Part shown: piece after piece, positions 1 to 57,696 of the stretch
How positions within the stretch are numbered: the stretch's first letter is position 1
Layout: each line of letters opens with the position of its first letter
Source of the DNA: a virus
Virus record (IMG/VR): IMGVR_UViG_3300043493_000066
Location: 1-57,696 of that record
Strand: one strand, 5' to 3'
Length of the DNA stretch: 57,696 nucleotides
Program-made: the position numbers and the translations under genes
The notes under the pieces: generated by a model
Databases searched by the model: none
What the model saw: the letters and a program-made list of their open reading frames with translations, nothing else
Told to the model about the DNA's origin: nothing

Positions 1-127
1 TGGCTCCGATGATCCTGTCGAAGTAGGCCCCCTTGTTCGGCACAACCGATATGTCGTTGAGGAACACATGCCGGATCGTGCCTGCGTTGTTCTGCAGCAC
101 GAAGGCGAAGCATTGGAGTTTCTGCCC
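1..127. repeat. Terminal direct repeat, identical to 57570..57696 (circularisation overlap)
   Basis: Compared base by base: tggctccgatgatcctgtcg...cattggagtttctgccc is present at both window ends. It lies inside a CDS. Confidence 0.9.
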
Positions 128-214
128 GTCGATCGCGAACCCTCGCCCATAGTCACGAGATCGATGCTGGGTGCGATCCACGTTCCCAAAGCGGCGTACC
201 GCTGCCTGCGTCAT
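1..214 (-). CDS. N-terminal part of wrap-around tail-module paralog 2 (continues at 57696..57226; full CDS 185 aa)
   Basis: ATG at 214..212 overlaps the stop of the 211..780 gene (ATGA). It is in frame with ORF 57226..57669 across the 127-bp overlap. Hand translation gives MTQAAVRRFGNV..., parallel to the paralog 1 N-terminus. Confidence 0.7.
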   Translation of the reverse strand, partial: MTQAAVRRFGNVDRTQHRSRDYGRGFAIDGQKLQCFAFVLQNNAGTIRHVFLNDISVVPNKGAYFDRIIGA

Positions 215-780
215 ACGAGCGCCGCCATCACGCGAGTGATCAGCTTCTTGCCGCTCGGGATTCTCGTCGCGTCGATCGTCCACGACGAAGCCGATATTCC
301 GATGGTGTAGTAGATCTCCAGCCTCGTCCGCGTTGCGCCCTTGATGTTGTTGCCGGCGCCGAACCAAGCTATGGGCCGCGGTCGACTGGAGTTTCCGTCG
401 TAGTAGATCACCTGCGCGAACCCGATCAGCGCCGTGATGTCCTGATGCGCCGTGTTGAAGATGAAGCGCATCGTGTTGCCGGTGAGCAGGCCTCCACCGT
501 TCACGAAGTCGACCGACGCAGATACGGTCGGTGTGTTGGAGAACGATCCGTCCCAATTTCGCCCGAGGATCTTCTCGGCGTAGAGCGGCATGCGATCCGG
601 TGCGAATGGCGGCGTCGCATTGGGGTCGGCGGCGATCGTGTGCTGTATCGTCCCGCCGTTGTTTCTGACGACGAGCAGGAACGTCTGGAACTTCTGCCCG
701 TCGAAAAACAGGCCGTTGCGAAAATCGACGAGGCGCTCGAATCGCTGTACGTTCCCCCGACTGCGTGCGAGCGGTTGCAT
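211..780 (-). CDS. Tail-module paralog 1 (189 aa), hypothetical
   Basis: ORF track. Shares PTVSASVDFVxGGG and C-terminal motifs with paralog 2, and weaker C-terminal similarity with paralog 3. Has 4-nt start/stop overlaps on both sides. Confidence 0.7.
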   Translation of the reverse strand: MQPLARSRGNVQRFERLVDFRNGLFFDGQKFQTFLLVVRNNGGTIQHTIAADPNATPPFAPDRMPLYAEKILGRNWDGSFSNTPTVSASVDFVNGGGLLTGNTMRFIFNTAHQDITALIGFAQVIYYDGNSSRPRPIAWFGAGNNIKGATRTRLEIYYTIGISASSWTIDATRIPSGKKLITRVMAALV

Positions 781-1187
781 CAGTAGTCGCCGCCGCCCTC
801 CATGAAGCAGCCGAACGGCTCACCGATCTGAGTCGAGCACTTCAAGACCGAACTCGCCGAGAGCATGATGCCTGCCGGTGGATACCACTCTCCCTCTACA
901 GCTGGCGTGACACCGACTGCGGGCGTCACCGCAGGGACCACCATTTCCTTCAGCAGCTCGACGTTCCCGCTTCCCGCATCCTGTCGAAACAACCGGACGA
1001 AGCCTGCCGTCGTCGTGCCTTCTGCGGCCCAGCGCCAGCCGGGGAAGAACGCGCCTGCGGCCCCTGCGGTGAATAGCGTCCCGTAGGTTCCGGTCGCTCC
1101 GTCCCGATTCGTGTTCGCAGTCGAGACGCGCACCGATGGGCTGCGCGGCGTACCGATCATGATGGGGTCGTTGTTGGGTGTCGTCAT
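780..1187 (-). CDS. Hypothetical tail-module protein (135 aa)
   Basis: ORF track. Lies in the late operon and its stop overlaps the start of the 211..780 gene. Confidence 0.6.
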   Translation of the reverse strand: MTTPNNDPIMIGTPRSPSVRVSTANTNRDGATGTYGTLFTAGAAGAFFPGWRWAAEGTTTAGFVRLFRQDAGSGNVELLKEMVVPAVTPAVGVTPAVEGEWYPPAGIMLSASSVLKCSTQIGEPFGCFMEGGGDY

Positions 1188-1188
1188 G

Positions 1189-1533
1189 TCAGATGAACCT
1201 CTCGGAGATCAGAACCTTGCTCGGCTTCCTGAACGCGTCGCGCAGCGCCGGGTGATCGACCCAGAGCTTCTTCGCGCCGGCGGAGAAGCTGACGAACGCC
1301 CCAGCATTGCTGCTCGCGTGGCACTTGATCCGCAGCACCGAGTTCGAGCCAGTGTCGTACTCGCCCAGGCCGACCTCCCACTCGGCGCCGAGCGCCGCGG
1401 TGTAGTCGAAGCGATCGCCGTCGGCGTAGCCGGTGCCGAAGGCGATGTACCCTTCGTCCGCTCCGCCGCATACGAAGTCGCTCGTGCCAGTCGTGGTCGT
1501 CGACTCTCGAACTCGATCGAGCGGCTTGAACAT
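1189..1533 (-). CDS. Hypothetical tail-module protein (114 aa)
   Basis: ORF track. Its ATG at 1533 shares one nt with the upstream stop. Amino-acid composition is balanced. Confidence 0.6.
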   Translation of the reverse strand: MFKPLDRVRESTTTTGTSDFVCGGADEGYIAFGTGYADGDRFDYTAALGAEWEVGLGEYDTGSNSVLRIKCHASSNAGAFVSFSAGAKKLWVDHPALRDAFRKPSKVLISERFI

Positions 1534-2741
1534 CAGAAGTACGCAGGGAAGGCGAGCTTCGCCAGGGTCTCAGTGTTCGTCGTCGTGTTCCTGTTCGGGA
1601 TCACGCGCCGTTCCCAAAATGCGATTGCCTCGCCTGGTGATAGCGAGCCGAGGTCGAGCGCCGTGCCCACGTCTTCGGGCTCCGAGAACGTCACGCCGAC
1701 CGGAGCCGTGTTTTCGTTCGCGACGGTGACGGCCAATCCTCGAGACGCGGTGATCGTGCCGGTGGCAGGCGTCGCAGGGGCGCCAGCGACCGCGAACGTG
1801 AACATCGTCGAGCTCGTGACCGTGATCACCTGGGCCCCGTTGTAGGCCGCCTGCGCAGCGCCGGCGATCACTACGGTCTGCCCGGTTTCGTAGTTATGCG
1901 CCGCGCCCATCGTGACCGTGGCCACGGATCCGGATCGCGTGATCGAGGTCACCGATCGCGTCGAGCCGTCGCCGCGGCCGGCTGGATCGACGCCCACCGA
2001 GATCAGGCCTGGCTCAGGCTGCTCGACGATATAGGTCGCGACCGATAGGAACTTCTTGCCCCAGCGCGGCGTGCCTGTCGCCGGCGTCGCGGGTGCGCCG
2101 GTCACGGTGTACGTGAACTCGTCCGCGTCGATGACGGTGACCTCGAAGGTCCCGTTGTACTCAGGCTGAACGCAGCCGACGATCGTCGCCTCGTCGCCAG
2201 TCGTGAGACCATGCGCGGCCGTCGTCGTCGCATGCGCGGTCGAGCCCGAGCGCGTGATGCTCGTCACCGCAGCGACGAAGGTGTTCGCCATGTAGAAGCA
2301 CCTGTACTCGCTGTCACCGTCGAAGCTCTCCTGCTTCTGGACGTTGTCCCACTCCTCGTTCGCGATGTTTGCGATCGTCACGTTGTCCGACTTGTCGGTA
2401 CCGGCGAGGCTGCCGGCCACGACCGTGACGAGCAGCGCGCCCTGCTCGCCGAAGATCGCGTACTTGCCACTGACTGAGACGTTCACCGCAGCGCCTGGGT
2501 CTACGCCATTCGGCGTCCAGAGCAGGGTAAGGTCGGAGAAGTCGAACGCGAGGACGCCCACGCCTGTCGGGTTGCCGCCTGCGTAGTCGATCGTCACGCC
2601 GGTGATGTTCGACAGCGCGGTCGTCGACTGCGAGAGCACGCGCTCCGAGGACATGTCGCCGCCGAGCGATGCGCCTGGGGCCGCGTTCGCCGAGCCGCCA
2701 GATAGCCTGCGCTCCAGGTATGCGTTGCTGAGTGCGACCAT
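1533..2741 (-). CDS. Putative tail fibre protein (402 aa) with two ~65-aa internal repeats
   Basis: Start trimmed to ATG 2741 (MVALSNAYLE...), just after the stop of the 2744..5038 gene. The longer track ORF has an R-rich N-terminus that looks non-coding. Repeat VTSITRSGS...HGLxTGD...YNG...TFT..ATPATGT occurs twice. Confidence 0.65.
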   Translation of the reverse strand: MVALSNAYLERRLSGGSANAAPGASLGGDMSSERVLSQSTTALSNITGVTIDYAGGNPTGVGVLAFDFSDLTLLWTPNGVDPGAAVNVSVSGKYAIFGEQGALLVTVVAGSLAGTDKSDNVTIANIANEEWDNVQKQESFDGDSEYRCFYMANTFVAAVTSITRSGSTAHATTTAAHGLTTGDEATIVGCVQPEYNGTFEVTVIDADEFTYTVTGAPATPATGTPRWGKKFLSVATYIVEQPEPGLISVGVDPAGRGDGSTRSVTSITRSGSVATVTMGAAHNYETGQTVVIAGAAQAAYNGAQVITVTSSTMFTFAVAGAPATPATGTITASRGLAVTVANENTAPVGVTFSEPEDVGTALDLGSLSPGEAIAFWERRVIPNRNTTTNTETLAKLAFPAYF

Positions 2742-2743
2742 GA

Positions 2744-5038
2744 TCAGACCTGTCCTATGAAGGCGACCGGATCTCGTCCGGCCGGAAGCGCGGCGAATCC
2801 GCCGCTGAGTGAATAGGTGACGACGTGCTTGACGTTGTTCGCGATCTGGTTCGCCGGCGTCAGACCTGGATCCGGGTACTCGAGCCCGCCGCGCATGAAG
2901 AATAGCGAGGAGTCGGCGGTCTCCTTCACGTTGTACTGATAGATCGCGAACGGATCGAGGTCCGGCGTCGATCCGTCGACAAAGCTCCCCGAATAGCTGA
3001 TCCCTCCGGAGGCCCGCAGTGAGAAGGACATCGAGTTCGATGCGCCGCTCGTCGCTGTCACTGTATCCGTCGCCGGCGGAGCGTCGGCTGGGTAGCCGTT
3101 CCACTCCATCTCCCAGTTCGTGAACGCGCAAGCTGGGTGATCAGGAACAGCGACAGGGTGCCCGCCTTCACGGATCTTCGACCTGAAGTTCCCGCGATGG
3201 ACCCTCTGGCTGTTCGAGAAGGACGAGCGCGTGCGCTTCAGCCCGGCGACAGCTTCTCGATCCAGCGGGAGCAGGATCAGCGCCGATCCGCCGCCCATTG
3301 ATTCGTCTCGAGTGTCGAGTGCTTTAGTCAGGTCGCGCTGATACGCCTCGGATTTGAAAAGCGCGATGCACAGGTGCGCGGTGTCCCAGCTGCCGCCGCT
3401 GCAGACGTAGTACCGGTCACCGTAAGAATAGTCAGCATAGGGGATCCTGTAGTGATCGCTGGCATAGCTCGTCACCGACGTGAGCCGCCTTCTGCTGTAC
3501 GCCTCGACGCTCATATTGAACGGGCCGGTGAATCCCCAGCTCAGCGACGTGTAACCGCTGTACGAATGTCCGGAGCCGATCACCGTGGGCCGGTACCGCT
3601 TCGCGCACGGATGATCTGGATACCCAGACTGGAAACTCTGCGCGACCGGTTCAGTGTATTGGTAGTCACCTCCCCAAAAGTGGAACGACCCGGTGACTCC
3701 ATTCCACAATGCGACTTCGTAATAGTCGCGCAGCGCCTGGCTCAGCGGGTTGCTGTTCCCAGTGAATGCGATGTCCGGAGGATGTTGATCGAGTCGCTGA
3801 TCGAGCGGGATCTGCGTCGTCTGCATGCTCCACGTCGTGACGATCTTTTCCTCGCCGTCATAGAAGACGTGCACTGGCCCCGACATGTTTCGTATCGCGT
3901 CGATCGGCCGCACTCCCACCCAGCGCGTCGGCTGCTCGTCGCCTGGGACCCACATCGTGCCGAGGTCGTTCTTGCGAAAGATCACGCTGCCGGCCGATCC
4001 GATTGTGAGCGCCGCGGTGATCGTCGCGGTCGACAACGCGTTCGCGGCCTTCGGTGTTCCGCCAGCTGGGCTAGAGATCCCGTTCGCGACTGAGAACTTG
4101 AACGCGCCGGCGTCCGCTTCTCGAATGATGTGGGCGCCGTTGTAGCCGTCCGGCGTCGCGCCGCTGATGACCACAAGGTCGCCGTTATTGAATCCGTGGC
4201 CTGGCATTCCCACCGTCGCGACACCAGCGACCGCGGTGATGTAGTCGATCGCGGCTTCCTCGAATGCGACAGAGAATTCGAGATCGATCACCCTCGTCGC
4301 GTATCGATCTGGAAGTGTCAGCAGTCGCTGCACGACGTTCGACGCACTTCGCCCGCTCCAGGAGAAGGCCCAGCCCATACCGAGGTACCAGGGCGAGCCG
4401 TTCGCGTACGCCGGCGCGATCGCGGCCGCGGTCATAACCTGCAGCACCTTGCCGCCCTCGTTCTTGTTCACGAACGCCCAGGCGAGGTCGACGTCTTCGC
4501 CAGGCTGCGCGTAGTCCGAGAGCTGCGTCGCGCAGGTCATGCACTGCAGGCCCATGCCGATCGGCGCCGCGTACACGCCGGCGCTCGAGATCTCGATGAT
4601 CCAGAACCGCCGCTTCGCGAAGTTGACCGCCTCGTCGCCGGCGGTGGATCCGACCTGCCTCGGGTACGGGTACTCGAGGATGCCGTGCGTCTTCGGCCAG
4701 GTGTACTTGAAGCGACTCTCGAGGCCGCGAGAGTTCAGGCACTGCACGATGCGCCGCATCTGGCCGCTGTACCTGCTGCCCTGCTTCTGCAGCACGTTCG
4801 GCCTGGTGCGCAGCGACGTCGGGATCGCCACGCGCTTCGAGCGCACCGCCGGGTCTGGATCAGGCCGCGGGAAGCCTGCCGGCGGATCGATCGCCTCGAT
4901 CACGCCGTCGACGTAGTGCGCCCAGAATACCGGCGCCATAACCGGACCCGACGCAGCGAGCAGGAAGCCAGGGATCTCCTTGCCCTCGATCTCCCGGACC
5001 GGCGTGTCCCAGAGATAGTCGTGCGTCTCGGCGGCCAT
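2744..5038 (-). CDS. Large tail tip / hub-like structural protein (764 aa)
   Basis: Large ORF downstream of the tape measure. Contains one copy of the same ~65-aa HG..GD..YNG domain. Function is inferred from position only. Confidence 0.55.
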   Translation of the reverse strand: MAAETHDYLWDTPVREIEGKEIPGFLLAASGPVMAPVFWAHYVDGVIEAIDPPAGFPRPDPDPAVRSKRVAIPTSLRTRPNVLQKQGSRYSGQMRRIVQCLNSRGLESRFKYTWPKTHGILEYPYPRQVGSTAGDEAVNFAKRRFWIIEISSAGVYAAPIGMGLQCMTCATQLSDYAQPGEDVDLAWAFVNKNEGGKVLQVMTAAAIAPAYANGSPWYLGMGWAFSWSGRSASNVVQRLLTLPDRYATRVIDLEFSVAFEEAAIDYITAVAGVATVGMPGHGFNNGDLVVISGATPDGYNGAHIIREADAGAFKFSVANGISSPAGGTPKAANALSTATITAALTIGSAGSVIFRKNDLGTMWVPGDEQPTRWVGVRPIDAIRNMSGPVHVFYDGEEKIVTTWSMQTTQIPLDQRLDQHPPDIAFTGNSNPLSQALRDYYEVALWNGVTGSFHFWGGDYQYTEPVAQSFQSGYPDHPCAKRYRPTVIGSGHSYSGYTSLSWGFTGPFNMSVEAYSRRRLTSVTSYASDHYRIPYADYSYGDRYYVCSGGSWDTAHLCIALFKSEAYQRDLTKALDTRDESMGGGSALILLPLDREAVAGLKRTRSSFSNSQRVHRGNFRSKIREGGHPVAVPDHPACAFTNWEMEWNGYPADAPPATDTVTATSGASNSMSFSLRASGGISYSGSFVDGSTPDLDPFAIYQYNVKETADSSLFFMRGGLEYPDPGLTPANQIANNVKHVVTYSLSGGFAALPAGRDPVAFIGQV

Positions 5039-5042
5039 TCCT

Positions 5043-5948
5043 TTACAGGCCCTGGCCCAGGCCCTTTGACTTCACGAAGTCGCGCGCCCGCGCGATGATC
5101 TCCTTCGAGTACTTCTCTGGGTCGAGCGTCGCGATCTTTGTGGTGATCGTAGGCGCGTAGTTCGTATCGCCGACGTACGGCTCGAGGATATCGACGCTCG
5201 GCGTATAGACGAAGGTGTGCCCGTCGGTGTCGATGAAGCCGATCTCGTGCACTCTGTCGATCTCGCGGCTGCCGACCACGTCCAGCACGTACGACTTGCC
5301 TGGATAGGTGCCGACCTGCGGGTAGCCGGGAGACTTCTCGAACTGGCCGTCCGCGTTGATGACCTTCGGCGAGGTCCTGCGATAGAGCTCGATCAGTGCG
5401 AGGCCCTGCTCAAAGCTCGGCGGCGTGACCTGATAGACGATCAGCGTGCCCTGGTAGTAGGCCGCGATCACCCCGTAGGTGACCTTCGAGCCGCCCTGCG
5501 CCAGCGCCTCGACTTTTGGCTGATACGTGAGCATGCGCGCCGAAGACCGGTAGCCGGTGTACGCGACCGCCGCATGCGCGACGCTGCTCGAGAAGCGCAG
5601 CTGGAACGCGGCCGGGTCGTAGTAGGCGCCGACATTCCCGACCACGTTACCTTTCGAGTCGAACGCGAAGAGCGTCTCGAAGGTGGGTGCGGATCCGACC
5701 GGCGGCGCCGGCAGCGAAGCCGAATCGCCTGACACAGTGAGCACGCCGGCGGGCACGTCGAACGGCTTCGAGTTGCCGAGCCGCACGTCGCCGACGTTCG
5801 TCTTCACCGACGCGGGGACGTCGGGAATCAGCAGCAGGTGCACCAGCCCGTCCGAATAGAACCCGGGATCCGTCTGGATCTCGAGCGGGTGCTGGCCGCT
5901 CGCTGGCGCGAACGGTACGACGACCTGGCGCTGCAGCTCGCCGCCCAT
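5043..5948 (-). CDS. Hypothetical tail protein (301 aa)
   Basis: ORF track; lies in the tail module. Confidence 0.6.
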   Translation of the reverse strand: MGGELQRQVVVPFAPASGQHPLEIQTDPGFYSDGLVHLLLIPDVPASVKTNVGDVRLGNSKPFDVPAGVLTVSGDSASLPAPPVGSAPTFETLFAFDSKGNVVGNVGAYYDPAAFQLRFSSSVAHAAVAYTGYRSSARMLTYQPKVEALAQGGSKVTYGVIAAYYQGTLIVYQVTPPSFEQGLALIELYRRTSPKVINADGQFEKSPGYPQVGTYPGKSYVLDVVGSREIDRVHEIGFIDTDGHTFVYTPSVDILEPYVGDTNYAPTITTKIATLDPEKYSKEIIARARDFVKSKGLGQGL

Positions 5949-5952
5949 GTCT

Positions 5953-6951
5953 CTATCCGCTCGACTCGCCGTCGAGCACCGGCACGCATCGGTTCACGGC
6001 GAACGGCGCTGTCCCTGCCGGCACGATCCTCTTCATCCAGATCGCGACCGCGGCCGGGTGCGTCGTGAACTCGATCGTGTCGCCGGCGAGGAACGTCCCG
6101 CCGAAGCCGGCCGCCTGGAGCGTGAAGAACGGCGCGCTGAAGTCGGAATTGTTCGGCGCAGCTCCGGCGCCGATACTGCCCGCCCCTTGCGCGCCCGCGT
6201 TGGCGCCGACGATGTTGAACGCCGTCCCGCTCGTGAAGGTCAGGGTCCAGTCGTCCTCGACGCCGCCGACGTTGTGCGCGAGCAGGTTGTCAACGTCGAA
6301 CGTCCCGGCCGCGCTCGTCACGACCAGGTCCTCGGCCGTGGCCACGACGTCGTCGGCCGGCTCGTAGACGTTCATCACGCGCGAGTCCGACGCGGAGTAG
6401 CTGAACGCGAGCGCCGGCGTGATGGTAAGCGTCACCACGTCGCCGACAACGGACGGCGCGCCGTCGATCGTCACGTACTCCTCGTTCCCGGAGTCGTCGT
6501 CGACGTCGGCCATGTCGGTGATGCGGATCTTCTGGCCGTTCTGGAAAAACTGGGTCGCACCGTCTTCGACCAGGACGTCGATCTCCGTATCGGTCGCCGA
6601 TGCGTTCGCGTCGAGCTTGCCGCACCCGAGCTTCGTTTCCGAGCCGGTGATGTCGTCCTGGATGTTCGTTTGGTCGCCGATGAAGAGCGTCACGCGGTCA
6701 TCGCCTTCGGTGAACTGGTCGAGGAAAACCTTCGGCTCGGCGAGGGCCAGATCCGCTGCGTTCGCGTTCTTCGCGAAGATCTTGCGGTACTTGGTGCCGC
6801 CGGCGGTGCGTTCCGATTCACCGACCGATCGGAAGACGTTGTTCACGACATCGTCGGGGATCTCGGAGGCGGACATGCGGCCGCCGTTGCTGTCGGTGTC
6901 GGACACCGTTTCGCTTTTGTAGAACTTGAGCTCGCTCTGGACGATGGGCAT
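5953..6951 (-). CDS. Hypothetical tail protein (332 aa)
   Basis: ORF track; lies in the tail module. Acidic protein with balanced composition. Confidence 0.6.
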   Translation of the reverse strand: MPIVQSELKFYKSETVSDTDSNGGRMSASEIPDDVVNNVFRSVGESERTAGGTKYRKIFAKNANAADLALAEPKVFLDQFTEGDDRVTLFIGDQTNIQDDITGSETKLGCGKLDANASATDTEIDVLVEDGATQFFQNGQKIRITDMADVDDDSGNEEYVTIDGAPSVVGDVVTLTITPALAFSYSASDSRVMNVYEPADDVVATAEDLVVTSAAGTFDVDNLLAHNVGGVEDDWTLTFTSGTAFNIVGANAGAQGAGSIGAGAAPNNSDFSAPFFTLQAAGFGGTFLAGDTIEFTTHPAAVAIWMKRIVPAGTAPFAVNRCVPVLDGESSG

Positions 6952-6961
6952 GCGTGTCCCT

Positions 6962-7357
6962 CTACACCGTGAGCAGCCGGATTTGGCCGCGCATCAAATC
7001 GTTGGGGCCGTACGAACTCTTCGCGATGAGCGGCGTCATGCTCACGGCCGGAGGTTCGTCGTGCCGAAAGATGACCGTCAGCGGCCCGCCGTTGTATTCC
7101 AGGACGTACTGCGCACCGGGCACGCCGGCGCGCTCGAGCACCTCCTCGACGATCGACATCCTCAGCACGCCGATCAGGATCCCGTTCACCTCCCTGGCCG
7201 AGAGCGTGATCGGCTCGCCCTTCGAGAGCTGAGCGCTCGAGACGACGGTCACACCGCCCAGCGTGCGTCGCACGTTCTGCGCGACGGTCTGCGGCGAGAA
7301 TCGCTCCTCCCAGACCATCATCGGGTTCAGCGTGATGCCGTCGAGCTTGATCGTCAT
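6962..7357 (-). CDS. Small tail protein following the tape measure (131 aa)
   Basis: ORF track. Has a 4-nt overlap with the tape measure stop. Confidence 0.55.
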   Translation of the reverse strand: MTIKLDGITLNPMMVWEERFSPQTVAQNVRRTLGGVTVVSSAQLSKGEPITLSAREVNGILIGVLRMSIVEEVLERAGVPGAQYVLEYNGGPLTVIFRHDEPPAVSMTPLIAKSSYGPNDLMRGQIRLLTV

Positions 7358-9849
7358 GCGATCGCGGCGGCGTCGGCGTTGAGCGCGTTCACCAGGGCGC
7401 GCACCTGGTCACGCGGACCCATCAGTTGCGCAACCGGCCGGCCGTTGACCCGGATGTCGTGCATGACCATGTCCTGCCGCCCAGCGCCTTCGGGCCTGAC
7501 GATGCCGCCCTCGGCGAGCGCGCGCACTAAGGTCCCGCCCATGGCCGCGAACATCCGGCGCGTATCCGGAGCGCTGTAGACCTGTGCCGGCGACAGGAAC
7601 CGAACGAGCTCTGGCCCTTCTTCGCCTACCAGCGCCAGACCGCTCGCGCGGCCGCCGCGGGCGAATCCCGGCACACCGCCGCCGGCGATGTTCGGCTGCA
7701 GGTTGACCTTGAACTCCTCGCGCTCGATCGCGCTGCGGATGGAGCTGACCAGGCTGCTGAGGGAGGTTTGATCGGCGCGGATCTTGACGTCGGACAGCGC
7801 GTTGTCGCTGATCGACGCGAGCTCCTGCTTGAGGTTGGTCAGCTGCTCGGCGACAGCCTCCGATCCCTTCTTCGCGTCCTCGGCGATTGACTTGGCTGCC
7901 GTCTTTTGCGCGCCGAGCCCCTGCTCGAACAGCCGCTGGTTGTCCTCGAGGAAGTTCCTGCCGAGCGCCACGAAGCCGAGATCGCCGAGCTCCTTCGCCA
8001 GGCGCTGACCCTCGGAGAAGAACTCCCTCTGCTTCTCGATGTTGCCGGTCAGGACCGCGTTTCGAAGGTTCCCCTCGTTCTCGAGCGCACGGATCCGGAG
8101 CGAACCCGCCTTCTGCTCGTCGGTGAAGCCCGCCTCGTCGATCTGGCGGACGAGCTCTGCCGTGGACTTGCGCGAGTCGGCGAGCTGCTTGTCGAGCTGG
8201 AGGATCTGCGCCTGGTTCGTCTTGTAGACGTTGAGGTAATCGTTGTTCCTGGCGATCAGGTTGTCGTACAGGCGCTGACCGGACTGGATCAGCTCGACGT
8301 TGGCCTTCGTCCCCATGTCGCCCCGCGCGCGGGAGAGCTTCGACTCGGTCTCGAACGCGTTCTGGGCGGCCGCCACGCGGCGATCGATCGACTGGATCTC
8401 GGCGCGCTCGAGCTCGCGCTGGCTGGCCAGGAGGTTGCCCGTCGATGCGAGCCGTGCCTGGGTGGCAGCGAGATCCGCGGCGATGCCCTTCTCGATCGCG
8501 TTCTGCGAGGCCTTCGCGACCAGGTCGATCAGCTTGATCTGCTCGTTCGCGGCCTCGGCGCCGATGAACTCGAGCTTCGGCTTCTGCGTCTCCTGCTTCG
8601 CCTCCTCGCCGGCGCCCGCGACGATCGTCTTCGCCGTCGCCGTGCCGATCGACATGATCCGCTCCTGGAAGCGGTCTAGCTCCTTGCGCGCGCGATCGGC
8701 GTCCTCCTTTACCGCCTCGCTGATCGCGTTGAAGGTCTTGAAGTCCAATCTCTGCAGGGCTTGAAACTGAGCTGCAATGGCCCCGATCTCACGACCGACC
8801 CCGACGAACACGAAAACGACGTCGGAGCCGAGAACGGCGATCGTTTGGAAGACGTTGATGACGGCGCCCAGAGCGGCCTTCAGGACGTCGGAGGCGGACG
8901 CCGCGTGCTCCTGGTCCTTTGCCAGGTCTGCGATCGTTTGTTTAAACGCGTTGAGCTGTGGGAGGAGGTCGAGGGCGATGGCCTGCGCGTGCAGGCTGAT
9001 CTGGGCGGAGAGCTTCTTTTGCCGGTCGGAGTACTCGTCGGCGAGCTTGATCTGCTCGTCGGTCAGGATGCTCTGCAGGCCTACGCCGCTCGCGAGCTCC
9101 TTCAGGAACGGCAGCGCTTCGGCGCCGGATTTGCCGAGAAGGGCAGTGGCGACGGCGGACTTGTCTGCGCCCTCGGCGTATTGCTCGAGGGCCCTGGCGA
9201 TCGTGAGGAAGCGCTCGACGGGCGACTGCCGCTTCACCTCCTCGATGTTCAGCCCGAGCGTCGCGATCGCCGCGCCGGCTGCAGAGGATTCGTCGTCGAC
9301 CCCGGTCAGGTTCTTCGTCAGCTTGTTCGCCAGGGTGGCGAGCGTGTCCATGCTGATGTTGCCGACCGAAGCGGAGACGGCAAGCGATGCGACGTTCGAC
9401 GCGGTGTCGCCGATCTTCTCGGCCAGGTCCTGGAAGTTGCCGGCCTTGTGGATCAGCTGGTCGAACGCTGCCGCGGCCGCGATCGAGCCGGCGACGGCAA
9501 CGGTGCCGAGAAGCGCGAACCCTGTCCTCACCGACGCAAGAGCAGCGGCGTTCCGCTCGTGCGACTCGGTCAACCGCAGCGCGGTGTCCGCGGTCTTCAG
9601 CTGCTCGTTCGATGCGCCGCGCAGCGCGAGGCGATAGAGCTCGGTCTCGCGCGCCGACTTCCCGATCGTGGCGTTGTGCGCCTGCAGCCGCCCGATGTAC
9701 TGGTCGATCGAGCGCGACGCGGCCGTGCTGATGTCCTTCTGTCCCTCGCCGAGCGTGCGAATCGACTTCTTCGCGTCCTCGACGCCGGCGCGCAGTTTTC
9801 GAGAGTCGGCAACGAGCTCGATTACACCGCGGCCGATCACATCGCTCAT
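7354..9849 (-). CDS. Tail tape measure protein (831 aa)
   Basis: Long alpha-helical A/L/Q/E-rich ORF directly after the G/GT chaperone. Start set at ATG 9849 (MSDVIGRG...), which overlaps the stop of the T frame (ATGA). Confidence 0.85.
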   Translation of the reverse strand: MSDVIGRGVIELVADSRKLRAGVEDAKKSIRTLGEGQKDISTAASRSIDQYIGRLQAHNATIGKSARETELYRLALRGASNEQLKTADTALRLTESHERNAAALASVRTGFALLGTVAVAGSIAAAAAFDQLIHKAGNFQDLAEKIGDTASNVASLAVSASVGNISMDTLATLANKLTKNLTGVDDESSAAGAAIATLGLNIEEVKRQSPVERFLTIARALEQYAEGADKSAVATALLGKSGAEALPFLKELASGVGLQSILTDEQIKLADEYSDRQKKLSAQISLHAQAIALDLLPQLNAFKQTIADLAKDQEHAASASDVLKAALGAVINVFQTIAVLGSDVVFVFVGVGREIGAIAAQFQALQRLDFKTFNAISEAVKEDADRARKELDRFQERIMSIGTATAKTIVAGAGEEAKQETQKPKLEFIGAEAANEQIKLIDLVAKASQNAIEKGIAADLAATQARLASTGNLLASQRELERAEIQSIDRRVAAAQNAFETESKLSRARGDMGTKANVELIQSGQRLYDNLIARNNDYLNVYKTNQAQILQLDKQLADSRKSTAELVRQIDEAGFTDEQKAGSLRIRALENEGNLRNAVLTGNIEKQREFFSEGQRLAKELGDLGFVALGRNFLEDNQRLFEQGLGAQKTAAKSIAEDAKKGSEAVAEQLTNLKQELASISDNALSDVKIRADQTSLSSLVSSIRSAIEREEFKVNLQPNIAGGGVPGFARGGRASGLALVGEEGPELVRFLSPAQVYSAPDTRRMFAAMGGTLVRALAEGGIVRPEGAGRQDMVMHDIRVNGRPVAQLMGPRDQVRALVNALNADAAAIA

Positions 9850-10166
9850 TCTTGATTCCTCATGGTTTCGAGGGCAGCCCCTTCGAGAGTGCGGATTGAG
9901 TCGAAGACTTCGGCGCGCTCGCTTGCCGGTACGCCCACCAGGCGCATTACGGACTGGAGCACCGCGTAATCGAGACCCGTGCGACCAGCCATCGAGGTCC
10001 GCCACTGCGTGCTCATGGCGTTGAACACGCACACCGCCAGCCAGTTATCCGGCCAGACCTCGACTGGCGGTCCCTGCGCTTCCTCGAGCGTCAGCCCGAT
10101 GCGCTTCGCTTCCTCGGCGGTAGGCGGCACCGTATAGAGCGCAGCGCCTACCGCTTTCAGTTTTTT
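9846..10166 (-). CDS. Minus-1 frame extension of the tail assembly chaperone (gpT-like part of the G-T fusion)
   Basis: The -1 frame reads KKLKAVGAALYTVPP...WPDNWLAVCVF..QW..GLDY, which resembles DUF1799/gpT. It has no start codon of its own near the slippery site. Confidence 0.75.
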   Translation of the reverse strand, partial: KKLKAVGAALYTVPPTAEEAKRIGLTLEEAQGPPVEVWPDNWLAVCVFNAMSTQWRTSMAGRTGLDYAVLQSVMRLVGVPASERAEVFDSIRTLEGAALETMRNQE

Positions 10167-10471
10167 ACGCGCGCTCCGAGCAGCTCGTTGACGTAGGTCC
10201 GATACGTCGCGACCGCGGCGCCGCCGTAGATCTCGAGGAACAGCGTCACCGATTCCTTGGTGAACGGATCCTCGAGTTCCCACGCAGTGACCATCTCCAT
10301 GAACGATTCGGCGTCGGCCTTCTCGGAGCGGGACTTGATCCATGCATCCAGCTCCGACTTCGTCCGATGCTTGAACGTCATTTCGACGTCGACGGCAGTG
10401 CCCCCAGCTACCGGTACCGGCACCTTCCACTTGAAGCTGGGGTTCGCTTCTAGCTTGAGCTTGGTGGCCAT
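10157..10471 (-). CDS. Tail assembly chaperone (gpG-like, 104 aa)
   Basis: Lies between the tail tube and tape measure genes. Ends ...CGC GTA AAA AAC TGA, which includes the slippery heptamer. Confidence 0.8.
   Translation of the reverse strand: MATKLKLEANPSFKWKVPVPVAGGTAVDVEMTFKHRTKSELDAWIKSRSEKADAESFMEMVTAWELEDPFTKESVTLFLEIYGGAAVATYRTYVNELLGARVKN
10160..10166 (-). promoter_or_regulatory. Programmed -1 frameshift slippery heptamer A_AAA_AAC (G/GT)
   Basis: Minus strand reads GTA AAA AAC TGA. Slipping by -1 gives AAA AAA CTG AAA GCG, which is the 9846.. frame. Confidence 0.8.
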
Positions 10472-11223
10472 TACGCGGCGTACCGAACCGGCTCAGCGAG
10501 AAGCGACAGCGTCACCTCGACGGCCATGATCTGGTTCACCGTGAGGCTCGGCGTCTTGTTCAGCGAGACGTACGCGTTGTAGAGGATGATCGCGCCGCTC
10601 GGCAGCGTGATCCGCACGGCGCGCGGCAGCCGGTCATCGTTCGCCTCCGACGCCAGGATGTAGCCCTGGAGCGCCGGATCGTCAGCGATCTGGAAGGAGA
10701 GGCCCGCCGGCGACTTGAAGGTCGGGATCCGCTTCGCCGCATCCGCCTCGAGCAGCTGGTACTCGAGGAACTGCTGCTCGCCGCCGCTGGATGCGCTACT
10801 CAGGATCTGCGCGAGCTGCTGCCAGCCCGTGATCTCGCGGATCGTGCCAACACCTTCGCCGGCCGGATAGATGCTGGTCAGCGTCGTGTCGATGCCCTCG
10901 AGCGGTACGTCGTTCGTCGCGACCGTCCCGGCGCGCACGACCTTGTCGGTGAGACGCGACCATCCAGAGGTCACTTCGATGAACTCCCCGGTCGCGACTC
11001 CGTGCGCGGCTTCCAGAGTGGCGACGCCTGGGTCGGCGTTGGAGAGTGCCGTAATGTCCTTCGGAGAGCCGTAGCCAGATGCCAGCGCGACGAGCGAGCC
11101 GTTCGGCAGGCTGATCAGGTTGAGCATGAGGCCGACGCGCGACATGTACGCGACCAGCTGATCGTGGGCCATCTCCGCAACGAAGCGGAGGTACTGCTTG
11201 ATGCGCAGACAGAACGATTTCAT
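10471..11223 (-). CDS. Major tail tube protein (250 aa)
   Basis: Position is upstream of the chaperone. AAGGAG lies 8 nt before ATG 11223. The call rests on position and size. Confidence 0.65.
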   Translation of the reverse strand: MKSFCLRIKQYLRFVAEMAHDQLVAYMSRVGLMLNLISLPNGSLVALASGYGSPKDITALSNADPGVATLEAAHGVATGEFIEVTSGWSRLTDKVVRAGTVATNDVPLEGIDTTLTSIYPAGEGVGTIREITGWQQLAQILSSASSGGEQQFLEYQLLEADAAKRIPTFKSPAGLSFQIADDPALQGYILASEANDDRLPRAVRITLPSGAIILYNAYVSLNKTPSLTVNQIMAVEVTLSLLAEPVRYAA

Positions 11224-11253
11224 TTGCGAGACTCCTTCGTGGATGGGACAGGC

Positions 11254-11278
11254 ACAAAAAAGCCACCCGGAGGTGGCT
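11254..11278 (-). terminator. Rho-independent terminator-like hairpin (AGCCACC-tccg-GGTGGCT + T6)
   Basis: Minus strand reads agccacctccgggtggcttttttgt, between the DUF3168 gene and the tail tube gene. Confidence 0.6.
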
Positions 11279-11312
11279 GGGACTTTTGCCCCGCGAGGGG
11301 CGAACTGCTACT

Positions 11313-11666
11313 TCAACCGACGAACGAAAAATCCTGACGCGAGCCGTAGAGACCTGTTTCCTCGTCGTGCTGCGACACTGGCTCGCCTTCGACTGTTGTT
11401 TGAAGCGCGGTGACTGCGCGCAGGGCAGTTTCAGCCTGCTTCGACAGCGCCTTCGCCTTGATGCGGGTCTCTTCCCACACCGTGATCTGGAACCGCGGCA
11501 GTCCCTTGTCGGGCTGTGTGCCGTCGAGGAAATTGATCCCCGGCCCGCCGACCTGCTGGAAGGTGATGTACGGCGGCTTCGTTCCCACCGGCGCGTTGTC
11601 CGGATACACGCTGCTCTCCGCGACGAGCGTCTTCAGCGTGTCGAAGATCGACGACTCGATCGTCAC
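11313..11666 (-). CDS. Tail completion protein (DUF3168-like, 117 aa)
   Basis: Motif VYPDNAP..KPPYITFQQVGG, and position between the gp10-like gene and the tail tube gene. Confidence 0.65.
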   Translation of the reverse strand: MTIESSIFDTLKTLVAESSVYPDNAPVGTKPPYITFQQVGGPGINFLDGTQPDKGLPRFQITVWEETRIKAKALSKQAETALRAVTALQTTVEGEPVSQHDEETGLYGSRQDFSFVG

Positions 11667-12055
11667 GTTCTGAGGGTGTTCAGCTTCTCGGACATTCGTG
11701 CCAGGCCGTTGGCGACCGCCTCGTGGATCTTCCCGAAGGCCGGCCGCAGGAACGGATACGCCGGCGCGTTCGCTGTGCCGAACTCGATCAGGTGGCCGTG
11801 CGGCGCCTCCTTCCTGTTCCAGCTCACGCGGTACATCTTCGACGCGTCGTCCGAGCGCTCCGGCGAATAGACCCGGTAGATCGCCCTCTGGAGCAGGCCT
11901 GTCTTCTTATGCTTCTCGGCCTGCAGCCGCGCCTCGTCGTAGATCACGACGGCCATGCCGGCAGCGCCGACGCGCAGGACCTGCTGCTTGATCGCAGCTT
12001 CGTACTTGTCCAGCCCGGACAGGTCGCTGCTCAGCTTGGATCCGAACTCGATCAC
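11663..12055 (-). CDS. HK97 gp10-like head-tail joining protein (130 aa)
   Basis: GTG 12055 overlaps the upstream stop (GTGA). Motif GHLIEFGT..APAYPFLRPAF. The upstream extension in the track is R-rich. Confidence 0.7.
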   Translation of the reverse strand: MIEFGSKLSSDLSGLDKYEAAIKQQVLRVGAAGMAVVIYDEARLQAEKHKKTGLLQRAIYRVYSPERSDDASKMYRVSWNRKEAPHGHLIEFGTANAPAYPFLRPAFGKIHEAVANGLARMSEKLNTLRT

Positions 12056-12384
12056 GCGAGCCTCTTGCACATCAGCAGCAGCGGGCGGTGATCCTGGCCG
12101 AGCACGGCTTCGATGTTGTACGTCGCACCGTCGTGCACAACGCGCATCGCTGCCCGAACGCCTGGCCGGTAGTCGATGCCGATCCGCGTCAGCGCGGAAT
12201 TCTGGGTGGCGCCAGCCGCGACGTACTCCCGACCAGATACGTCCTCGATCCCAGCCCAGACGGTGGCGAAGTGGGTCCACCCCGGAACGAGCCCACCGAT
12301 CGCATCACGCGAGCTCGAGGGCGCCTCGATGCGGATCCGCTTGTCGCGGAGCTCGTACGCTGGCAGCTGCCTGGCCGCGATCAC
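12052..12384 (-). CDS. Head closure / head-tail adaptor protein (110 aa)
   Basis: Pattern LRDKRIRIE...G....W....VWA.IE..SG.E...I.YR.G......V..G..Y.I, as in the SPP1 gp16 / HK97 gp9-like family. Confidence 0.75.
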   Translation of the reverse strand: MIAARQLPAYELRDKRIRIEAPSSSRDAIGGLVPGWTHFATVWAGIEDVSGREYVAAGATQNSALTRIGIDYRPGVRAAMRVVHDGATYNIEAVLGQDHRPLLLMCKRLA

Positions 12385-13310
12385 ACGATGGCCCGGCGGC
12401 GATACGTGTCGAGCAGGCGATCGACGAACGGCAGCGCGATCGCGTTGCCCGCCATCAGCCCCTCAGGAGAGCGGTAGGCGGCCGCCACCTGGGCGCAGAT
12501 CCAGGTCCTGATCTCCGCCGGCACGCTCGAGCCGCCGGCGCCGTACCCGGCCGCAAAGCGGACGACGACCGCGCCCTCGACGCGCCTGGTCGACGGCCAG
12601 CTCTTCTCGAACGCCGGCCGCAGCCAGGCCGAGAGCAGCCGCTCCGGCTCGAGCACGTAGTCCGCGGAGTCCATCGTCTGCAGATCTCCGTCCTCGTCGA
12701 CGTACTTCACCGAGGTGATCGACGGCACCGGGAGCATGTCGATCTCGATCTCGCGGCAGAACGCGTCGAGCACGAGCTCCCAGGTCTGCGTGATCAGCGC
12801 CCGCCCGGTATCGCGCTCGGCGATGCGGCGGGCCGCGGTGATCAGCATCGCGAGCAGCGGGTCGCCCGCGGTGTTCGCGCTCGGCGCGCCGGCGCCGAGG
12901 CCCGAGTCCGCGACGTTGTCGGTGTAGACCGTCGTCGTGTTGTCGGCCAGCGTCGCGAGCAGTAGGAAGGTCGCGCCGCCGGCGGTCGTGCGATAGAGCT
13001 TCCGGCCGGTCACCAGCGCGCCGCCGATCGGGATCCCGGTGAGCTCGACCTTGCCGTTCACCGACTTGTTTGCCACGTTGACAGCGGCCGACACTGTGCC
13101 GGCTTGCGTCTCGCCGGCGGCCGTCGTGAAGGTGGCCAAGTACCGGTGCAGGCCGTTGTCCACGTTGCCGGCGATCGCGGGCGCGGCGAGCGCGGCCGTG
13201 AAGACGCCCGGCGCCGGCTCCTGGTTGCTCGAGTCGATCTTCGACCATGCCATGACCTCGGCCACGGTCACCGGTTCGGCAGCCGGTTCGGTGATGATCC
13301 TCAGCGTCAT
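12381..13310 (-). CDS. gp6-like head-tail connector protein with ~120-aa insertion (309 aa)
   Basis: N-terminus EPVTVAEVMAWSKID and the C-terminal part resemble the QLRG/gp6 connector family. The middle segment is extra. Confidence 0.65.
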   Translation of the reverse strand: MTLRIITEPAAEPVTVAEVMAWSKIDSSNQEPAPGVFTAALAAPAIAGNVDNGLHRYLATFTTAAGETQAGTVSAAVNVANKSVNGKVELTGIPIGGALVTGRKLYRTTAGGATFLLLATLADNTTTVYTDNVADSGLGAGAPSANTAGDPLLAMLITAARRIAERDTGRALITQTWELVLDAFCREIEIDMLPVPSITSVKYVDEDGDLQTMDSADYVLEPERLLSAWLRPAFEKSWPSTRRVEGAVVVRFAAGYGAGGSSVPAEIRTWICAQVAAAYRSPEGLMAGNAIALPFVDRLLDTYRRRAIV

Positions 13311-13906
13311 CAGGTCCTCTCGAACGCGAGCCAGGTGTTTGCGACGTGCACGATCGGCGCACCGCAGGCCGCGAGCTCGTCGAGCGTCTCGGAGACCTCG
13401 ACGGCCGCGAGGCCGTTGTCGTCGTGGAAGATGATGATCCCGCCCTTGCGCACGACCACTTTCGCCAGGTCGTAGTCGTTCAGCACGCCGGCGCGCGAGT
13501 GATCGGCGTCGATGAACGCGACGTCCGCGAGCGGCAGGTCATCGGGCGCCAGGTCGAACGCACCGCGCGGCCGCACGATCAGCTGGAAGCGCGGATCCGG
13601 CTTGGCGTACTTGCCGGGCTCCGCCGGCACTTCCTTCCTCTGGCACTCCCTGATCGTCACGTAGCCTGGCAGCACGTCGATTCCGACGTAGCGCTCGATC
13701 GACGGCACGTTGAGCAGCAGAGTCGCGGCCGCCCGGCCCTCGTTGCAGCCGAACTCGATCACCGTGCGCGGGTCGACGCTCGAGACCAGCGCGACCAGGC
13801 GATCGAGCTCGCCCGGGTTGAAGAACCGCGGCGGGAACTCCGGCAGCCTCGCAGCCGGCGCGTCCATCCTGATCGTCTGCCTGCTCGTTTTCGGTTGCGC
13901 TAGCAC
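13310..13906 (-). CDS. Class I SAM-dependent methyltransferase (CmcI/O-MT-like, 198 aa)
   Basis: Motif I VIEFGCNEGRAA, plus VAFIDADHS and GGIIIFHDD. GTG 13906 is preceded by AAGGGA. Confidence 0.7.
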   Translation of the reverse strand: MLAQPKTSRQTIRMDAPAARLPEFPPRFFNPGELDRLVALVSSVDPRTVIEFGCNEGRAAATLLLNVPSIERYVGIDVLPGYVTIRECQRKEVPAEPGKYAKPDPRFQLIVRPRGAFDLAPDDLPLADVAFIDADHSRAGVLNDYDLAKVVVRKGGIIIFHDDNGLAAVEVSETLDELAACGAPIVHVANTWLAFERT

Positions 13907-14856
13907 AGCATCCCTTTCACGGCTCCAATGACCCCCGCTTCATCCGGATAGGTCGGTCTCGAAAATGTTGGCTCCCACTCGGCCAGATCTGTGAACCGCA
14001 CGCTGGCCAGGCCGAACGGCTCGCAGGTCATCGCCCGCGAATCGATCGCCGCGATCGCGACGGCCGCGCCCACGCTCGCCGCGGGAATGGCCGCATGCAC
14101 TCGCAGCGTGAAAACCCGGCCGGCCCTGGCGAAGACTCTGAGCAGCGACGCCGGATCCGTGATGAGCTCAGGCGCGAACCCGTTTAAACGAGCCCAGTCG
14201 TAGTCGCCCCACGTCGGCGCGATCACGCGCAGCCGCCCCGCCATCCTTTCCGCGACGCGGTGCAGCGCGCCGGCGAACCACTCGTGTTCGCTTCGATGAA
14301 CGAGCAGCACGTCCCAGTCCGCTGTGCCGGCCGTCACGCAGTACTCCGGCGCCGCCCACCAGCTCGAGCACGGAAGCAGGATGGAGCTCACGCCCGCCTC
14401 TTCGTAGATCCGCTGCATCGTGCGATCGCGCGCGATGTGATGCGGGAACGACTTCGCCATCCTCAGATAGCGCCGGCGAAACGGCTCCGCCGCGATCGCC
14501 TCCGCCATCTCGTCAATGCTCGGCCACGGGTCGGCGTACGGATACGAAGATCCCGCCCACCCGTCGATCACCCGGACGCCTGCCGCGTGCAGGTTAAGCA
14601 GCCGCAACCAGATCCGGTTCTCCCAGAACTCGTCGCCCTTCGACATCGAGAAGCGAGGGTTGCCGCACAGCACGACGCGATCGCACGCGGCCGCGGCACG
14701 CCAGTCGTCCGGCCGGTCCTGCAGCATGGCGATGTTCACGAAGACCGCCTCGGGAACCGCGGCGCGCACCAGCCAGCGGATCCCCGCGGTGATCAGATGC
14801 CATCCAGGATTGCCCGTGCTACTTATTTCGACCGGCGTGATCAGGCCGACGCGCAC
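13900..14856 (-). CDS. Polysaccharide pyruvyl-transferase-like / glycosyltransferase-like protein (318 aa)
   Basis: GTG 14856 follows GAGGAGG. Has STGNPGWHLITAG near the N-terminus and VFTLRVHAAIPAASVGAAV near the C-terminus (PS_pyruv_trans-like). The upstream part of the track ORF is R-rich. Confidence 0.5.
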   Translation of the reverse strand: MRVGLITPVEISSTGNPGWHLITAGIRWLVRAAVPEAVFVNIAMLQDRPDDWRAAAACDRVVLCGNPRFSMSKGDEFWENRIWLRLLNLHAAGVRVIDGWAGSSYPYADPWPSIDEMAEAIAAEPFRRRYLRMAKSFPHHIARDRTMQRIYEEAGVSSILLPCSSWWAAPEYCVTAGTADWDVLLVHRSEHEWFAGALHRVAERMAGRLRVIAPTWGDYDWARLNGFAPELITDPASLLRVFARAGRVFTLRVHAAIPAASVGAAVAIAAIDSRAMTCEPFGLASVRFTDLAEWEPTFSRPTYPDEAGVIGAVKGMLC

Positions 14857-16408
14857 AAGCCTCCTCGATGAACGATTGAGCCCGCGCAATCGCGTGCGGC
14901 ATGTCGATCCGCTTGTCGCACGCGTGCGTGTGGCTCCAGCACGGGCACGGGCTGATCGGCTCGATCGGCAGCCACGGCGTGACCCGCGCGCCGGCGGAGA
15001 ACGACTTCGCATCCTCGTACCCGCCGAAGACCGTGATCGCCGGCGTGCCCACGGCCTGCGCCAGCAGGACCGCGAAGCCAGGCGCCGAGAACGCGAGCGC
15101 CGCTCGATCGAAGAGCCCGGTCAGCACCTCGAAGTCGAGCTCGCCGGCGTGATACTCGACGTCCGCCTCGAGCTGCGGCCCGACCGTCCATTCGACATCC
15201 GGCACCAGGTCAGCCACCGACACCAGGAAGAACCGGTCGCGGATCGCCTGCAGGATCTCGACGTACGCGTCTGGATCCGGGTTCCTGGTCGTCGCCCCGC
15301 CCCACTCCTTGCGCGCAACGAGCGGCCTGTAGACCAGGATCTGGCGCTTCGTACGGAAGAGCGCATCCGCCTTCTTGCGCCAGGCCTTCGGCACGGGCAT
15401 CCGGAAGTCGCCCACCGGCACACCGCACACCTCGGACATCGCGCCAAGCACCGAGCCGGTCGCCTTCACGCGCATCGGCGAGTAGCTCGGCCTGATCTCC
15501 GGCGTGCCCGCCGGCGCCTTGCCGCCGCGGTACAGCTCGGCCGATCGCGCCTCATTCTTCGCCTGCGTTCGCAGGTTCGACAACACGGGCAGCAGGTGCA
15601 GCTGCGGCATGTCGTGGTAGATCTGCGGCCAGGGCGTCTTCAGCCACACCTCGTGCCGGCGCATGAGCTCGCGCACGACCGAGCGCTGGTGCAGGTTGTC
15701 ACCCATGCCGGACATGCCGTGCAGCACCAGCGGCGCCTTGGCGGGTTTCAGCGCCCGCTCGAGCGGCAGCTGCTCGAAGCAGGTGATCGCCGTGCGGCGC
15801 GTCGCATTGACGACCTGCACGCCATTCGCGCGCAGATCCGCCCCGAGCTGCACCATCAGCCGCGTCCATTCCGGCAGCGTCCCGAGGTTCGGCAGCCCGC
15901 CCTCGTGATCGCCGTGGAAGTGGCTCTCGTTCTTCGGGCCGCGCTGCATGTCGTACCCGAGCAGGATGTCGCGCGCGCAGCCCCAGTGATACACCAGGCC
16001 GAGCGCCATGTAGCCGCTGTTCTTGCCGAAGTGCACGCGCCCTGGCTTCGTGCAAAGGCCGACACCATCGACTACGACTTCAACGAATTTCAGCTTCGCG
16101 CGAACGCGGGCAGATACGGGGCCCCATTGCGCGCCGAGCGCGCCGCCGATGTCAGCGGCCGCCCACAATTCGCCGGCGAACGTGTCGAGCGCCTCGTCGC
16201 CATAAACCGCCCACCAATGCGGATCAGCGGCGAAGAGCACATCAGCCCACAGCGCCTTCCTGAACGTCGTGCCTACGACGACTACGTGACGGTCTTGCGG
16301 CGCCTCGAGGGCCCACGCTCTGACGAGCTCGACGTCGCGGTCGGTGAGGCTTGGGCCACTTGCGATGCAGACGACAGTCGACCCAGCCCATCGTCCGGTG
16401 CTTTTCCC
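14819..16408 (-). CDS. Body (frame B) of a Maf/DUF115-like + GT9 heptosyltransferase-like fusion transferase, reached by -1 shift from 16599..16402
   Basis: VVCIASGPSL...VVVVGTTF...ADPHWW resembles the Maf/CstII type. LVLHGMSGMGDNL...AVLLAQAVGTPAITVFGG resembles GT9. Frame B has no plausible start, and GC3 is low upstream of the heptamer. Confidence 0.6.
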   Translation of the reverse strand, partial: GKSTGRWAGSTVVCIASGPSLTDRDVELVRAWALEAPQDRHVVVVGTTFRKALWADVLFAADPHWWAVYGDEALDTFAGELWAAADIGGALGAQWGPVSARVRAKLKFVEVVVDGVGLCTKPGRVHFGKNSGYMALGLVYHWGCARDILLGYDMQRGPKNESHFHGDHEGGLPNLGTLPEWTRLMVQLGADLRANGVQVVNATRRTAITCFEQLPLERALKPAKAPLVLHGMSGMGDNLHQRSVVRELMRRHEVWLKTPWPQIYHDMPQLHLLPVLSNLRTQAKNEARSAELYRGGKAPAGTPEIRPSYSPMRVKATGSVLGAMSEVCGVPVGDFRMPVPKAWRKKADALFRTKRQILVYRPLVARKEWGGATTRNPDPDAYVEILQAIRDRFFLVSVADLVPDVEWTVGPQLEADVEYHAGELDFEVLTGLFDRAALAFSAPGFAVLLAQAVGTPAITVFGGYEDAKSFSAGARVTPWLPIEPISPCPCWSHTHACDKRIDMPHAIARAQSFIEEACARRPDHAGRNK

Positions 16409-16599
16409 GCTTCTCCCACGATGGCCGCAGCTCCGGCCACGCGCAACACCTGGTCGACCCGGCGATTCACGACCCGGACCAGGCCCCGCTTCTCCAAGTC
16501 CGCCGCCGTCCTCTCGTCGATCATGACCGCGCGCCCCTGATGGGCGTCGATGCGATCGTGCAGGAAGCTCGTCAGCGGTACGCACTCAACTTGCATGAA
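16282..16599 (-). CDS. Frame A upstream ORF (105 aa if not shifted); its first 66 codons form the N-terminus of the fusion
   Basis: ATG 16599 follows GGAG. GC3 is high and composition natural up to the GGGAAAA site, and poorer after it. Confidence 0.55.
   Translation of the reverse strand, partial: FMQVECVPLTSFLHDRIDAHQGRAVMIDERTAADLEKRGLVRVVNRRVDQVLRVAGAAAIVGEAGKAPDDGLGRLSSASQVAQASPTATSSSSERGPSRRRKTVT
16402..16408 (-). promoter_or_regulatory. Candidate -1 frameshift heptamer G_GGA_AAA joining frames A and B
   Basis: Minus strand reads GCG GGA AAA GCA (frame A) and GGG AAA AGC ACC (frame B). Phasing was checked against both ORF coordinates. Confidence 0.5.
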
Positions 16600-16630
16600 T
16601 CGGCGCTCCAGTGATCGTTTAAACGCAGAG

Positions 16631-16660
16631 GCCCGGACGGTCAGCAACAACCGCCCGGGC
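16631..16660 (-). terminator. 10-bp stem-loop just downstream of the major capsid gene
   Basis: Minus strand reads GCCCGGGCGG-ttgttgctga-CCGTCCGGGC (one G:U pair). The following U-tract is weak, so it could be an attenuator or stabiliser rather than a full terminator. Confidence 0.45.
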
Positions 16661-16674
16661 TCCCGTCATGCGCT

Positions 16675-18000
16675 TTACGTCCACGGCAGGTTCGCGTTCT
16701 TGATGAACGCCTCCGGCCGATACACCGCCAGCGCGAGCCGCTCTTCCGCGCGGATCGTGATCATGTTGCGAACGAAGTCGTCCTCGTTCTGCGTCGCGAT
16801 CACGATGTTGACTTCCTCGCGGTCAAACAGCTGAGCGCCCATGCGGAACGCACCGACCAGGGCCGTATCGACGGTCATCGATTGCGTCGCCACGACCGGG
16901 CGGCCCCAGAGAGCGGGCTGAGCCAGGTTCTGCGGGTTCGCAAAGATGTACGCGCCGGTGTTGTCCTTCGTGAGCTCGATCGCCGCCCAGTCAGACGGGT
17001 GCAGCACGATTCCCGTCGACGGATACTGGGCGAGCTCCGCCTGCAGCAGCATCAGGCGCAGCGTGTCGATCTTCGTCGGCGACGGCACGGCGATCGGCGC
17101 GGAGTACGCCGTGGCCTGGGTGTAGATGCCGTTCAGGTTGTTGCCCGACCCCGAGCCCTTCAGCAGCTGCCCTTCCTCGATCAGCTTCACGCCGTAGCGC
17201 AGGCGGCCGTCGATGTTGGACTGCAGCTGGAGGAAGTCATCGAGGATCTGCTTCGACGCCTTGATGAAGTGCGCGATCGTCGAAACCGGCGACTGGACCC
17301 ATTCGTAGGTCAGCGACGATTCCGGCTTGCGCGCCGTGGCTTCCGACACTGGTGCCGCGTTGTTCGTGAAGCCCGTCTCACGAACGTACGAGATCATGTT
17401 CGAGGACGTGCGCCCCGGCATGATCAGGTCGCGTACCGTCAGGCGCTGCTGCGTGCCCGGGACCGGGGCTTGCTCATCCGGCCGGACGCCGACGGTAGTC
17501 GTGTCCGTGGTCGGCGTGCTGGTGAGCTCGGCCTTGAGCGTGTAGAGGAAGCCCGATTGCACCGAGCGCATCCCGCCTGCCTCGAGCCAGGCCTTGTACT
17601 CCGGCGACTCGACCATGCGCGCGCCGATGCTCTTGACGATTTGCTTCTCATCATCGGTGCGTTTGGCCAGTTTCCGCTCGGTCTCCTGCAGACGCGCCTG
17701 CAGCTCGCCCTGCTTGACGAGGATCTCGTCGACCTTCGGCTTCAGTTCCGCCGACATGTCGCCGGTCTTCTTCGCCTCGGCGAGCGCGCGTTCGCCCATC
17801 GCCTTCACTTCGCCGCTGATCTTCTCGAGCGCCTTCTTCGTCTCCTCGGCGATCTGCTTCAGATCCGGCGCGGTGTCGAGCATGATGCCGGCGACGGCGA
17901 CCGAGGGATCCAGAATGCCGAACGCGAGTGCGACGGCGAGCAATGCGGCGACGATCAGCCGCACACGATTTTCCTGCCACGACTGCCTGAAATAGTTCAT
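16675..18000 (-). CDS. Major capsid protein, HK97 family (441 aa)
   Basis: N-terminal coiled-coil delta-like region followed by an HK97-fold-like body (..ISYVRETGFTNNAAPV..KPES...TIAHFIKASKQILDD..). ATGA overlap with the protease stop. Confidence 0.9.
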   Translation of the reverse strand: MNYFRQSWQENRVRLIVAALLAVALAFGILDPSVAVAGIMLDTAPDLKQIAEETKKALEKISGEVKAMGERALAEAKKTGDMSAELKPKVDEILVKQGELQARLQETERKLAKRTDDEKQIVKSIGARMVESPEYKAWLEAGGMRSVQSGFLYTLKAELTSTPTTDTTTVGVRPDEQAPVPGTQQRLTVRDLIMPGRTSSNMISYVRETGFTNNAAPVSEATARKPESSLTYEWVQSPVSTIAHFIKASKQILDDFLQLQSNIDGRLRYGVKLIEEGQLLKGSGSGNNLNGIYTQATAYSAPIAVPSPTKIDTLRLMLLQAELAQYPSTGIVLHPSDWAAIELTKDNTGAYIFANPQNLAQPALWGRPVVATQSMTVDTALVGAFRMGAQLFDREEVNIVIATQNEDDFVRNMITIRAEERLALAVYRPEAFIKNANLPWT

Positions 18001-18902
18001 GTGGTTTCCTTGATTGAGAGGTTTTTGATGCTGTTCAGGTACTCACTTGCATCGGCAGCGCTCGGCGTGCCGCTGTCAACAGCGCTGGGCGTGCTGACGC
18101 CGGCAGCGCTGGGCGTGCCGGTTCCGACAGCGCTAGGCGTGCCGGCCTTCAATGCTTGAATTAGTGCGCGCCGCGCGCTTCGCGGCATGCCGTACTGGGC
18201 CATCACCATGTCGGGGCGCAGGGCGGCGAGGCGTTCGCGCTTGTAGCTGGCGTCCTTCTTGACCTCGTCCGCGGGCAACAGGCCGTCGGCGAAACCCTGC
18301 TCGACGGCCGCAGTGCCACCGATCCAGGTTTCCATATCCATCAGCTTCAGCGCGTCTTTCATGTCCATGCCGCTGCGCGCGGCGTAGATGTCCGCCATCG
18401 CAGCATCGAACGGCTCGAGCATGTCGGCGGTCTCGCGCAGGTCGTTCCGGTTTCCCATCGTGATGACCCACGTATCGTGAATCATGAGGAAACCGGCACG
18501 GGCGATCAGCACCTCATCGCCAGCCATCGCGACGATCGATGCCGCGGAGGCTGCCAGGCCCAACACCTTTACCGTCACTTTGCCCTGGTGTTCGCGCAGC
18601 AGGTTGTAGATAGCCATGCCTTCGAACAGATCGCCGCCAGGTGAATTGATATTTACGACGACGTCCTTGTCGGCGCCGATCGAGCGCAGCGCCGCAGCAA
18701 TACGCTTCGCCGTTACGCCTTCGCCGGTCCACGGATCCACGCCGATCGCATCCAGCACGGAGATCGTGCTCTCCTCCGAAGCGGCGGCCGCCATCAGATC
18801 AGGCGTCCAGCGCTCGAGCGCCTGCGGCACGACTTCCCACTGCAGGCCTTTAGGCTGCTCGACCTTCAACGCTTTCGGCATGGTTCGTTTGCTCATGGCC
18901 AC
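17997..18902 (-). CDS. Prohead maturation protease, ClpP/S49-like (301 aa)
   Basis: INSPGGDLFEGMAIYNLL...VLGLAASAASIVAMAGD. Lies between the portal and capsid genes. The C-terminus carries GTPSA repeats. Confidence 0.85.
   Translation of the reverse strand: MAMSKRTMPKALKVEQPKGLQWEVVPQALERWTPDLMAAAASEESTISVLDAIGVDPWTGEGVTAKRIAAALRSIGADKDVVVNINSPGGDLFEGMAIYNLLREHQGKVTVKVLGLAASAASIVAMAGDEVLIARAGFLMIHDTWVITMGNRNDLRETADMLEPFDAAMADIYAARSGMDMKDALKLMDMETWIGGTAAVEQGFADGLLPADEVKKDASYKRERLAALRPDMVMAQYGMPRSARRALIQALKAGTPSAVGTGTPSAAGVSTPSAVDSGTPSAADASEYLNSIKNLSIKETT
18055..18144. repeat. 4 x 24-nt tandem repeat encoding (G/S)TPSA(V/A)xx at the protease C-terminus
   Basis: (g/a)cagcgct(c/g/a)ggcgtgc(c/t)g occurs at 18055, 18079, 18103 and 18127. 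Confidence 0.8.
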
Positions 18903-20212
18903 TCCTTCACCGATTTATCAGCTGATACGGTTTCGATCCCGAGCCACGCCAGAAGCGCGTCTCGCGCACTACTGCCCGCCGCCGGCGCCTTGCCCAGCTG
19001 GTCGAGCGGCATCAGGTTCGACTGCACGGTCAGCACGTCACCGCCAGCCATCGGCGGGTCGTTCTCGAGCCTGCGGATCTCGTTGCGGGTCTTCCAACCG
19101 TTCTGCCCCGCCGATGCGTAGAAGGCAGCGCGCGCCGTTGAATCGCCGCGCAGCAGCCCTTCCATGTTGAACTCGGCGAAGAATGTCAGCCGCTCGACAG
19201 GCGTCAGCAGGTTCTTGCGTACCGCCTGCTCGATTCGTACGCACCATTTGCGCAGCGCGAACACTAGGAACCACAGCATCTTCTGCTCGAGCCCAGTGCC
19301 CCAGTTCGAATCCTTGCCACCGTGACCGACCATTGCCGGATCCAGACCGAACCATCTGCAGATCTCTTCGACGTTCCAGGATCGGCTGGCAAGGAGCTCA
19401 GCGTCGACCGGATTGAACTTCAACTTCTCGAAGCCCGTACCCTTTTCGAGCACGTACACACCGCCTTCCACCGCGACCTTCTTGACGTGCTCCCTGATCT
19501 GCTCGCGCTGCTCGTTTTTCAGCACCGAGGCGACGGTGATGATCCCGGGCGATCGCATGGCATCGCGGAACGTCTCGGCGCTTGCTCGGTCCGTCTCGAT
19601 CGACGTGCCGAGCACGTTCGTTCCGTATGCCACAGGGGATAGACCCAGCACGCCGTCAACGGAAAACGCCGGGATATGCATCATGTCCGCCTGGGCAATC
19701 ACGCGCTCACCACCACCTGCCGCTCGATAGCGGTACTCAACATTGCCATTCGCCAGCCGGCTGACAGTCACGCGCCAGGGCATGAGAAACCCAAGGGCTA
19801 CGACCGTTCGGCCGCTGCGGAAGATCTCGATGTAGGCGTTGCCCCAAAGCAGCATCGAGGCGACCACCGCCTCCCAGAACACAACCGCCGTCATATCGTC
19901 GTTGGGCTGGTTGTGCAGCAAGTCGTAGAGCGCATGGCTCGTAGCAACCGTCCGCGAGCCGTCGGCGTTGCGCTGATAGAAGCCGAGGGGCAACGTCGCC
20001 AGCGTCTCCGAGATCAGCCTGACACACGCCCAGACCGTCGCCAGCTGCAGCGCGCTGTCGACAGTGACTCGCTTCCCGAGAAAATTTCCACCGATGTTGT
20101 GGAACAGGTCACGCCAGAACCCGTGATCCTTCAGCGTGATCCCTTTGCCGAGCCAATCCTGGAGCGCGGCCTTCACCGCCAGTAGGTGCCGCCGGATGCC
20201 GATCTTCTCCAT
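18893..20212 (-). CDS. Portal protein, HK97 family (439 aa)
   Basis: ATVWACVRLISETLATLPLGFYQR motif, and position after TerL. Confidence 0.9.
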   Translation of the reverse strand: MEKIGIRRHLLAVKAALQDWLGKGITLKDHGFWRDLFHNIGGNFLGKRVTVDSALQLATVWACVRLISETLATLPLGFYQRNADGSRTVATSHALYDLLHNQPNDDMTAVVFWEAVVASMLLWGNAYIEIFRSGRTVVALGFLMPWRVTVSRLANGNVEYRYRAAGGGERVIAQADMMHIPAFSVDGVLGLSPVAYGTNVLGTSIETDRASAETFRDAMRSPGIITVASVLKNEQREQIREHVKKVAVEGGVYVLEKGTGFEKLKFNPVDAELLASRSWNVEEICRWFGLDPAMVGHGGKDSNWGTGLEQKMLWFLVFALRKWCVRIEQAVRKNLLTPVERLTFFAEFNMEGLLRGDSTARAAFYASAGQNGWKTRNEIRRLENDPPMAGGDVLTVQSNLMPLDQLGKAPAAGSSARDALLAWLGIETVSADKSVKEWP

Positions 20213-21885
20213 TACGCGATGATCGGGTCGAGCAGCGAATCGGCGAGCGTGCCCTGGGCCTCAGGGTTCAGCGACAGGAGCGCGATCGCGTTGAACAGCG
20301 CGAGCAACGGATCGATCTTCGCTGTCCCGGCGGCCTGTTTCGTGATGATCACGGCGTTCCCTCTCGGTTCGACCTTGGCGTTGCCACAGCACCAGTTCAT
20401 CAAAGGCTGCCCACCATGGATCAGCCCACCTTCCGCGAGCTTCCGCTCCGCGGTCTTGATCGCGCCGGTCATCTTCCAGCCCTGCGAGATCCCGACGACC
20501 TTCTCCTTCGGCACGCCGGCGGCTACGATCGCATCGAGAATCCCGCCGATCCCAGCCGGGTCGACACCGATCTTGTCGAGCTTCCCGGTGGCCTCGACCT
20601 GCGCGGCGATCGCGGCGACCTGGTCGACGTCGTCTCCGATCTTTTCCACGATCGTCAGATCACCATCCTTCTCGAAGTCGCGGAACCGTTCGGCCTCCGA
20701 CTTACGGCGCTCGAGCACCGACGGGTGCGCCCATGCGTGCGACCAGGAGACCCAGTTCCCGCTCTTGTGCTCGCGGCCTAGCACGTTCAGGCCGAGCAGG
20801 TCGTCGAGGCCTCCGCCGTCCACGCCGAGGTCGAACACCTCGCAGCGCTCGAGGAGCTGCTCGAGCGTGAACGCGGGCTCGGCCTGGCCTTCCCAGTAGT
20901 CGGCGCCGGCCCAGCGATCGGAGTGCAGCGCGAGCCCGATCTCGACGTTCAGATGCTGCGACGCCCAGGCGCGGAGCTCGCCCTCGCCGGTTGCTCGAGC
21001 GCTCTCGAACTCCTCTACCAGGCGGTCGATCGTCACCGAGCGGCCGGCGTTCGGCGTGACCATGTGCCAGTTCGCCGGGCTTCTCCAGGCTGCGGCCTCG
21101 GCCTGCATCTCCTGCGGGAACTCGTAGAGCACCGGCAGCATCGCACCGGTCCGCTTCCCGTCCCGGATCGCCCGCGCCTTCATGAGCTCGGCGCGAAACA
21201 CGCCCGCCGGCGCTTCCTCCGATTGCGTCGTGATGAACGCCATGAACGCCTCGGGGAACGGCAGCATGCCGCCCCGCAGCTGGCGGATCGCGCTCGCCGC
21301 CTTCGCCATCTTCGCGACGACGTGGAGCTCGTCGATCAGCACGCCGGCGCACTTCTGCCCGGTCAGCACCGCCGGGTCGAACGTCATGATCTGCAGCGCC
21401 GCACCGGTCTCCCGGTGGATGATCGTCTTCAGGTGCTCCCGGATGTGCAGCTTCTTGTGCAGCACATTGTCCAGCGCGATCGCGCCGGCGGCCGCGGCGA
21501 ACGCCAGCTCGGCGACGTCGTGCACCGGCGCCGTCATGATGAAGGGCGCGCTCGGCCGGCGGTTCAGGAGCAGCGCCGTCAGCATCAGCAGCGCGCCGTT
21601 CGTCGTCTTGCTCGACTTCTTCGGCACGAGCAGGAAGAGCTCGCGGATCGCCCGCATGAGCGAGGCCGGATCCAGCGACCCGAAGAGCGCCCGGACGATG
21701 TCGCGGAACCATTCGCCCGCGGCCTCGCCCATCGTCGGCGTTCCCGGTACGTCCGCCAGGCGCAGCTTGTTGAACACCGCGACCGCCCGGTTACCTTCCG
21801 CCGTGTTCAGCGGCAGGCTTGGGACGAGCGACCTGCCGGCCTTGAGGCGATCGCCCCAGTCCGGGCACGACAGATCCCAGCTCAT
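20212..21885 (-). CDS. terL: Terminase large subunit (557 aa)
   Basis: P-loop-like LLVPKKSSKTT, and size and position typical of the Terminase_1 family. Confidence 0.9.
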   Translation of the reverse strand: MSWDLSCPDWGDRLKAGRSLVPSLPLNTAEGNRAVAVFNKLRLADVPGTPTMGEAAGEWFRDIVRALFGSLDPASLMRAIRELFLLVPKKSSKTTNGALLMLTALLLNRRPSAPFIMTAPVHDVAELAFAAAAGAIALDNVLHKKLHIREHLKTIIHRETGAALQIMTFDPAVLTGQKCAGVLIDELHVVAKMAKAASAIRQLRGGMLPFPEAFMAFITTQSEEAPAGVFRAELMKARAIRDGKRTGAMLPVLYEFPQEMQAEAAAWRSPANWHMVTPNAGRSVTIDRLVEEFESARATGEGELRAWASQHLNVEIGLALHSDRWAGADYWEGQAEPAFTLEQLLERCEVFDLGVDGGGLDDLLGLNVLGREHKSGNWVSWSHAWAHPSVLERRKSEAERFRDFEKDGDLTIVEKIGDDVDQVAAIAAQVEATGKLDKIGVDPAGIGGILDAIVAAGVPKEKVVGISQGWKMTGAIKTAERKLAEGGLIHGGQPLMNWCCGNAKVEPRGNAVIITKQAAGTAKIDPLLALFNAIALLSLNPEAQGTLADSLLDPIIA

Positions 21886-22319
21886 TGCAGCCGGGTCGGC
21901 GGCTCGAGCAGCTCAGCCCAGTCCGTGTCCTTGTGCGCGGTCTTCGCGTCCGCATCGGCCTGGTCCTTCTTGCCGAGCTTCGGCTGGTCAGCAGCTGACG
22001 GCGGATCCGCCGGAACGGGCGGCGCCGGCGGGGCGGCCACCTGGGGACTCGCCGCCAGGTATGCCTTCGCCGCGCTCGAGCTCCCGCGCTTCGCTGCCTT
22101 GTGCAACCCCTTCAGCGCTTCCATGCGCCGGACGTTGGCGACGACCGACAGTTCCGCCTCGTAGTACTTCCACAGCGTGTCGACCGAGATCCCGAGCGCG
22201 ATCGCGATCTCCTCGTGGAGCATTCCGCCCCCGGCCGCTATCGAAACATCGGTCCGAAGCCGATCGGTAGGCCTGTGCGGCGGCCTTCCGCGGCCCCGTT
22301 TCGTCGATTTTTCCGGCAT
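21882..22319 (-). CDS. terS: Terminase small subunit (145 aa)
   Basis: Small HTH-containing protein (MLHEEIAIALGISVDTLWKYY) immediately upstream of terL, with an ATGA overlap. Confidence 0.65.
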   Translation of the reverse strand: MPEKSTKRGRGRPPHRPTDRLRTDVSIAAGGGMLHEEIAIALGISVDTLWKYYEAELSVVANVRRMEALKGLHKAAKRGSSSAAKAYLAASPQVAAPPAPPVPADPPSAADQPKLGKKDQADADAKTAHKDTDWAELLEPPTRLQ

Positions 22320-22355
22320 GAATCAGCTTCCGGATCGAGTTTTCGCCCGAGGACG

Positions 22356-22376
22356 AAAAAAAACCTCTCCGTGAGG
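22356..22376 (-). other. Short hairpin followed by a T8 tract in the HNH-terS intergenic region
   Basis: Minus strand reads CCTC-acgga-GAGG-TTTTTTTT. An A/T octamer is rare in this genome. It could be a weak terminator or part of the cos region. Confidence 0.35.
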
Positions 22377-22411
22377 GCGACCGCGGTGTCCGCTTCGACG
22401 CGCCTGAGCTT

Positions 22412-22738
22412 TCAACCCACCCTCCCCTGGCGTCGTGCGCGGTCCTCGTTCGTCTTCTCGAGGTGGCATGGATCGCACAGCAGCTCCTTGTTGTCGTCGG
22501 TGTCGGGCCCACCATCCTCGAGCGCGACGACGTGGTCGACCTGGGTGCCAAGGGTCACGAGGTTGCGCCTCGCGCAGCGCTGGCATAGGCCATGGTCTCG
22601 GGTCCGGATGCGCTCACGATCCACGACACCAGCGCGTCCGCGCTTGCGGTCCATGTGATGCGGCGCAACAGTGCGGGCATCCAGCATCGGCACGCGTGGT
22701 CCGAGCGTCTGCAGCTTCACTCGATCACCGGTAGCCAT
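22412..22738 (-). CDS. HNH endonuclease (108 aa), terminase-associated
   Basis: CQRC...VDHVVALEDGGPDTDDNKELLCDPCH. Lies upstream of terS, as in cos phages that need an HNH for packaging. Confidence 0.85.
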   Translation of the reverse strand: MATGDRVKLQTLGPRVPMLDARTVAPHHMDRKRGRAGVVDRERIRTRDHGLCQRCARRNLVTLGTQVDHVVALEDGGPDTDDNKELLCDPCHLEKTNEDRARRQGRVG

Positions 22739-22838
22739 CGCGCCTGTCCCGCTCGCGATCAGCCCTCGTGGCCAATACCTCCAGCACGATGATGTAGACG
22801 ATCACGGCAGCGACCACGATCAGCCCGACGATCTTCAA
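22725..22838 (-). CDS. Possible 37-aa transmembrane peptide (TTG start)
   Basis: Hand translation: LKIVGLIVVAAVIVYIIVLEVLATRADRERDRRDGYR. The TTG overlaps the upstream TGA. Short, with a non-ATG start. Confidence 0.3.
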   Translation of the reverse strand: MKIVGLIVVAAVIVYIIVLEVLATRADRERDRRDGYR

Positions 22839-23254
22839 TTCCAGAACTGCCAACGTGGCTTCGTAGGCGCGGGCGCCGTGGTTGGTGCAAGCGATGCAGG
22901 GATCGGCTTCTCGCCTACGCAGCCCTCGATCGTGGCCTCGAGCTTTGCCTCGTAGTCGATACGCTTGAGCCGATCGTGGTACAGCGATGCGACGAAGGTG
23001 TCAGCGCGCATCGCCTTCAGCTGGGCATCGGTCACCAGATCCGGCTTCGCCGGAACTTCCTTGCGCGTAAGGCACGGCGTACCGGTAGGGATCTGCACAG
23101 CATCGCCCGGGCGCGTGGCGACGTCAGCGCAACCAGCAAGCACCATCAGAGCAGCGAGCGCTACGGCGCACAACGCCGCACTCAGCGCCATTGCCCAGGC
23201 TTGGTCGCGCCGGTGTGCGTCCAGCAGCCACTGGATCCTGGTCGGCACGTTCAT
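22835..23254 (-). CDS. Outer-membrane lipoprotein, o-spanin-like (139 aa)
   Basis: Signal peptide with lipobox LAGC (..ALMVLAGCADV). Directly follows the i-spanin-like gene. The start could instead be the internal MALS. Confidence 0.6.
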   Translation of the reverse strand: MNVPTRIQWLLDAHRRDQAWAMALSAALCAVALAALMVLAGCADVATRPGDAVQIPTGTPCLTRKEVPAKPDLVTDAQLKAMRADTFVASLYHDRLKRIDYEAKLEATIEGCVGEKPIPASLAPTTAPAPTKPRWQFWN

Positions 23255-23622
23255 GGCTTGAGCCCCTTCCGCACTTCCTCGACGGCCTGGTCAGCAGGGC
23301 AAGGCCCGACCGCCTTGAAGTTCCGCTCGAGGTTCTCGGCCCGCGCGCGTTCGCCCGCCCGGTCAGCCTGCGCCTTGCCGGCGGCCGCGAGCGCTGCCTC
23401 CATCTTCCGCTGCGCTTCGTTGCGCTCACCTCGGAGTGCGTCGAGCGCCACGTTCTGCTGCCCGACTCGACCGTCGAGCGTCGCGTAGTCTGTCTTGCAG
23501 GTGGCGAGCTTCGCCTCGGCCTGCTGCGCCTTCTCGATCGCCGAGTTGTACTTGTGGAGCCCGCCGGCGACGAACGTCACGACGCCCAGCGCGAGCACGC
23601 CGATCGCGATGAGCTGGATCAT
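23251..23622 (-). CDS. i-spanin-like protein (123 aa)
   Basis: N-terminal TM segment MIQLIAIGVLALGVVTFVAGGL followed by coiled coil. Confidence 0.6.
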   Translation of the reverse strand: MIQLIAIGVLALGVVTFVAGGLHKYNSAIEKAQQAEAKLATCKTDYATLDGRVGQQNVALDALRGERNEAQRKMEAALAAAGKAQADRAGERARAENLERNFKAVGPCPADQAVEEVRKGLKP

Positions 23623-23906
23623 AGGAAGATCACCACGACGCCAGCAGTGAAGAACACGACGCCGGCGATGATCAGCACGATCCAGGCCGTGTGCGGCGAC
23701 TTCTTCAGCCGCTCGAGGCCACTCTGCACCGCGCTGATCGCCGAGTCGACCTTCTCCTCTTGCCGCTGCACGGGGTCGCGGGCCGCCGCTTCCGCCTGCT
23801 GCTTAGCGAGACGATCTGCCTCGTGGACGGCGTCCAGCTGCTTGCGCACCGCCTCGCGCGCGGCCGCCTCCGATTCTGCTAACGCGTCCTTTACCGGATC
23901 CGTCAT
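23619..23906 (-). CDS. Coiled-coil protein with C-terminal TM anchor (95 aa)
   Basis: ATG 23906 overlaps the upstream stop. The C-terminus is TAWIVLIIAGVVFFTAGVVVIFL. Confidence 0.5.
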   Translation of the reverse strand: MTDPVKDALAESEAAAREAVRKQLDAVHEADRLAKQQAEAAARDPVQRQEEKVDSAISAVQSGLERLKKSPHTAWIVLIIAGVVFFTAGVVVIFL

Positions 23907-24355
23907 AGGAGTTTTCCTTCCGCGTCGAACTTGCGTCCCTCGACGTCGTCGCCGATCACGCCGCTCTTCAGGTAGCCGTGATAGCGGCCCTCGTAGTTGA
24001 TCGATGGGTGCACAGTCAGCTGTGGCGGCGTGCCCGTCACCTTCCATCCGTCGTAGTAGCCGCGCGGCCGGTACGCATCGCCGCACTTGCACTCGCGCCG
24101 CTTCTTCTTGCACTTGGTGCAGTCGCTCGAGTAGCACTGCCCGTCGACCAGATAGTAGGTGCGCCCGGGCAGCATCATCACGACCGGCTGCCGGCCGGCG
24201 TTCTCAGCGAAGTACTGCGCCGTCAGATTCCGGTTCTTCAGCTCCTCGGGTGGCACGGTGAGGAACCACATGTCGCCGACCTGGCGCTTCGTGACGTCGA
24301 CATTGCCGTGCTCGTCGAGCTCCGGGCTCGCGATCAGGCGGCACGGCCAGCTCAC
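23903..24355 (-). CDS. DUF6527-like protein, paralog c (150 aa)
   Basis: GTGA overlap. Motif WKVTGTPPQLTVHPSINYEGRYHGYLKSGVI, plus a Cys cluster. Confidence 0.55.
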   Translation of the reverse strand: MSWPCRLIASPELDEHGNVDVTKRQVGDMWFLTVPPEELKNRNLTAQYFAENAGRQPVVMMLPGRTYYLVDGQCYSSDCTKCKKKRRECKCGDAYRPRGYYDGWKVTGTPPQLTVHPSINYEGRYHGYLKSGVIGDDVEGRKFDAEGKLL

Positions 24356-24522
24356 GCCACCGCGACCTTCGCGAACCGCGAATTCCTGACGAGCTCGATC
24401 GCGTCCGAGCAATCGATGCGACGCCGGTACGACTCGCCGCTGTTCGCGATGATCCGGCCGTTCGCTGCGCGCAAGCGCCAGCGCCACTCCTTCTTCCGAT
24501 TTCTGAACACTTCGAAGGTCAT
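24352..24522 (-). CDS. YegP/DUF1508-like small protein (56 aa)
   Basis: MTFEVFRNRKKEWRWRLRAANGRIIANSGESY... is the typical UPF0339 repeat. Confidence 0.65.
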   Translation of the reverse strand: MTFEVFRNRKKEWRWRLRAANGRIIANSGESYRRRIDCSDAIELVRNSRFAKVAVA

Positions 24523-24818
24523 ACCTGCCTCCAGATTCCCCGCTCGAGATAGCCGTGCCACTCCTTGCGCGCGCCGGTTTGCCGGTTGTGGCCGCCGATC
24601 AGGATCGACGGCTTCACGGTGATGGTTCCGTCCTCGTGCTCTTCCACCTCGTGGCCGCTGAGGTTTGCGCACATCCAGTCTTCCGGATCCGTACCAGCGG
24701 GGATGCCGTGCCAGCCGTGGAAGACTCCATCCTGGTCGAACCGGCCGTACTCGCCTGGGCGAAGCAAGTGCGGCTCGACGTCGCGGCGAACGCCAGGGAT
24801 CCTCAGACCTTGCGCCAC
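24519..24818 (-). CDS. DUF6527-like protein, paralog b (99 aa)
   Basis: GTG 24818 was chosen by alignment with paralog a. Motif HEDGTITVKPSILIGG...WHGYLERGIWRQV. Confidence 0.55.
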   Translation of the reverse strand: MAQGLRIPGVRRDVEPHLLRPGEYGRFDQDGVFHGWHGIPAGTDPEDWMCANLSGHEVEEHEDGTITVKPSILIGGHNRQTGARKEWHGYLERGIWRQV

Positions 24819-25117
24819 ACACCCTTCTCTAGGTAACCGTGCCAGCCGTCGCTTTCGCTGCCGGGCCCGGCCTTGTCGCCGATCGAGGCCATGATCGTCA
24901 GCGAGCCATCCGGCTCCTCGCGAAAGATGTGCGGCGGCGAGGTGACGTGATGCTCGCTGCGAGCTCGAGGTGGCGCATCGCGATCGCGCGCGTTCGGCTT
25001 CAGGAAGAACACCGCCCACTTGTCATCGGTGTACCCGAACACCGGCCCGCAGTAGTCGCCTGGCTCGAGCGGCGTCGGGTGCTCGCCGTCGACAACGGGC
25101 AGGCGCCGGCCCTTCAC
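24803..25117 (-). CDS. DUF6527-like protein, paralog a (104 aa)
   Basis: GTGA overlap at 25114-25117. Motif EPDGSLTIMASIGD...WHGYLEKGVWRKV. Confidence 0.55.
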   Translation of the reverse strand: MKGRRLPVVDGEHPTPLEPGDYCGPVFGYTDDKWAVFFLKPNARDRDAPPRARSEHHVTSPPHIFREEPDGSLTIMASIGDKAGPGSESDGWHGYLEKGVWRKV

Positions 25118-25299
25118 GCGATCCGCCGCCAGCGGCCGCCAGGCAGCTCGACCTCGACGACGATCGCCTTGCGAGCCCAGAACTCGATGCGCTCCCAGTT
25201 CGGCTCCGCATCGAAGAGGAAGCACAACCAGCCGAGCGTCCGAAAGTAGACGGGGAACCACCAGAGCATCCGCCCGCGCAGCGCACACCGCATCGCCAT
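25114..25299 (-). CDS. Small hydrophobic protein (61 aa)
   Basis: ATG 25299 shares one nt with the upstream TGA. Sequence MLWWFPVYFRTLGWLCFLF. Confidence 0.45.
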   Translation of the reverse strand: MAMRCALRGRMLWWFPVYFRTLGWLCFLFDAEPNWERIEFWARKAIVVEVELPGGRWRRIA

Positions 25300-25499
25300 C
25301 AGGGCTGCCGGCGCTCGCGCTCGATCTCGAGCTTGAAGTGGAACAGGTCGCCGCGGCTCGCCCCGCGCCGCTCGATCAGGTCCAGGGCGGCAGCGCGCAG
25401 CTGCTCGAGCGCCTGGTCGACCGCGCTCGCGTCTCCGTGCTCGGTGCGGCATTCGTCGGAGACGGTCATCTGCTTGACCGGTACGGTGACGGTGCTCAC
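25299..25499 (-). CDS. Hypothetical protein (66 aa)
   Basis: ORF track; compact spacing. Confidence 0.5.
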   Translation of the reverse strand: MSTVTVPVKQMTVSDECRTEHGDASAVDQALEQLRAAALDLIERRGASRGDLFHFKLEIERERRQP

Positions 25500-25645
25500 A
25501 TCTGGCTCCCTTCCCAGCAGTCAGCGATGTGCTGCAGCAGCGCCGCGAGCACCCAGACGGCGACGATCGCGATCGCGAGCAGCGGCCCGACGATCAGGCC
25601 GGCGATCGGCACCCATAGCGGCGGGCGCCGGCGGAGCTCCTCCAT
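25496..25645 (-). CDS. Single-TM small protein next to the endolysin (49 aa), holin/pinholin candidate
   Basis: MEELRRRPPLWVPIAGLIVGPLLAIAIVAVWVLAALL. The start overlaps the endolysin stop. Confidence 0.45.
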   Translation of the reverse strand: MEELRRRPPLWVPIAGLIVGPLLAIAIVAVWVLAALLQHIADCWEGSQM

Positions 25646-26262
25646 CAAAGCACCGCCAGGAACCGGTGGAAGTACGCCTCGCGCTCTCCGAGGCCGGTGA
25701 GGCCCCCGTTTAAACGACGTGTCTCGGCACGGATGTCCTCGTCGTCGTCCAGCGCATCCATGCCGTTCGCGCTCCAGTACCAGCACGACACCGCGGCGCC
25801 GATCGCGGGCTGGAGCATCAGATCGGGAGCGTCGTGCACGTAGTGCCCGGTTGCTTCCTGGGCGGCGAGGTAGTTCTTGGATCCGGTGAGCTGCACGGGC
25901 CCGCGGCCGCGGTACTTCCATCCGTCGCCCGAACCCTCGGGGCGGTTCCCCATGCGGCCGCCATAAACGAACTCGGCGAGCTTCTCGCCGTTCATCGCAT
26001 ACTCGTTCGCGTCGCGCTTGCCGTTGTACGGGACGCCGACGTAGAACCGGGTCGGCCACACGGCAACCAGGCGGCCCGACGAGTAGCCGAGGCGCTCCTC
26101 GAGCACGGTGAGCTCGCGGGATTCGGTCGCGACCATCGCGAGGAACGATGCCTCCTCGTTCTTCATGTCGATCGCGCGGCGCGGCATTTCGGCGAGCAAC
26201 GGCAGCAGCCACTCGATCGGCGCGCGCGTCATCACAGAGCGGATCCGCTCGAGCTTCGTCAC
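25645..26262 (-). CDS. Endolysin, glycoside hydrolase family 19-like (205 aa)
   Basis: EASFLAMVATES...YGGRMGNRPEGSGDGWKYRGRGPVQLTGSKNY. GTG 26262 has GAGGAG 6 nt upstream. Confidence 0.85.
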   Translation of the reverse strand: MTKLERIRSVMTRAPIEWLLPLLAEMPRRAIDMKNEEASFLAMVATESRELTVLEERLGYSSGRLVAVWPTRFYVGVPYNGKRDANEYAMNGEKLAEFVYGGRMGNRPEGSGDGWKYRGRGPVQLTGSKNYLAAQEATGHYVHDAPDLMLQPAIGAAVSCWYWSANGMDALDDDEDIRAETRRLNGGLTGLGEREAYFHRFLAVL

Positions 26263-26511
26263 CTGGCGCTCCTCGGGTTTGCTGCCGGCAGCAAAATCGG
26301 CCGGCGGGGAAAGGTTCTTGCCGGTTACAGCGTCCGGCGCCCTTGGGCGAGCTCGCAGGGCTGACTGCTGAATTGTCGTCGGCCGTCCCCTTCCAGTGGC
26401 AACCGACGTTTCAGCCCCAGGCGGCCGCCGCGAGCCGGCAACCCAACGATCTCAACTAGGAGGAGAAGAGCAAGCGCAAGCGAATGCCGGCGTGCAGCGA
26501 CTTCCCGGGAC

Positions 26512-26548
26512 GGAAAAAGAAAAGGGCCGGTCCATTTCTGGCCAGCCC
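26512..26548 (-). terminator. Rho-independent terminator in the late leader (GGGCTGG-loop-CCGGCCC + TTTTCTTTTT)
   Basis: Minus strand reads gggctggccagaaatggaccggcccttttctttttcc, about 45 nt downstream of the candidate late promoter. Confidence 0.6.
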
Positions 26549-26581
26549 TCCGTTTTCTCGGGGCGAACTGCCCCGGCGCGA

Positions 26582-26610
26582 ACCTTAGGACTTTCCTGAC
26601 GGCGTGTCAA
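26582..26610 (-). promoter_or_regulatory. Candidate late promoter TTGACA-N17-TAAGGT
   Basis: Minus strand reads tTTGACAcgccgtcaggaaagtccTAAGGT, immediately after the Q-like gene stop. Confidence 0.5.
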
Positions 26611-26622
26611 ATCCCGACCAAT

Positions 26623-27129
26623 TCACAAAGGTATTCCGCGGCGCTTCAAGACAGGGATCAGCGCCTGTTCGGCGCGATCCGCCAGGATGTCTGCCTGGAC
26701 GAGCGACAGGTGCTCGAGCTTCTTCATCCGGAACACGCGCACCGCGAATCCAGCGTCACGGCTCACGCCCTCGTTCAGGTAGCGCGCCCGCAGCGCCGCG
26801 CGCATCAGCTCGCCGTCCGGGAGCTCCATCAGGTCGTCGATCGAGGTGTCGATGATGTCGCGCGCCCAGCGATCGAGTCGCTCGTCGTAGTCCTGGCCGG
26901 TCGCATAGCCGTCGATCGTCCCGCGGATGCTGTCCAGGTACGGAACCCCCTCAGGCGCGCCGAGGTGCAGCCGGGTGGACATTTCATTGCGCGCCCACAT
27001 GACCAGGTATTCACGCAGGCGTTCGAGCTCGGCTTGCTCCTTTGTTCTCTCCGGCATGCCCTCCTCTGCCAGCCGGCGCAGGCGATCCCGCCCTTCGGCA
27101 CGCCGCTGCGTCATCGCCTCCTGTTCCAT
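26623..27129 (-). CDS. Putative late-gene regulator (antiterminator Q-like by position, 168 aa)
   Basis: Last gene of the early operon, followed by a promoter, short leader and terminator and then lysis genes. Sequence similarity to Q families is not established. Confidence 0.4.
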   Translation of the reverse strand: MEQEAMTQRRAEGRDRLRRLAEEGMPERTKEQAELERLREYLVMWARNEMSTRLHLGAPEGVPYLDSIRGTIDGYATGQDYDERLDRWARDIIDTSIDDLMELPDGELMRAALRARYLNEGVSRDAGFAVRVFRMKKLEHLSLVQADILADRAEQALIPVLKRRGIPL

Positions 27130-27160
27130 GTGGAACCTCGTTTCTTCTTATTCGAAGGCG

Positions 27161-27646
27161 CTACGGCCACGTCGCCGCTTCCTCGATCGCTGCGAAGATC
27201 GGCGCCGGCGGTGGAATGAACTCGTAGATCTCGATGATCAGCCCGCCCTTGCCCTGGGGCTCGCCGTACTCGATCGGCCCCTTGATTCTCTTGATCTGCG
27301 CGTCGTCGACGTAGGCGACGCCGTTCAGCGCATCGAATGTCACCTTCAGCGCGTTGTCGATGTTGATGACGACTCCGTTCTTCACCTCGACCATCACGCC
27401 GCTGCGCGGATCCTTGCGCTCGCGCGTCGCCGGCGGCACGAGCAGGATCGATCCGATCTCGACCGGCTTCGTCGACGGCTCCTTCAGGCCGGCTGCCCTC
27501 GCGGTCCAGCCGACGAGCGACTTGTAGGCGAGCGCCTCGTCCGAGACGGCGACGATCGCCGAATAGTGGTTCTGACCCTTGCGCCGTACAGCGAAGCTGC
27601 GCCAGTAGCGATTCGCGCTCACCGGGTATGGAAGGACGAGCTTCAT
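27161..27646 (-). CDS. rusA: RusA-family Holliday junction resolvase (161 aa)
   Basis: MKLVLPYPVSANRYWR... motif. Start set at ATG 27646. Confidence 0.85.
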   Translation of the reverse strand: MKLVLPYPVSANRYWRSFAVRRKGQNHYSAIVAVSDEALAYKSLVGWTARAAGLKEPSTKPVEIGSILLVPPATRERKDPRSGVMVEVKNGVVINIDNALKVTFDALNGVAYVDDAQIKRIKGPIEYGEPQGKGGLIIEIYEFIPPPAPIFAAIEEAATWP

Positions 27647-27795
27647 GCCGTGACGACCCAGGTGAAATCGCAAGCCACGCAGAACGCGCGCGCGCAGAAC
27701 AGATCCGGGAATTCATACTCGGCCGGCGGTTGCTTGCCAGCTGGAACGCGCACCAGGAAGGCGCCGCTCCTGCAGACGGTGATGAAGACCCTCAC
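27643..27795 (-). CDS. Possible 50-aa Cys-containing protein
   Basis: Hand translation: VRVFITVCRSG...FCARAFCVACDFTWVVTA. GTGA overlap with the ninB stop and ATGA overlap with the rusA start. Confidence 0.4.
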   Translation of the reverse strand: MRVFITVCRSGAFLVRVPAGKQPPAEYEFPDLFCARAFCVACDFTWVVTA

Positions 27796-28205
27796 GCCGC
27801 GTGCCTCTCTCGAGGATCGCTCAGCTGGATCCCGTGGTCGGCCGCCCAGGCCTCGATCTCGAGGCGGTACTCGTCGAACTGCGATGTGTCGAGCGTCGTC
27901 GTGGAGATCGGGCGGTTGAACACCTCGCCGTTCGGCAGCAGCACCTCTTCCTTGCCGATGAACTTCGCCTTGAAGTACTCGTGGTACGACTCGGCGGCGA
28001 AGCGCTTGCCCTCGACGGGCTGCGCGGAGATCTCGTGCAGGATCGCCCAGTAGCGCCGGTTCTGCTCGAGCGTGCGCGGCTTGCGGTACGGCCGCAGCAC
28101 GAGCTCCCAGTCGTCGCCCGCCTCGACCTGCACCATGCCGAGAATGGCGAGCGCGCGCTCCAGCTTCTCGCCGGAGTTGCCGATGTACCAGGAGCGCGCG
28201 TGCAT
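27792..28205 (-). CDS. ninB: NinB/Orf-family recombination mediator (137 aa)
   Basis: PRTLEQNRRYWAILHEIS motif. Confidence 0.75.
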   Translation of the reverse strand: MHARSWYIGNSGEKLERALAILGMVQVEAGDDWELVLRPYRKPRTLEQNRRYWAILHEISAQPVEGKRFAAESYHEYFKAKFIGKEEVLLPNGEVFNRPISTTTLDTSQFDEYRLEIEAWAADHGIQLSDPRERHAA

Positions 28206-28273
28206 CGCTCAGTGCTTCTGCGGAAAAGGCCAGCCGGCCGATGGATCGTAGGTCGTCATCACCCGCTGGCCCG

Positions 28274-28582
28274 CTACTCCCCCACTTCGTCGAACAGGAG
28301 CGCGAGCTGCGTGCACTCCCGCTTCTTCTCCTGGAAGTTCTCGCCGGCGCGCGCCACGACGAACCGGCGCACGACCGAGGCGAGCAGCCCCGAGTCCTCC
28401 GCCGTCTTCTTGATCGCGTTCGAGAAATCCTCCGAGGCCTCGTCGGCCTTGGTCTTCAGCCGCACGAGCTCGTCGATCCGCTCGTCGACGATTTGCGGCC
28501 GCTCGACCTGCTCCTGCTTGTCCGCGCCCTTACGCCCGCGCGGGGTCTTGTCGCTCTGCGTTCCTGGTGCCGTGCCACCCAT
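28274..28582 (-). CDS. Hypothetical protein (102 aa)
   Basis: ORF track. GAGGAGAA lies before the ATG. Confidence 0.6.
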   Translation of the reverse strand: MGGTAPGTQSDKTPRGRKGADKQEQVERPQIVDERIDELVRLKTKADEASEDFSNAIKKTAEDSGLLASVVRRFVVARAGENFQEKKRECTQLALLFDEVGE

Positions 28583-28612
28583 GATCGTTTCTCCTCGTTT
28601 AAACGCTGCTGT

Positions 28613-29131
28613 TTACGCTGCTGCCGTGGCCCACAACGGGACCGGGTTGGTGTGTCGATTGGGATCCGGTGAGTAACCGACCCGCACGATCACGCCCTCA
28701 CGCGCGGCGCGCTGGATAGGCGCCCCCCACGCTTTGGGATTCGATGGCTGCACGACGCCGGCGGCGATCGACGCCTGCACGATGTCGTGGCCGATGTACT
28801 GCTGCCCGCGATGCGCGATCGCGTAGCTCCTGATGAACTCGAACGCAGTGGTCGACCAGCCGGAGATCTCGCGATCGGCGCCGGCGGCCGCCTGGTCGAT
28901 GCCGGCCTGCGCCGCGCGCCTCGCGATCGCCGCGGCATTGAGCGAGACAAACTGCGTGGGGTTGAAGTCGCAGGCCTGCCGTTGCGAGTACAGCTTCCAC
29001 CGCGGACCGAAAGAGCAGCGGACGAACGAGCCGACGGTTATCGTGCCGTTCGCGCAGGATCCGCACGTCTGGGTCGAGCTCGCGGCCGCTGGCGCCGGCG
29101 TCTCATCTGAGAAGAGATCCCGCGCGCTCAC
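28613..29131 (-). CDS. Hypothetical protein (172 aa)
   Basis: ORF track. N-terminal Cys cluster CGSC...C...C. Confidence 0.6.
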   Translation of the reverse strand: MSARDLFSDETPAPAAASSTQTCGSCANGTITVGSFVRCSFGPRWKLYSQRQACDFNPTQFVSLNAAAIARRAAQAGIDQAAAGADREISGWSTTAFEFIRSYAIAHRGQQYIGHDIVQASIAAGVVQPSNPKAWGAPIQRAAREGVIVRVGYSPDPNRHTNPVPLWATAAA

Positions 29132-29724
29132 AGCGCCTTCTCGAGCAGCGGCATCGACTTGACTGCGATCGCGCGAAGGCGCTTGTCCATCGCATCGCCT
29201 TCGCGGTGATGCGGCAGCAATCGCTGCGCGGCGTCTGCGCTGATGCGCCCCTTCTCCGCGGCCTCGAGGATCGCGATCTCGCGCGCGTTCTTGTCCGTGC
29301 CCGGGCTGATCTCCCAGGTCACCGGTTCGCGCGCATCACGCGCCTGCTGCACCAGGATGCGATAGCGCTCGATGAACGCCATGCGGGCAGGAACCTCGTC
29401 GCCGTGCTCGAGCAACGCGCGCGCCGCGCCGTACGCCATGCGCATTTCAGGCGTCCAGAACGTCGTGGCGGCTTCGTCACGCGGGATCATCGACCAGGCT
29501 TCCTCGGGCCCGGGCCGGCCGTCGTCAATCCGCGAGAGCACGTCGGCGAGCGTGAGCCTGCTCTTCAGCTCGCGACAGCAACGCTTGAGCGCGCCGAGGA
29601 CCTGGTCCTCCGGATACGCGGCTAGATCTGCGAGCATCGCCTTGACGGCGCCGTCCGACAGCTGCGTGTTCGTGAGCTCGAGCGTGACGCCGATCGCCTT
29701 GATCAGGTTCGCGCTCGCCTTCAT
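29128..29724 (-). CDS. Replication-associated protein, possibly helicase-loader-like (198 aa)
   Basis: Weak resemblance to G39P-type loader proteins (AVKAMLADLAAYPEDQVLGALKRC), and position after the DUF1376 gene. Confidence 0.35.
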   Translation of the reverse strand: MKASANLIKAIGVTLELTNTQLSDGAVKAMLADLAAYPEDQVLGALKRCCRELKSRLTLADVLSRIDDGRPGPEEAWSMIPRDEAATTFWTPEMRMAYGAARALLEHGDEVPARMAFIERYRILVQQARDAREPVTWEISPGTDKNAREIAILEAAEKGRISADAAQRLLPHHREGDAMDKRLRAIAVKSMPLLEKAL

Positions 29725-29921
29725 GCCTCAACCTTCCGAAGCAGCAGCCCCTTCGAGTCCAGATCGCCGGCGGCCATCACCGCGGCCGTGTGGCACGCGC
29801 GAAAATATCCCGGGTCGACCAGGCCACCGGACGAGCTCGCGAGACGTTCGGCGCGCCGGCTCAGGTCCTGGAGCTGCTCGATCAGTTCCGTGAGCTCCGT
29901 TGCAACCGCGTTCCGGCTCAT
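29721..29921 (-). CDS. Hypothetical protein (66 aa)
   Basis: ORF track. Has 4-nt overlaps on both sides. Confidence 0.5.
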   Translation of the reverse strand: MSRNAVATELTELIEQLQDLSRRAERLASSSGGLVDPGYFRACHTAAVMAAGDLDSKGLLLRKVEA

Positions 29922-30829
29922 GCGGTCCGCCTCGACTCAGCCAGCAGCCGCTCGACCTGGTCACCGGTGGTTGCCGTGCGATCCGCCTGGCGGGCCGAGG
30001 TCTCGGTGACCTTGGACCCGGTCGCCCACTCGGTGCGCAGGCCCTCGGCGTCGCGCAGCAGCAGGTCGACGCAATGCCGGGCGGAGTTGTAGAGCTGCTT
30101 GTTGTGCCCGACGTAGAACGCGGCTACCGCCGGCGCCTCGTCGTGGGGAACCCGGCCGACGAAGTGGGCGAGCATCCCGTTGACCTTGGCATTCCGCAGC
30201 GGCTCCACGCCGTAGCGCTGACGGTAGGCGGCGCTGTAGGCCTGCCACGTTTCGGCCGCGGCCCGGCGCGCAGCGTCGGAAAGGGTTTGGGGTTTGCTTT
30301 TCTGTCCCTGTCCCTCTCCATATCCCTTTCCCTTTCCCTCTCCCTGTCCCTTGGAGCCTGTTACATCCGCCAGCAGTGCCTGTAACTGCTCCTGTAACAG
30401 CCTCCGTTCCTCGTCTGTGGTTGCCTTCTCGATCTTCTTGCGGATGGCGGCGACGCGCGCGGCATGCGTGCGTGCCCGTTGCTCGAGCTTTCCCTTCCAG
30501 GCCTCGATCGCCTTCTCCGCGACGACCGGGTGATACAGCCGCCCATCCGAGCAGCGCACCCAGCCGCGCAGCGCGTGGTCGCGCATCTTCGGCCAGCGCG
30601 TGCCGGCCTGCGACAGGTGGGCGAGCACGCGATCGTTGTCGGGCAGGCTTGCCGCCGGCACCTGGTGCCAGCTCTCGCACCAGAGCGCGAGCGCGGCGAG
30701 CTTCTCCTCGGGCTTGCCGAGCAGCCACGTCTCCGAGGTGAAGAGCCGCCGGAACTCGAGCGGGATGAAGCCGAAGTTGCGGAGATCGCACTCCGGCGGG
30801 ACGAGCGGGATCGGCAGAACTTCCGTCAT
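29918..30829 (-). CDS. DUF1376 (YdaU-like) replication-module protein (303 aa)
   Basis: Start MTEVLPIPL at ATG 30829 (ATGA overlap). FGFIPLEFRRLFTSETW...EEKLAALALWCESWHQVPAASLPDND. G/K/E/Q low-complexity linker. Confidence 0.7.
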   Translation of the reverse strand: MTEVLPIPLVPPECDLRNFGFIPLEFRRLFTSETWLLGKPEEKLAALALWCESWHQVPAASLPDNDRVLAHLSQAGTRWPKMRDHALRGWVRCSDGRLYHPVVAEKAIEAWKGKLEQRARTHAARVAAIRKKIEKATTDEERRLLQEQLQALLADVTGSKGQGEGKGKGYGEGQGQKSKPQTLSDAARRAAAETWQAYSAAYRQRYGVEPLRNAKVNGMLAHFVGRVPHDEAPAVAAFYVGHNKQLYNSARHCVDLLLRDAEGLRTEWATGSKVTETSARQADRTATTGDQVERLLAESRRTA

Positions 30830-32769
30830 GCGACCAACCTCAGCGGGGTTCGCTCTTCGTTCGCGGCCGGCCTCACGCGCTCGAGCAGCAACCACTCGGG
30901 CGGGACGGCTCGCAGGAATTTCGGTGCCTTCCAGTAGCGGCGCGCGCAGGCCTTCACCTGCCGCCGGCTGTAGCGAGCTCCCAGGTGCGAGCGCCGCAGA
31001 CGCAGCTCACCGCGGTGATGCCAGTTCTGGATCGTCGACGTCGAGACGCCGGCGAGCGCGGCCGCGGGCCCGAGGAAGATCCAGGCGTCGGTGAAGTTCT
31101 CGTGCTTGATCGGCTTACGCTTGACCCTACGCAGCCGCTCGAGCATCGGCGCCGTGATGTAGACGCGGCGTCCATCCCACTTCGCGCGCTGCACGCGGAT
31201 CGTGCCGTCCAGGATCCGCTCCTTGATCCAGGAGCGCGTCGTCCGAACGGCTGCAGCCGCTTCCTCGATCGTGTAGCCCTCGCGCGACTCGATGCGCTTG
31301 ATGACCGCGTTCACGGTGTCGAGCGGAATGCCGCTAGCCCCCCGCCAGTTCACGCCCTCGAGTAGCTTGCGAAATCTCGCCACAGTGACGCGCGCGCGCC
31401 GCGCGCCCTCCTGCAACGAGTAGCCGAGCTTCTGCCGCAGCATCGCCACCTGGTTGCGCAGGACGTACGTGATCCCGCGCATCGGCCCGTTCGTTCCGAG
31501 CTTCGAGCGCAGCGCGCCGTCCTTGATATACCCGAGCAGCTCGACGCGTTTGAACTCGTGCATTTGGCACGCGGCCGCCACCGACAGCCACGACTTCTGA
31601 TCGCCACCGCCTGGACACCGGCGCGCCTTCCAGCGTGTCGCATCGGTCCGCGTCACGTACCAGGTGACACCGACGCGCGTCGCCGGCAGCGTGCCGTTCA
31701 TGATGGCGAGCCGTACGCCGCCCCAGCTGCGGCTGCAGAGCTTCGCGACTTCCTTCATCGTGAGGCCCGGGCTCCACTTGCGCGTCAAGTGACGCTTCGC
31801 GCCGTGCGCGAGCGGCGGGTATCGCACCGCGTAGTCGTCGTACGTCCGCGGCGCTCCCTCCGGGCCCCAGATCTGCGCGCACGTCTTGCACGAGGTCGGA
31901 TGCCGGCGCTCCTCGAGCAGCTTCCAGGTCACCTGCAGATTGCCGGGCTCGGGCTTCCCCCACCAGGGCATCGGCTTGCCGAGGCGCCGATCGCGAACCA
32001 GCTGCGCCGCCACGGCTCGATCGACGTACCAGCTGCCGAACTTCGTATTTTTCGCACGCGTGCCGTACGGATTGCAGCGCAGTGCCGTCGGCATGTAGCC
32101 CATGCGCGCCCACTCCGAGAGCTTGTCGCTGCGGATCCCGAGCGGCTTCTTCAGCGTGCTCAGCTGGACGTAACCCTTCGGCGGGAAGACCCGCGACGCC
32201 TTCCACGCGCTCCATGCAGCGTGAGGGATGATCCACATCTTCCCGATGCGAAATGCACGGAGCTCGCGGCGCTCGATCGCCTGCCATGCGATCGCGTAGG
32301 AGCCGATCTCCCGGCCGGCCTTGGCGAGCGTGATTCCACCGCAGACATCGGAATGCAGGAGTCCTAGCTTGTGCTGCATCGCTATCAACACGCCCCAGCG
32401 CGTTCGCTTCGCGCGACGGTCGCCGGTCTTCTCGCGCAGCCGCTTCGTCAGGATCTTCGCGATCGCGTCCGTCGAAAAGCGGCCGACCAGCGTCGCAAGG
32501 AATGCGAGCTCCGGCGCCTGCCATTCGTAGCCGCTTGCGGTTCCTGACCTGCGCGGCAGCGGCCACTCGTCATCGCGCGGCGCTCGGCCCTGCCACAACG
32601 AGAAGAGCTCCGCGAAGTGCTTAATCTTCCCGAGCCTGGTGCATGCTCGCGTTCGGCGCACGCGATCGATCTCGTGGCTCGACTTACCGAGCACCGCGGC
32701 CAGGTCGTAGAGCCAGGCGCGCCAGCCGTGCGCGAGGACGAAACGCTCCCAGTCGAGCGAGCGGCTCAC
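30826..32769 (-). CDS. Protein built of ~6-7 tandem excisionase/MerR-type winged-HTH repeats (647 aa)
   Basis: GTG 32769 (GTGA overlap). Repeats such as LTMKEVAKLCSRSWGGVRLAIMNGTLPATRVGVTWYVTRTDATRWK recur along the protein. Confidence 0.6.
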   Translation of the reverse strand: MSRSLDWERFVLAHGWRAWLYDLAAVLGKSSHEIDRVRRTRACTRLGKIKHFAELFSLWQGRAPRDDEWPLPRRSGTASGYEWQAPELAFLATLVGRFSTDAIAKILTKRLREKTGDRRAKRTRWGVLIAMQHKLGLLHSDVCGGITLAKAGREIGSYAIAWQAIERRELRAFRIGKMWIIPHAAWSAWKASRVFPPKGYVQLSTLKKPLGIRSDKLSEWARMGYMPTALRCNPYGTRAKNTKFGSWYVDRAVAAQLVRDRRLGKPMPWWGKPEPGNLQVTWKLLEERRHPTSCKTCAQIWGPEGAPRTYDDYAVRYPPLAHGAKRHLTRKWSPGLTMKEVAKLCSRSWGGVRLAIMNGTLPATRVGVTWYVTRTDATRWKARRCPGGGDQKSWLSVAAACQMHEFKRVELLGYIKDGALRSKLGTNGPMRGITYVLRNQVAMLRQKLGYSLQEGARRARVTVARFRKLLEGVNWRGASGIPLDTVNAVIKRIESREGYTIEEAAAAVRTTRSWIKERILDGTIRVQRAKWDGRRVYITAPMLERLRRVKRKPIKHENFTDAWIFLGPAAALAGVSTSTIQNWHHRGELRLRRSHLGARYSRRQVKACARRYWKAPKFLRAVPPEWLLLERVRPAANEERTPLRLVA

Positions 32770-33152
32770 GGGACAACGATCCTCCGCTCCCACGGCGCCG
32801 GATCCGGCACGCCGTGCATCACGACGAACGCGTGGATCGCGCCCTCGGCATTGAGCGACGGCTGCAGCGCCCACACGCCAGGCGCGATGCGATCGGCGCC
32901 GAAGGCCTGCAGGCAGCCCTCTTCGTCCAGCCGCATGCGCTCCTCGATCGGGATCGGGAACGGTGCGAACTCAGGACCGAGGAGCAGCACGGTTACGCCG
33001 CCGGCGACGCCGCACACGAGCTCGTCCTCCCCGAGCGGCACCGCCGGGATCTCCTTCCAGCGGAAGAAGAGCTGGCAGATAGGCAGGCTCGGGTCACCAA
33101 ACTCTCGAGCGGCGTTTGCGCACCAGGCGGAGACCTGCGCGGCGGTCTTCAC
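32766..33152 (-). CDS. Distant DUF6527-like paralog d (128 aa)
   Basis: GTGA overlap. C-terminal LQPSLNAEGAIHAFVVMHGV parallels HPSINYEGRYHGYLKSGV. Confidence 0.45.
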   Translation of the reverse strand: MKTAAQVSAWCANAAREFGDPSLPICQLFFRWKEIPAVPLGEDELVCGVAGGVTVLLLGPEFAPFPIPIEERMRLDEEGCLQAFGADRIAPGVWALQPSLNAEGAIHAFVVMHGVPDPAPWERRIVVP

Positions 33153-34093
33153 GCGCGCGTCTCGAGCTCGTCCTGCAGCGCTCGCGCGCCGGAGAGCATC
33201 TGCTGCGACGAAAGGCCGGCGACGGCGCCGAGCAGTGCCACGACCGGATCGGTGAGCGCGCGCAGCCGCGGCGTCGGCGTCTCGCGCATCGCGCGGTCCC
33301 ACTGGCTGAAGCTCGTGGGCAGCTTCGGCTTGCTCGCCTTCGCCTTTGGCGCCACGCGTTTCAACTCCCGGGCCATAGGCATGCGCACCTTCTCGACGCC
33401 TCGGCGGCTGAAGCAGAAAAACTCGCCTGGCGCCAGCGCGGCCAGATCGTTGAACTCGATCCTCGAGGAGCGGAACTGCGGCGCGAGCGCGGCCCAGGCT
33501 GTCGGATCCTCCTGGCAGCCGATCAGCGACAGGTTCTTGTTCGCGAAGATCGATCGATGCAGCGAGCCGGTGAAGCGCGTCGCGGTCAGGAACAGATCCA
33601 GCGCGCGCTTGCGGCCGCGCTCGGCGAACTGGTTGACGATGTCGGCCGCCTCGCCGATGTCGCCCTTCCTCTTCTTCGGCGCGCTGAACACCTGGCCCTC
33701 GTCGATCATGACGAAGATCGGTTTGCGATGCCGGTCTGCGGCCTCGAGGATCGCGCGGCCGTACGGGATGAACTCGCCGGCATCCTCGGCCGACACGACC
33801 AGGAACGGCTTGTCGCGCTTCTGCAGGCGCTCGCGCAGCGCATCGACGCTGGCGACCGCGGGCCCGTACATCGACGCGATCTCGCCCTCGGGGTCGACCA
33901 GGACGCAGACCCAGCCCTGCTCCGCGAGCTGCTCGGCGATCAAGAGGCCCGCGTTCGTCTTGCCGATCCCGCTCGGGCCCACCGTGACGATCCGCAGGCC
34001 AGTCGTCGCGTACTCCGAAAGATCGATCGCCACGCTGCCCAGGTCGAGCACCGCGCCCAGGAGCACGTCCCGCTGGATGACGGCGCGCGTCAC
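33149..34093 (-). CDS. P-loop NTPase, HerA/FtsK-like (314 aa)
   Basis: Walker A VGPSGIGKTN and Walker B IFVMIDEGQ. Confidence 0.7.
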   Translation of the reverse strand: MTRAVIQRDVLLGAVLDLGSVAIDLSEYATTGLRIVTVGPSGIGKTNAGLLIAEQLAEQGWVCVLVDPEGEIASMYGPAVASVDALRERLQKRDKPFLVVSAEDAGEFIPYGRAILEAADRHRKPIFVMIDEGQVFSAPKKRKGDIGEAADIVNQFAERGRKRALDLFLTATRFTGSLHRSIFANKNLSLIGCQEDPTAWAALAPQFRSSRIEFNDLAALAPGEFFCFSRRGVEKVRMPMARELKRVAPKAKASKPKLPTSFSQWDRAMRETPTPRLRALTDPVVALLGAVAGLSSQQMLSGARALQDELETRA

Positions 34094-34488
34094 TCGTCGC
34101 TCTCCTTCGCGCGCAGCAGCACGTCGTGTAAACGCAGGACCTGCTGGGAGCTCAAGGAAAAGACGACCGCGAAGTCGTCGATCACCTGCTTCGTGATCGC
34201 CTCGAGCGTGCCCTTGCCCCGCGCGATCGCGACGAGCTTGCGCAGGCTCGACCAGTCATGACCGCCGGCCGGCATGACCTGCGAGTCGCCGATCTCCGAG
34301 TAGAGCTGCTCCATCGTGTGCGGTGTCTCTTCTGGCCCGAGGTCGGATGCCAGGCGCTCATTCAAGACGTCGAGCAGCTGCTGCGCCGGCATGTAGCCAT
34401 GCACCTTTCGGATCAGAGACTTCTCCGCCGGCGTGAACGCGCGCGGGACTTCGCGCAGCAGCCGGACGGTTCTGAGCGTCGCGTTCAC
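34090..34488 (-). CDS. Hypothetical protein (132 aa)
   Basis: ORF track. Has 4-nt overlaps on both sides. Confidence 0.6.
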   Translation of the reverse strand: MNATLRTVRLLREVPRAFTPAEKSLIRKVHGYMPAQQLLDVLNERLASDLGPEETPHTMEQLYSEIGDSQVMPAGGHDWSSLRKLVAIARGKGTLEAITKQVIDDFAVVFSLSSQQVLRLHDVLLRAKESDE

Positions 34489-36050
34489 TTGCTCTTCTTC
34501 TGCTTCGCGGCCGCGCGTGCCAGCGCCGCCGCCTTCTTCCGCTCTTGGATGATCAGCTCGCGCGTCTTGCCCTCGCTGATGCCGAAGAGCTTCAGGACGC
34601 CATCGCGGGAGTACGGGCTGACGGCGAAGATCAGGTGGAACGCGAAGAGAACGAGATCTCGCTCGCTCAGCTTCGCCACCTGCGCCGGCAGCTTGGAGCC
34701 GTAGCCGCGGCTCGAGAACGCGTTCTTCGGCCAGCCCCAGGCCTTCGCCACTGCGTCGTCATTGCGCAGGCTGCCGAGGTGCTCGTACATTTCCTTCACC
34801 AGGTCGACGAGCCACTTCCGGCTGAACTGCTTCGGCGCGTTCTTGTGGATCAGCTCCGCGAGCCGGTCGGTGAGCATTTCGTCGACGTCGGGGCCTTTCG
34901 GCGCTCTCGACTTGGCGGCCGCGCGCGCGCGAACGGTCGCGCCGGGCTGCTGCGACGCCTTCGCAACAGCCTGCTGCGTGGCGATCTCGTGGATCTTGCC
35001 GCTCTGCGGGTGCTGCACGAGCATCGGCTCGTAGTCGGCGCTGAGCAGATCCTTGACCTTGCAGTCGCGGCCGCTCGCATAGGTGGTGTCGTTCAGCGCG
35101 ACGTAACCGCCGGCGAGGCTCGTGCTGCCGTTCTTCCAATGCGGGAACACCTTCTTCGCCGCGTCGCCGTGCACGACCTTCTTGCCCTTCGCCTCGAGGC
35201 GCTTGCGATCGCCGGCGTAGTGCGCCTGGCGCTTGTCGTCGAAGCACTTCGGGTCAGTGCAGACGTCTCCACTCTTCACGTCGCCGAAGAGCTCGCGCTG
35301 GTTGCCGGTGCGCTTCGGACAGGCCTGGCAGGATCCGGCCTTCGGGAGGAGCGCCGCATCGTTGATGTCGAATGGCGCCTCCTTCAGCCGGAGCATGTAC
35401 TCGTTCTGGATGTGCTCGAGCGCCTCGCGGTACGACATCGGCCCTTCGTAGCCGTTGTCCTGCGTGATGTCCTTCAGCGCCTGGCGCTGCGTATCGTGGT
35501 GACCGATGCGCGCGACCAGGAGCGCGCGCGATGCATCGAGCGTGCCGGCGTAGAACGCCTTCCTCGCCTCCGGGCAGAGCGCGAGCAGCTTCGTGCGTTT
35601 AAACACGTAGCTGCGGCTGCGACCGACCATGTCCGCCACAGCGTCGGCCGAGATCTTCTTCAGCTTCATCAGCTCTTCGTAGCCCTCGGCCTCCTCGAGC
35701 TCGTGCAGGCCTTCGCGCTGCAGGTTCTCGATCAGCTGCACCTCGAGCACCTGCTCATCGGAGAGATCCGCGACGCTAGCCGGGATCTCGGCGAGGCCGG
35801 CGATCTTGGCCGCGAGCCATCGCCGTTCGCCGGCGACGAGTTCGTGGCGATCCGGTCCGCGCGGCCGCACGACGATCGGCTGGAGTACTCCGACCTGGCG
35901 GATGCTGGAGGCGAGCTCCTCGAGCAGCTTCTTGTCGAAGCGCTCGCGACGAAGCTCCTGGATGTGGGTCTTGCTGGGCGCGATCGCCGCGATCGCGATG
36001 AACTTGCTCACCGGCGCAGCGAGCGCCGCCATGCTTGCGGGTGCGTTCAT
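34485..36050 (-). CDS. ParB/Srx N-terminal domain protein (521 aa)
   Basis: GVLQPIVVRP....ELVAGERRWLAAKIAG..EIPA and LIENLQREGL. Central Cys cluster CQACPKRTGNQ...CTDPKC. Confidence 0.8.
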   Translation of the reverse strand: MNAPASMAALAAPVSKFIAIAAIAPSKTHIQELRRERFDKKLLEELASSIRQVGVLQPIVVRPRGPDRHELVAGERRWLAAKIAGLAEIPASVADLSDEQVLEVQLIENLQREGLHELEEAEGYEELMKLKKISADAVADMVGRSRSYVFKRTKLLALCPEARKAFYAGTLDASRALLVARIGHHDTQRQALKDITQDNGYEGPMSYREALEHIQNEYMLRLKEAPFDINDAALLPKAGSCQACPKRTGNQRELFGDVKSGDVCTDPKCFDDKRQAHYAGDRKRLEAKGKKVVHGDAAKKVFPHWKNGSTSLAGGYVALNDTTYASGRDCKVKDLLSADYEPMLVQHPQSGKIHEIATQQAVAKASQQPGATVRARAAAKSRAPKGPDVDEMLTDRLAELIHKNAPKQFSRKWLVDLVKEMYEHLGSLRNDDAVAKAWGWPKNAFSSRGYGSKLPAQVAKLSERDLVLFAFHLIFAVSPYSRDGVLKLFGISEGKTRELIIQERKKAAALARAAAKQKKSK

Positions 36051-36172
36051 ATCTCCTCGGAGTTGTGATCCGCCGCCGGCGCGGGCGCGGCAAAGCGATC
36101 ACCGCGGATAGCGTCAGGCTCGGCCGAAGCCCGGCCAGCGGCAGTCTTGAATTGGTTCAATGCCAGGTACAC
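36047..36172 (-). CDS. Possible 41-aa ORF (GTG start)
   Basis: Hand translation: VYLALNQFKTAAGRASAEPDAIRGDRF... Its stop overlaps the ParB-like ATG, and GGGAGGGG lies upstream. Confidence 0.25.
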   Translation of the reverse strand: MYLALNQFKTAAGRASAEPDAIRGDRFAAPAPAADHNSEEI

Positions 36173-36230
36173 GTACGCCGACCCCTCCCGATCCTGCGTT
36201 GCCCGCCGGCGCGATCGCGCGGCGGTATTG

Positions 36231-36662
36231 CTACGGTTTCGCTGTTACAAGCCCTTCGAGGTATTGCAACCGCTCTTCTGCCTTGTCGGCCCGCGCGCGC
36301 TCAATCAGCAGCTGCCGCTCGGCTTCCGAGAGCAATAAGTGCAGGCCTTTGCCGCGACGCCACGCCCACCAGGTCAGGACGATGTCGTTGCCGCAGAGCT
36401 CGCCCAGCTGCTCCAGCTTGTTCGTAGGGAAGTGGACCTCGCCCTTTCGCATGCGCGACCAGTGCGACGACTCGATCTTGAGCGACAGGTAGAGATCCTT
36501 CTCGTCCTGGCCGGAGACGTTGATCTGCAGGTTGATCGCATCGAGCAGCGTCTTGCACGCACGGATCACGTCGTCCGAGACCGGCTGCGGCCGCGGCGCC
36601 TTGATGAGCGGCAGTTCCCCCTGAGCAGCAACGGCATGCAAATTCTTTGCTTGTTGTTGCAT
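36231..36662 (-). CDS. CII-like regulatory protein (143 aa)
   Basis: SHWSRMRKGEVHFPTNKLEQLGELCGNDIVLTWWA resembles Phage_CP76/CII-type regulators. Position is downstream of the Cro-like gene. Confidence 0.4.
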   Translation of the reverse strand: MQQQAKNLHAVAAQGELPLIKAPRPQPVSDDVIRACKTLLDAINLQINVSGQDEKDLYLSLKIESSHWSRMRKGEVHFPTNKLEQLGELCGNDIVLTWWAWRRGKGLHLLLSEAERQLLIERARADKAEERLQYLEGLVTAKP

Positions 36663-36786
36663 GTGAACTCAGGGCAAAAAAAGGGAGACTGGCGCCATGC
36701 GCACGTTCGCAGTCGCCGATGGGCACGAAAGCCCCCGTGGGAGAATCGACGTCGCCAGACGACCAACCCTTTCCACGGAGGCTTTC

Positions 36787-37201
36787 ATGCACGTAATCAC
36801 GGACGCCGTCGACAACGGCGCCACAGTTCTGCTCGTTCTCCGCGACAACGACACCGGCAAGCTCTCGCAGTTCACGCTGGCATCGACGCACTTCGTCAAA
36901 GCCGCCCCGCGGCTCGCACAAATCGCCATTGCGATGCGACACAACAAGATGGTTGGCGGGGCCGAGCGGACCGGCGAGTACAGGGGCATCGCCGTCTGCG
37001 TTGCGGGCGCGATCAAAGTTGACCCCGACCTGCTGGTATCGCCGCCTGGAGGTTCGATTGACATTCGATCCAGGCCGGCCCGAGGAAGTCTGCTTTGCGC
37101 TCTCGCCCGACTTAGCGCGGCGGGTGGCGGAGGGCATTGCGTCCACTCTCCGGTCACTGGATCAACCCGGAACCACGCCTTCCGGTACTTCGGCGCATTG
37201 A
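36787..37201 (+). CDS. Opposite-strand gene with unresolved 3' end (possible +1 frame change near 37036-37060)
   Basis: GGAGG lies 5 nt before ATG 36787. Composition is natural and GC3 high to about 37035 (MHVITDAVDNGATVLLVLRDND...). After that the neighbouring frame looks coding (..RRLEVRLTFDPGRPEEVCFALSPDLARRV..) and stops at 37201. Confidence 0.35.
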
Positions 37202-37291
37202 TGCGTTCGACGGCGGCTAGTGCCAGGCCACACGGGACGCCGATCGCCGGAAGAGCGATCAGCCCCGGCAAGGCGAGGAACGTGCGGCGAT

Positions 37292-37486
37292 TCAAGCGGC
37301 CCTCGCTTCCTGTGAACGGAAGAACTCAGCGAGTTTCTCGATGTGGCTAACGCCAGGGTCTTCGATCTCCCTGCGCGCGATCTTCTCGACGGTGCGCTTC
37401 GCAACGCCGGATCCGTCGGCGACTTCTTGATAGGTCAGTGGAGTCGAAACGAGCTGCCGGATGACGTACTCGTGCATGGATTCCAT
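37292..37486 (-). CDS. Cro-like HTH regulator (64 aa)
   Basis: LTYQEVADGSGVAKRTVEKIARRE HTH. The start is set downstream of the -10 element, because the track start at 37507 lies inside the operator and upstream of the -10. Confidence 0.6.
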   Translation of the reverse strand: MESMHEYVIRQLVSTPLTYQEVADGSGVAKRTVEKIARREIEDPGVSHIEKLAEFFRSQEARAA

Positions 37487-37494
37487 GCTGAGAA

Positions 37495-37523
37495 ATCCTA
37501 GACCCATACTTGGGTTTCGTCAA
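37495..37523 (-). promoter_or_regulatory. PR-like early promoter TTGACG-N17-TAGGAT
   Basis: Minus strand reads TTGACGaaacccaagtatgggtcTAGGAT. ATG 37486 begins 9 nt after the -10, so the mRNA is near-leaderless. Confidence 0.5.
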
Positions 37524-37536
37524 CCCACTAATGGGT
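37502..37536. promoter_or_regulatory. Operator pair ACCCA-N4-TGGGT (37502-37515 and 37523-37536), centres 21 bp apart
   Basis: acccatacttgggt and (ca)acccactaatgggt(tg) lie between the divergent Cro-like and CI-like genes. Confidence 0.65.
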
Positions 37537-37562
37537 TGGGCGGCGATCTAGACTTTAACGTG

Positions 37563-37919
37563 ATGAAAGGACAAAAGAAAACGCCGAAGATTCCAGGCTT
37601 CATGCGCACGATCATGGCGCAGAATCTTCAGAAGCTTCTCGATCACCACTATCGCGCGTTGCCCAATATCACGAAGAAGCAGCATGCGCTCGCTAAGGAT
37701 TCGGGCGTCCGGTTCTCCACCATCCAGCGAGCGTGCAAGGCGGAGAATGGGCCGACGCTTGACACAATAGAGGCGATCGCCGCGGCCGTTGACCTATCCG
37801 CCTATCAGATCCTCATCCCATCGCTCGAGGTCGGCAACCCCCAAGTGGTCAAAGGCGCGACGAAGGAGGAAGAGCGGATGTACCGCAACTGGAAGCGAAT
37901 GAAGGTGACGACGGAGTAG
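37563..37919 (+). CDS. CI-like XRE-family repressor without peptidase domain (118 aa)
   Basis: HTH KQHALAKDSGVRFSTIQRACKAENGPTLDTIEAIA. Divergent from the Cro-like gene. The start choice at ATG 37563 is tentative. Confidence 0.65.
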   Translation: MKGQKKTPKIPGFMRTIMAQNLQKLLDHHYRALPNITKKQHALAKDSGVRFSTIQRACKAENGPTLDTIEAIAAAVDLSAYQILIPSLEVGNPQVVKGATKEEERMYRNWKRMKVTTE

Positions 37920-37922
37920 GCC

Positions 37923-38195
37923 TTGGGCCACCTGATATTCATCGTCTTGCACCTCATCGCCGTAGCGTTCGGAGCGGTGTTGCTGGTGATCACCATCCCG
38001 CTGCACCTGATCTATGGCGCGGCATCTGGCAAGAAGCAACCCGACGAAGCCGACGAGCTCCAGCGCGGCTTCCTGCGCAAGTGCCCGCAGTGCGCCGAGG
38101 CGGTCAAACGCGAGGCCCTGAAGTGCAAGCACTGCGGCGCCCAGCTGCCAGCGCTGCGCCAGCTGAACGCCTGGGAGAAGATCTTCGGTGAGTAG
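37923..38195 (+). CDS. Membrane protein with C-terminal zinc ribbon (90 aa)
   Basis: TM segment LIFIVLHLIAVAFGAVLLVITIPL, then CPQC...CKHC. TTG start. Lies directly downstream of the CI-like gene. Confidence 0.55.
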   Translation: MGHLIFIVLHLIAVAFGAVLLVITIPLHLIYGAASGKKQPDEADELQRGFLRKCPQCAEAVKREALKCKHCGAQLPALRQLNAWEKIFGE

Positions 38196-38469
38196 AGCGC
38201 TGGCGGCCCTGCTCGGGCTGCTCGCGCTCACGATCGACGCCGGCGCCGCGCAGCGTAGCAGTAAGGCGCGGATCGAGTTCCTCCGCAGCAACCCCTGCCC
38301 TTCAACTGACAAGACCCGCGGGCCCTGCCCTGGCTATGTGATCGACCACGTCCGTCCCCTGTGTGCTGGTGGTGAGGATCGGCCAGCCAACATGCAATGG
38401 CAGACGATCGCGGCCGCGAAGGAAAAGGACCGCGCCGAGCGGGAAAGTTGTAGAACTAGGCGGCAATAG
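38188..38469 (+). CDS. Secreted small HNH/His-Me finger-like protein (93 aa)
   Basis: Signal peptide MSRALAALLGLLALTIDAGAA, and GYVIDHVRPLCAGGEDRPANMQWQT. Confidence 0.6.
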   Translation: MSRALAALLGLLALTIDAGAAQRSSKARIEFLRSNPCPSTDKTRGPCPGYVIDHVRPLCAGGEDRPANMQWQTIAAAKEKDRAERESCRTRRQ

Positions 38470-38545
38470 CTGCTGGGCACACGGTTATAGAACCGAGTTA
38501 TCCACCGATAGGAATCCGCCAGTGAAACAATAGCTTCCTGCCTCA

Positions 38546-38580
38546 ACCCATCTTTGGGTTGACAAGACCCATTATTGGGT
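38546..38580. promoter_or_regulatory. Second operator pair ACCCA-N4-TGGGT (38546-38559 and 38567-38580), centres 21 bp apart
   Basis: (ca)acccatctttgggt(tg) and acccattattgggt have the same architecture as the 37502-37536 pair. Confidence 0.65.
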
Positions 38581-38587
38581 TTACGCT
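38559..38587 (+). promoter_or_regulatory. PL-like early promoter TTGACA-N17-TACGCT
   Basis: TTGACAagacccattattgggttTACGCT has an operator inside the spacer. It lies upstream of the plus-strand early operon. Confidence 0.5.
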
Positions 38588-38622
38588 TTTTGCCGTCTCT
38601 GGAATAACGGCAGGAGGCGAGT

Positions 38623-38913
38623 GTGGAGCAAGGCAAGCATCCCAACGACAGACCGCGCGGCACCTTCGAGGTCAATCTCGTGCCGGCCGGGAAGTCGACC
38701 ATCGTCGTCGACGGCTTCGAGATCTCGGGCATCTGTACCGGTATCTCGATCAAGCATCAGTGTGGCGCATCGATCCCGGTCATGCAGCTCGAGCTCATCG
38801 CTGCACACCGGCTCGCCGGCAAAGGCGAAGCGGAGATCGAAGTCTTCCTGCAGGAGTGCCCTGACTCAGTAGCGCGAGCGCTCCTCGCGTCGCTGCAGCA
38901 GAGGTTCGCATGA
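38623..38913 (+). CDS. Hypothetical early protein (96 aa)
   Basis: ORF track. GTG start after GGAGG. Confidence 0.6.
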   Translation: MEQGKHPNDRPRGTFEVNLVPAGKSTIVVDGFEISGICTGISIKHQCGASIPVMQLELIAAHRLAGKGEAEIEVFLQECPDSVARALLASLQQRFA

Positions 38914-39110
38914 GCGCCGGCCGCGAGTTCTTCGGTCCGACCATCCAAGTCGGCCCCGGCGACATCGGCGAGCCGTATCCAGATGACGACGAGGGATGCC
39001 CGGAATGCGGCGCCGATCTCGAGTTCGCCGGTGCCCTGCTTTCCTGCTCCGTTTGCGACTGGGACGCGAGCTGCGAATGCACGGTCGAGGAAGAACTGGC
39101 CTTCCGATGA
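38910..39110 (+). CDS. Small zinc-ribbon protein (66 aa)
   Basis: CPECG...CSVCDW..C.C. Confidence 0.55.
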   Translation: MSAGREFFGPTIQVGPGDIGEPYPDDDEGCPECGADLEFAGALLSCSVCDWDASCECTVEEELAFR

Positions 39111-39265
39111 CAACCCTGCCGAACGACTACGCGAGCAAAGAATGGCTGCGGCCAGTTCGTCCGCCCCTGCGCAGACGCATGTTCAACGCTGCTGTGCGCG
39201 TCGGGATCTTCGTGACGCTCTTCGTGGCTGGGTTCCTGATGATGCACCCGAAGCTCCTGCCGTGA
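39107..39265 (+). CDS. Small TM protein (52 aa)
   Basis: ATGA overlap. Sequence VRVGIFVTLFVAGFLMM. Confidence 0.45.
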   Translation: MTTLPNDYASKEWLRPVRPPLRRRMFNAAVRVGIFVTLFVAGFLMMHPKLLP

Positions 39266-39402
39266 GCGACGACGAAGTGATCCAGCGCACTCGGGAATGG
39301 ATAGCCGAGAACAGAGCGCGGCCGCGGCAGGAGTTCGTCGCCGCGGTCCTCGTCATTGTCGGCCTGGCGATCACCGTCGGGCTTTTCCTGGTGTTCCGAT
39401 GA
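39262..39402 (+). CDS. Small TM protein (46 aa)
   Basis: GTGA overlap. Sequence FVAAVLVIVGLAITVGLFLVF. Confidence 0.45.
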   Translation: MSDDEVIQRTREWIAENRARPRQEFVAAVLVIVGLAITVGLFLVFR

Positions 39403-39578
39403 GGCTGCCGCGTTCCATCCTGGATCGGGCGTTCGAATACACGCCGAGCGCGAAGACCGATCTCAAGCGCACGTTTAAACGCATTCGCCGCGAGCATCTC
39501 GAGGACCAGCAGCGCGACGCGGCGAACGCGCAGGAAGCGCAGGACAAGGTCAAGCAACTCAAGGGGACGAAGACGTGA
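39399..39578 (+). CDS. Small basic protein (59 aa)
   Basis: ATGA overlap. Sequence MRLPRSILDRAFEYTPSAKTDLKRTFKRIRRE. Confidence 0.5.
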   Translation: MRLPRSILDRAFEYTPSAKTDLKRTFKRIRREHLEDQQRDAANAQEAQDKVKQLKGTKT

Positions 39579-40462
39579 TCACCGAAGACCAGAGGAAGAT
39601 CCGACACACCGGCATCTTCAGCTCCGATGTGCCGCGGATCATGGCCGGAGACGGCGTGCGGGTCGCCCTCGAGAAGATGGGCGAGCTCCAACGCGAGAAC
39701 CTGGACGACGTGCTCGAGGTCGAGATCGGCAACCTGGTCGAGCCGCGGATCCTCGATGCTTACGAAGCGAGCCTCGGCAGCCTGGCCGTGCGTTCACCGG
39801 ACACGCTGCGACACGCCGAGCACAAGTGGCTCGGTGCCCACATCGACGGCATCGGCTCGAACCTGATCGTCGAAGCGAAGTCGGTCGGCTGGTATCGGCG
39901 CCGCGACTGGGGCGAGCCAGGCACCGACGAAGTTCCGGATCGCGTGCTGTGGCAGGTGCAGGAGCAGCTCGCGGTCTCGAGGATGCCGCTCGGCCACGTT
40001 CCCGTCTGCTTCATCGATGAGAAGTCGCTGAAGGAATTGCTGACGGGGAAGCTGCCGCCGATCGAGGTGTACGTCATCCCGGCCGATCGGGATCTCGAGG
40101 CCTACATCGTCGAGCGCTGCGGCAAGGTGTGGCAGCACGTCGAAGCGCGCACGCTGCCGGATCCCGAGAAGCCGCTCGATGCCAGGCTGCTCTATCGGAA
40201 GGACACCGGCGCGATCGTGGAAGCCGACGACGCGATCGTCGCGCTTCATGCGCAGCTGCTCGCCGAGCAAGCCGCCGAGAAACGAAGCAAGGCTCAGGTG
40301 GACGAGCTGAAGGCGCAGCTGCAGGCGTTCATGAAGGACGCGAGCGAGCTCCGCCACCAGGGCCGCACGCTCGCGACGTGGAAGCTCACCAAGCCGAGCG
40401 CTGGATACACGGTCGGGCCAAAGCCCGGCTATCGCAAGCTGTTGACCAAGGAGATCGCATGA
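39575..40462 (+). CDS. YqaJ-like exonuclease (295 aa)
   Basis: N-terminus RKIRHTGIFSSDVPRIM and HIDGIG...VEAKS resemble the lambda Exo/YqaJ fold (PD-(D/E)XK). Confidence 0.65.
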   Translation: MITEDQRKIRHTGIFSSDVPRIMAGDGVRVALEKMGELQRENLDDVLEVEIGNLVEPRILDAYEASLGSLAVRSPDTLRHAEHKWLGAHIDGIGSNLIVEAKSVGWYRRRDWGEPGTDEVPDRVLWQVQEQLAVSRMPLGHVPVCFIDEKSLKELLTGKLPPIEVYVIPADRDLEAYIVERCGKVWQHVEARTLPDPEKPLDARLLYRKDTGAIVEADDAIVALHAQLLAEQAAEKRSKAQVDELKAQLQAFMKDASELRHQGRTLATWKLTKPSAGYTVGPKPGYRKLLTKEIA

Positions 40463-41613
40463 ACACCGCAGTTCAAGCACTGAAGGATAACGTCGCCGAG
40501 CGCAAGGACTTCGGCGGGTCGATGCCCGTCGCTATCGCCTCGAACCCGCTCGCGACCGCGCGCGAGGCCGAAGCCAAGGCCGCAGTCGAAGCTCGCTACA
40601 TCATGGCCATGCGCCGGCCGCGGAACTGGGACGAGGTGCGCCAGAAGATCCTGAAGGAGTGCCGGCGCCCCGCGTTCGCGAAGGACAAGAGCACGCTGTA
40701 CCGCAAGCCAGTCGGCAACGGCGTCGAGGGCCTCGGGATCCGCTTCGCCGAAATGGCGCTGCGCTGCCTGACCAACGTCATGACCGAGACGCCGGTCATC
40801 TACGAAGACGACATGCGCCGCGTGATCCGCGTCATCGTCACCAACCTCGAGGACAACCAGACGGAGTTCGCCGACGTGACCGTGTCGAAGACCGTCGAGC
40901 GCTCGAAGCCGATGGATGACGGGACGTACATCAGCGTCCGCATGAACAGCTACAACAAGCCGGTCTACACCGTGCCGGCAACCGACGAGGACCTGCTCAA
41001 CAAGGAATGGGCGCTCGTCTCGAAGATGCGCCGCAACTGCGGGCTGCGTCACATCCCGGGCGACATCCAGGCCGAGGCCGAGGCGATCATCCGCTCGGTG
41101 CGCCTGGACGAGGCGGCGCGCGATCCGGACGCGGAGCGCCGGGAAATCGCCGACGGATTCGCCAAGCTGAACGTGCCGGTCGACGAGCTGACCGAGTACG
41201 TCGGCCACGATCTCGCGACGTGCTCGCCGAAGGAGCTCGCGGATCTGCGCACGGTCTGGGGTTCTGTGCGAGACGGCGAGGCGACCTGGGCGTCGCTGCT
41301 CGAGCACAGCCGCGCCGCGCGCGCCGCGGAACGGGCGAACGCCGGCCAGGCAGGAGACAAGACGAAGGCCCGAGGCGTCGCCGCTGTCAAGGACAGGGCG
41401 AAGAAAGCGGCCGAACCGAAGGACGGCAAGAAAGACAAGATCACCGGCACGGTCGAGCAACGCGACGCGTTCATCGCGAAGTTCGCCCAGTGCCAGGACA
41501 CCGAGATCCTGAGCGTCGTCATGGACGAGACGCGCCTGATCTCGTGGACGGCGCCGGACGAGGCGACGATCAAGGCCGCCTACCAGAAGCGGCTCGGCGA
41601 GCTCGGGGGCTGA
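40459..41613 (+). CDS. Putative single-strand annealing protein partner of the exonuclease (384 aa)
   Basis: Position is immediately after the YqaJ-like gene (ATGA overlap). The family was not recognised with certainty. Confidence 0.4.
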   Translation: MNTAVQALKDNVAERKDFGGSMPVAIASNPLATAREAEAKAAVEARYIMAMRRPRNWDEVRQKILKECRRPAFAKDKSTLYRKPVGNGVEGLGIRFAEMALRCLTNVMTETPVIYEDDMRRVIRVIVTNLEDNQTEFADVTVSKTVERSKPMDDGTYISVRMNSYNKPVYTVPATDEDLLNKEWALVSKMRRNCGLRHIPGDIQAEAEAIIRSVRLDEAARDPDAERREIADGFAKLNVPVDELTEYVGHDLATCSPKELADLRTVWGSVRDGEATWASLLEHSRAARAAERANAGQAGDKTKARGVAAVKDRAKKAAEPKDGKKDKITGTVEQRDAFIAKFAQCQDTEILSVVMDETRLISWTAPDEATIKAAYQKRLGELGG

Positions 41614-41615
41614 TC

Positions 41616-41765
41616 GTGAGCTACGACACCAGGTGCGACGAGCTCGCGCGGGTTTTCCTGCGCGATGCGAAGCGGGACACCGACGAAGCGATCGTCGCCC
41701 AGCTCGCGCAGCGGATCCAGGACTCGATCGAAGACTTCCTCAACGAGCAGAACATCGCGGCGTGA
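41616..41765 (+). CDS. Small protein (49 aa)
   Basis: GTG start 3 nt after the upstream stop, in frame with the tail of track ORF 41007..41765. Confidence 0.4.
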   Translation: MSYDTRCDELARVFLRDAKRDTDEAIVAQLAQRIQDSIEDFLNEQNIAA

Positions 41766-42025
41766 CGGCAGGCGTCTACACGACCATGCGCGCGCCGCAG
41801 CGCGGCATCAGCCACTGGCACGGCACCGTGAAGGTCCAGCGGAGCATCACGCCACCTGGCCAGGTGCTCATCTACAACGAGCGGCGATCGCTGATGTACC
41901 AGCAGGCGATGCCCCGGGCGCTGGAGCGGATGTTCTTTCCGGACGAGCTGAAGTTCTACGCGGACGCCACTTTCAGGAATGGCGTGCTGAAGATCAACGC
42001 GCGCCGCGAGCCGGAGGCCTGGTGA
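41762..42025 (+). CDS. Hypothetical protein (87 aa)
   Basis: GTGA overlap. Composition is natural from VTAGVYTTMRAP... Confidence 0.5.
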   Translation: MTAGVYTTMRAPQRGISHWHGTVKVQRSITPPGQVLIYNERRSLMYQQAMPRALERMFFPDELKFYADATFRNGVLKINARREPEAW

Positions 42026-42594
42026 CCGACCTCACGATCCGTCGCGAGGCGACGGTCTCGCTCAACGGCACGCTGCGCTGGACGCTCTCGCGCAGCTGGG
42101 GCCCAGGCAGGACCGTGTGCTACATCGGGCACAACCCGTCGACCGCCGGAAAGGACGTAGAGGATCCGACCACGCTCGCCTGGCAGCACTTCGCGCGCGT
42201 CAACGGATTCGATCAGTACGTCGCCGTCAATCTCTATCCGTTCCGATCGTCCGATCCAGAGGCATGCCGCAAGTGGGCCGCCTGGATGGACTGCGGGCCC
42301 GACTGGTACGTGCGCGACACGATCCACGAGAACTGGCGCATTGTGGTCGAGCAGGCGAAGCTCGCGGCCGCAGTGGTCGCATGCTGGGGCGCGCTCGTCC
42401 GAGATCAGATCCTGGTCGACCACTTGGTCGAGGAGATCCAGTCGGGCGTCGCGCCGTATCCCGACATCCTGTGCTTGGGTAAGACAGGCTCTGGGGATCC
42501 GAAGCACCCAATGGCGCGCGGCAAGTACCGCGTCCCACGCGATCAGCGCTTCATTGTCTGGAGGCTGTCGCACAACGCGGTAGCGGCAGCGTAG
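42022..42594 (+). CDS. DUF1643-like protein (190 aa)
   Basis: VCYIGHNPSTAGKDVEDPTT...VAVNLYPFRSSDP pattern. Confidence 0.6.
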   Translation: MTDLTIRREATVSLNGTLRWTLSRSWGPGRTVCYIGHNPSTAGKDVEDPTTLAWQHFARVNGFDQYVAVNLYPFRSSDPEACRKWAAWMDCGPDWYVRDTIHENWRIVVEQAKLAAAVVACWGALVRDQILVDHLVEEIQSGVAPYPDILCLGKTGSGDPKHPMARGKYRVPRDQRFIVWRLSHNAVAAA

Positions 42595-42603
42595 GAGGAG
42601 AAC

Positions 42604-42762
42604 GTGAGAACGATCGACCTGTGGTTCGTTTGTCTGCAAGTCTGGCTCGCAATATGGTGGCTCAAGACGTCGGGCCCCTGGTGGATCCCGGCGATCGCGA
42701 TCGCGTTCCTGATTTCCGGGATGCTCTACATCTGGTCGAAGCGCCGGAACAGCATCAAGTGA
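42604..42762 (+). CDS. Small 2-TM protein (52 aa)
   Basis: AGGAGGAG lies before GTG 42604. Hand translation: VRTIDLWFVCLQVWLAIWWLKTSGPWWIPAIAIAFLISGMLYIW... Confidence 0.5.
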   Translation: MRTIDLWFVCLQVWLAIWWLKTSGPWWIPAIAIAFLISGMLYIWSKRRNSIK

Positions 42763-43013
42763 AGCCGATCGAGTTCGAGGGGCAGACGCTGCTGCTCGGC
42801 CCGCCGCCTGGTACGCCGCGCGGCGAGTGCGGATCGCTTCCCGTCCAGGTCAACGCGGGCGGCACATTCAAGCAGACGTACACCTCGTTCTGGAAGCCGT
42901 CCGACGAAGACCTCGAGCTGCTCCGCCGCGGCGCGCACGTCCGCCTGGACGTTCACGGCGGCGCGCATCCGCCGGTCTGGGTGTCGATCGAGAAGTGCGT
43001 CGAGCTGCCGTGA
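42759..43013 (+). CDS. Hypothetical protein (84 aa)
   Basis: GTGA overlap; tail of track ORF 42621..43013. Confidence 0.5.
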   Translation: MKPIEFEGQTLLLGPPPGTPRGECGSLPVQVNAGGTFKQTYTSFWKPSDEDLELLRRGAHVRLDVHGGAHPPVWVSIEKCVELP

Positions 43014-43249
43014 CGTCCGCAAGAGAGAACCCGAAGCGCTGCTTGGCCGAGTTCGCCGATGCGCTCGAGCGCTTCGCGGAGTTGCTGAAAGCAGGGCCAA
43101 GCAATGGATACAAGGTGCGCAGGATCGAGCTCTCGGTGTGGGACCAGGACGACGCCGGCGGCGAGGTAGTAGACGAAGTTGAATTCGAGGAAGGCGACGC
43201 CGAACTCCTCTCGAGCACTGCGCGACGAGCTTCGGAGCTGGCCATCTGA
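43010..43249 (+). CDS. Hypothetical acidic protein (79 aa)
   Basis: GTGA overlap. Confidence 0.5.
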   Translation: MTSARENPKRCLAEFADALERFAELLKAGPSNGYKVRRIELSVWDQDDAGGEVVDEVEFEEGDAELLSSTARRASELAI

Positions 43250-43422
43250 TGGCTGCACTGCAAGAAGCGCTGAACAAGATCTCCTCGGCGAGCAACCTCG
43301 AGGAACTCAAAGCCTGCGAGGCGCAATGCCGCGCTCTGCCCGAAGATGAAAAATCAATCGCGCGCTGGTCGTATGCGTACGCGCGCGAGCAGCTGACCGG
43401 GAGCGCCTTAGCAAGTGGCTGA
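43249..43422 (+). CDS. Hypothetical protein (57 aa)
   Basis: Hand translation: MAALQEALNKISSASNLEELKACEAQCRALPEDEK... The ATG shares one nt with the upstream TGA. Confidence 0.45.
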   Translation: MAALQEALNKISSASNLEELKACEAQCRALPEDEKSIARWSYAYAREQLTGSALASG

Positions 43423-44314
43423 GACGACCGGCATCGCCTGGTGCGACTCCACGTTCAACCCGTGGATCGGCTGCACGAAGATCTCGCCAGGCTGCGATCA
43501 CTGCTACGCCGAGGCGCTCGACAAGCGCATGCGGTACGGCGGCGCGGTGCATTGGGGCGCCGGCACGCCGCGCATGCGCACGAGCTCGTCTACCTGGAAA
43601 GCGCCGCTCGCCTGGAATCGCAAGCAGCAGCAGAAGGTCGACGAGTGGAGCATGGGCGGACGAGACATCTATCCGCCGCGGCCGCACCTGGTCTTCTGCG
43701 CTTCGCTCGCCGACGTCTTCGACAACGAGGTGCCGGAGGCGTGGCGCGATGATCTGTTCACTCTGATCGAAGCCACGCCGCACCTGACTTGGCTGTTGCT
43801 GACGAAACGTATCGGCAACGCATCGAAGATGATCGTCACCTATAACCACCCTCGGCCCCAACACAACGTCTGGCTCGGCGCATCGATCGTCAACCAGGAG
43901 GAGGCCGATCGCGACATTCCGAAGCTGCTCGCGACGCCGGCGGCAAAGCGGTTCATCAGCTACGAACCCGCGCTCGGGCCTGTGGATTTTAGTAGGGTCG
44001 CTGCCGATGACTTCAACTACACCGACGCCCTCGCGCCTCGTTTCCTTCCTCCGCTCGACTGGATCATCGTCGGCGGAGAATCGTCTCAGGGCGGCGCTAA
44101 GGCGCGGCCGTTCGACAGGCAGTGGGCGTACGACACGATCGCGCAATGCAAGGCCGCCGGCGTCGCCTGCTTCGTCAAGCAGCTTGGATCCAATGTCATC
44201 GCGCGCAATGACGAGCATGGATGCGATCTGTCGGCGCCGCGCTTTCTCGATCGAGCCGGCGCCGAGCCGCGCGAATGGCCCGAAGATCTGCGCGTGCAGG
44301 AGTTCCCGACGTGA
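43415..44314 (+). CDS. Phage Gp37/Gp68 family (DUF5131) protein (299 aa)
   Basis: TGIAWCDSTFNPWIGCTKISPGCDHCYA is the signature N-terminus. Confidence 0.75.
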   Translation: MAETTGIAWCDSTFNPWIGCTKISPGCDHCYAEALDKRMRYGGAVHWGAGTPRMRTSSSTWKAPLAWNRKQQQKVDEWSMGGRDIYPPRPHLVFCASLADVFDNEVPEAWRDDLFTLIEATPHLTWLLLTKRIGNASKMIVTYNHPRPQHNVWLGASIVNQEEADRDIPKLLATPAAKRFISYEPALGPVDFSRVAADDFNYTDALAPRFLPPLDWIIVGGESSQGGAKARPFDRQWAYDTIAQCKAAGVACFVKQLGSNVIARNDEHGCDLSAPRFLDRAGAEPREWPEDLRVQEFPT

Positions 44315-44622
44315 GAGCCACCGCATCGGAGTCGCGCTACCTCGGCCGCGTTGTCCTGCTCTCCTGCGTGCTGTGCGCGTTTCTCGGCATGCAGCAGGAC
44401 GGCCGCACCTTCCCTCATCACATCAAGGAAGGAACCGGGATCGGCGAGCGATCGCAGCACTGGCTCACCGTCGCGCTTTGCTATGAACACCACCAGGGCG
44501 CGAGCGGGATCCACGGCCTGGGCACGAAAGGCTTCTACACGCGCTATCAGCTCGACGAGCTCGACCTGCTGGCGCTGACGATCAAGGCCATGCACGTCCA
44601 GGAGCTGCTGAGAGCGGCATGA
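44311..44622 (+). CDS. Ref-like HNH nuclease (103 aa)
   Basis: CVLC...FPHHIKEGTGIGERS.HWLTVALCYEHHQG..GIH resembles the P1 Ref family. GTGA overlap. Confidence 0.5.
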   Translation: MRATASESRYLGRVVLLSCVLCAFLGMQQDGRTFPHHIKEGTGIGERSQHWLTVALCYEHHQGASGIHGLGTKGFYTRYQLDELDLLALTIKAMHVQELLRAA

Positions 44623-45115
44623 TGACATTGTGGAGATCGAGCATTGCCTCTACTAGTTCACCTGTTGAAGAGCGAAAGCGATCGGCCAGACGCTCGATCG
44701 GCGACGCGTCGATAGTTCTCAGCTTGGGCCTCAATTCGCCTTTGGCAGTAACCCGAAAATGTCCTCGAACGGCTTTGTCGCTACCGATCCAGACACCGTG
44801 GATGAAGTCATTTCGATCGTCATACATCGAATGGCATCCCTTCAGGATCTCGATGAATCTCTCGCCCACCGCCTTGTCCTTCGGGACGACCGCGTGATGA
44901 ACAAGCGCTTGGGCGAGGTGGACCTTGTTTCTAAACTGCAGGTCGGCAGTGACGATCTGTGTGACACCGGTATCGCGACTGATCAAGACCCAGCAGAGCC
45001 AGTCGATCTGAGACTCGAGCAGCGAGGACTCAGCGACCAATCGACCAAGCGCCATCAGAAACCTGTCGGAATGCGGGCTTGCCTCATCCAACGGCCCCTG
45101 AACTCTAATCGCCAT
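44582..45115 (-). CDS. HEPN-like protein (177 aa), reverse-oriented gene in a lower-GC segment
   Basis: GGAGGTGA lies before ATG 45115. Has an Rx4H motif (RNDFIH) preceded by a helical LESQIDWL...LQFRNKVHLAQAL pattern, as in AbiU2/MAE_28990-type HEPN domains. Local GC is visibly lower than the flanks. Confidence 0.5.
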   Translation of the reverse strand: MAIRVQGPLDEASPHSDRFLMALGRLVAESSLLESQIDWLCWVLISRDTGVTQIVTADLQFRNKVHLAQALVHHAVVPKDKAVGERFIEILKGCHSMYDDRNDFIHGVWIGSDKAVRGHFRVTAKGELRPKLRTIDASPIERLADRFRSSTGELVEAMLDLHNVIMPLSAAPGRAWP

Positions 45116-45143
45116 TTCTCACCTCCGATGGATTCAGCCTAGC

Positions 45144-45740
45144 ATGACCGAGCACCCGATCATCTTCAGCTGCCAGATGGTGCGCGCGATCCTCGATGGC
45201 CGGAAGACGCAGACGCGGCGGCTGGTCAAGCCGCAGCCGTTAAGTCCAGAGGTCGCGCCACATTGCGAGAACGGCTGGTGGATGTGGCGCGTCTGGACAC
45301 CCGATAGCGCCAAGCACGGCTTCCCGAGCGTGCGCACAGGGGATCGACGCTGTCCGTACGGCGTCGCTCGCGACCGGCTGTGGGGGCGCGAAACGTTCAC
45401 CACGAATGGACCAGGGAAGATCGACTATCGCGCTGATGGCGAACCCGCTTGCGCGTATCGCATTCGCTGGATGCCGGCGATCCACATGCCGCGCTGGGCA
45501 TGCCGGTTGCTGCTCGATGTAGTCAGCGTTCGCGTCGAGCGCCTGCAGGAGATCAGCGGCACGGACGCGCGCGCCGAAGGCATTGACGAGGAGGACTACC
45601 CGCCGCCTCCGGACGATCAGGAGTACCGCTTCGACTACCGCGCTGGATACGCGCAGCTTTGGGACTCGCTTAACGCCAAGCGCGCGCCGTGGTCGTCGAA
45701 TCCGTGGGTGTGGGTGGTCGAATTCAACAGGGCTGCATGA
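45144..45740 (+). CDS. ASCH/PUA-like domain protein (198 aa)
   Basis: HPIIFSCQMVRAILDGRKTQTRRLVKPQP N-terminus. Confidence 0.5.
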   Translation: MTEHPIIFSCQMVRAILDGRKTQTRRLVKPQPLSPEVAPHCENGWWMWRVWTPDSAKHGFPSVRTGDRRCPYGVARDRLWGRETFTTNGPGKIDYRADGEPACAYRIRWMPAIHMPRWACRLLLDVVSVRVERLQEISGTDARAEGIDEEDYPPPPDDQEYRFDYRAGYAQLWDSLNAKRAPWSSNPWVWVVEFNRAA

Positions 45741-47476
45741 CGAAGCCGATCATCCCCGACGCCGCGCTGAAGCAGCACCTGATCGCGCTGGGCAAGACCG
45801 GCGCCGGCAAGTCGTCGGTGCTCCGGCTCCTGGTCGAGCGCATGCTCGACGATCGCTGCCCGGTCTGCATCCTCGACCCGAAGGGTGACTGGTGGGGGCT
45901 GAAGTCTTCCGCCCGCGGCGATCGCGCCGGCTACCCGGTCGTCATCTTCGGCGGCGAGCATGGGGACGTGCCGCTCAACGCGCACGCCGGCGCGCACGTC
46001 GCCGAGCTCGTCGCAACCGGTAACCGACCCTGCATCATCGACCTGGGCGGCTGGCTTGTAAGCGATCGCACCAGGTTCTTCATCGACTTCGCGTCGACGC
46101 TCTTTCGCCACTCGCGCGGGCCACGCTGGCTCGTGATCGACGAGGTGCACAACTTCGCGCCGCAGGGCAAGGTCCTGGATCCAGACGCCGGCAAGATGCT
46201 GCACTGGGCGAACCGCCTGGCGTCCGAAGGCCGCGGCAAGGGCATCACGCTGCTCGCTGCTTCGCAGCGGCCGCAGAAGGTGCACAAGGACTTCGTCACG
46301 AGCTGCGAGACGCTCATAGCGATGCGCGTGATCCATCCGCTCGATCGCGGCGCGATCAAGGATTGGATTGACGGCTGCCCGGACGCATCGAAGGGGCGCG
46401 AGGTGCTCGAGCAGCTCGCCTCGATGCCGCGCGGCGAGGGCTGGGTCTGGTCGCCGGAGATCGGCTTCGGGCCAGTGCGGATCGCGTTCCCGCTGTTCAA
46501 GACGTACGACTCGTTCGCGGCGCCGACTGGTGAAGGCACTGAGAAGCTGAAGGGCTGGGCCGAGGTCGACCTGGATGACGTCAAGTCCAAGCTCGCGACC
46601 GTCGTCCAGGAGGCCGAGGCGAACGACCCGAAGCGGCTGCGCGCCGAGATCTCGAGGCTCAATGCGCAGGCGCATCGGCTTACGAAGGATCAGCCAGGTG
46701 GCGCGACGCCGGCGCAGCTGAACGCGGAATACACCCGCGGCCGCGAGGAGGGATTCGACGCCGGCCGGCAAGAGGCGGCGAGGATCCTGCGCGAGATCGC
46801 AACCGAGGCGAAGAGCAAGATCCACGTCGCGCTCGGACAATTGAACATAGCCGCCGGGCACGTCGATTCGCTCGCGGAGGTCTCGGAGCGAACGTATGCC
46901 AAACGTAAGTCAATTGACATACACCTGACACACAAACGCCGGCAAGACCTTGATTCAGCGGTGCCTCATAAAGCCCAGCAGAGGGCCTCTGCAGGCCAGG
47001 CAGCCGCGTCGCCAGAGCTCGGCACCGGCGGCCTGCGGCGAATGATGATCGCCCTCGCTCAACGTCCTCAGGGGCTCACCAGGCGATCGCTGGGCGTGCG
47101 CGCCGGCATGTCGAGCCAGAGCGGCACCTTCGCCACCTACCTCGCCAAGGGCCGCACACTGGGATGGCTGAATGGCGACGCCAACGCGATCCGCGTCACC
47201 GACGCAGGCCTCGAGGCGCTCGGTTCCTACGAACCACTGCCGACAGGTTCGGCGCTGCGCGCCTACTGGATCGGCGAGTTCGGGGGCGGAGCTGCTCGGC
47301 TCCTCGAGGCGATCGCGGCCGCGTACCCGGACGGCATCACGCGCGACCAGGCTGGCGATGCGGCTCAACTCTCACCGCAGAGCGGGACCTTCGCGACCTA
47401 TCTGTCTAAGCTGCGCGCGCTCGAGCTCATCAGCGGCAGCGGCACGCTGCGCGCGAGCGACGAGCTGTTCGACTGA
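45737..47476 (+). CDS. HerA/FtsK/TraG-like ATPase with two C-terminal winged-helix repeats (579 aa)
   Basis: Walker A GKTGAGKSS, Walker B WLVIDEVHNF, and LLAASQRPQ. Duplicated C-terminal ..SQSGTFATYL(A/S)K.. motif. Confidence 0.65.
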   Translation: MTKPIIPDAALKQHLIALGKTGAGKSSVLRLLVERMLDDRCPVCILDPKGDWWGLKSSARGDRAGYPVVIFGGEHGDVPLNAHAGAHVAELVATGNRPCIIDLGGWLVSDRTRFFIDFASTLFRHSRGPRWLVIDEVHNFAPQGKVLDPDAGKMLHWANRLASEGRGKGITLLAASQRPQKVHKDFVTSCETLIAMRVIHPLDRGAIKDWIDGCPDASKGREVLEQLASMPRGEGWVWSPEIGFGPVRIAFPLFKTYDSFAAPTGEGTEKLKGWAEVDLDDVKSKLATVVQEAEANDPKRLRAEISRLNAQAHRLTKDQPGGATPAQLNAEYTRGREEGFDAGRQEAARILREIATEAKSKIHVALGQLNIAAGHVDSLAEVSERTYAKRKSIDIHLTHKRRQDLDSAVPHKAQQRASAGQAAASPELGTGGLRRMMIALAQRPQGLTRRSLGVRAGMSSQSGTFATYLAKGRTLGWLNGDANAIRVTDAGLEALGSYEPLPTGSALRAYWIGEFGGGAARLLEAIAAAYPDGITRDQAGDAAQLSPQSGTFATYLSKLRALELISGSGTLRASDELFD

Positions 47477-47757
47477 TGCCCTGCATCCACTTCAAGCTCG
47501 GCGGCCGCGTTGCGCACATGAGCGTCGCCGGCGACTTTAAGCCTGGCGATCAGGCGCCGACTGGTTACCTCGACTGGCAGGAGTGGGCCGCGATTCAGCA
47601 CAAGGCCGGCATGCGCCAGGAGGAGTGCGGCCGGTGCGGTCGATGGAAGTATCCACAGCAGCTGAGCGACCAGCGTATCGACACGCCGGCGCGCACGCGA
47701 AGCGGACTCGGCATGACGTTGACGAGCGCGGTCTGCCTGGAGTGTGCCGGTGGCTAA
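47476..47757 (+). CDS. Hypothetical Cys-containing protein (93 aa)
   Basis: ORF track. CGRCGRW....CLEC. Confidence 0.55.
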   Translation: MPCIHFKLGGRVAHMSVAGDFKPGDQAPTGYLDWQEWAAIQHKAGMRQEECGRCGRWKYPQQLSDQRIDTPARTRSGLGMTLTSAVCLECAGG

Positions 47758-48049
47758 TACAGCACCGCCGTATCTGACGGACGAGGAGATCGAGTTCATC
47801 ACGCGGCCGCGCACGCAAGGCGCGGCGCGCCTTCGCTACTTTCGCGACGTGCTGAAGGTACGGGCGGAGCCACGGCCGAACGGGCAGCCGCTCGTCTGGC
47901 GGTCGGACTTCGAGACAACCCGCCGACGCGAGCAGGATGCAGCCAATGACGGCCGTACGCCATCCAGAGATTGGTCTGCGTTCGAGAAAAAGGTACGCTA
48001 TGAGGACGGTGGGGAGAAAACGGAAAGACGGCAACCCGCTCGGGCTTGA
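47744..48049 (+). CDS. DUF4224-like protein, excisionase candidate (101 aa)
   Basis: YLTDEEIEFITRPRTQGAARLRYFRDVLKV...NGQPLVWRSDF. Lies directly upstream of the integrase. Confidence 0.55.
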   Translation: MPVANTAPPYLTDEEIEFITRPRTQGAARLRYFRDVLKVRAEPRPNGQPLVWRSDFETTRRREQDAANDGRTPSRDWSAFEKKVRYEDGGEKTERRQPARA

Positions 48050-49094
48050 GCGGCGGGTCGAGTTCCATCACGGTCAGTTCCGGTATCTGCACCGGGACGG
48101 TCGGAAGGAATCGCTCGGTGCGGATCTGAAGCGCGCGAACCAGCGCGCCAGGCTGTACAACGATCCTCGAGAGGACTACGGGACGGTCGGCTACTACCTC
48201 GAGCTGTTCCTCGCGGACGCGCGCGCTGGGCGACTGCCCGCCGGCAGGAAGCTCTCGGAGCGCACGATCGCGGACTACGACTCGGAGACGGCGAACATCA
48301 AGATCTCGCCGATCGGCAAGCTGCTTCCGACCGAGATCGTGCTCGAGCCCAACCTGCTGTCCGAGTACCGCGATCGGCGTGTCAGCGACGAAGGCAAAGG
48401 CCAGGTGCAGGCGAACCACGGCCTCGCGCTCCTGTCGTCGATGTTCTCCTGGCTGATCGAGAAGGGGCACTGCCCGGGCCTGCTGGTGAACCCGGTCAAG
48501 GCCATCAAGCGATTCGCGCGCCGGCCGAAGGATCGTTACGTCGAGGACCACGAATACCAGCCGGCCTACGTCGAGGCGATCGCGAGCGTGAGGATGGCGA
48601 TGGCGCTCGTCTACAGCACGCTGCAGCGCCCGTCCGACGTGCTGGGCCTGCCGCCCTCGCCCGCGCGCGCGAAGACCGTAGCGGGCAAGCAGAAGCGGAT
48701 CCTGCCGGTGCGGCAGTCGAAGACGGGTCGCACCGTCGACATCGAAGTTACGCCCGAGCTCGAGCAGATGCTCGGCATGCTCGCGCCTGCGCCGGAAGAG
48801 AAGGTGGTGAAGCTGCCGACGGCGCTCGTCCACGGCCGCGGCGGCAAGCCGTACACCGAGGACGGCATGGCAGCGATGCTGCGCCGCTACTGCATCAAGG
48901 CGAAGGTGCGCCCGTTCGGGTTGATGGACGTGCGCGCGAAGGGCGCGACCGACATGTACCTGCGCGGCGTGCCGCTCGAGCAGATCCAGATGCTCATGGG
49001 ACACAAGTCGGTGCAGACCACGGAGATCTACATCAAGCGGCTACTCGGCACGATCTCGACGGTCGCTCCGAACAGCGTTGCGGTGGGGAATTGA
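48000..49094 (+). CDS. int: Tyrosine integrase (364 aa; alternative start 47937)
   Basis: C-terminal catalytic region ..RAKGATDMY..GVPLEQIQMLMGHKSVQTTEIYIKR. Adjacent to attP. Confidence 0.9.
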   Translation: MRTVGRKRKDGNPLGLERRVEFHHGQFRYLHRDGRKESLGADLKRANQRARLYNDPREDYGTVGYYLELFLADARAGRLPAGRKLSERTIADYDSETANIKISPIGKLLPTEIVLEPNLLSEYRDRRVSDEGKGQVQANHGLALLSSMFSWLIEKGHCPGLLVNPVKAIKRFARRPKDRYVEDHEYQPAYVEAIASVRMAMALVYSTLQRPSDVLGLPPSPARAKTVAGKQKRILPVRQSKTGRTVDIEVTPELEQMLGMLAPAPEEKVVKLPTALVHGRGGKPYTEDGMAAMLRRYCIKAKVRPFGLMDVRAKGATDMYLRGVPLEQIQMLMGHKSVQTTEIYIKRLLGTISTVAPNSVAVGN

Positions 49095-49319
49095 TGCTGC
49101 AAGTTGTTGAACGTGCGTCTCTTGACACGCGGGAATCAGCGCAGATTTATTCCCCGCTCTATACAGAGAATCCCCGCTGCACCGGCACGTTATACAGATT
49201 TCGAACTTGGACTGTTAATCCGCAGGTCCCAGGTTCGAGCCCTGGTCGGGGAGCCAATAATCAATCGCTTAGCGCAGCGCGCAGTTTCGCATTTCGCAGA
49301 ATTTTCCCCAGTGGGGAAT
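49085..49319. repeat. GGGGAAT / ATTCCCC repeats flanking the attP core (candidate integrase arm-type sites)
   Basis: ggggaat at 49085 and 49313, gggaat at 49131, attcccc at 49149, aatcccc at 49169. Palindrome ttccccaGtggggaa at 49304-49318. tccccgct and tatacaga each occur twice. Confidence 0.45.
49209..49256 (+). other. attP core: 3' ~48 nt of a tRNA-Asn(GTT) gene including CCA
   Basis: ggactGTTaatccgcaggtcccaggttcgagccctggtcggggagcca closely matches the anticodon loop, T-arm and acceptor 3' strand of bacterial tRNA-Asn. No matching 5' half lies upstream. Confidence 0.7.
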
Positions 49320-49326
49320 ATCGGGG

Positions 49327-49524
49327 ATGAAGCTCTTCAAGATCCAGGTGCAGTTCACGTATCGGCGCGCCGGCCGCACCGGCGCCGAGGTGATCGTGCA
49401 TGCGCGCTCGAGCGCGGCCGCGGAGAAGCTCGTGCAGAGGAAGTTCCCGAAGTGCGAGATCAGCAAGGCGCTCGACCTCGGCCCGACGCCGAAGCACTTC
49501 GTGATCGCCGACCTGCTGGACTAG
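49327..49524 (+). CDS. Hypothetical small protein (65 aa)
   Basis: Very high GC3 and natural composition. Converges on the Mom-like gene, with stops sharing CTAG. Confidence 0.6.
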   Translation: MKLFKIQVQFTYRRAGRTGAEVIVHARSSAAAEKLVQRKFPKCEISKALDLGPTPKHFVIADLLD

Positions 49525-50318
49525 TTCGCCTTAGGGTACGGCAGATTAGTCCACGCCGGCCGCCGGCGCTGATCGCCGAGCCACCAGGTGTACGTGTGGT
49601 TCCCAGGATGGCGCACTGCCTGGAATCCGCCCTCCTCCAGCGCGCGCGCCACGTAGCCGTGTCCCGTCTCGAGCGGCCGCCGATCGGGCGCACCCAGAGC
49701 TCGCAGCTGGTCGTAGGCATACCCTGCCCCGCTCTCGTCGTTTCTCAGCTTCGACATCGCGCGGCCGTCGACCACGCGGCCGTCTCGAGAGAGGACCATC
49801 AGCTGCGCGCGTGAGCGGCCGCGGTAGGACGCGTTCAGCGCCTGGTACACGGTGCCGACGTGACCGCGTTTGACCACGCGGCCGTCCGCGTCGATGCGCT
49901 CGAGCGGATCCGAATAGGACAGCACGCCGTCGATGCTCTTCCGCGGCCGCAGCAGGCGGAAGGCGCGCGCAACGAACCACGACTCCGCGTTCGCGGCGAC
50001 TTGATCGAGCAGCACGAGACGCGCGAGCACGGCGCCGGCGTTCGGCTCGAGCCCCTCGAAGTACTTCGGCACGATCGCCTGATGCACGGGCCCGGCGAAG
50101 ATTGCAACGCCCACAAGCTCGTCGCGCTCGAACCTGCCCTTCACGAATAAGCCGGCGCTGAATCGCGCGGCCGGGAACGTGCCGGCATAGTGATGGCGAA
50201 CGGTGAAGGCCTTCGCGATATCCCGGCCGATCTCGTCGACCGCCGCGCGACTGGTGTCGAAGACCTCGCCTGCAGGCCGGTAGCGCGGCCGGCGATCGCG
50301 CCAGCGTTGGCAGATCAT
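49521..50318 (-). CDS. Mom-like / GNAT-fold putative DNA-modification protein (265 aa)
   Basis: VRHHYAGTFP...LVGVAIFAGP...LARLVLLDQVAANAESWF...GVLSYSDP...GHVGTVYQALNASYRG pattern, recalled from Mom-family methylcarbamoylation proteins. Not verified by a search. Confidence 0.45.
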   Translation of the reverse strand: MICQRWRDRRPRYRPAGEVFDTSRAAVDEIGRDIAKAFTVRHHYAGTFPAARFSAGLFVKGRFERDELVGVAIFAGPVHQAIVPKYFEGLEPNAGAVLARLVLLDQVAANAESWFVARAFRLLRPRKSIDGVLSYSDPLERIDADGRVVKRGHVGTVYQALNASYRGRSRAQLMVLSRDGRVVDGRAMSKLRNDESGAGYAYDQLRALGAPDRRPLETGHGYVARALEEGGFQAVRHPGNHTYTWWLGDQRRRPAWTNLPYPKAN

Positions 50319-50494
50319 CGCGCGGCCCCTTTCTGCTCGGCGAGCATCAGCTTTTCCAGCCGCCTAAATTCCGCGCATGCGGCGCGGTAGTCCGCCTTTG
50401 CCCACTTGGTCCGCCCTGCCCTGCGCATCAGACGGTTTCCCGCATCGCGCCCGGCCGCAAAGATCACCGGATAGGTAAGTTGCCGCGCTTGCAT
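50315..50494 (-). CDS. Small ORF translationally coupled to the Mom-like gene (59 aa)
   Basis: AGGAGAAG lies before ATG 50494. Its stop overlaps the Mom-like ATG (ATGA). Hand translation: MQARQLTYPVIFAAGRDAGNRLMRRAGRTKWAKADYRAACAEFRRLEKLMLAEQKGAAR. Confidence 0.5.
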   Translation of the reverse strand: MQARQLTYPVIFAAGRDAGNRLMRRAGRTKWAKADYRAACAEFRRLEKLMLAEQKGAAR

Positions 50495-50535
50495 TCGCTT
50501 CTCCTTTGGCCCCTGAATCCCCCGAGGCGCGGGGC

Positions 50536-50604
50536 TGGAGCTAGAGGGACTCGAACCCTCGGGGAACTGGATCTAGAGCCCGTCCCCGGCACCTGCCTAG
50601 CCCC
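50536..50604 (-). ncRNA. tRNA-Ala-acceptor minigene 1 (69 nt), non-canonical core, loop CUCUAGA
   Basis: GGGGCTA...GAGGG-TTCGAGT-CCCTC-TAGCTCC-A. The acceptor has G3:U70 and A73. There is no normal D-arm. A long interrupted hairpin is capped by a 7-nt loop. Confidence 0.5.
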
Positions 50605-50616
50605 GTGTTTGGGGTG

Positions 50617-50683
50617 TGGAGCTAGAGGGACTTGAACCCTCGAGGTTTGGTTTTTAAGACCTACCTCACGACCTGTTAGCCCC
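50617..50683 (-). ncRNA. tRNA-Ala-acceptor minigene 2 (67 nt), non-canonical core, loop CUUAAAA
   Basis: GGGGCTA...GAGGG-TTCAAGT-CCCTC-TAGCTCC-A. Same acceptor and T stem as minigene 1. Lies about 19 nt downstream of the predicted transcription start. Confidence 0.5.
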
Positions 50684-50709
50684 TTCGGTACTGCCTTGCT
50701 ACGGTTCTA

Positions 50710-50738
50710 ACTATACACATGCGATGTGCGTACGTCAA
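50710..50738 (-). promoter_or_regulatory. Promoter TTGACG-N17-TATAGT with CACAT-N3-ATGTG in the spacer
   Basis: Minus strand reads TTGACGtacgCACATcgcATGTGTATAGT. Confidence 0.6.
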
Positions 50739-50807
50739 GCACTATTTACGGCCTCCAGGCACCGTTCTACATAGCGGAATACCTGTAAATTACCCTTTCG
50801 CAGGTAC

Positions 50808-50836
50808 TTGACACATGCACATGATATGTGTATCGT
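50808..50836 (+). promoter_or_regulatory. Promoter TTGACA-N17-TATCGT with CACAT-N3-ATGTG in the spacer
   Basis: Plus strand reads TTGACAcatgCACATgatATGTGTATCGT. Confidence 0.6.
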
Positions 50837-50898
50837 GTGACCCGTAGCTTGAAGCTACACCCGCGCCTCGGGGGTCAGGGGCCAGGAAAGGCAAGCAG

Positions 50899-51582
50899 AT
50901 GAAAACCTTCACACACGAGCAGTACATCCAGGCAGTCCGCGACATCGCAGTGCAGCGCCTGAGCGCCGAAGAGCGCGCGGCCGCGCTTGACGCGAAGCTC
51001 GTCTACGGCGCCGGCTCGAAGCACACCCGCGGCGTGACGTACTTCGGCTGCTGGAAGAACGGCCACGATCACGCCTTCGCCGAGATCTGCGCGTTCGGCG
51101 AGGATTCCCCGATTCAGGTCGCGGGCACGACGCTGCACGAGCTGGGCCACGTTCTGGCCGGGCTTGGCAAAGGTCACGGCAAGGGCTGGCTGGCCGCGTG
51201 CAAGCGCCTCGGCCTCAACTACGTCCGCGCCGCCGGCACGCAGTACTCGCTCGCCTGCTTCGCAGCCGACATCCGCGAGGCGATCGCCGCGCTGCCCTCC
51301 CCGACCGATGGCCAGCCGCAACCCTTCGGCGGCTTCGGCCCGAACGGCATGCCGATGCAGCTGAAGATCCGCCCCTGCGGCGCCGGCCTCGGCACCAAGG
51401 GCGGCAAGTCGCGCGGCGCCGGTTCGGGCTCGCGCCTTCGCAAGTTCGTTTGCGATTGCGGCGTGATCGCCCGCGTGGCGCGCGACGAGTTCCGCGCCAA
51501 GTGCGACGACTGCGGCTCTTCGTTTAAACGCGTGGACCCGAAGCAGCCCGAGGTCTCGCAGACGGTGCATGACCGAGTCTGA
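50899..51582 (+). CDS. SprT-like HExxH zinc metallopeptidase with C-terminal zinc ribbon (227 aa)
   Basis: TTLHELGHVLAG, and KFVCDCGVIARVARDEFRAKCDDCGSSF. Confidence 0.6.
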   Translation: MKTFTHEQYIQAVRDIAVQRLSAEERAAALDAKLVYGAGSKHTRGVTYFGCWKNGHDHAFAEICAFGEDSPIQVAGTTLHELGHVLAGLGKGHGKGWLAACKRLGLNYVRAAGTQYSLACFAADIREAIAALPSPTDGQPQPFGGFGPNGMPMQLKIRPCGAGLGTKGGKSRGAGSGSRLRKFVCDCGVIARVARDEFRAKCDDCGSSFKRVDPKQPEVSQTVHDRV

Positions 51583-51655
51583 AAAACCCGAAGCGGCCGG
51601 CGGATCCCGGCCGCACCCGGCGCCTCGCGGGGATCAGGGGCAAGGAGCAGAGCAA

Positions 51656-51901
51656 ATGGATGTCGGATCGAAAGTCTGGATTCACGCGATGGGCAGCTAC
51701 TACGCCGGCGAGATCGTTCAGAAGACCGCGCAGCGCGTGCGCGTGCAGTACACGAGCGGCGCCGGCAAGACGCGCGACAAGTGGGCCACGCTTGACCTGG
51801 CCAGCGGCAAGTACATCAACAACCGCGGCGAGGCTGCCTATCCCTTGATGGATGGCGCAGAGCCGCGGCCGCGCGGTGCGCGCGCGCAGAGGTCGCAGTG
51901 A
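51656..51901 (+). CDS. Small Tudor/SH3-like protein (81 aa)
   Basis: AAGGAG lies before ATG 51656. Sequence VWIHAMGSYYAGEIVQKTAQRVRVQYTSG. Confidence 0.5.
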   Translation: MDVGSKVWIHAMGSYYAGEIVQKTAQRVRVQYTSGAGKTRDKWATLDLASGKYINNRGEAAYPLMDGAEPRPRGARAQRSQ

Positions 51902-52224
51902 CCGCTCTCACCACCTGGGCGCGATGGATCGAGGCCTGCGTCAACTGCGGCGGATCGACGAACGGGATCCGCGACGCCGGCGGCACCTGGTACTACATCG
52001 ACCCGACGCCGCGCCAGCTGCAGAACGGCGCGATCGTCGGCCGCTTGCATATGCACAAGCTCGGGCACGGCATGGTCGACCTGGGCGCCTTCAAGATCGC
52101 GGCGGACGGCCGCGTGCTGCAGATCCCGGAGGAGGTTGCGGCCCTCTTCCCCGGCCGCGAGCCGGCGCCGCAGCTCGAGCAGCAGCCCGAGATTTCTCAA
52201 CCAATGACCGAGGAGACATCATGA
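51898..52224 (+). CDS. Hypothetical protein (108 aa)
   Basis: GTGA overlap; ORF track. Confidence 0.55.
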   Translation: MTALTTWARWIEACVNCGGSTNGIRDAGGTWYYIDPTPRQLQNGAIVGRLHMHKLGHGMVDLGAFKIAADGRVLQIPEEVAALFPGREPAPQLEQQPEISQPMTEETS

Positions 52225-52547
52225 AAGCCAGTGCTACACTCGCCGGCGTGGCAAACCACCCGAACCGCAGCAAGCAGAACGTGCGCGCCGGCGCCAACCC
52301 ATCGGCGACCGAGATCTCGCGCGCTCGAGCCGACTCCGGCCTCACGCAGCAGGAGTTCGGCGAGCTCGTCTACAAGGGATACCGGACGGTTCAGGAGTGG
52401 GAAGGCGGCACGAATCGCATGCCGCCCGATACGTGGGAGCTCATCCAGATCAAGCTGGCCGCGATGCGCCAGGTGAAGCGCGGCGAAGTCGCGCCTGGTG
52501 ACCTCCGTCGGCTCGGCATCGTCCTGCCCGAACCGAAGCAAACCTAG
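52221..52547 (+). CDS. XRE-family HTH protein (108 aa)
   Basis: ATGA overlap. Sequence GLTQQEFGELVYKGYRTVQEWEGGTNRMP. Confidence 0.65.
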   Translation: MKASATLAGVANHPNRSKQNVRAGANPSATEISRARADSGLTQQEFGELVYKGYRTVQEWEGGTNRMPPDTWELIQIKLAAMRQVKRGEVAPGDLRRLGIVLPEPKQT

Positions 52548-52551
52548 AAAC

Positions 52552-52594
52552 GGAAAAACGCCCGAGATCCCGTTACGGCGGGACCTCGAGCGCG
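52552..52594 (-). terminator. Strong rho-independent terminator ending the late operon
   Basis: Minus strand reads CGCGCTCGAGGTCCCG-ccgtaa-CGGGATCTCGGGCG followed by TTTTTCCGTTTC. It also lies right after the convergent XRE gene. Confidence 0.65.
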
Positions 52595-52719
52595 GGTCGC
52601 AGGTTATTGCCGGTGCTGCTGTTGTTATTCGCCTTTCTAGCTACCTTCTTCTTCGAGGATTTCTTCCGCCCCTAGCCGCTTCCGCGGTTCGGTGCGTTGC
52701 CTTTTTTCTTCGTTGCCAT
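52573..52719 (-). CDS. Lysine-rich mini-ORF interrupted by an in-frame TAG (15 aa, or 48 aa if read through)
   Basis: AGGAG lies 9 nt before ATG 52719. Hand translation: MATKKKGNAPNRGSG-TAG-GRKKSSKKKVARKANNNSSTGNNLRPALEVPP-TAA. It may be merely a purine-rich non-coding tract. Confidence 0.25.
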
Positions 52720-52792
52720 CAAGCGATCTCCTGTAGTGAGTCCCCGGACTTTGGAAAGTGGCGGCCGGGTTTCGCCGAACGCGGTCAGGGCT

Positions 52793-53131
52793 TTACTTCT
52801 GGATCTCCATTCCGCCGCCTGGTCCGTGGAAGCGACGATCGCGCATGCCGGCCATGTATCGGCCCTGGCGCGCTTTATAGAAGCGATACCAATGACGAGC
52901 GAAGAACACGGCTACCGCGATCCACATCGCTACGCCCTGCGCTGAGATCTTGTAATCGGCCATGGTGATCGCGGAGTCGAGCGCTTCAGGAAACCTGGAT
53001 ACCGCGACAATCGACAGGACGGCCAGCGCGATCCGCCCGATCAATCCGTCCTCGTACTCTGGATGCAGCACGAGCGCCGTGCATACGATCGCCACGATCG
53101 CAGAAGTCGTGCAGATGATGATTGCGTTCAC
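52793..53131 (-). CDS. 3-TM membrane protein (112 aa), holin-like
   Basis: IIICTTSAIVAIVCTALVL, IGRIALAVLSIVAV and VAMWIAVAVFFA. Last full-length gene of the late operon; only the doubtful 52573..52719 mini-ORF lies downstream. Confidence 0.5.
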   Translation of the reverse strand: MNAIIICTTSAIVAIVCTALVLHPEYEDGLIGRIALAVLSIVAVSRFPEALDSAITMADYKISAQGVAMWIAVAVFFARHWYRFYKARQGRYMAGMRDRRFHGPGGGMEIQK

Positions 53132-53535
53132 TGGATTCCCCCCGGTGGTGGTGGTGATGGTGGTGGTGGTGTTCCGTTGCCGTTGCGGCCGCGAACGACG
53201 TTGATCATCCTGAATAGAAACTCTACCCAGACCGTGTCCCGTACGATCTGCCAGAGTTTCGCCGCGATCGCGAGCCCGAAGAGGCCGAGCATCAAAGCTA
53301 GTCCGACCTCAAGGCTCGGCTTTTGTTCGAAGAAGATGATCATCGGAGCGGAGAGCCAGGCGCCGAGCGCAGTGCCGCTGATGAACGTCGTCCAGCGCTC
53401 CCAGCCGGTGACGCCTTCGAAGAAGCGCAGGCTGATGAACGCGCCGACGGCCGCGGCGAGCACGTTCTTCAGCGAGAGCCCCATCGCCATCAGTATGGCT
53501 TCGATGGAAAGTGGTTCCAACATCCCCCCGATCAC
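53128..53535 (-). CDS. Multi-TM membrane protein (135 aa), holin-like
   Basis: Several hydrophobic segments and a Pro-rich tail PPPPSPPPP. Confidence 0.5.
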   Translation of the reverse strand: MIGGMLEPLSIEAILMAMGLSLKNVLAAAVGAFISLRFFEGVTGWERWTTFISGTALGAWLSAPMIIFFEQKPSLEVGLALMLGLFGLAIAAKLWQIVRDTVWVEFLFRMINVVRGRNGNGTPPPPSPPPPGGIQ

Positions 53536-53765
53536 AGTCGATAGACCGGAACTGATTCCGATGCGCGCACCCGGCCCTGGATCGCGCCGTCTTTCACGAA
53601 CACCTCGTCGCCCACTGAGAGCGCCAGAGCTCCGGTGCGCGTTGCCCGCTCGATTCCGGCCGGACCGCGGACCATCGCGCCCGAGTCGTCGATCGCCGTG
53701 ATCTTCCCGATGAAGGCGCCCGGCTTGCCGACCAGCTGCTCGCGCAGCTCGAGGAAGGGGTTCAC
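53532..53765 (-). CDS. Hypothetical protein (77 aa)
   Basis: ORF track; 4-nt overlaps. Confidence 0.55.
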   Translation of the reverse strand: MNPFLELREQLVGKPGAFIGKITAIDDSGAMVRGPAGIERATRTGALALSVGDEVFVKDGAIQGRVRASESVPVYRL

Positions 53766-54067
53766 TCGATCACCTTGCGCCGCAGCTGCAGCGTCGTAGT
53801 GACGGCGCCGTTGCTCCCGCGGTGCGTGATGCCGACCAGCTTGCCGGTCCAGGTGCCGCGGCGCGAATCCTGGAAGCGCACCGTGTTCCCGAGCCGCAGA
53901 CCTATCCGGAACAGGCAGTCGACCTGCACCGGCTGCAGCAGCTGCGCCTGGTCGTTGAGCTCCTTGCGGCCGCGCGCGATCGCAACCGGCAGGGATCCGA
54001 TCAGCGGGTCGACGACGTCCTGGCCAGCGCGATCGCCGGCGTCCCGGATGACGACGATGTCAATCAC
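53762..54067 (-). CDS. Hypothetical protein (101 aa)
   Basis: GTG 54067 has AGGAG 8 nt upstream. Confidence 0.5.
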   Translation of the reverse strand: MIDIVVIRDAGDRAGQDVVDPLIGSLPVAIARGRKELNDQAQLLQPVQVDCLFRIGLRLGNTVRFQDSRRGTWTGKLVGITHRGSNGAVTTTLQLRRKVIE

Positions 54068-54254
54068 TTCGCGGCTCCTGACCGATCGATTTGCTAACCC
54101 AGCCAAGCGGCGGCCCATTCACCCAGCCAGCCGTGGCGAGCCATTGCTCCCATGTGATCAGATCGCTGAAGAGAGCAACCGTCGCGACCCAGTTCACGAA
54201 TACCAGCACGAGGAGCCCGCAGATCGCGACGTAGTTCCATTTGCCTATGGTCAT
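54060..54254 (-). CDS. Small TM protein (64 aa)
   Basis: ATGA overlap. Sequence WNYVAICGLLVLVFVNWVATVALF. Confidence 0.5.
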   Translation of the reverse strand: MTIGKWNYVAICGLLVLVFVNWVATVALFSDLITWEQWLATAGWVNGPPLGWVSKSIGQEPRSD

Positions 54255-56167
54255 GTTTGCGTTCCGTCGACGACGACGAGCACGTCGTAGGTGTCTTCGC
54301 CCGCGAGCTGCGCCGGGATCCCGGACAGGCGCCGCGCTTCGAAGGTTGTGTCGTAGGTCACCATCAGCATCGCGACGCCGGCGGCCGGCACGCGGACCGT
54401 GATCTCGTTCGCGAGCTCGGGCGTGCCGAGATCTCGGCCGAGCCACTTCCAGCTCGTGAGCGCGGCCGTTGGATAGCGCAGCGTCGCCTCGTCGGAGCCC
54501 GCGAACTGCAGCGTCTCCTCGACTTCCATCGTGCCGCCGGCGAGCTGCGAGATATTGCCGGCGCTCGGCGTGACCGCCTGGACCTCGACATCGTCGGACT
54601 TGAAGATCAGCAGCGCCGGCTGATCGCCAGGCAGGAACTGCGTGCGGCCCTTGTTGTAGCCGTCCTCGCGCGAATCGATCTCTGCGCTCATCATCCCGCT
54701 CGAGGTGTCGATCACGTCGAGGATCCGGATCCGGTTCGCCAGGCGCGCCGGCGTCGTCTGCTCGGAGATCCTGAACGCGTCGCGCGAATCGTCGAACAGG
54801 TGGTCGGGTTCGGCGTCCTCGAGATCCGGCACCGAGACCGGCCAGGCATGGCGGATGTAAAGCGCCCCATCCGGCTCCGACTCGAGGAGGCAGCCAGGCG
54901 CCCGCGCCACGTCGGCCGCGATCTCGATCGGCGTCTGCCCGTCAGCCGCGAGGCGGTTGCCGGCGATCGACCAGTCGAGCACGCGGAGATCGACCACGCT
55001 GCCCCCAAATAGCTCCTCGAGAAGGTCCGAGACCAGGACCGCGGTCGACCAGGTCTTCGTCACCTTGTCCGCGCGCGGGTCGCCATACGCTGCTGAGGGG
55101 CTGATCCCCGAGACGACCGCCTGGATCTGCGCCGGGCCCGAGCGATCGAGCTGCGGCTCCTGGCGGATGAAGTCGAACTCCTCGCCCGCGATCGTGATCG
55201 TGAACGGCTCGTCGGGCCCGAAGAGGCCTAGGTCGTCCGGGTTCGGCAGCGTCACCTGGCACGTCCAGGCGAACTGCCCTTCGTCGATGTTGATCTCGAA
55301 GTCGTTGATGACGATGGTCCGGCCGCGAACCTCGAGGGTCGTCGCGCCGGTGTCGACGATGACTGACCCATCCAGGATCGACCAGCGTGCGTTCAGGCCA
55401 GCGCGCAGCCGGTCGAACGTCTCGATGGCGTAGCGCACGGCGCACTGTGCAGCGACGCGCGTGGTCATGGCGTAGCGCACGCGCAGGCCATTTCTCACCG
55501 GCGTAGCGCCGAGCTGATAGCGCACGGCGAGACCCCGCCGGGTCTGATTGGACCAGCGAACAGAGAGGCCGCGCGCTACCACGTAGTTGAAGAACCAGCG
55601 CTCTTCGAATGTAAGGATGTAAAGCGCCGGGACATGCGTCTCCCAGCTCTCGTCGGCGACCAGGTACGCGAGCTCGATGCCTCGCGTGACCCATTGCTCC
55701 CAGTCGTCCAGGGTCCGCAGGACAGGCGCCGCCGTGACCCAGAGCTCGTCGAACAGGGTGATGTTGCCAGGTGCGCCTTCGGTCTCCCACCTGTCCCAGG
55801 CCGGCAGCTCCGCGATCGTGATGCCGCGGACCGCGAAGCGAGTGTCGGCAGGAGTCTCCTGGACCTCCGGCACGATCGTCGACCAGACCTCGTCGAACAC
55901 GAGCTCGCCGCTGATCCCGATCGTGATCCAGCGCTCGAGGAAGTCCAGCGTCGCGAAGGTGCTCCCGGAGGTGCGCCAGCGTTCAGTACTTTCACCTGTA
56001 TCGCTGCTGATGCCGGCGGTGTCCCATAGCTCCCAGGCCGGAGTCTCGCCAGCGCCGACGCCTCGAGTCGACCAGCGCTCGTTCGCCCACAGATACGGCG
56101 GGTCCGGGACCGCGACCCTGAAGAGCGAGGAGTACGGGCTGCCGGATATAGGGCCATGTCCATACAT
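54251..56167 (-). CDS. Tail fibre / host-recognition candidate with W-rich N-terminal repeats (638 aa)
   Basis: About 10 copies of (E/D)xW.T.G in the first 200 aa, then 5 copies of GLxVR(Y/W). Confidence 0.55.
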   Translation of the reverse strand: MYGHGPISGSPYSSLFRVAVPDPPYLWANERWSTRGVGAGETPAWELWDTAGISSDTGESTERWRTSGSTFATLDFLERWITIGISGELVFDEVWSTIVPEVQETPADTRFAVRGITIAELPAWDRWETEGAPGNITLFDELWVTAAPVLRTLDDWEQWVTRGIELAYLVADESWETHVPALYILTFEERWFFNYVVARGLSVRWSNQTRRGLAVRYQLGATPVRNGLRVRYAMTTRVAAQCAVRYAIETFDRLRAGLNARWSILDGSVIVDTGATTLEVRGRTIVINDFEINIDEGQFAWTCQVTLPNPDDLGLFGPDEPFTITIAGEEFDFIRQEPQLDRSGPAQIQAVVSGISPSAAYGDPRADKVTKTWSTAVLVSDLLEELFGGSVVDLRVLDWSIAGNRLAADGQTPIEIAADVARAPGCLLESEPDGALYIRHAWPVSVPDLEDAEPDHLFDDSRDAFRISEQTTPARLANRIRILDVIDTSSGMMSAEIDSREDGYNKGRTQFLPGDQPALLIFKSDDVEVQAVTPSAGNISQLAGGTMEVEETLQFAGSDEATLRYPTAALTSWKWLGRDLGTPELANEITVRVPAAGVAMLMVTYDTTFEARRLSGIPAQLAGEDTYDVLVVVDGTQT

Positions 56168-56171
56168 CGCA

Positions 56172-56606
56172 TCACGCGGCCGCCGGCAGCGCCTCCGGCC
56201 AGGTTGCGCCGCAGATCGAGCAGCGACGATGGACGTGCGCGATCGTGCTCGGCGGTGTCGCGGGCCCAGCTGCGAGTGTCGCGGCTTCGTCGAGAATCGT
56301 CTCGGGACGTTCGTACGGCTCCTGCACTTCCTTCGGCGGCTGAGGCACGCCGTCGAGATCCGGCTGCTCCTGTAGCACCGGGCGCGTGTCCTGCTGCATC
56401 ACCACGTTTGTGATCGGTCGATACACCTTCCCGCCTGCGTGATACAGCTCGCGAGGCCAGGCAGCTAGCTCGGCTGGATCTGCTGCATCGACGCAGCGCA
56501 GCGGCACGTCCTCGGCCTTCGCCGTGCAGGCCGTCACCGAGTGGTTCCCCTTCGGCGGCAGGAGTCCGCACGTCGGGCAAGTGTTGTCTAGAGCGAAGGT
56601 TCTCAT
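56172..56606 (-). CDS. Cys-containing hypothetical protein (144 aa)
   Basis: AGGTGA lies before ATG 56606. CPTC...CSIC. Confidence 0.5.
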   Translation of the reverse strand: MRTFALDNTCPTCGLLPPKGNHSVTACTAKAEDVPLRCVDAADPAELAAWPRELYHAGGKVYRPITNVVMQQDTRPVLQEQPDLDGVPQPPKEVQEPYERPETILDEAATLAAGPATPPSTIAHVHRRCSICGATWPEALPAAA

Positions 56607-56614
56607 GGGGTCAC

Positions 56615-57229
56615 CTATGCGAGGAAGCCGAAGAATCGAATGTGCAGCCGTCGAGTGGATGGGAGTAGCACCGTGTTGATCGTCTGAGCCGCTCCGGTCA
56701 TGTCGTTCGTGACTACGAACTCCGGCCGCCTCCGCACGACGCCGTTCACGTTTCGACGATCGTGCTTCAGGTAGACGTTCGTGGTCAGGATCGCTCCATC
56801 TTGAAGCTCCTGCGTCAAGATGCCGAACAGTTTGCCCTCGGGCTGGTCCTCTGTGTTCAGGACGTAGCTCCCCGTCGCGCCCCATATCCCGCCGACTCCG
56901 CTGAAGCCTTGCGTGGCCGATAGATTCGTGACCATGTTGATCAGACCCGAGTGTCCCGGATGCCCGTTGACGCGGCTCGCGTAGGCACCCACCAAATTCC
57001 CCGCAGAGTCACCGAGCAAGCGGTGCTGCAACGTCCCCGCCGTGTTGACGATCCCGATCGTAAAATCCTGGAGCAGCATGCCGTCGAGCGCCATGGAAGG
57101 AACCCCCGGCACGACCGGCGATTTCGGCGCGTTGGTCAGGTTCTCGGCCGGCCTGCTCGTGATCTGGCCTCGAGCATCGAAGCCTCGACTTAGTCGCAGT
57201 ACGTTCGCGAGGCACAGGTCGTGTCTCAT
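56615..57229 (-). CDS. Tail-module paralog 3 (204 aa)
   Basis: ATG 57229 overlaps the stop of paralog 2 (ATGA). The C-terminal part parallels paralogs 1 and 2. Confidence 0.6.
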   Translation of the reverse strand: MRHDLCLANVLRLSRGFDARGQITSRPAENLTNAPKSPVVPGVPSMALDGMLLQDFTIGIVNTAGTLQHRLLGDSAGNLVGAYASRVNGHPGHSGLINMVTNLSATQGFSGVGGIWGATGSYVLNTEDQPEGKLFGILTQELQDGAILTTNVYLKHDRRNVNGVVRRRPEFVVTNDMTGAAQTINTVLLPSTRRLHIRFFGFLA

Positions 57230-57696
57230 TGGAGCGCGACTATGACGCGCACGGAGAGTACCTGCCCCGAGGGTAGATTCGTGGTGTTGATGTTCCACGC
57301 GGCCCCGGACAAGTCATTCATGAACTGTATGTCGAGACGCCGGCGCGTGATCCCGTTCACATTGCGCGACACGAACGAGAGCATCGGTCGCGGCCGCACT
57401 ACGTTCCCGCTGTAGAACTCCAGCATCGACATTTCGATCATCGAGGCGTGATTCTGTTCTTCGGTGTTGAAGTAGAAGTGATCCAGCGCGCCGCTCACGA
57501 TGCCGCCGCCGCCCACGAAGTCCACCGACGCCGAGACCGTCGGCGTGTTGACGTAGTTTGAGTCGGGCCTGGCTCCGATGATCCTGTCGAAGTAGGCCCC
57601 CTTGTTCGGCACAACCGATATGTCGTTGAGGAACACATGCCGGATCGTGCCTGCGTTGTTCTGCAGCACGAAGGCGAAGCATTGGAGTTTCTGCCC
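57226..57696 (-). CDS. Tail-module paralog 2, C-terminal part (wraps to 214..128)
   Basis: The track ORF 57226..57669 is truncated by the window end. The frame continues through the terminal repeat to ATG 214. Confidence 0.7.
   Translation of the reverse strand, partial: GQKLQCFAFVLQNNAGTIRHVFLNDISVVPNKGAYFDRIIGARPDSNYVNTPTVSASVDFVGGGGIVSGALDHFYFNTEEQNHASMIEMSMLEFYSGNVVRPRPMLSFVSRNVNGITRRRLDIQFMNDLSGAAWNINTTNLPSGQVLSVRVIVALQ
57570..57696. repeat. Terminal direct repeat, identical to 1..127
   Basis: Exact 127-nt identity with the window start. Confidence 0.9.

Follow-up and report, generated by a model that had tools for sequence, protein, structure and literature searches.

Introduction

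The locus described here raises the question of whether two short, tRNA-like elements in a phage genome are genuine RNA genes and, if so, what kind of RNA they encode and what purpose it might serve. The DNA analysed, hereafter referred to as the window, is a whole stretch of 57,696 nt (IMG/VR record IMGVR_UViG_3300043493_000066, positions 1 to 57,696), and its carrier is a temperate tailed phage. An earlier note on this DNA had described two minus-strand elements of 69 and 67 nt, lying 12 nt apart, which open with GGGGCTA and close with TAGCTCC-A, and these boundaries proved correct to the base.

Organisation of the locus

Element 1 (50683..50617, minus strand, 67 nt) reads, in order, GGGGCTA ACAGGTCGT GAGGTAGGT CTTAAAA ACCAAACCTC GAGGG TTCAAGT CCCTC TAGCTCC A, with no CCA encoded after A73. 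Element 2 (50604..50536, minus strand, 69 nt) reads GGGGCTA GGCAGGTGCC GGGGACGGG CTCTAGA TCCAGTTCCCC GAGGG TTCGAGT CCCTC TAGCTCC A. The features of the locus are as follows.

50710..50738, minus strand: sigma-70-type leftward promoter, TTGACG-17-TATAGT (10 of 12 consensus matches)
50684..50703, minus strand: 5' leader of about 20 nt, ..GAACCGTAGCAAGGCAGTACCGAA (sequence and relatives)
50617..50683, minus strand: element 1, non-canonical Ala-type tRNA-like gene as judged by covariance model (51.1 bits), fold and ARAGORN mitochondrial mode
50683-50677, minus strand: element 1, acceptor 5' strand
50676-50668, minus strand: element 1, mini D region, with GG at 50673-50672
50667-50659, minus strand: element 1, long stem 5' strand
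50658-50652, minus strand: element 1, 7-nt loop CUUAAAA, triplet UAA
50651-50642, minus strand: element 1, long stem 3' strand
50641-50625, minus strand: element 1, T arm
50624-50618, minus strand: element 1, acceptor 3' strand
50617, minus strand: element 1, A73
50605..50616, minus strand: spacer between the elements, 12 nt, CACCCCAAACAC (sequence)
50536..50604, minus strand: element 2, non-canonical Ala-type tRNA-like gene as judged by covariance model (61.3 bits), fold and ARAGORN at relaxed threshold
50604-50598, minus strand: element 2, acceptor 5' strand
50597-50588, minus strand: element 2, mini D hairpin GGC-AGGU-GCC
50587-50579, minus strand: element 2, long stem 5' strand
50578-50572, minus strand: element 2, 7-nt loop CUCUAGA, triplet CUA
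50571-50561, minus strand: element 2, long stem 3' strand
50560-50544, minus strand: element 2, T arm
50543-50537, minus strand: element 2, acceptor 3' strand
50536, minus strand: element 2, A73
50495..50535, minus strand: conserved trailer/leader GCCCCGCGCCTCGGGGGATTCAGGGGCCAAAGGAGAAGCGA, its 3' end being the ATG of a 59-aa ORF (sequence and relatives)

The near-consensus promoter that the earlier note had placed upstream was recovered at 50738..50710, so that transcription is expected to start about 20 nt before element 1; two promoter-like sites were found against 0.2 expected. An imperfect, operator-like palindrome lies between its hexamers, and palindromes of other sequence occupy the matching promoter position in relatives. 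The leader, presumably removed by RNase P, is almost identical before the first element of two related loci, L203 and L057. A CCGCGCCTCGGGG..CAGGGGCC..GGAG motif is contained in the trailer/leader at 50495..50535 (minus strand), recurs before the divergent HExxH gene (about 50855-50898, plus strand) and is also found downstream of the element in relatives.

Detection of the elements and resemblance to tmRNA

The window contains two copies of GGGTTCRAGTCCC where 0.16 are expected, a count reached in none of 100 shuffles, and the two elements are thus beyond chance. The folding z-score was -3.5 for element 1 and weaker, -1.3, for element 2 taken alone. Model R1, a covariance model constructed from relatives only, without window sequences, matched both elements over their full length (model positions 1-69), with 61.3 bits for element 2 (E about 1e-9) and 51.1 bits for element 1 (E about 1e-7).

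Standard annotation overlooks both: ARAGORN at default settings returned no genes in the window, and neither element was reported at Rfam gathering thresholds. When the ARAGORN threshold was relaxed, element 2 was called with anticodon CTA, while mitochondrial mode recognised element 1 as a tRNA lacking the D arm, with anticodon TAA; these are the triplets that the earlier note had read from the loops. In the Rfam scan of 50400-50850, the top match of both elements was tmRNA (RF00023; gathering score 47), which reached 30.1 and 28.3 bits, with E about 1e-10 for a 451-nt search. This match includes both ends of the model but lacks its entire middle (about 310 model positions deleted), covering the tRNA-like domain alone. 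Neither this sub-threshold resemblance nor the antisense partner RNA of relatives, described below, figured in the earlier note.

As in the tRNA-like domain of tmRNA, the acceptor of the elements is of alanine type and includes G3:U70, the D region contains GG but forms no normal D stem, and a long helix abuts the T arm. They might accordingly be conceived as mimics of that domain which bind SmpB, EF-Tu or AlaRS and so disturb or hijack trans-translation, a view also favoured by distant members such as L073, whose 5' part, AUUCUGGUGAAU, resembles the D-loop of E. coli tmRNA. However, the scores stay below the gathering score and ARAGORN in tmRNA mode (-m) made no call on the elements even when relaxed; unlike tmRNA, they measure 67-69 nt, have neither an mRNA-like coding part nor pseudoknots, and cap the helix with an anticodon-like 7-nt loop whose conserved U33 and A38 such a mimic would not need. 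No SmpB-like gene was present among the top family matches listed for the scanned part of the window, and this reading is considered very unlikely.

A covarying RNA family with alanine identity

Phage homologues were collected through a neighbouring protein and the covariance model, yielding 26 elements (20 distinct), with G3:U70 not used as a selection criterion. The covariance-model alignment was used; MAFFT placed the 5' ends wrongly. Standard pairs filled 95.8% of cells across the 26 elements, versus 77.6% in shuffles and 48-62% in slid controls, and changes on both sides were recorded at 14 of 23 pairs, including all four pairs of the mini D-hairpin; the wider element set gave an agreeing picture. 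Within the acceptor stem, G1-C72, G2-C71, G3:U70 and G4-C69, together with A73, make up the complete set by which AlaRS recognises its tRNA and were invariant in all 20 distinct homologues, in which pairs 5-68, 6-67 and 7-66 covary; covariation extends from this remainder of the acceptor stem to the mini D-hairpin, the T stem and the anticodon-like stem of 7-9 bp. The T loop conforms to TTCRANT, GG is present in every D-like loop, and length stays at 67-69 nt among the 20. The stretch 3' of the loop, up to the T stem, spans 9-11 nt, matching positions 39-48 of class I tRNA. The acceptor stem GGGGCUA/UAGCUCC is identical to that of E. coli tRNA-Ala.

Individual members approach ordinary tRNA genes. 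One, at L057 2643-2711, is called tRNA(taa) by ARAGORN at default settings, CCA is encoded after A73 in L203, and two members of similar architecture lie within tRNA arrays and carry the Ala triplets CGC and GGC, these last having been found by an acceptor pattern, i.e. by a biased search. Similarly, the single scan of genome_contigs employed a pattern that forces G1-G4 and C69-U70-C71-C72-A73, and G3:U70 in the resulting 120 loci was therefore not counted as evidence. In viral contigs, an exact T-arm/acceptor pattern retrieved only one ordinary phage tRNA-Ala and one phage tmRNA, and a gapped pattern retrieved 16 ordinary short tRNA-Ala genes plus two elements of genuinely non-canonical type (L008 and L018). 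Rfam at gathering thresholds gave no match on 20 family loci, and blastn of the 601-nt region gave none against GenBank phages.

Judged from these comparisons, elements 1 and 2 are real structured RNA genes that join a tRNA-Ala acceptor stem and a canonical T arm to a non-cloverleaf core. They belong to a widespread and apparently undescribed RNA family, distributed over phages and many bacterial phyla and missed by standard annotation; full-text literature searches yielded no description of a compact Ala-type tRNA-like family.

The earlier note had allowed that the elements might turn out to be ordinary cloverleaves or decayed pseudogenes, an outcome at odds with the covarying helices and non-cloverleaf core of the 20 distinct homologues. 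Decayed tRNA-Ala pseudogenes or attachment-site remnants would fit the rejection by default tRNA finders and the neighbourhood, in which an integrase and the 3' fragment of a tRNA-Asn lie 1.3 kb away. Yet compensatory changes affect all helices, length is kept tightly, and both halves of the acceptor stem are complete, and covariation contradicts decay, the least credible of all the readings considered. The attachment-site variant was rejected: the phage attachment site is the separate tRNA-Asn fragment, present once in the window (~49196-49256), and the partial copies in relatives have promoters and terminators of their own.

Departure from the canonical cloverleaf

In both elements the acceptor branch is canonical: the acceptor stem has 7 bp, the T stem 5 bp, and the T loop, of TTCRANN form, 7 nt. 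The D arm is not canonical (3-4-bp stem, 7-11-nt loop and 2-nt 8-9 linker): the mini D-hairpin has about 2-4 bp, a loop of 3-5 nt containing GG and a linker of 0-2 nt, the U8/N9 linker being absent in most members. The canonical 5-bp anticodon stem with a 4-5-nt variable region is likewise lacking; the long stem is an interrupted helix of 7-9 bp, 3-4 bp longer than the canonical one, and ends 0-3 nt from the T stem. The phage group does possess a canonical anticodon loop, 7 nt long and bearing U33 and R37.

Compared with tRNA-Ala and its minihelix, both substrates of AlaRS, the elements retain G3:U70, A73, G2:C71, G4:C69, the T arm and GG in the D-like loop. They differ from tRNA-Ala in the reduced D hairpin, usually without an 8-9 linker, in an anticodon stem that takes up the variable region, and in CUA/UAA triplets instead of NGC. 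To our knowledge, no bacterial tRNA of such a fold functions on the ribosome. The abstract of an engineering paper (PMC11551756) describes every known bacterial tRNA as a canonical cloverleaf.

The anticodon-like loop and codon use

Among relatives the frame of the loop is conserved and its central triplet is variable. In the phage group the loop is always 7 nt long, with U33, A38 and a purine at position 37 in 20 of 20, whereas the wider family keeps U33 but often has C at position 37. Most of the variation falls at positions 34-36, even between close relatives. This pattern supports an anticodon-loop-like behaviour. Among the 20 distinct phage elements the triplets are CUA (6), UUC (5), UUA (4), UAA (3) and CUG (2), all single-base neighbours of each other, and half of them (CUA and UUA) match UAG or UAA. 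UGA, the predominant stop, would be read by none of them: the 64 genes of the window end in TGA (44), TAG (13) or TAA (7). UUA had been expected to be rare, and TTA indeed accounts for 11 of 16,277 codons in the window (genome 65% G+C).

Ala-inserting suppressor decoding is plausible, and several observations speak against it, among them the non-cloverleaf core and the rejection of both elements by default ARAGORN and Rfam gathering thresholds. In CUA and UUA members G37 follows A36, while canonical UNN-reading tRNAs have A37, and in relatives whose triplet is UUC or CUG, Ala would take the place of Glu or Gln, which is apparently harmful. Genes in the window contain no in-frame stops and are intact under the standard code, with TAG and TAA serving as ordinary stops; the window therefore needs no suppressor. 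Programmed readthrough was also considered and rejected: its sole candidate is an 83-codon extension beyond the Mom TAG, and this stretch runs antisense to a conserved ORF at 49327-49524.

The tRNAs of the YUN/NAR-codon group are frequent targets of anticodon nucleases, and the loop triplets fall within this group. Together with the fast turnover of triplets among close relatives and the presumed early expression of phage-borne elements, this would suit decoys or resistant substitutes, with no decoding role, directed against host enzymes acting on tRNA (nucleases that cut anticodons, tRNA-modifying enzymes, or defence sensors that respond to a tRNA or tmRNA shape). Against such a role, no host tRNA corresponds to CUA or UUA, no nuclease or anti-nuclease gene is linked to the elements in the window or in relatives, and the invariant alanine identity set with A73 is left unexplained, making decoys distinctly unlikely.

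An antisense partner RNA in relatives

Many relatives, including CPR bacteria, encode a small promoter-to-terminator RNA exactly antisense to the anticodon arm of their own element. In at least 12 relatives this unit starts with 12-19 nt exactly complementary to the long-stem 5' strand and loop, and it covaries with the anticodon arm of its element. Since it contains no domain beyond the antisense segment and terminator, it looks like a regulator of the tRNA-like RNA and not its target; as the small RNA is dedicated to exactly that arm, the anticodon arm is marked as the active part. In the 57.7-kb window no complementary site for either element rose above background. The searchable literature offered no precedent for RNA-level control of a tRNA anticodon.

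The P4 CI RNA and the P1/P7 C4 RNA are stable phage antisense RNAs of about 70 nt, derived from the leader of an early operon, which resemble tRNA sufficiently to be processed by RNase P and whose loops base-pair with a complementary RNA. The elements resemble them as phage tRNA-like RNAs of about 70 nt whose loops, in relatives, have a complementary partner, and could in the same manner be antisense or regulatory RNAs, with the tRNA shape serving only RNase P processing and stability and the long-stem loop acting as a pairing seed. The covarying complementary units, the variation of the loop among closely related phages, reminiscent of immunity specificities, and the position directly downstream of operator-bearing early promoters are consistent with this. 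However, it appears unlikely: the window lacks a target, the partner in relatives is a separate small RNA with the look of a regulator and not a site in a controlled mRNA, the conserved alanine identity set (invariant G3:U70, A73 and G1-G4) is not needed by RNase P, and no C4/CI-type antisense RNA family was listed by Rfam in 50400-50850 at E up to 10.

Tentatively, the window elements could also be orphan members of an unrecognised two-RNA module, either toxin-antitoxin-like and made entirely of RNA or a switchable decoder, in which a stable AlaRS-charged tRNA is paired with an antisense small RNA masking its anticodon arm; we see this as possible, though we do not expect it. Such modules may range from CPR bacteria to proteobacterial phages. 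The tRNA would be the RNA effector or toxin, able to mistranslate or suppress any chosen codon because AlaRS would charge it whatever its anticodon, and the covariation of tRNA and antisense RNA would give each module a private specificity. Elements 1 and 2 would survive without a partner because their triplets hit the codons least used by the host (the UAG stop and UUA).

Relationship to neighbouring genes

The ORF downstream of the elements (50318..49521) matches the Pfam family Mom (PF25680, E = 7.7e-21), in agreement with its earlier description as Mom-like. From the comparison of loci, the elements are nevertheless independent of it: none occurs in 36 loci encoding Mom relatives, for which reason a linkage to Mom as a GNAT-like enzyme using aminoacyl-tRNA was rejected. 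In the closest relatives (L057/L185 and L203) a convergent ORF directly follows the two elements, so that the leftward unit consists of RNAs only, and in other relatives a different gene follows. These data contradict the proposal that the elements are RNase P/RNase Z punctuation setting the 5' end of the 59-aa/Mom-like mRNA. A placement after the promoter and ahead of two genes of the same strand, the 59-aa ORF and the Mom-like gene, would suit it, but G3:U70 and an anticodon-like loop are unnecessary for a processing signal, and the proposal is highly improbable. Of the interpretation first put forward, structured Ala-type RNA genes with an anticodon-like loop were thus borne out across 20 homologues, and processing signals for the Mom mRNA were not. 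A link to transposases was also rejected: of 31 genome loci, 8 have an IS1595-like or IS1-like gene next to them, housekeeping genes make up the rest of the neighbours, and there is no excess over usual tRNA genes.

Discussion

The most likely reading, whose chances we put at about even, is that elements 1 and 2 are functional genes for structurally non-canonical Ala-identity tRNAs, charged by AlaRS and decoding UAG and UUA/UUG; their processing, charging, ribosomal decoding and biological purpose are what we infer. The two elements would be co-transcribed from the operator-bearing leftward promoter, RNase P would trim the leader of about 20 nt, and the 3' ends would be trimmed before CCA, not being encoded, is added post-transcriptionally. 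In the proposed L-shaped fold, the 3-4-bp mini hairpin would offer its GG dinucleotide to the canonical T loop, with the interrupted 8-9-bp helix standing in for the stacked D and anticodon stems. AlaRS, indifferent to the anticodon, would charge the RNAs via G3:U70, A73 and G1-G4/C69-C72, leaving the free anticodon arm as the working end: element 2 (CUA) would insert Ala at UAG, and element 1 (UAA) would decode UUA/UUG, which are the least frequent sense codons of the 65% G+C genome.

Compact non-canonical tRNAs, including tRNAPyl, mammalian mitochondrial tRNA-Ser and G3:U70 allo-tRNAs, have been reviewed (PMC7609411), and the elements are similar to these in their short D loop, long anticodon stem, short variable region and preserved size. 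Moreover, tRNAPyl also carries CUA, and some allo-tRNAs with G3:U70 insert Ala at amber codons. The GG and T-psi-C kept by the elements set them apart from tRNAPyl, which is devoid of G18G19 and the T-psi-C sequence, and their 7/5 acceptor/T branch without a variable arm distinguishes them from allo-tRNAs, which have an 8/4 or 9/3 branch and a long variable arm. The suppressor tRNAs of recoded phages are canonical cloverleaves, and the genes of those phages carry in-frame stops. Like the suppressor tRNAs of stop-codon-recoded phages (bioRxiv 10.1101/2021.08.26.457843), the elements are phage-borne and, with CUA, could read UAG; they differ in their non-canonical fold, their alanine identity and the use of TAG/TAA as ordinary stops by their phage.

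To the all-cloverleaf statement made in the abstract of PMC11551756, a conserved, covarying Ala-identity tRNA whose core departs from the cloverleaf would provide a natural counter-example. It would also supply ready material for genetic-code engineering, as the AlaRS scaffold is anticodon-blind and the body compact. The covarying antisense partner of the relatives points to control of a tRNA anticodon at the RNA level. Should decoding prove true, temperate phages using the standard code would carry amber and ochre suppressors as well as missense Ala tRNAs, raising questions on host shut-off, counter-defence and regulated readthrough.

Results

Position and sequence of the two elements

The window holds a complete temperate tailed phage, with genes for terminase, portal, protease, major head and major tail proteins, endolysin, holins, a ParB-like protein, a replication protein and an integrase. 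The features relevant to the two tRNA-shaped RNA genes, el1 and el2, are as follows.

47937-49094, integrase gene
49196-49256, plus strand, 3' fragment of a tRNA-Asn
50495-50535, minus strand, copy of the conserved leader
50604-50536, minus strand, el2 (69 nt)
50683-50617, minus strand, el1 (67 nt)
50738-50710, minus strand, sigma-70-type promoter TTGACG-17-TATAGT, with a leader of about 20 nt ahead of el1
50808-50836, second promoter, directed opposite to that of el1/el2
about 50855-50898, plus strand, copy of the conserved leader
50899-51582, gene of a divergently transcribed HExxH (SprT-like) protein

Both elements begin with GGGGCTA, end with TAGCTCC-A, carry the arm GAGGG-TTCRAGT-CCCTC and are spaced 12 nt apart; the earlier note had described these ends, T arm and gap, and its account proved exact on the sequence. 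The window contains two copies of the T-arm motif where 0.16 would be expected. Compared with shuffled sequences, el1 folds much better (z = -3.5), and el2 on its own marginally so (z = -1.3). A palindrome lies inside the spacer of the promoter directly ahead of el1/el2, and relatives carry other palindromes at the same place, which suggests that this promoter is under repressor control. Across the divergent-promoter spacers (50740-50840 in the window; upstream regions of the related loci L059-L061), the palindromes vary from one related phage to another, as with CCACTCAATGAGTGG in L059 and ACACTCACTGAGTGT in L061, which fits different repressor specificities.

Standard detectors

ARAGORN at default settings returned 0 tRNAs and 0 tmRNAs across the whole window, and Rfam at gathering thresholds gave no match for either element; no family in Rfam 15 covers them. 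At permissive Rfam thresholds (50400-50850), tmRNA (RF00023) was the top match for both, scoring 30.1 and 28.3 bits where the gathering score is 47; the alignment reached both ends of the model but carried a deletion of about 310 of its positions, leaving the tRNA-like domain alone aligned. This domain is what el1 and el2 resemble in sequence, and they might mimic it; ARAGORN in tmRNA mode remained negative at relaxed thresholds, and we regard such mimicry as improbable. Relaxed ARAGORN gave el2 a tiny D arm and the anticodon CTA, and its mitochondrial mode drew el1 as a D-armless tRNA with TAA, in agreement with the loops read in the earlier note (CUA in el2, UAA in el1). Since all calls were relaxed or sub-threshold, the elements are tRNA-shaped, yet outside every curated model. 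They qualified neither as canonical tRNAs, nor as tmRNAs, nor as suppressor tRNAs of recoded phages.

Relatives and covariation

Searching GenBank phages by blastn with the 601-nt el1/el2 region gave no match, and because DNA similarity searches were empty, the HExxH protein was used as a handle, recovering loci at 65-95% amino-acid identity, 7 of them viral and 20 metagenomic. Nearly all of these had one or two elements adjoining the HExxH gene when scanned with R1, a covariance model built from relatives without window sequences, which scored el2 at 61.3 bits and el1 at 51.1 bits. The resulting phage group (26 elements, 20 distinct) was gathered without any G3:U70 requirement. Standard pairs filled 95.8% of its alignment cells, compared with 77.6% in shuffles and 48-62% with slid partners, and two-sided changes occurred in 14 of the 23 pairs, including all four of the mini D-hairpin.

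G1-C72, G2-C71, G3:U70, G4-C69 and A73 never change in the phage group, whereas acceptor pairs 5-68, 6-67 and 7-66 covary freely. The tRNA-Ala acceptor end with G3:U70 recognised in the earlier note is thus an identity set held constant across 20 distinct homologues beside covarying neighbours, the pattern that selection by alanyl-tRNA synthetase (AlaRS) would give, and we consider this the strongest single result. A tRNA fragment does lie nearby: the 3' fragment of a tRNA-Asn, just after the integrase gene and single-copy in the window. It runs from the anticodon loop (CTGTTAA) through to ..GGGGAGCCA, presumably serves the phage as its attachment site, and implies that host tRNA genes encode CCA. 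That el1 and el2 are themselves pseudogenes or attachment-site remnants is contradicted by the comparative data and hardly credible.

Architecture

Architecture shared by every member
Acceptor stem: 7 bp
Linker after the acceptor stem: 0-2 nt
Mini D-hairpin: 2-4 bp, with a 3-5-nt loop always holding GG
Interrupted long stem: 7-9 bp, capped by a 7-nt loop
Gap between long stem and T arm: 0-3 nt
3' end: canonical T arm, then A73

The non-cloverleaf core noticed at first reading, a mini-hairpin plus a long interrupted hairpin, therefore recurs throughout. Phage-group elements are fixed at 67-69 nt; their loop-to-T-stem stretch (9-11 nt) equals positions 39-48 of class I tRNA, whereas the 5' stretch is 18-21 nt against about 24-26. 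We infer that variable-region nucleotides pair with the would-be 3' strand of the D stem, yielding a single helix as long as stacked anticodon and D stems, and that the mini hairpin would bring GG to the T loop, preserving L-shaped tRNA dimensions. Pyrrolysine tRNA (tRNAPyl) and mitochondrial tRNA-Ser likewise trade a compact core for a longer anticodon stem (PMC7609411).

Loop triplets and codon usage

Among the 20 distinct elements the loop is conserved like an anticodon loop, as N-U-NNN-R-A, with U33 and A38 constant and G (17) or A (3) at position 37. The triplets are CUA (6), UUC (5), UUA (4), UAA (3) and CUG (2); half match the stops UAG/UAA and none UGA. In two-element phages one element is UAA and the other CUA, UUA or UUC. 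In the 64 window genes TTA accounts for 11 of 16,277 codons, and the stops are TGA (44), TAG (13) and TAA (7), so the window's two triplets would address its least-used codons.

Neither recoding nor a convincing readthrough gene was detected among the window genes. The lone in-frame open extension (49269-49523, minus strand; 83 codons, 90% G+C at third positions) follows the TAG of the Mom-like gene, and is probably an artefact, being antisense to a conserved small ORF (49327-49524). It shares an operon with the CUA-loop element, and the Mom-like gene carries 1 of the 11 phage TTA codons.

Genomic context and the Mom-like gene

Downstream of el2 the same strand carries a 59-aa ORF and then a gene matching Pfam Mom (E = 7.7e-21), and the earlier note had considered the elements as possible processing signals for that mRNA. 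Comparative data contradict this: elements occurred in 0 of 36 loci encoding Mom relatives, and in loci L057/L185 and L203, arranged like the window with two leftward elements, a convergent small ORF has its stop codon within a few bases of the second element, so that the leftward unit there consists of two RNA genes and nothing else. A processing role is accordingly very improbable.

The conserved leader, CCGCGCCTCGGGG(N1-4)CAGGGGCC(A)GGAG, precedes the leading gene in each of the two divergent operons, the HExxH gene among them, and the same motif is found in L057-L062; in relatives it comes after the tRNA-like element. In the window, an insertion seems to have brought in the 59-aa ORF and Mom along with a copy of this leader. 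Other relatives have a single element on the opposite strand, between rightward promoter and leader; upstream of the window's rightward leader, a hairpin, GTAGCTTGAAGCTAC, sits at that place.

Wider family

Scanning one genome per species with a sequence pattern recovered many more 66-71-nt elements of the same architecture, in Patescibacteria/CPR, Acidobacteriota, Actinomycetota, Verrucomicrobiota, Alphaproteobacteria and other groups. Because the pattern itself imposes an alanine acceptor end, it is the covarying inner helices alone that count as evidence here. Rfam holds no family for these elements either. Many encode CCA after A73; neighbours are IS1595-like or IS1-like transposase genes in some, housekeeping genes in others. 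In 8 of 31 genome loci a transposase gene is found within 25-900 nt of the element (IS1595-like in L084, L124, L141 and L180; IS1-like in L092, L137 and L138, where the element shares the gene's strand and lies 120-165 nt upstream of it).

Two elements retrieved with the forced-acceptor pattern, L011 9801-9868 (GGC) and L171 6926-6993 (CGC), show similar architecture with alanine triplets within ordinary tRNA arrays, a hint that the compact fold may be able to replace normal tRNA-Ala. An uncultured actinomycete contig (L077 1339-1409 and 5308-5378) carries two cloverleaf tRNAs, canonical in other respects, with an alanine-type acceptor (G3:U70, A73) and Asp-type anticodons (GTC, ATC), possibly natural mistranslating tRNAs. 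In L102, a collapsed copy keeping only both element ends, GGCCACCCG...CTGGGCTCCACCA, lies just past the element's terminator (about 200-240).

Full-text searches of the accessible literature, mostly outside subscription journals, yielded no description of the family; an earlier one is possible.

An antisense partner RNA in relatives

During a search for loop repeats, many loci revealed a second site matching the element's own long-stem 5' strand and loop. With a 16-nt probe, 14-15 of 16 positions matched in 9 loci; among 644 non-self probe/locus pairs, 4 reached 14 and none 15. In every case a sigma-70-like promoter stands 3-7 nt upstream of the site, which is followed in most loci inspected by a hairpin or intrinsic terminator (called by consensus scan in L192, L131 and L105 only, elsewhere judged by eye). 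The 12-19 nt segment between promoter and hairpin/terminator is oriented such that the predicted short transcript is antisense to the anticodon arm, and it varies in step with the triplet of the element, reading GAA, UAA, CAG or UAG in phage-group loci and other codons in those of CPR.

Partner units in phage relatives, CPR and other bacterial genomes
L192: 3393-3477
L061: 741-795
L131: 6969-7071
L165: 5442-5491
L105: 3634-3738
L073: 6375-6422
Approximate positions: L191, about 2198; L186, about 3190; L187, about 1510; L058, about 4336; L188, about 3025; L060, about 2745; L078, about 7464; L129, about 830

No partner for el1 or el2 was found in all 57.7 kb of the window. Judged from these loci, the two-RNA arrangement is conserved over very distant lineages. 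Since nothing else in the partner is recognisable as a domain, its most likely target is the tRNA-like RNA, which would mark the anticodon arm as the active part. That el1 and el2 are instead antisense or regulatory RNAs of the P4 CI/P1 C4 kind is possible but unlikely.

Discussion

We give roughly even chances to the full pathway in which el1 and el2 are alanine-charged decoders acting through their anticodon arms. Both would be transcribed from the leftward early promoter; RNase P and 3' trimming would release them, CCA would be added, and host AlaRS would charge them; at the ribosome, el2 would serve as an Ala-inserting amber suppressor and el1 would read UUA/UUG. The comparisons show the fold, selection acting on the alanine identity set, a loop conserved as in anticodon loops, the promoter and a transcription unit that stands by itself. 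How the RNAs are processed, charged, admitted to the ribosome and used is inferred. AlaRS is the single synthetase that ignores the anticodon, and for that reason one scaffold can bear five different triplets. In manner of working, tRNA-Ala-derived suppressors would be the closest known system. Against decoding stand the non-canonical core, G37 after A36, a genome without need for suppression and the UUC and CUG variants, which look costly. A role as decoy for tRNA-directed host enzymes is improbable. Should the two-RNA module of the relatives turn out to be a decoder that is regulated or toxic, it would count as categorically new.
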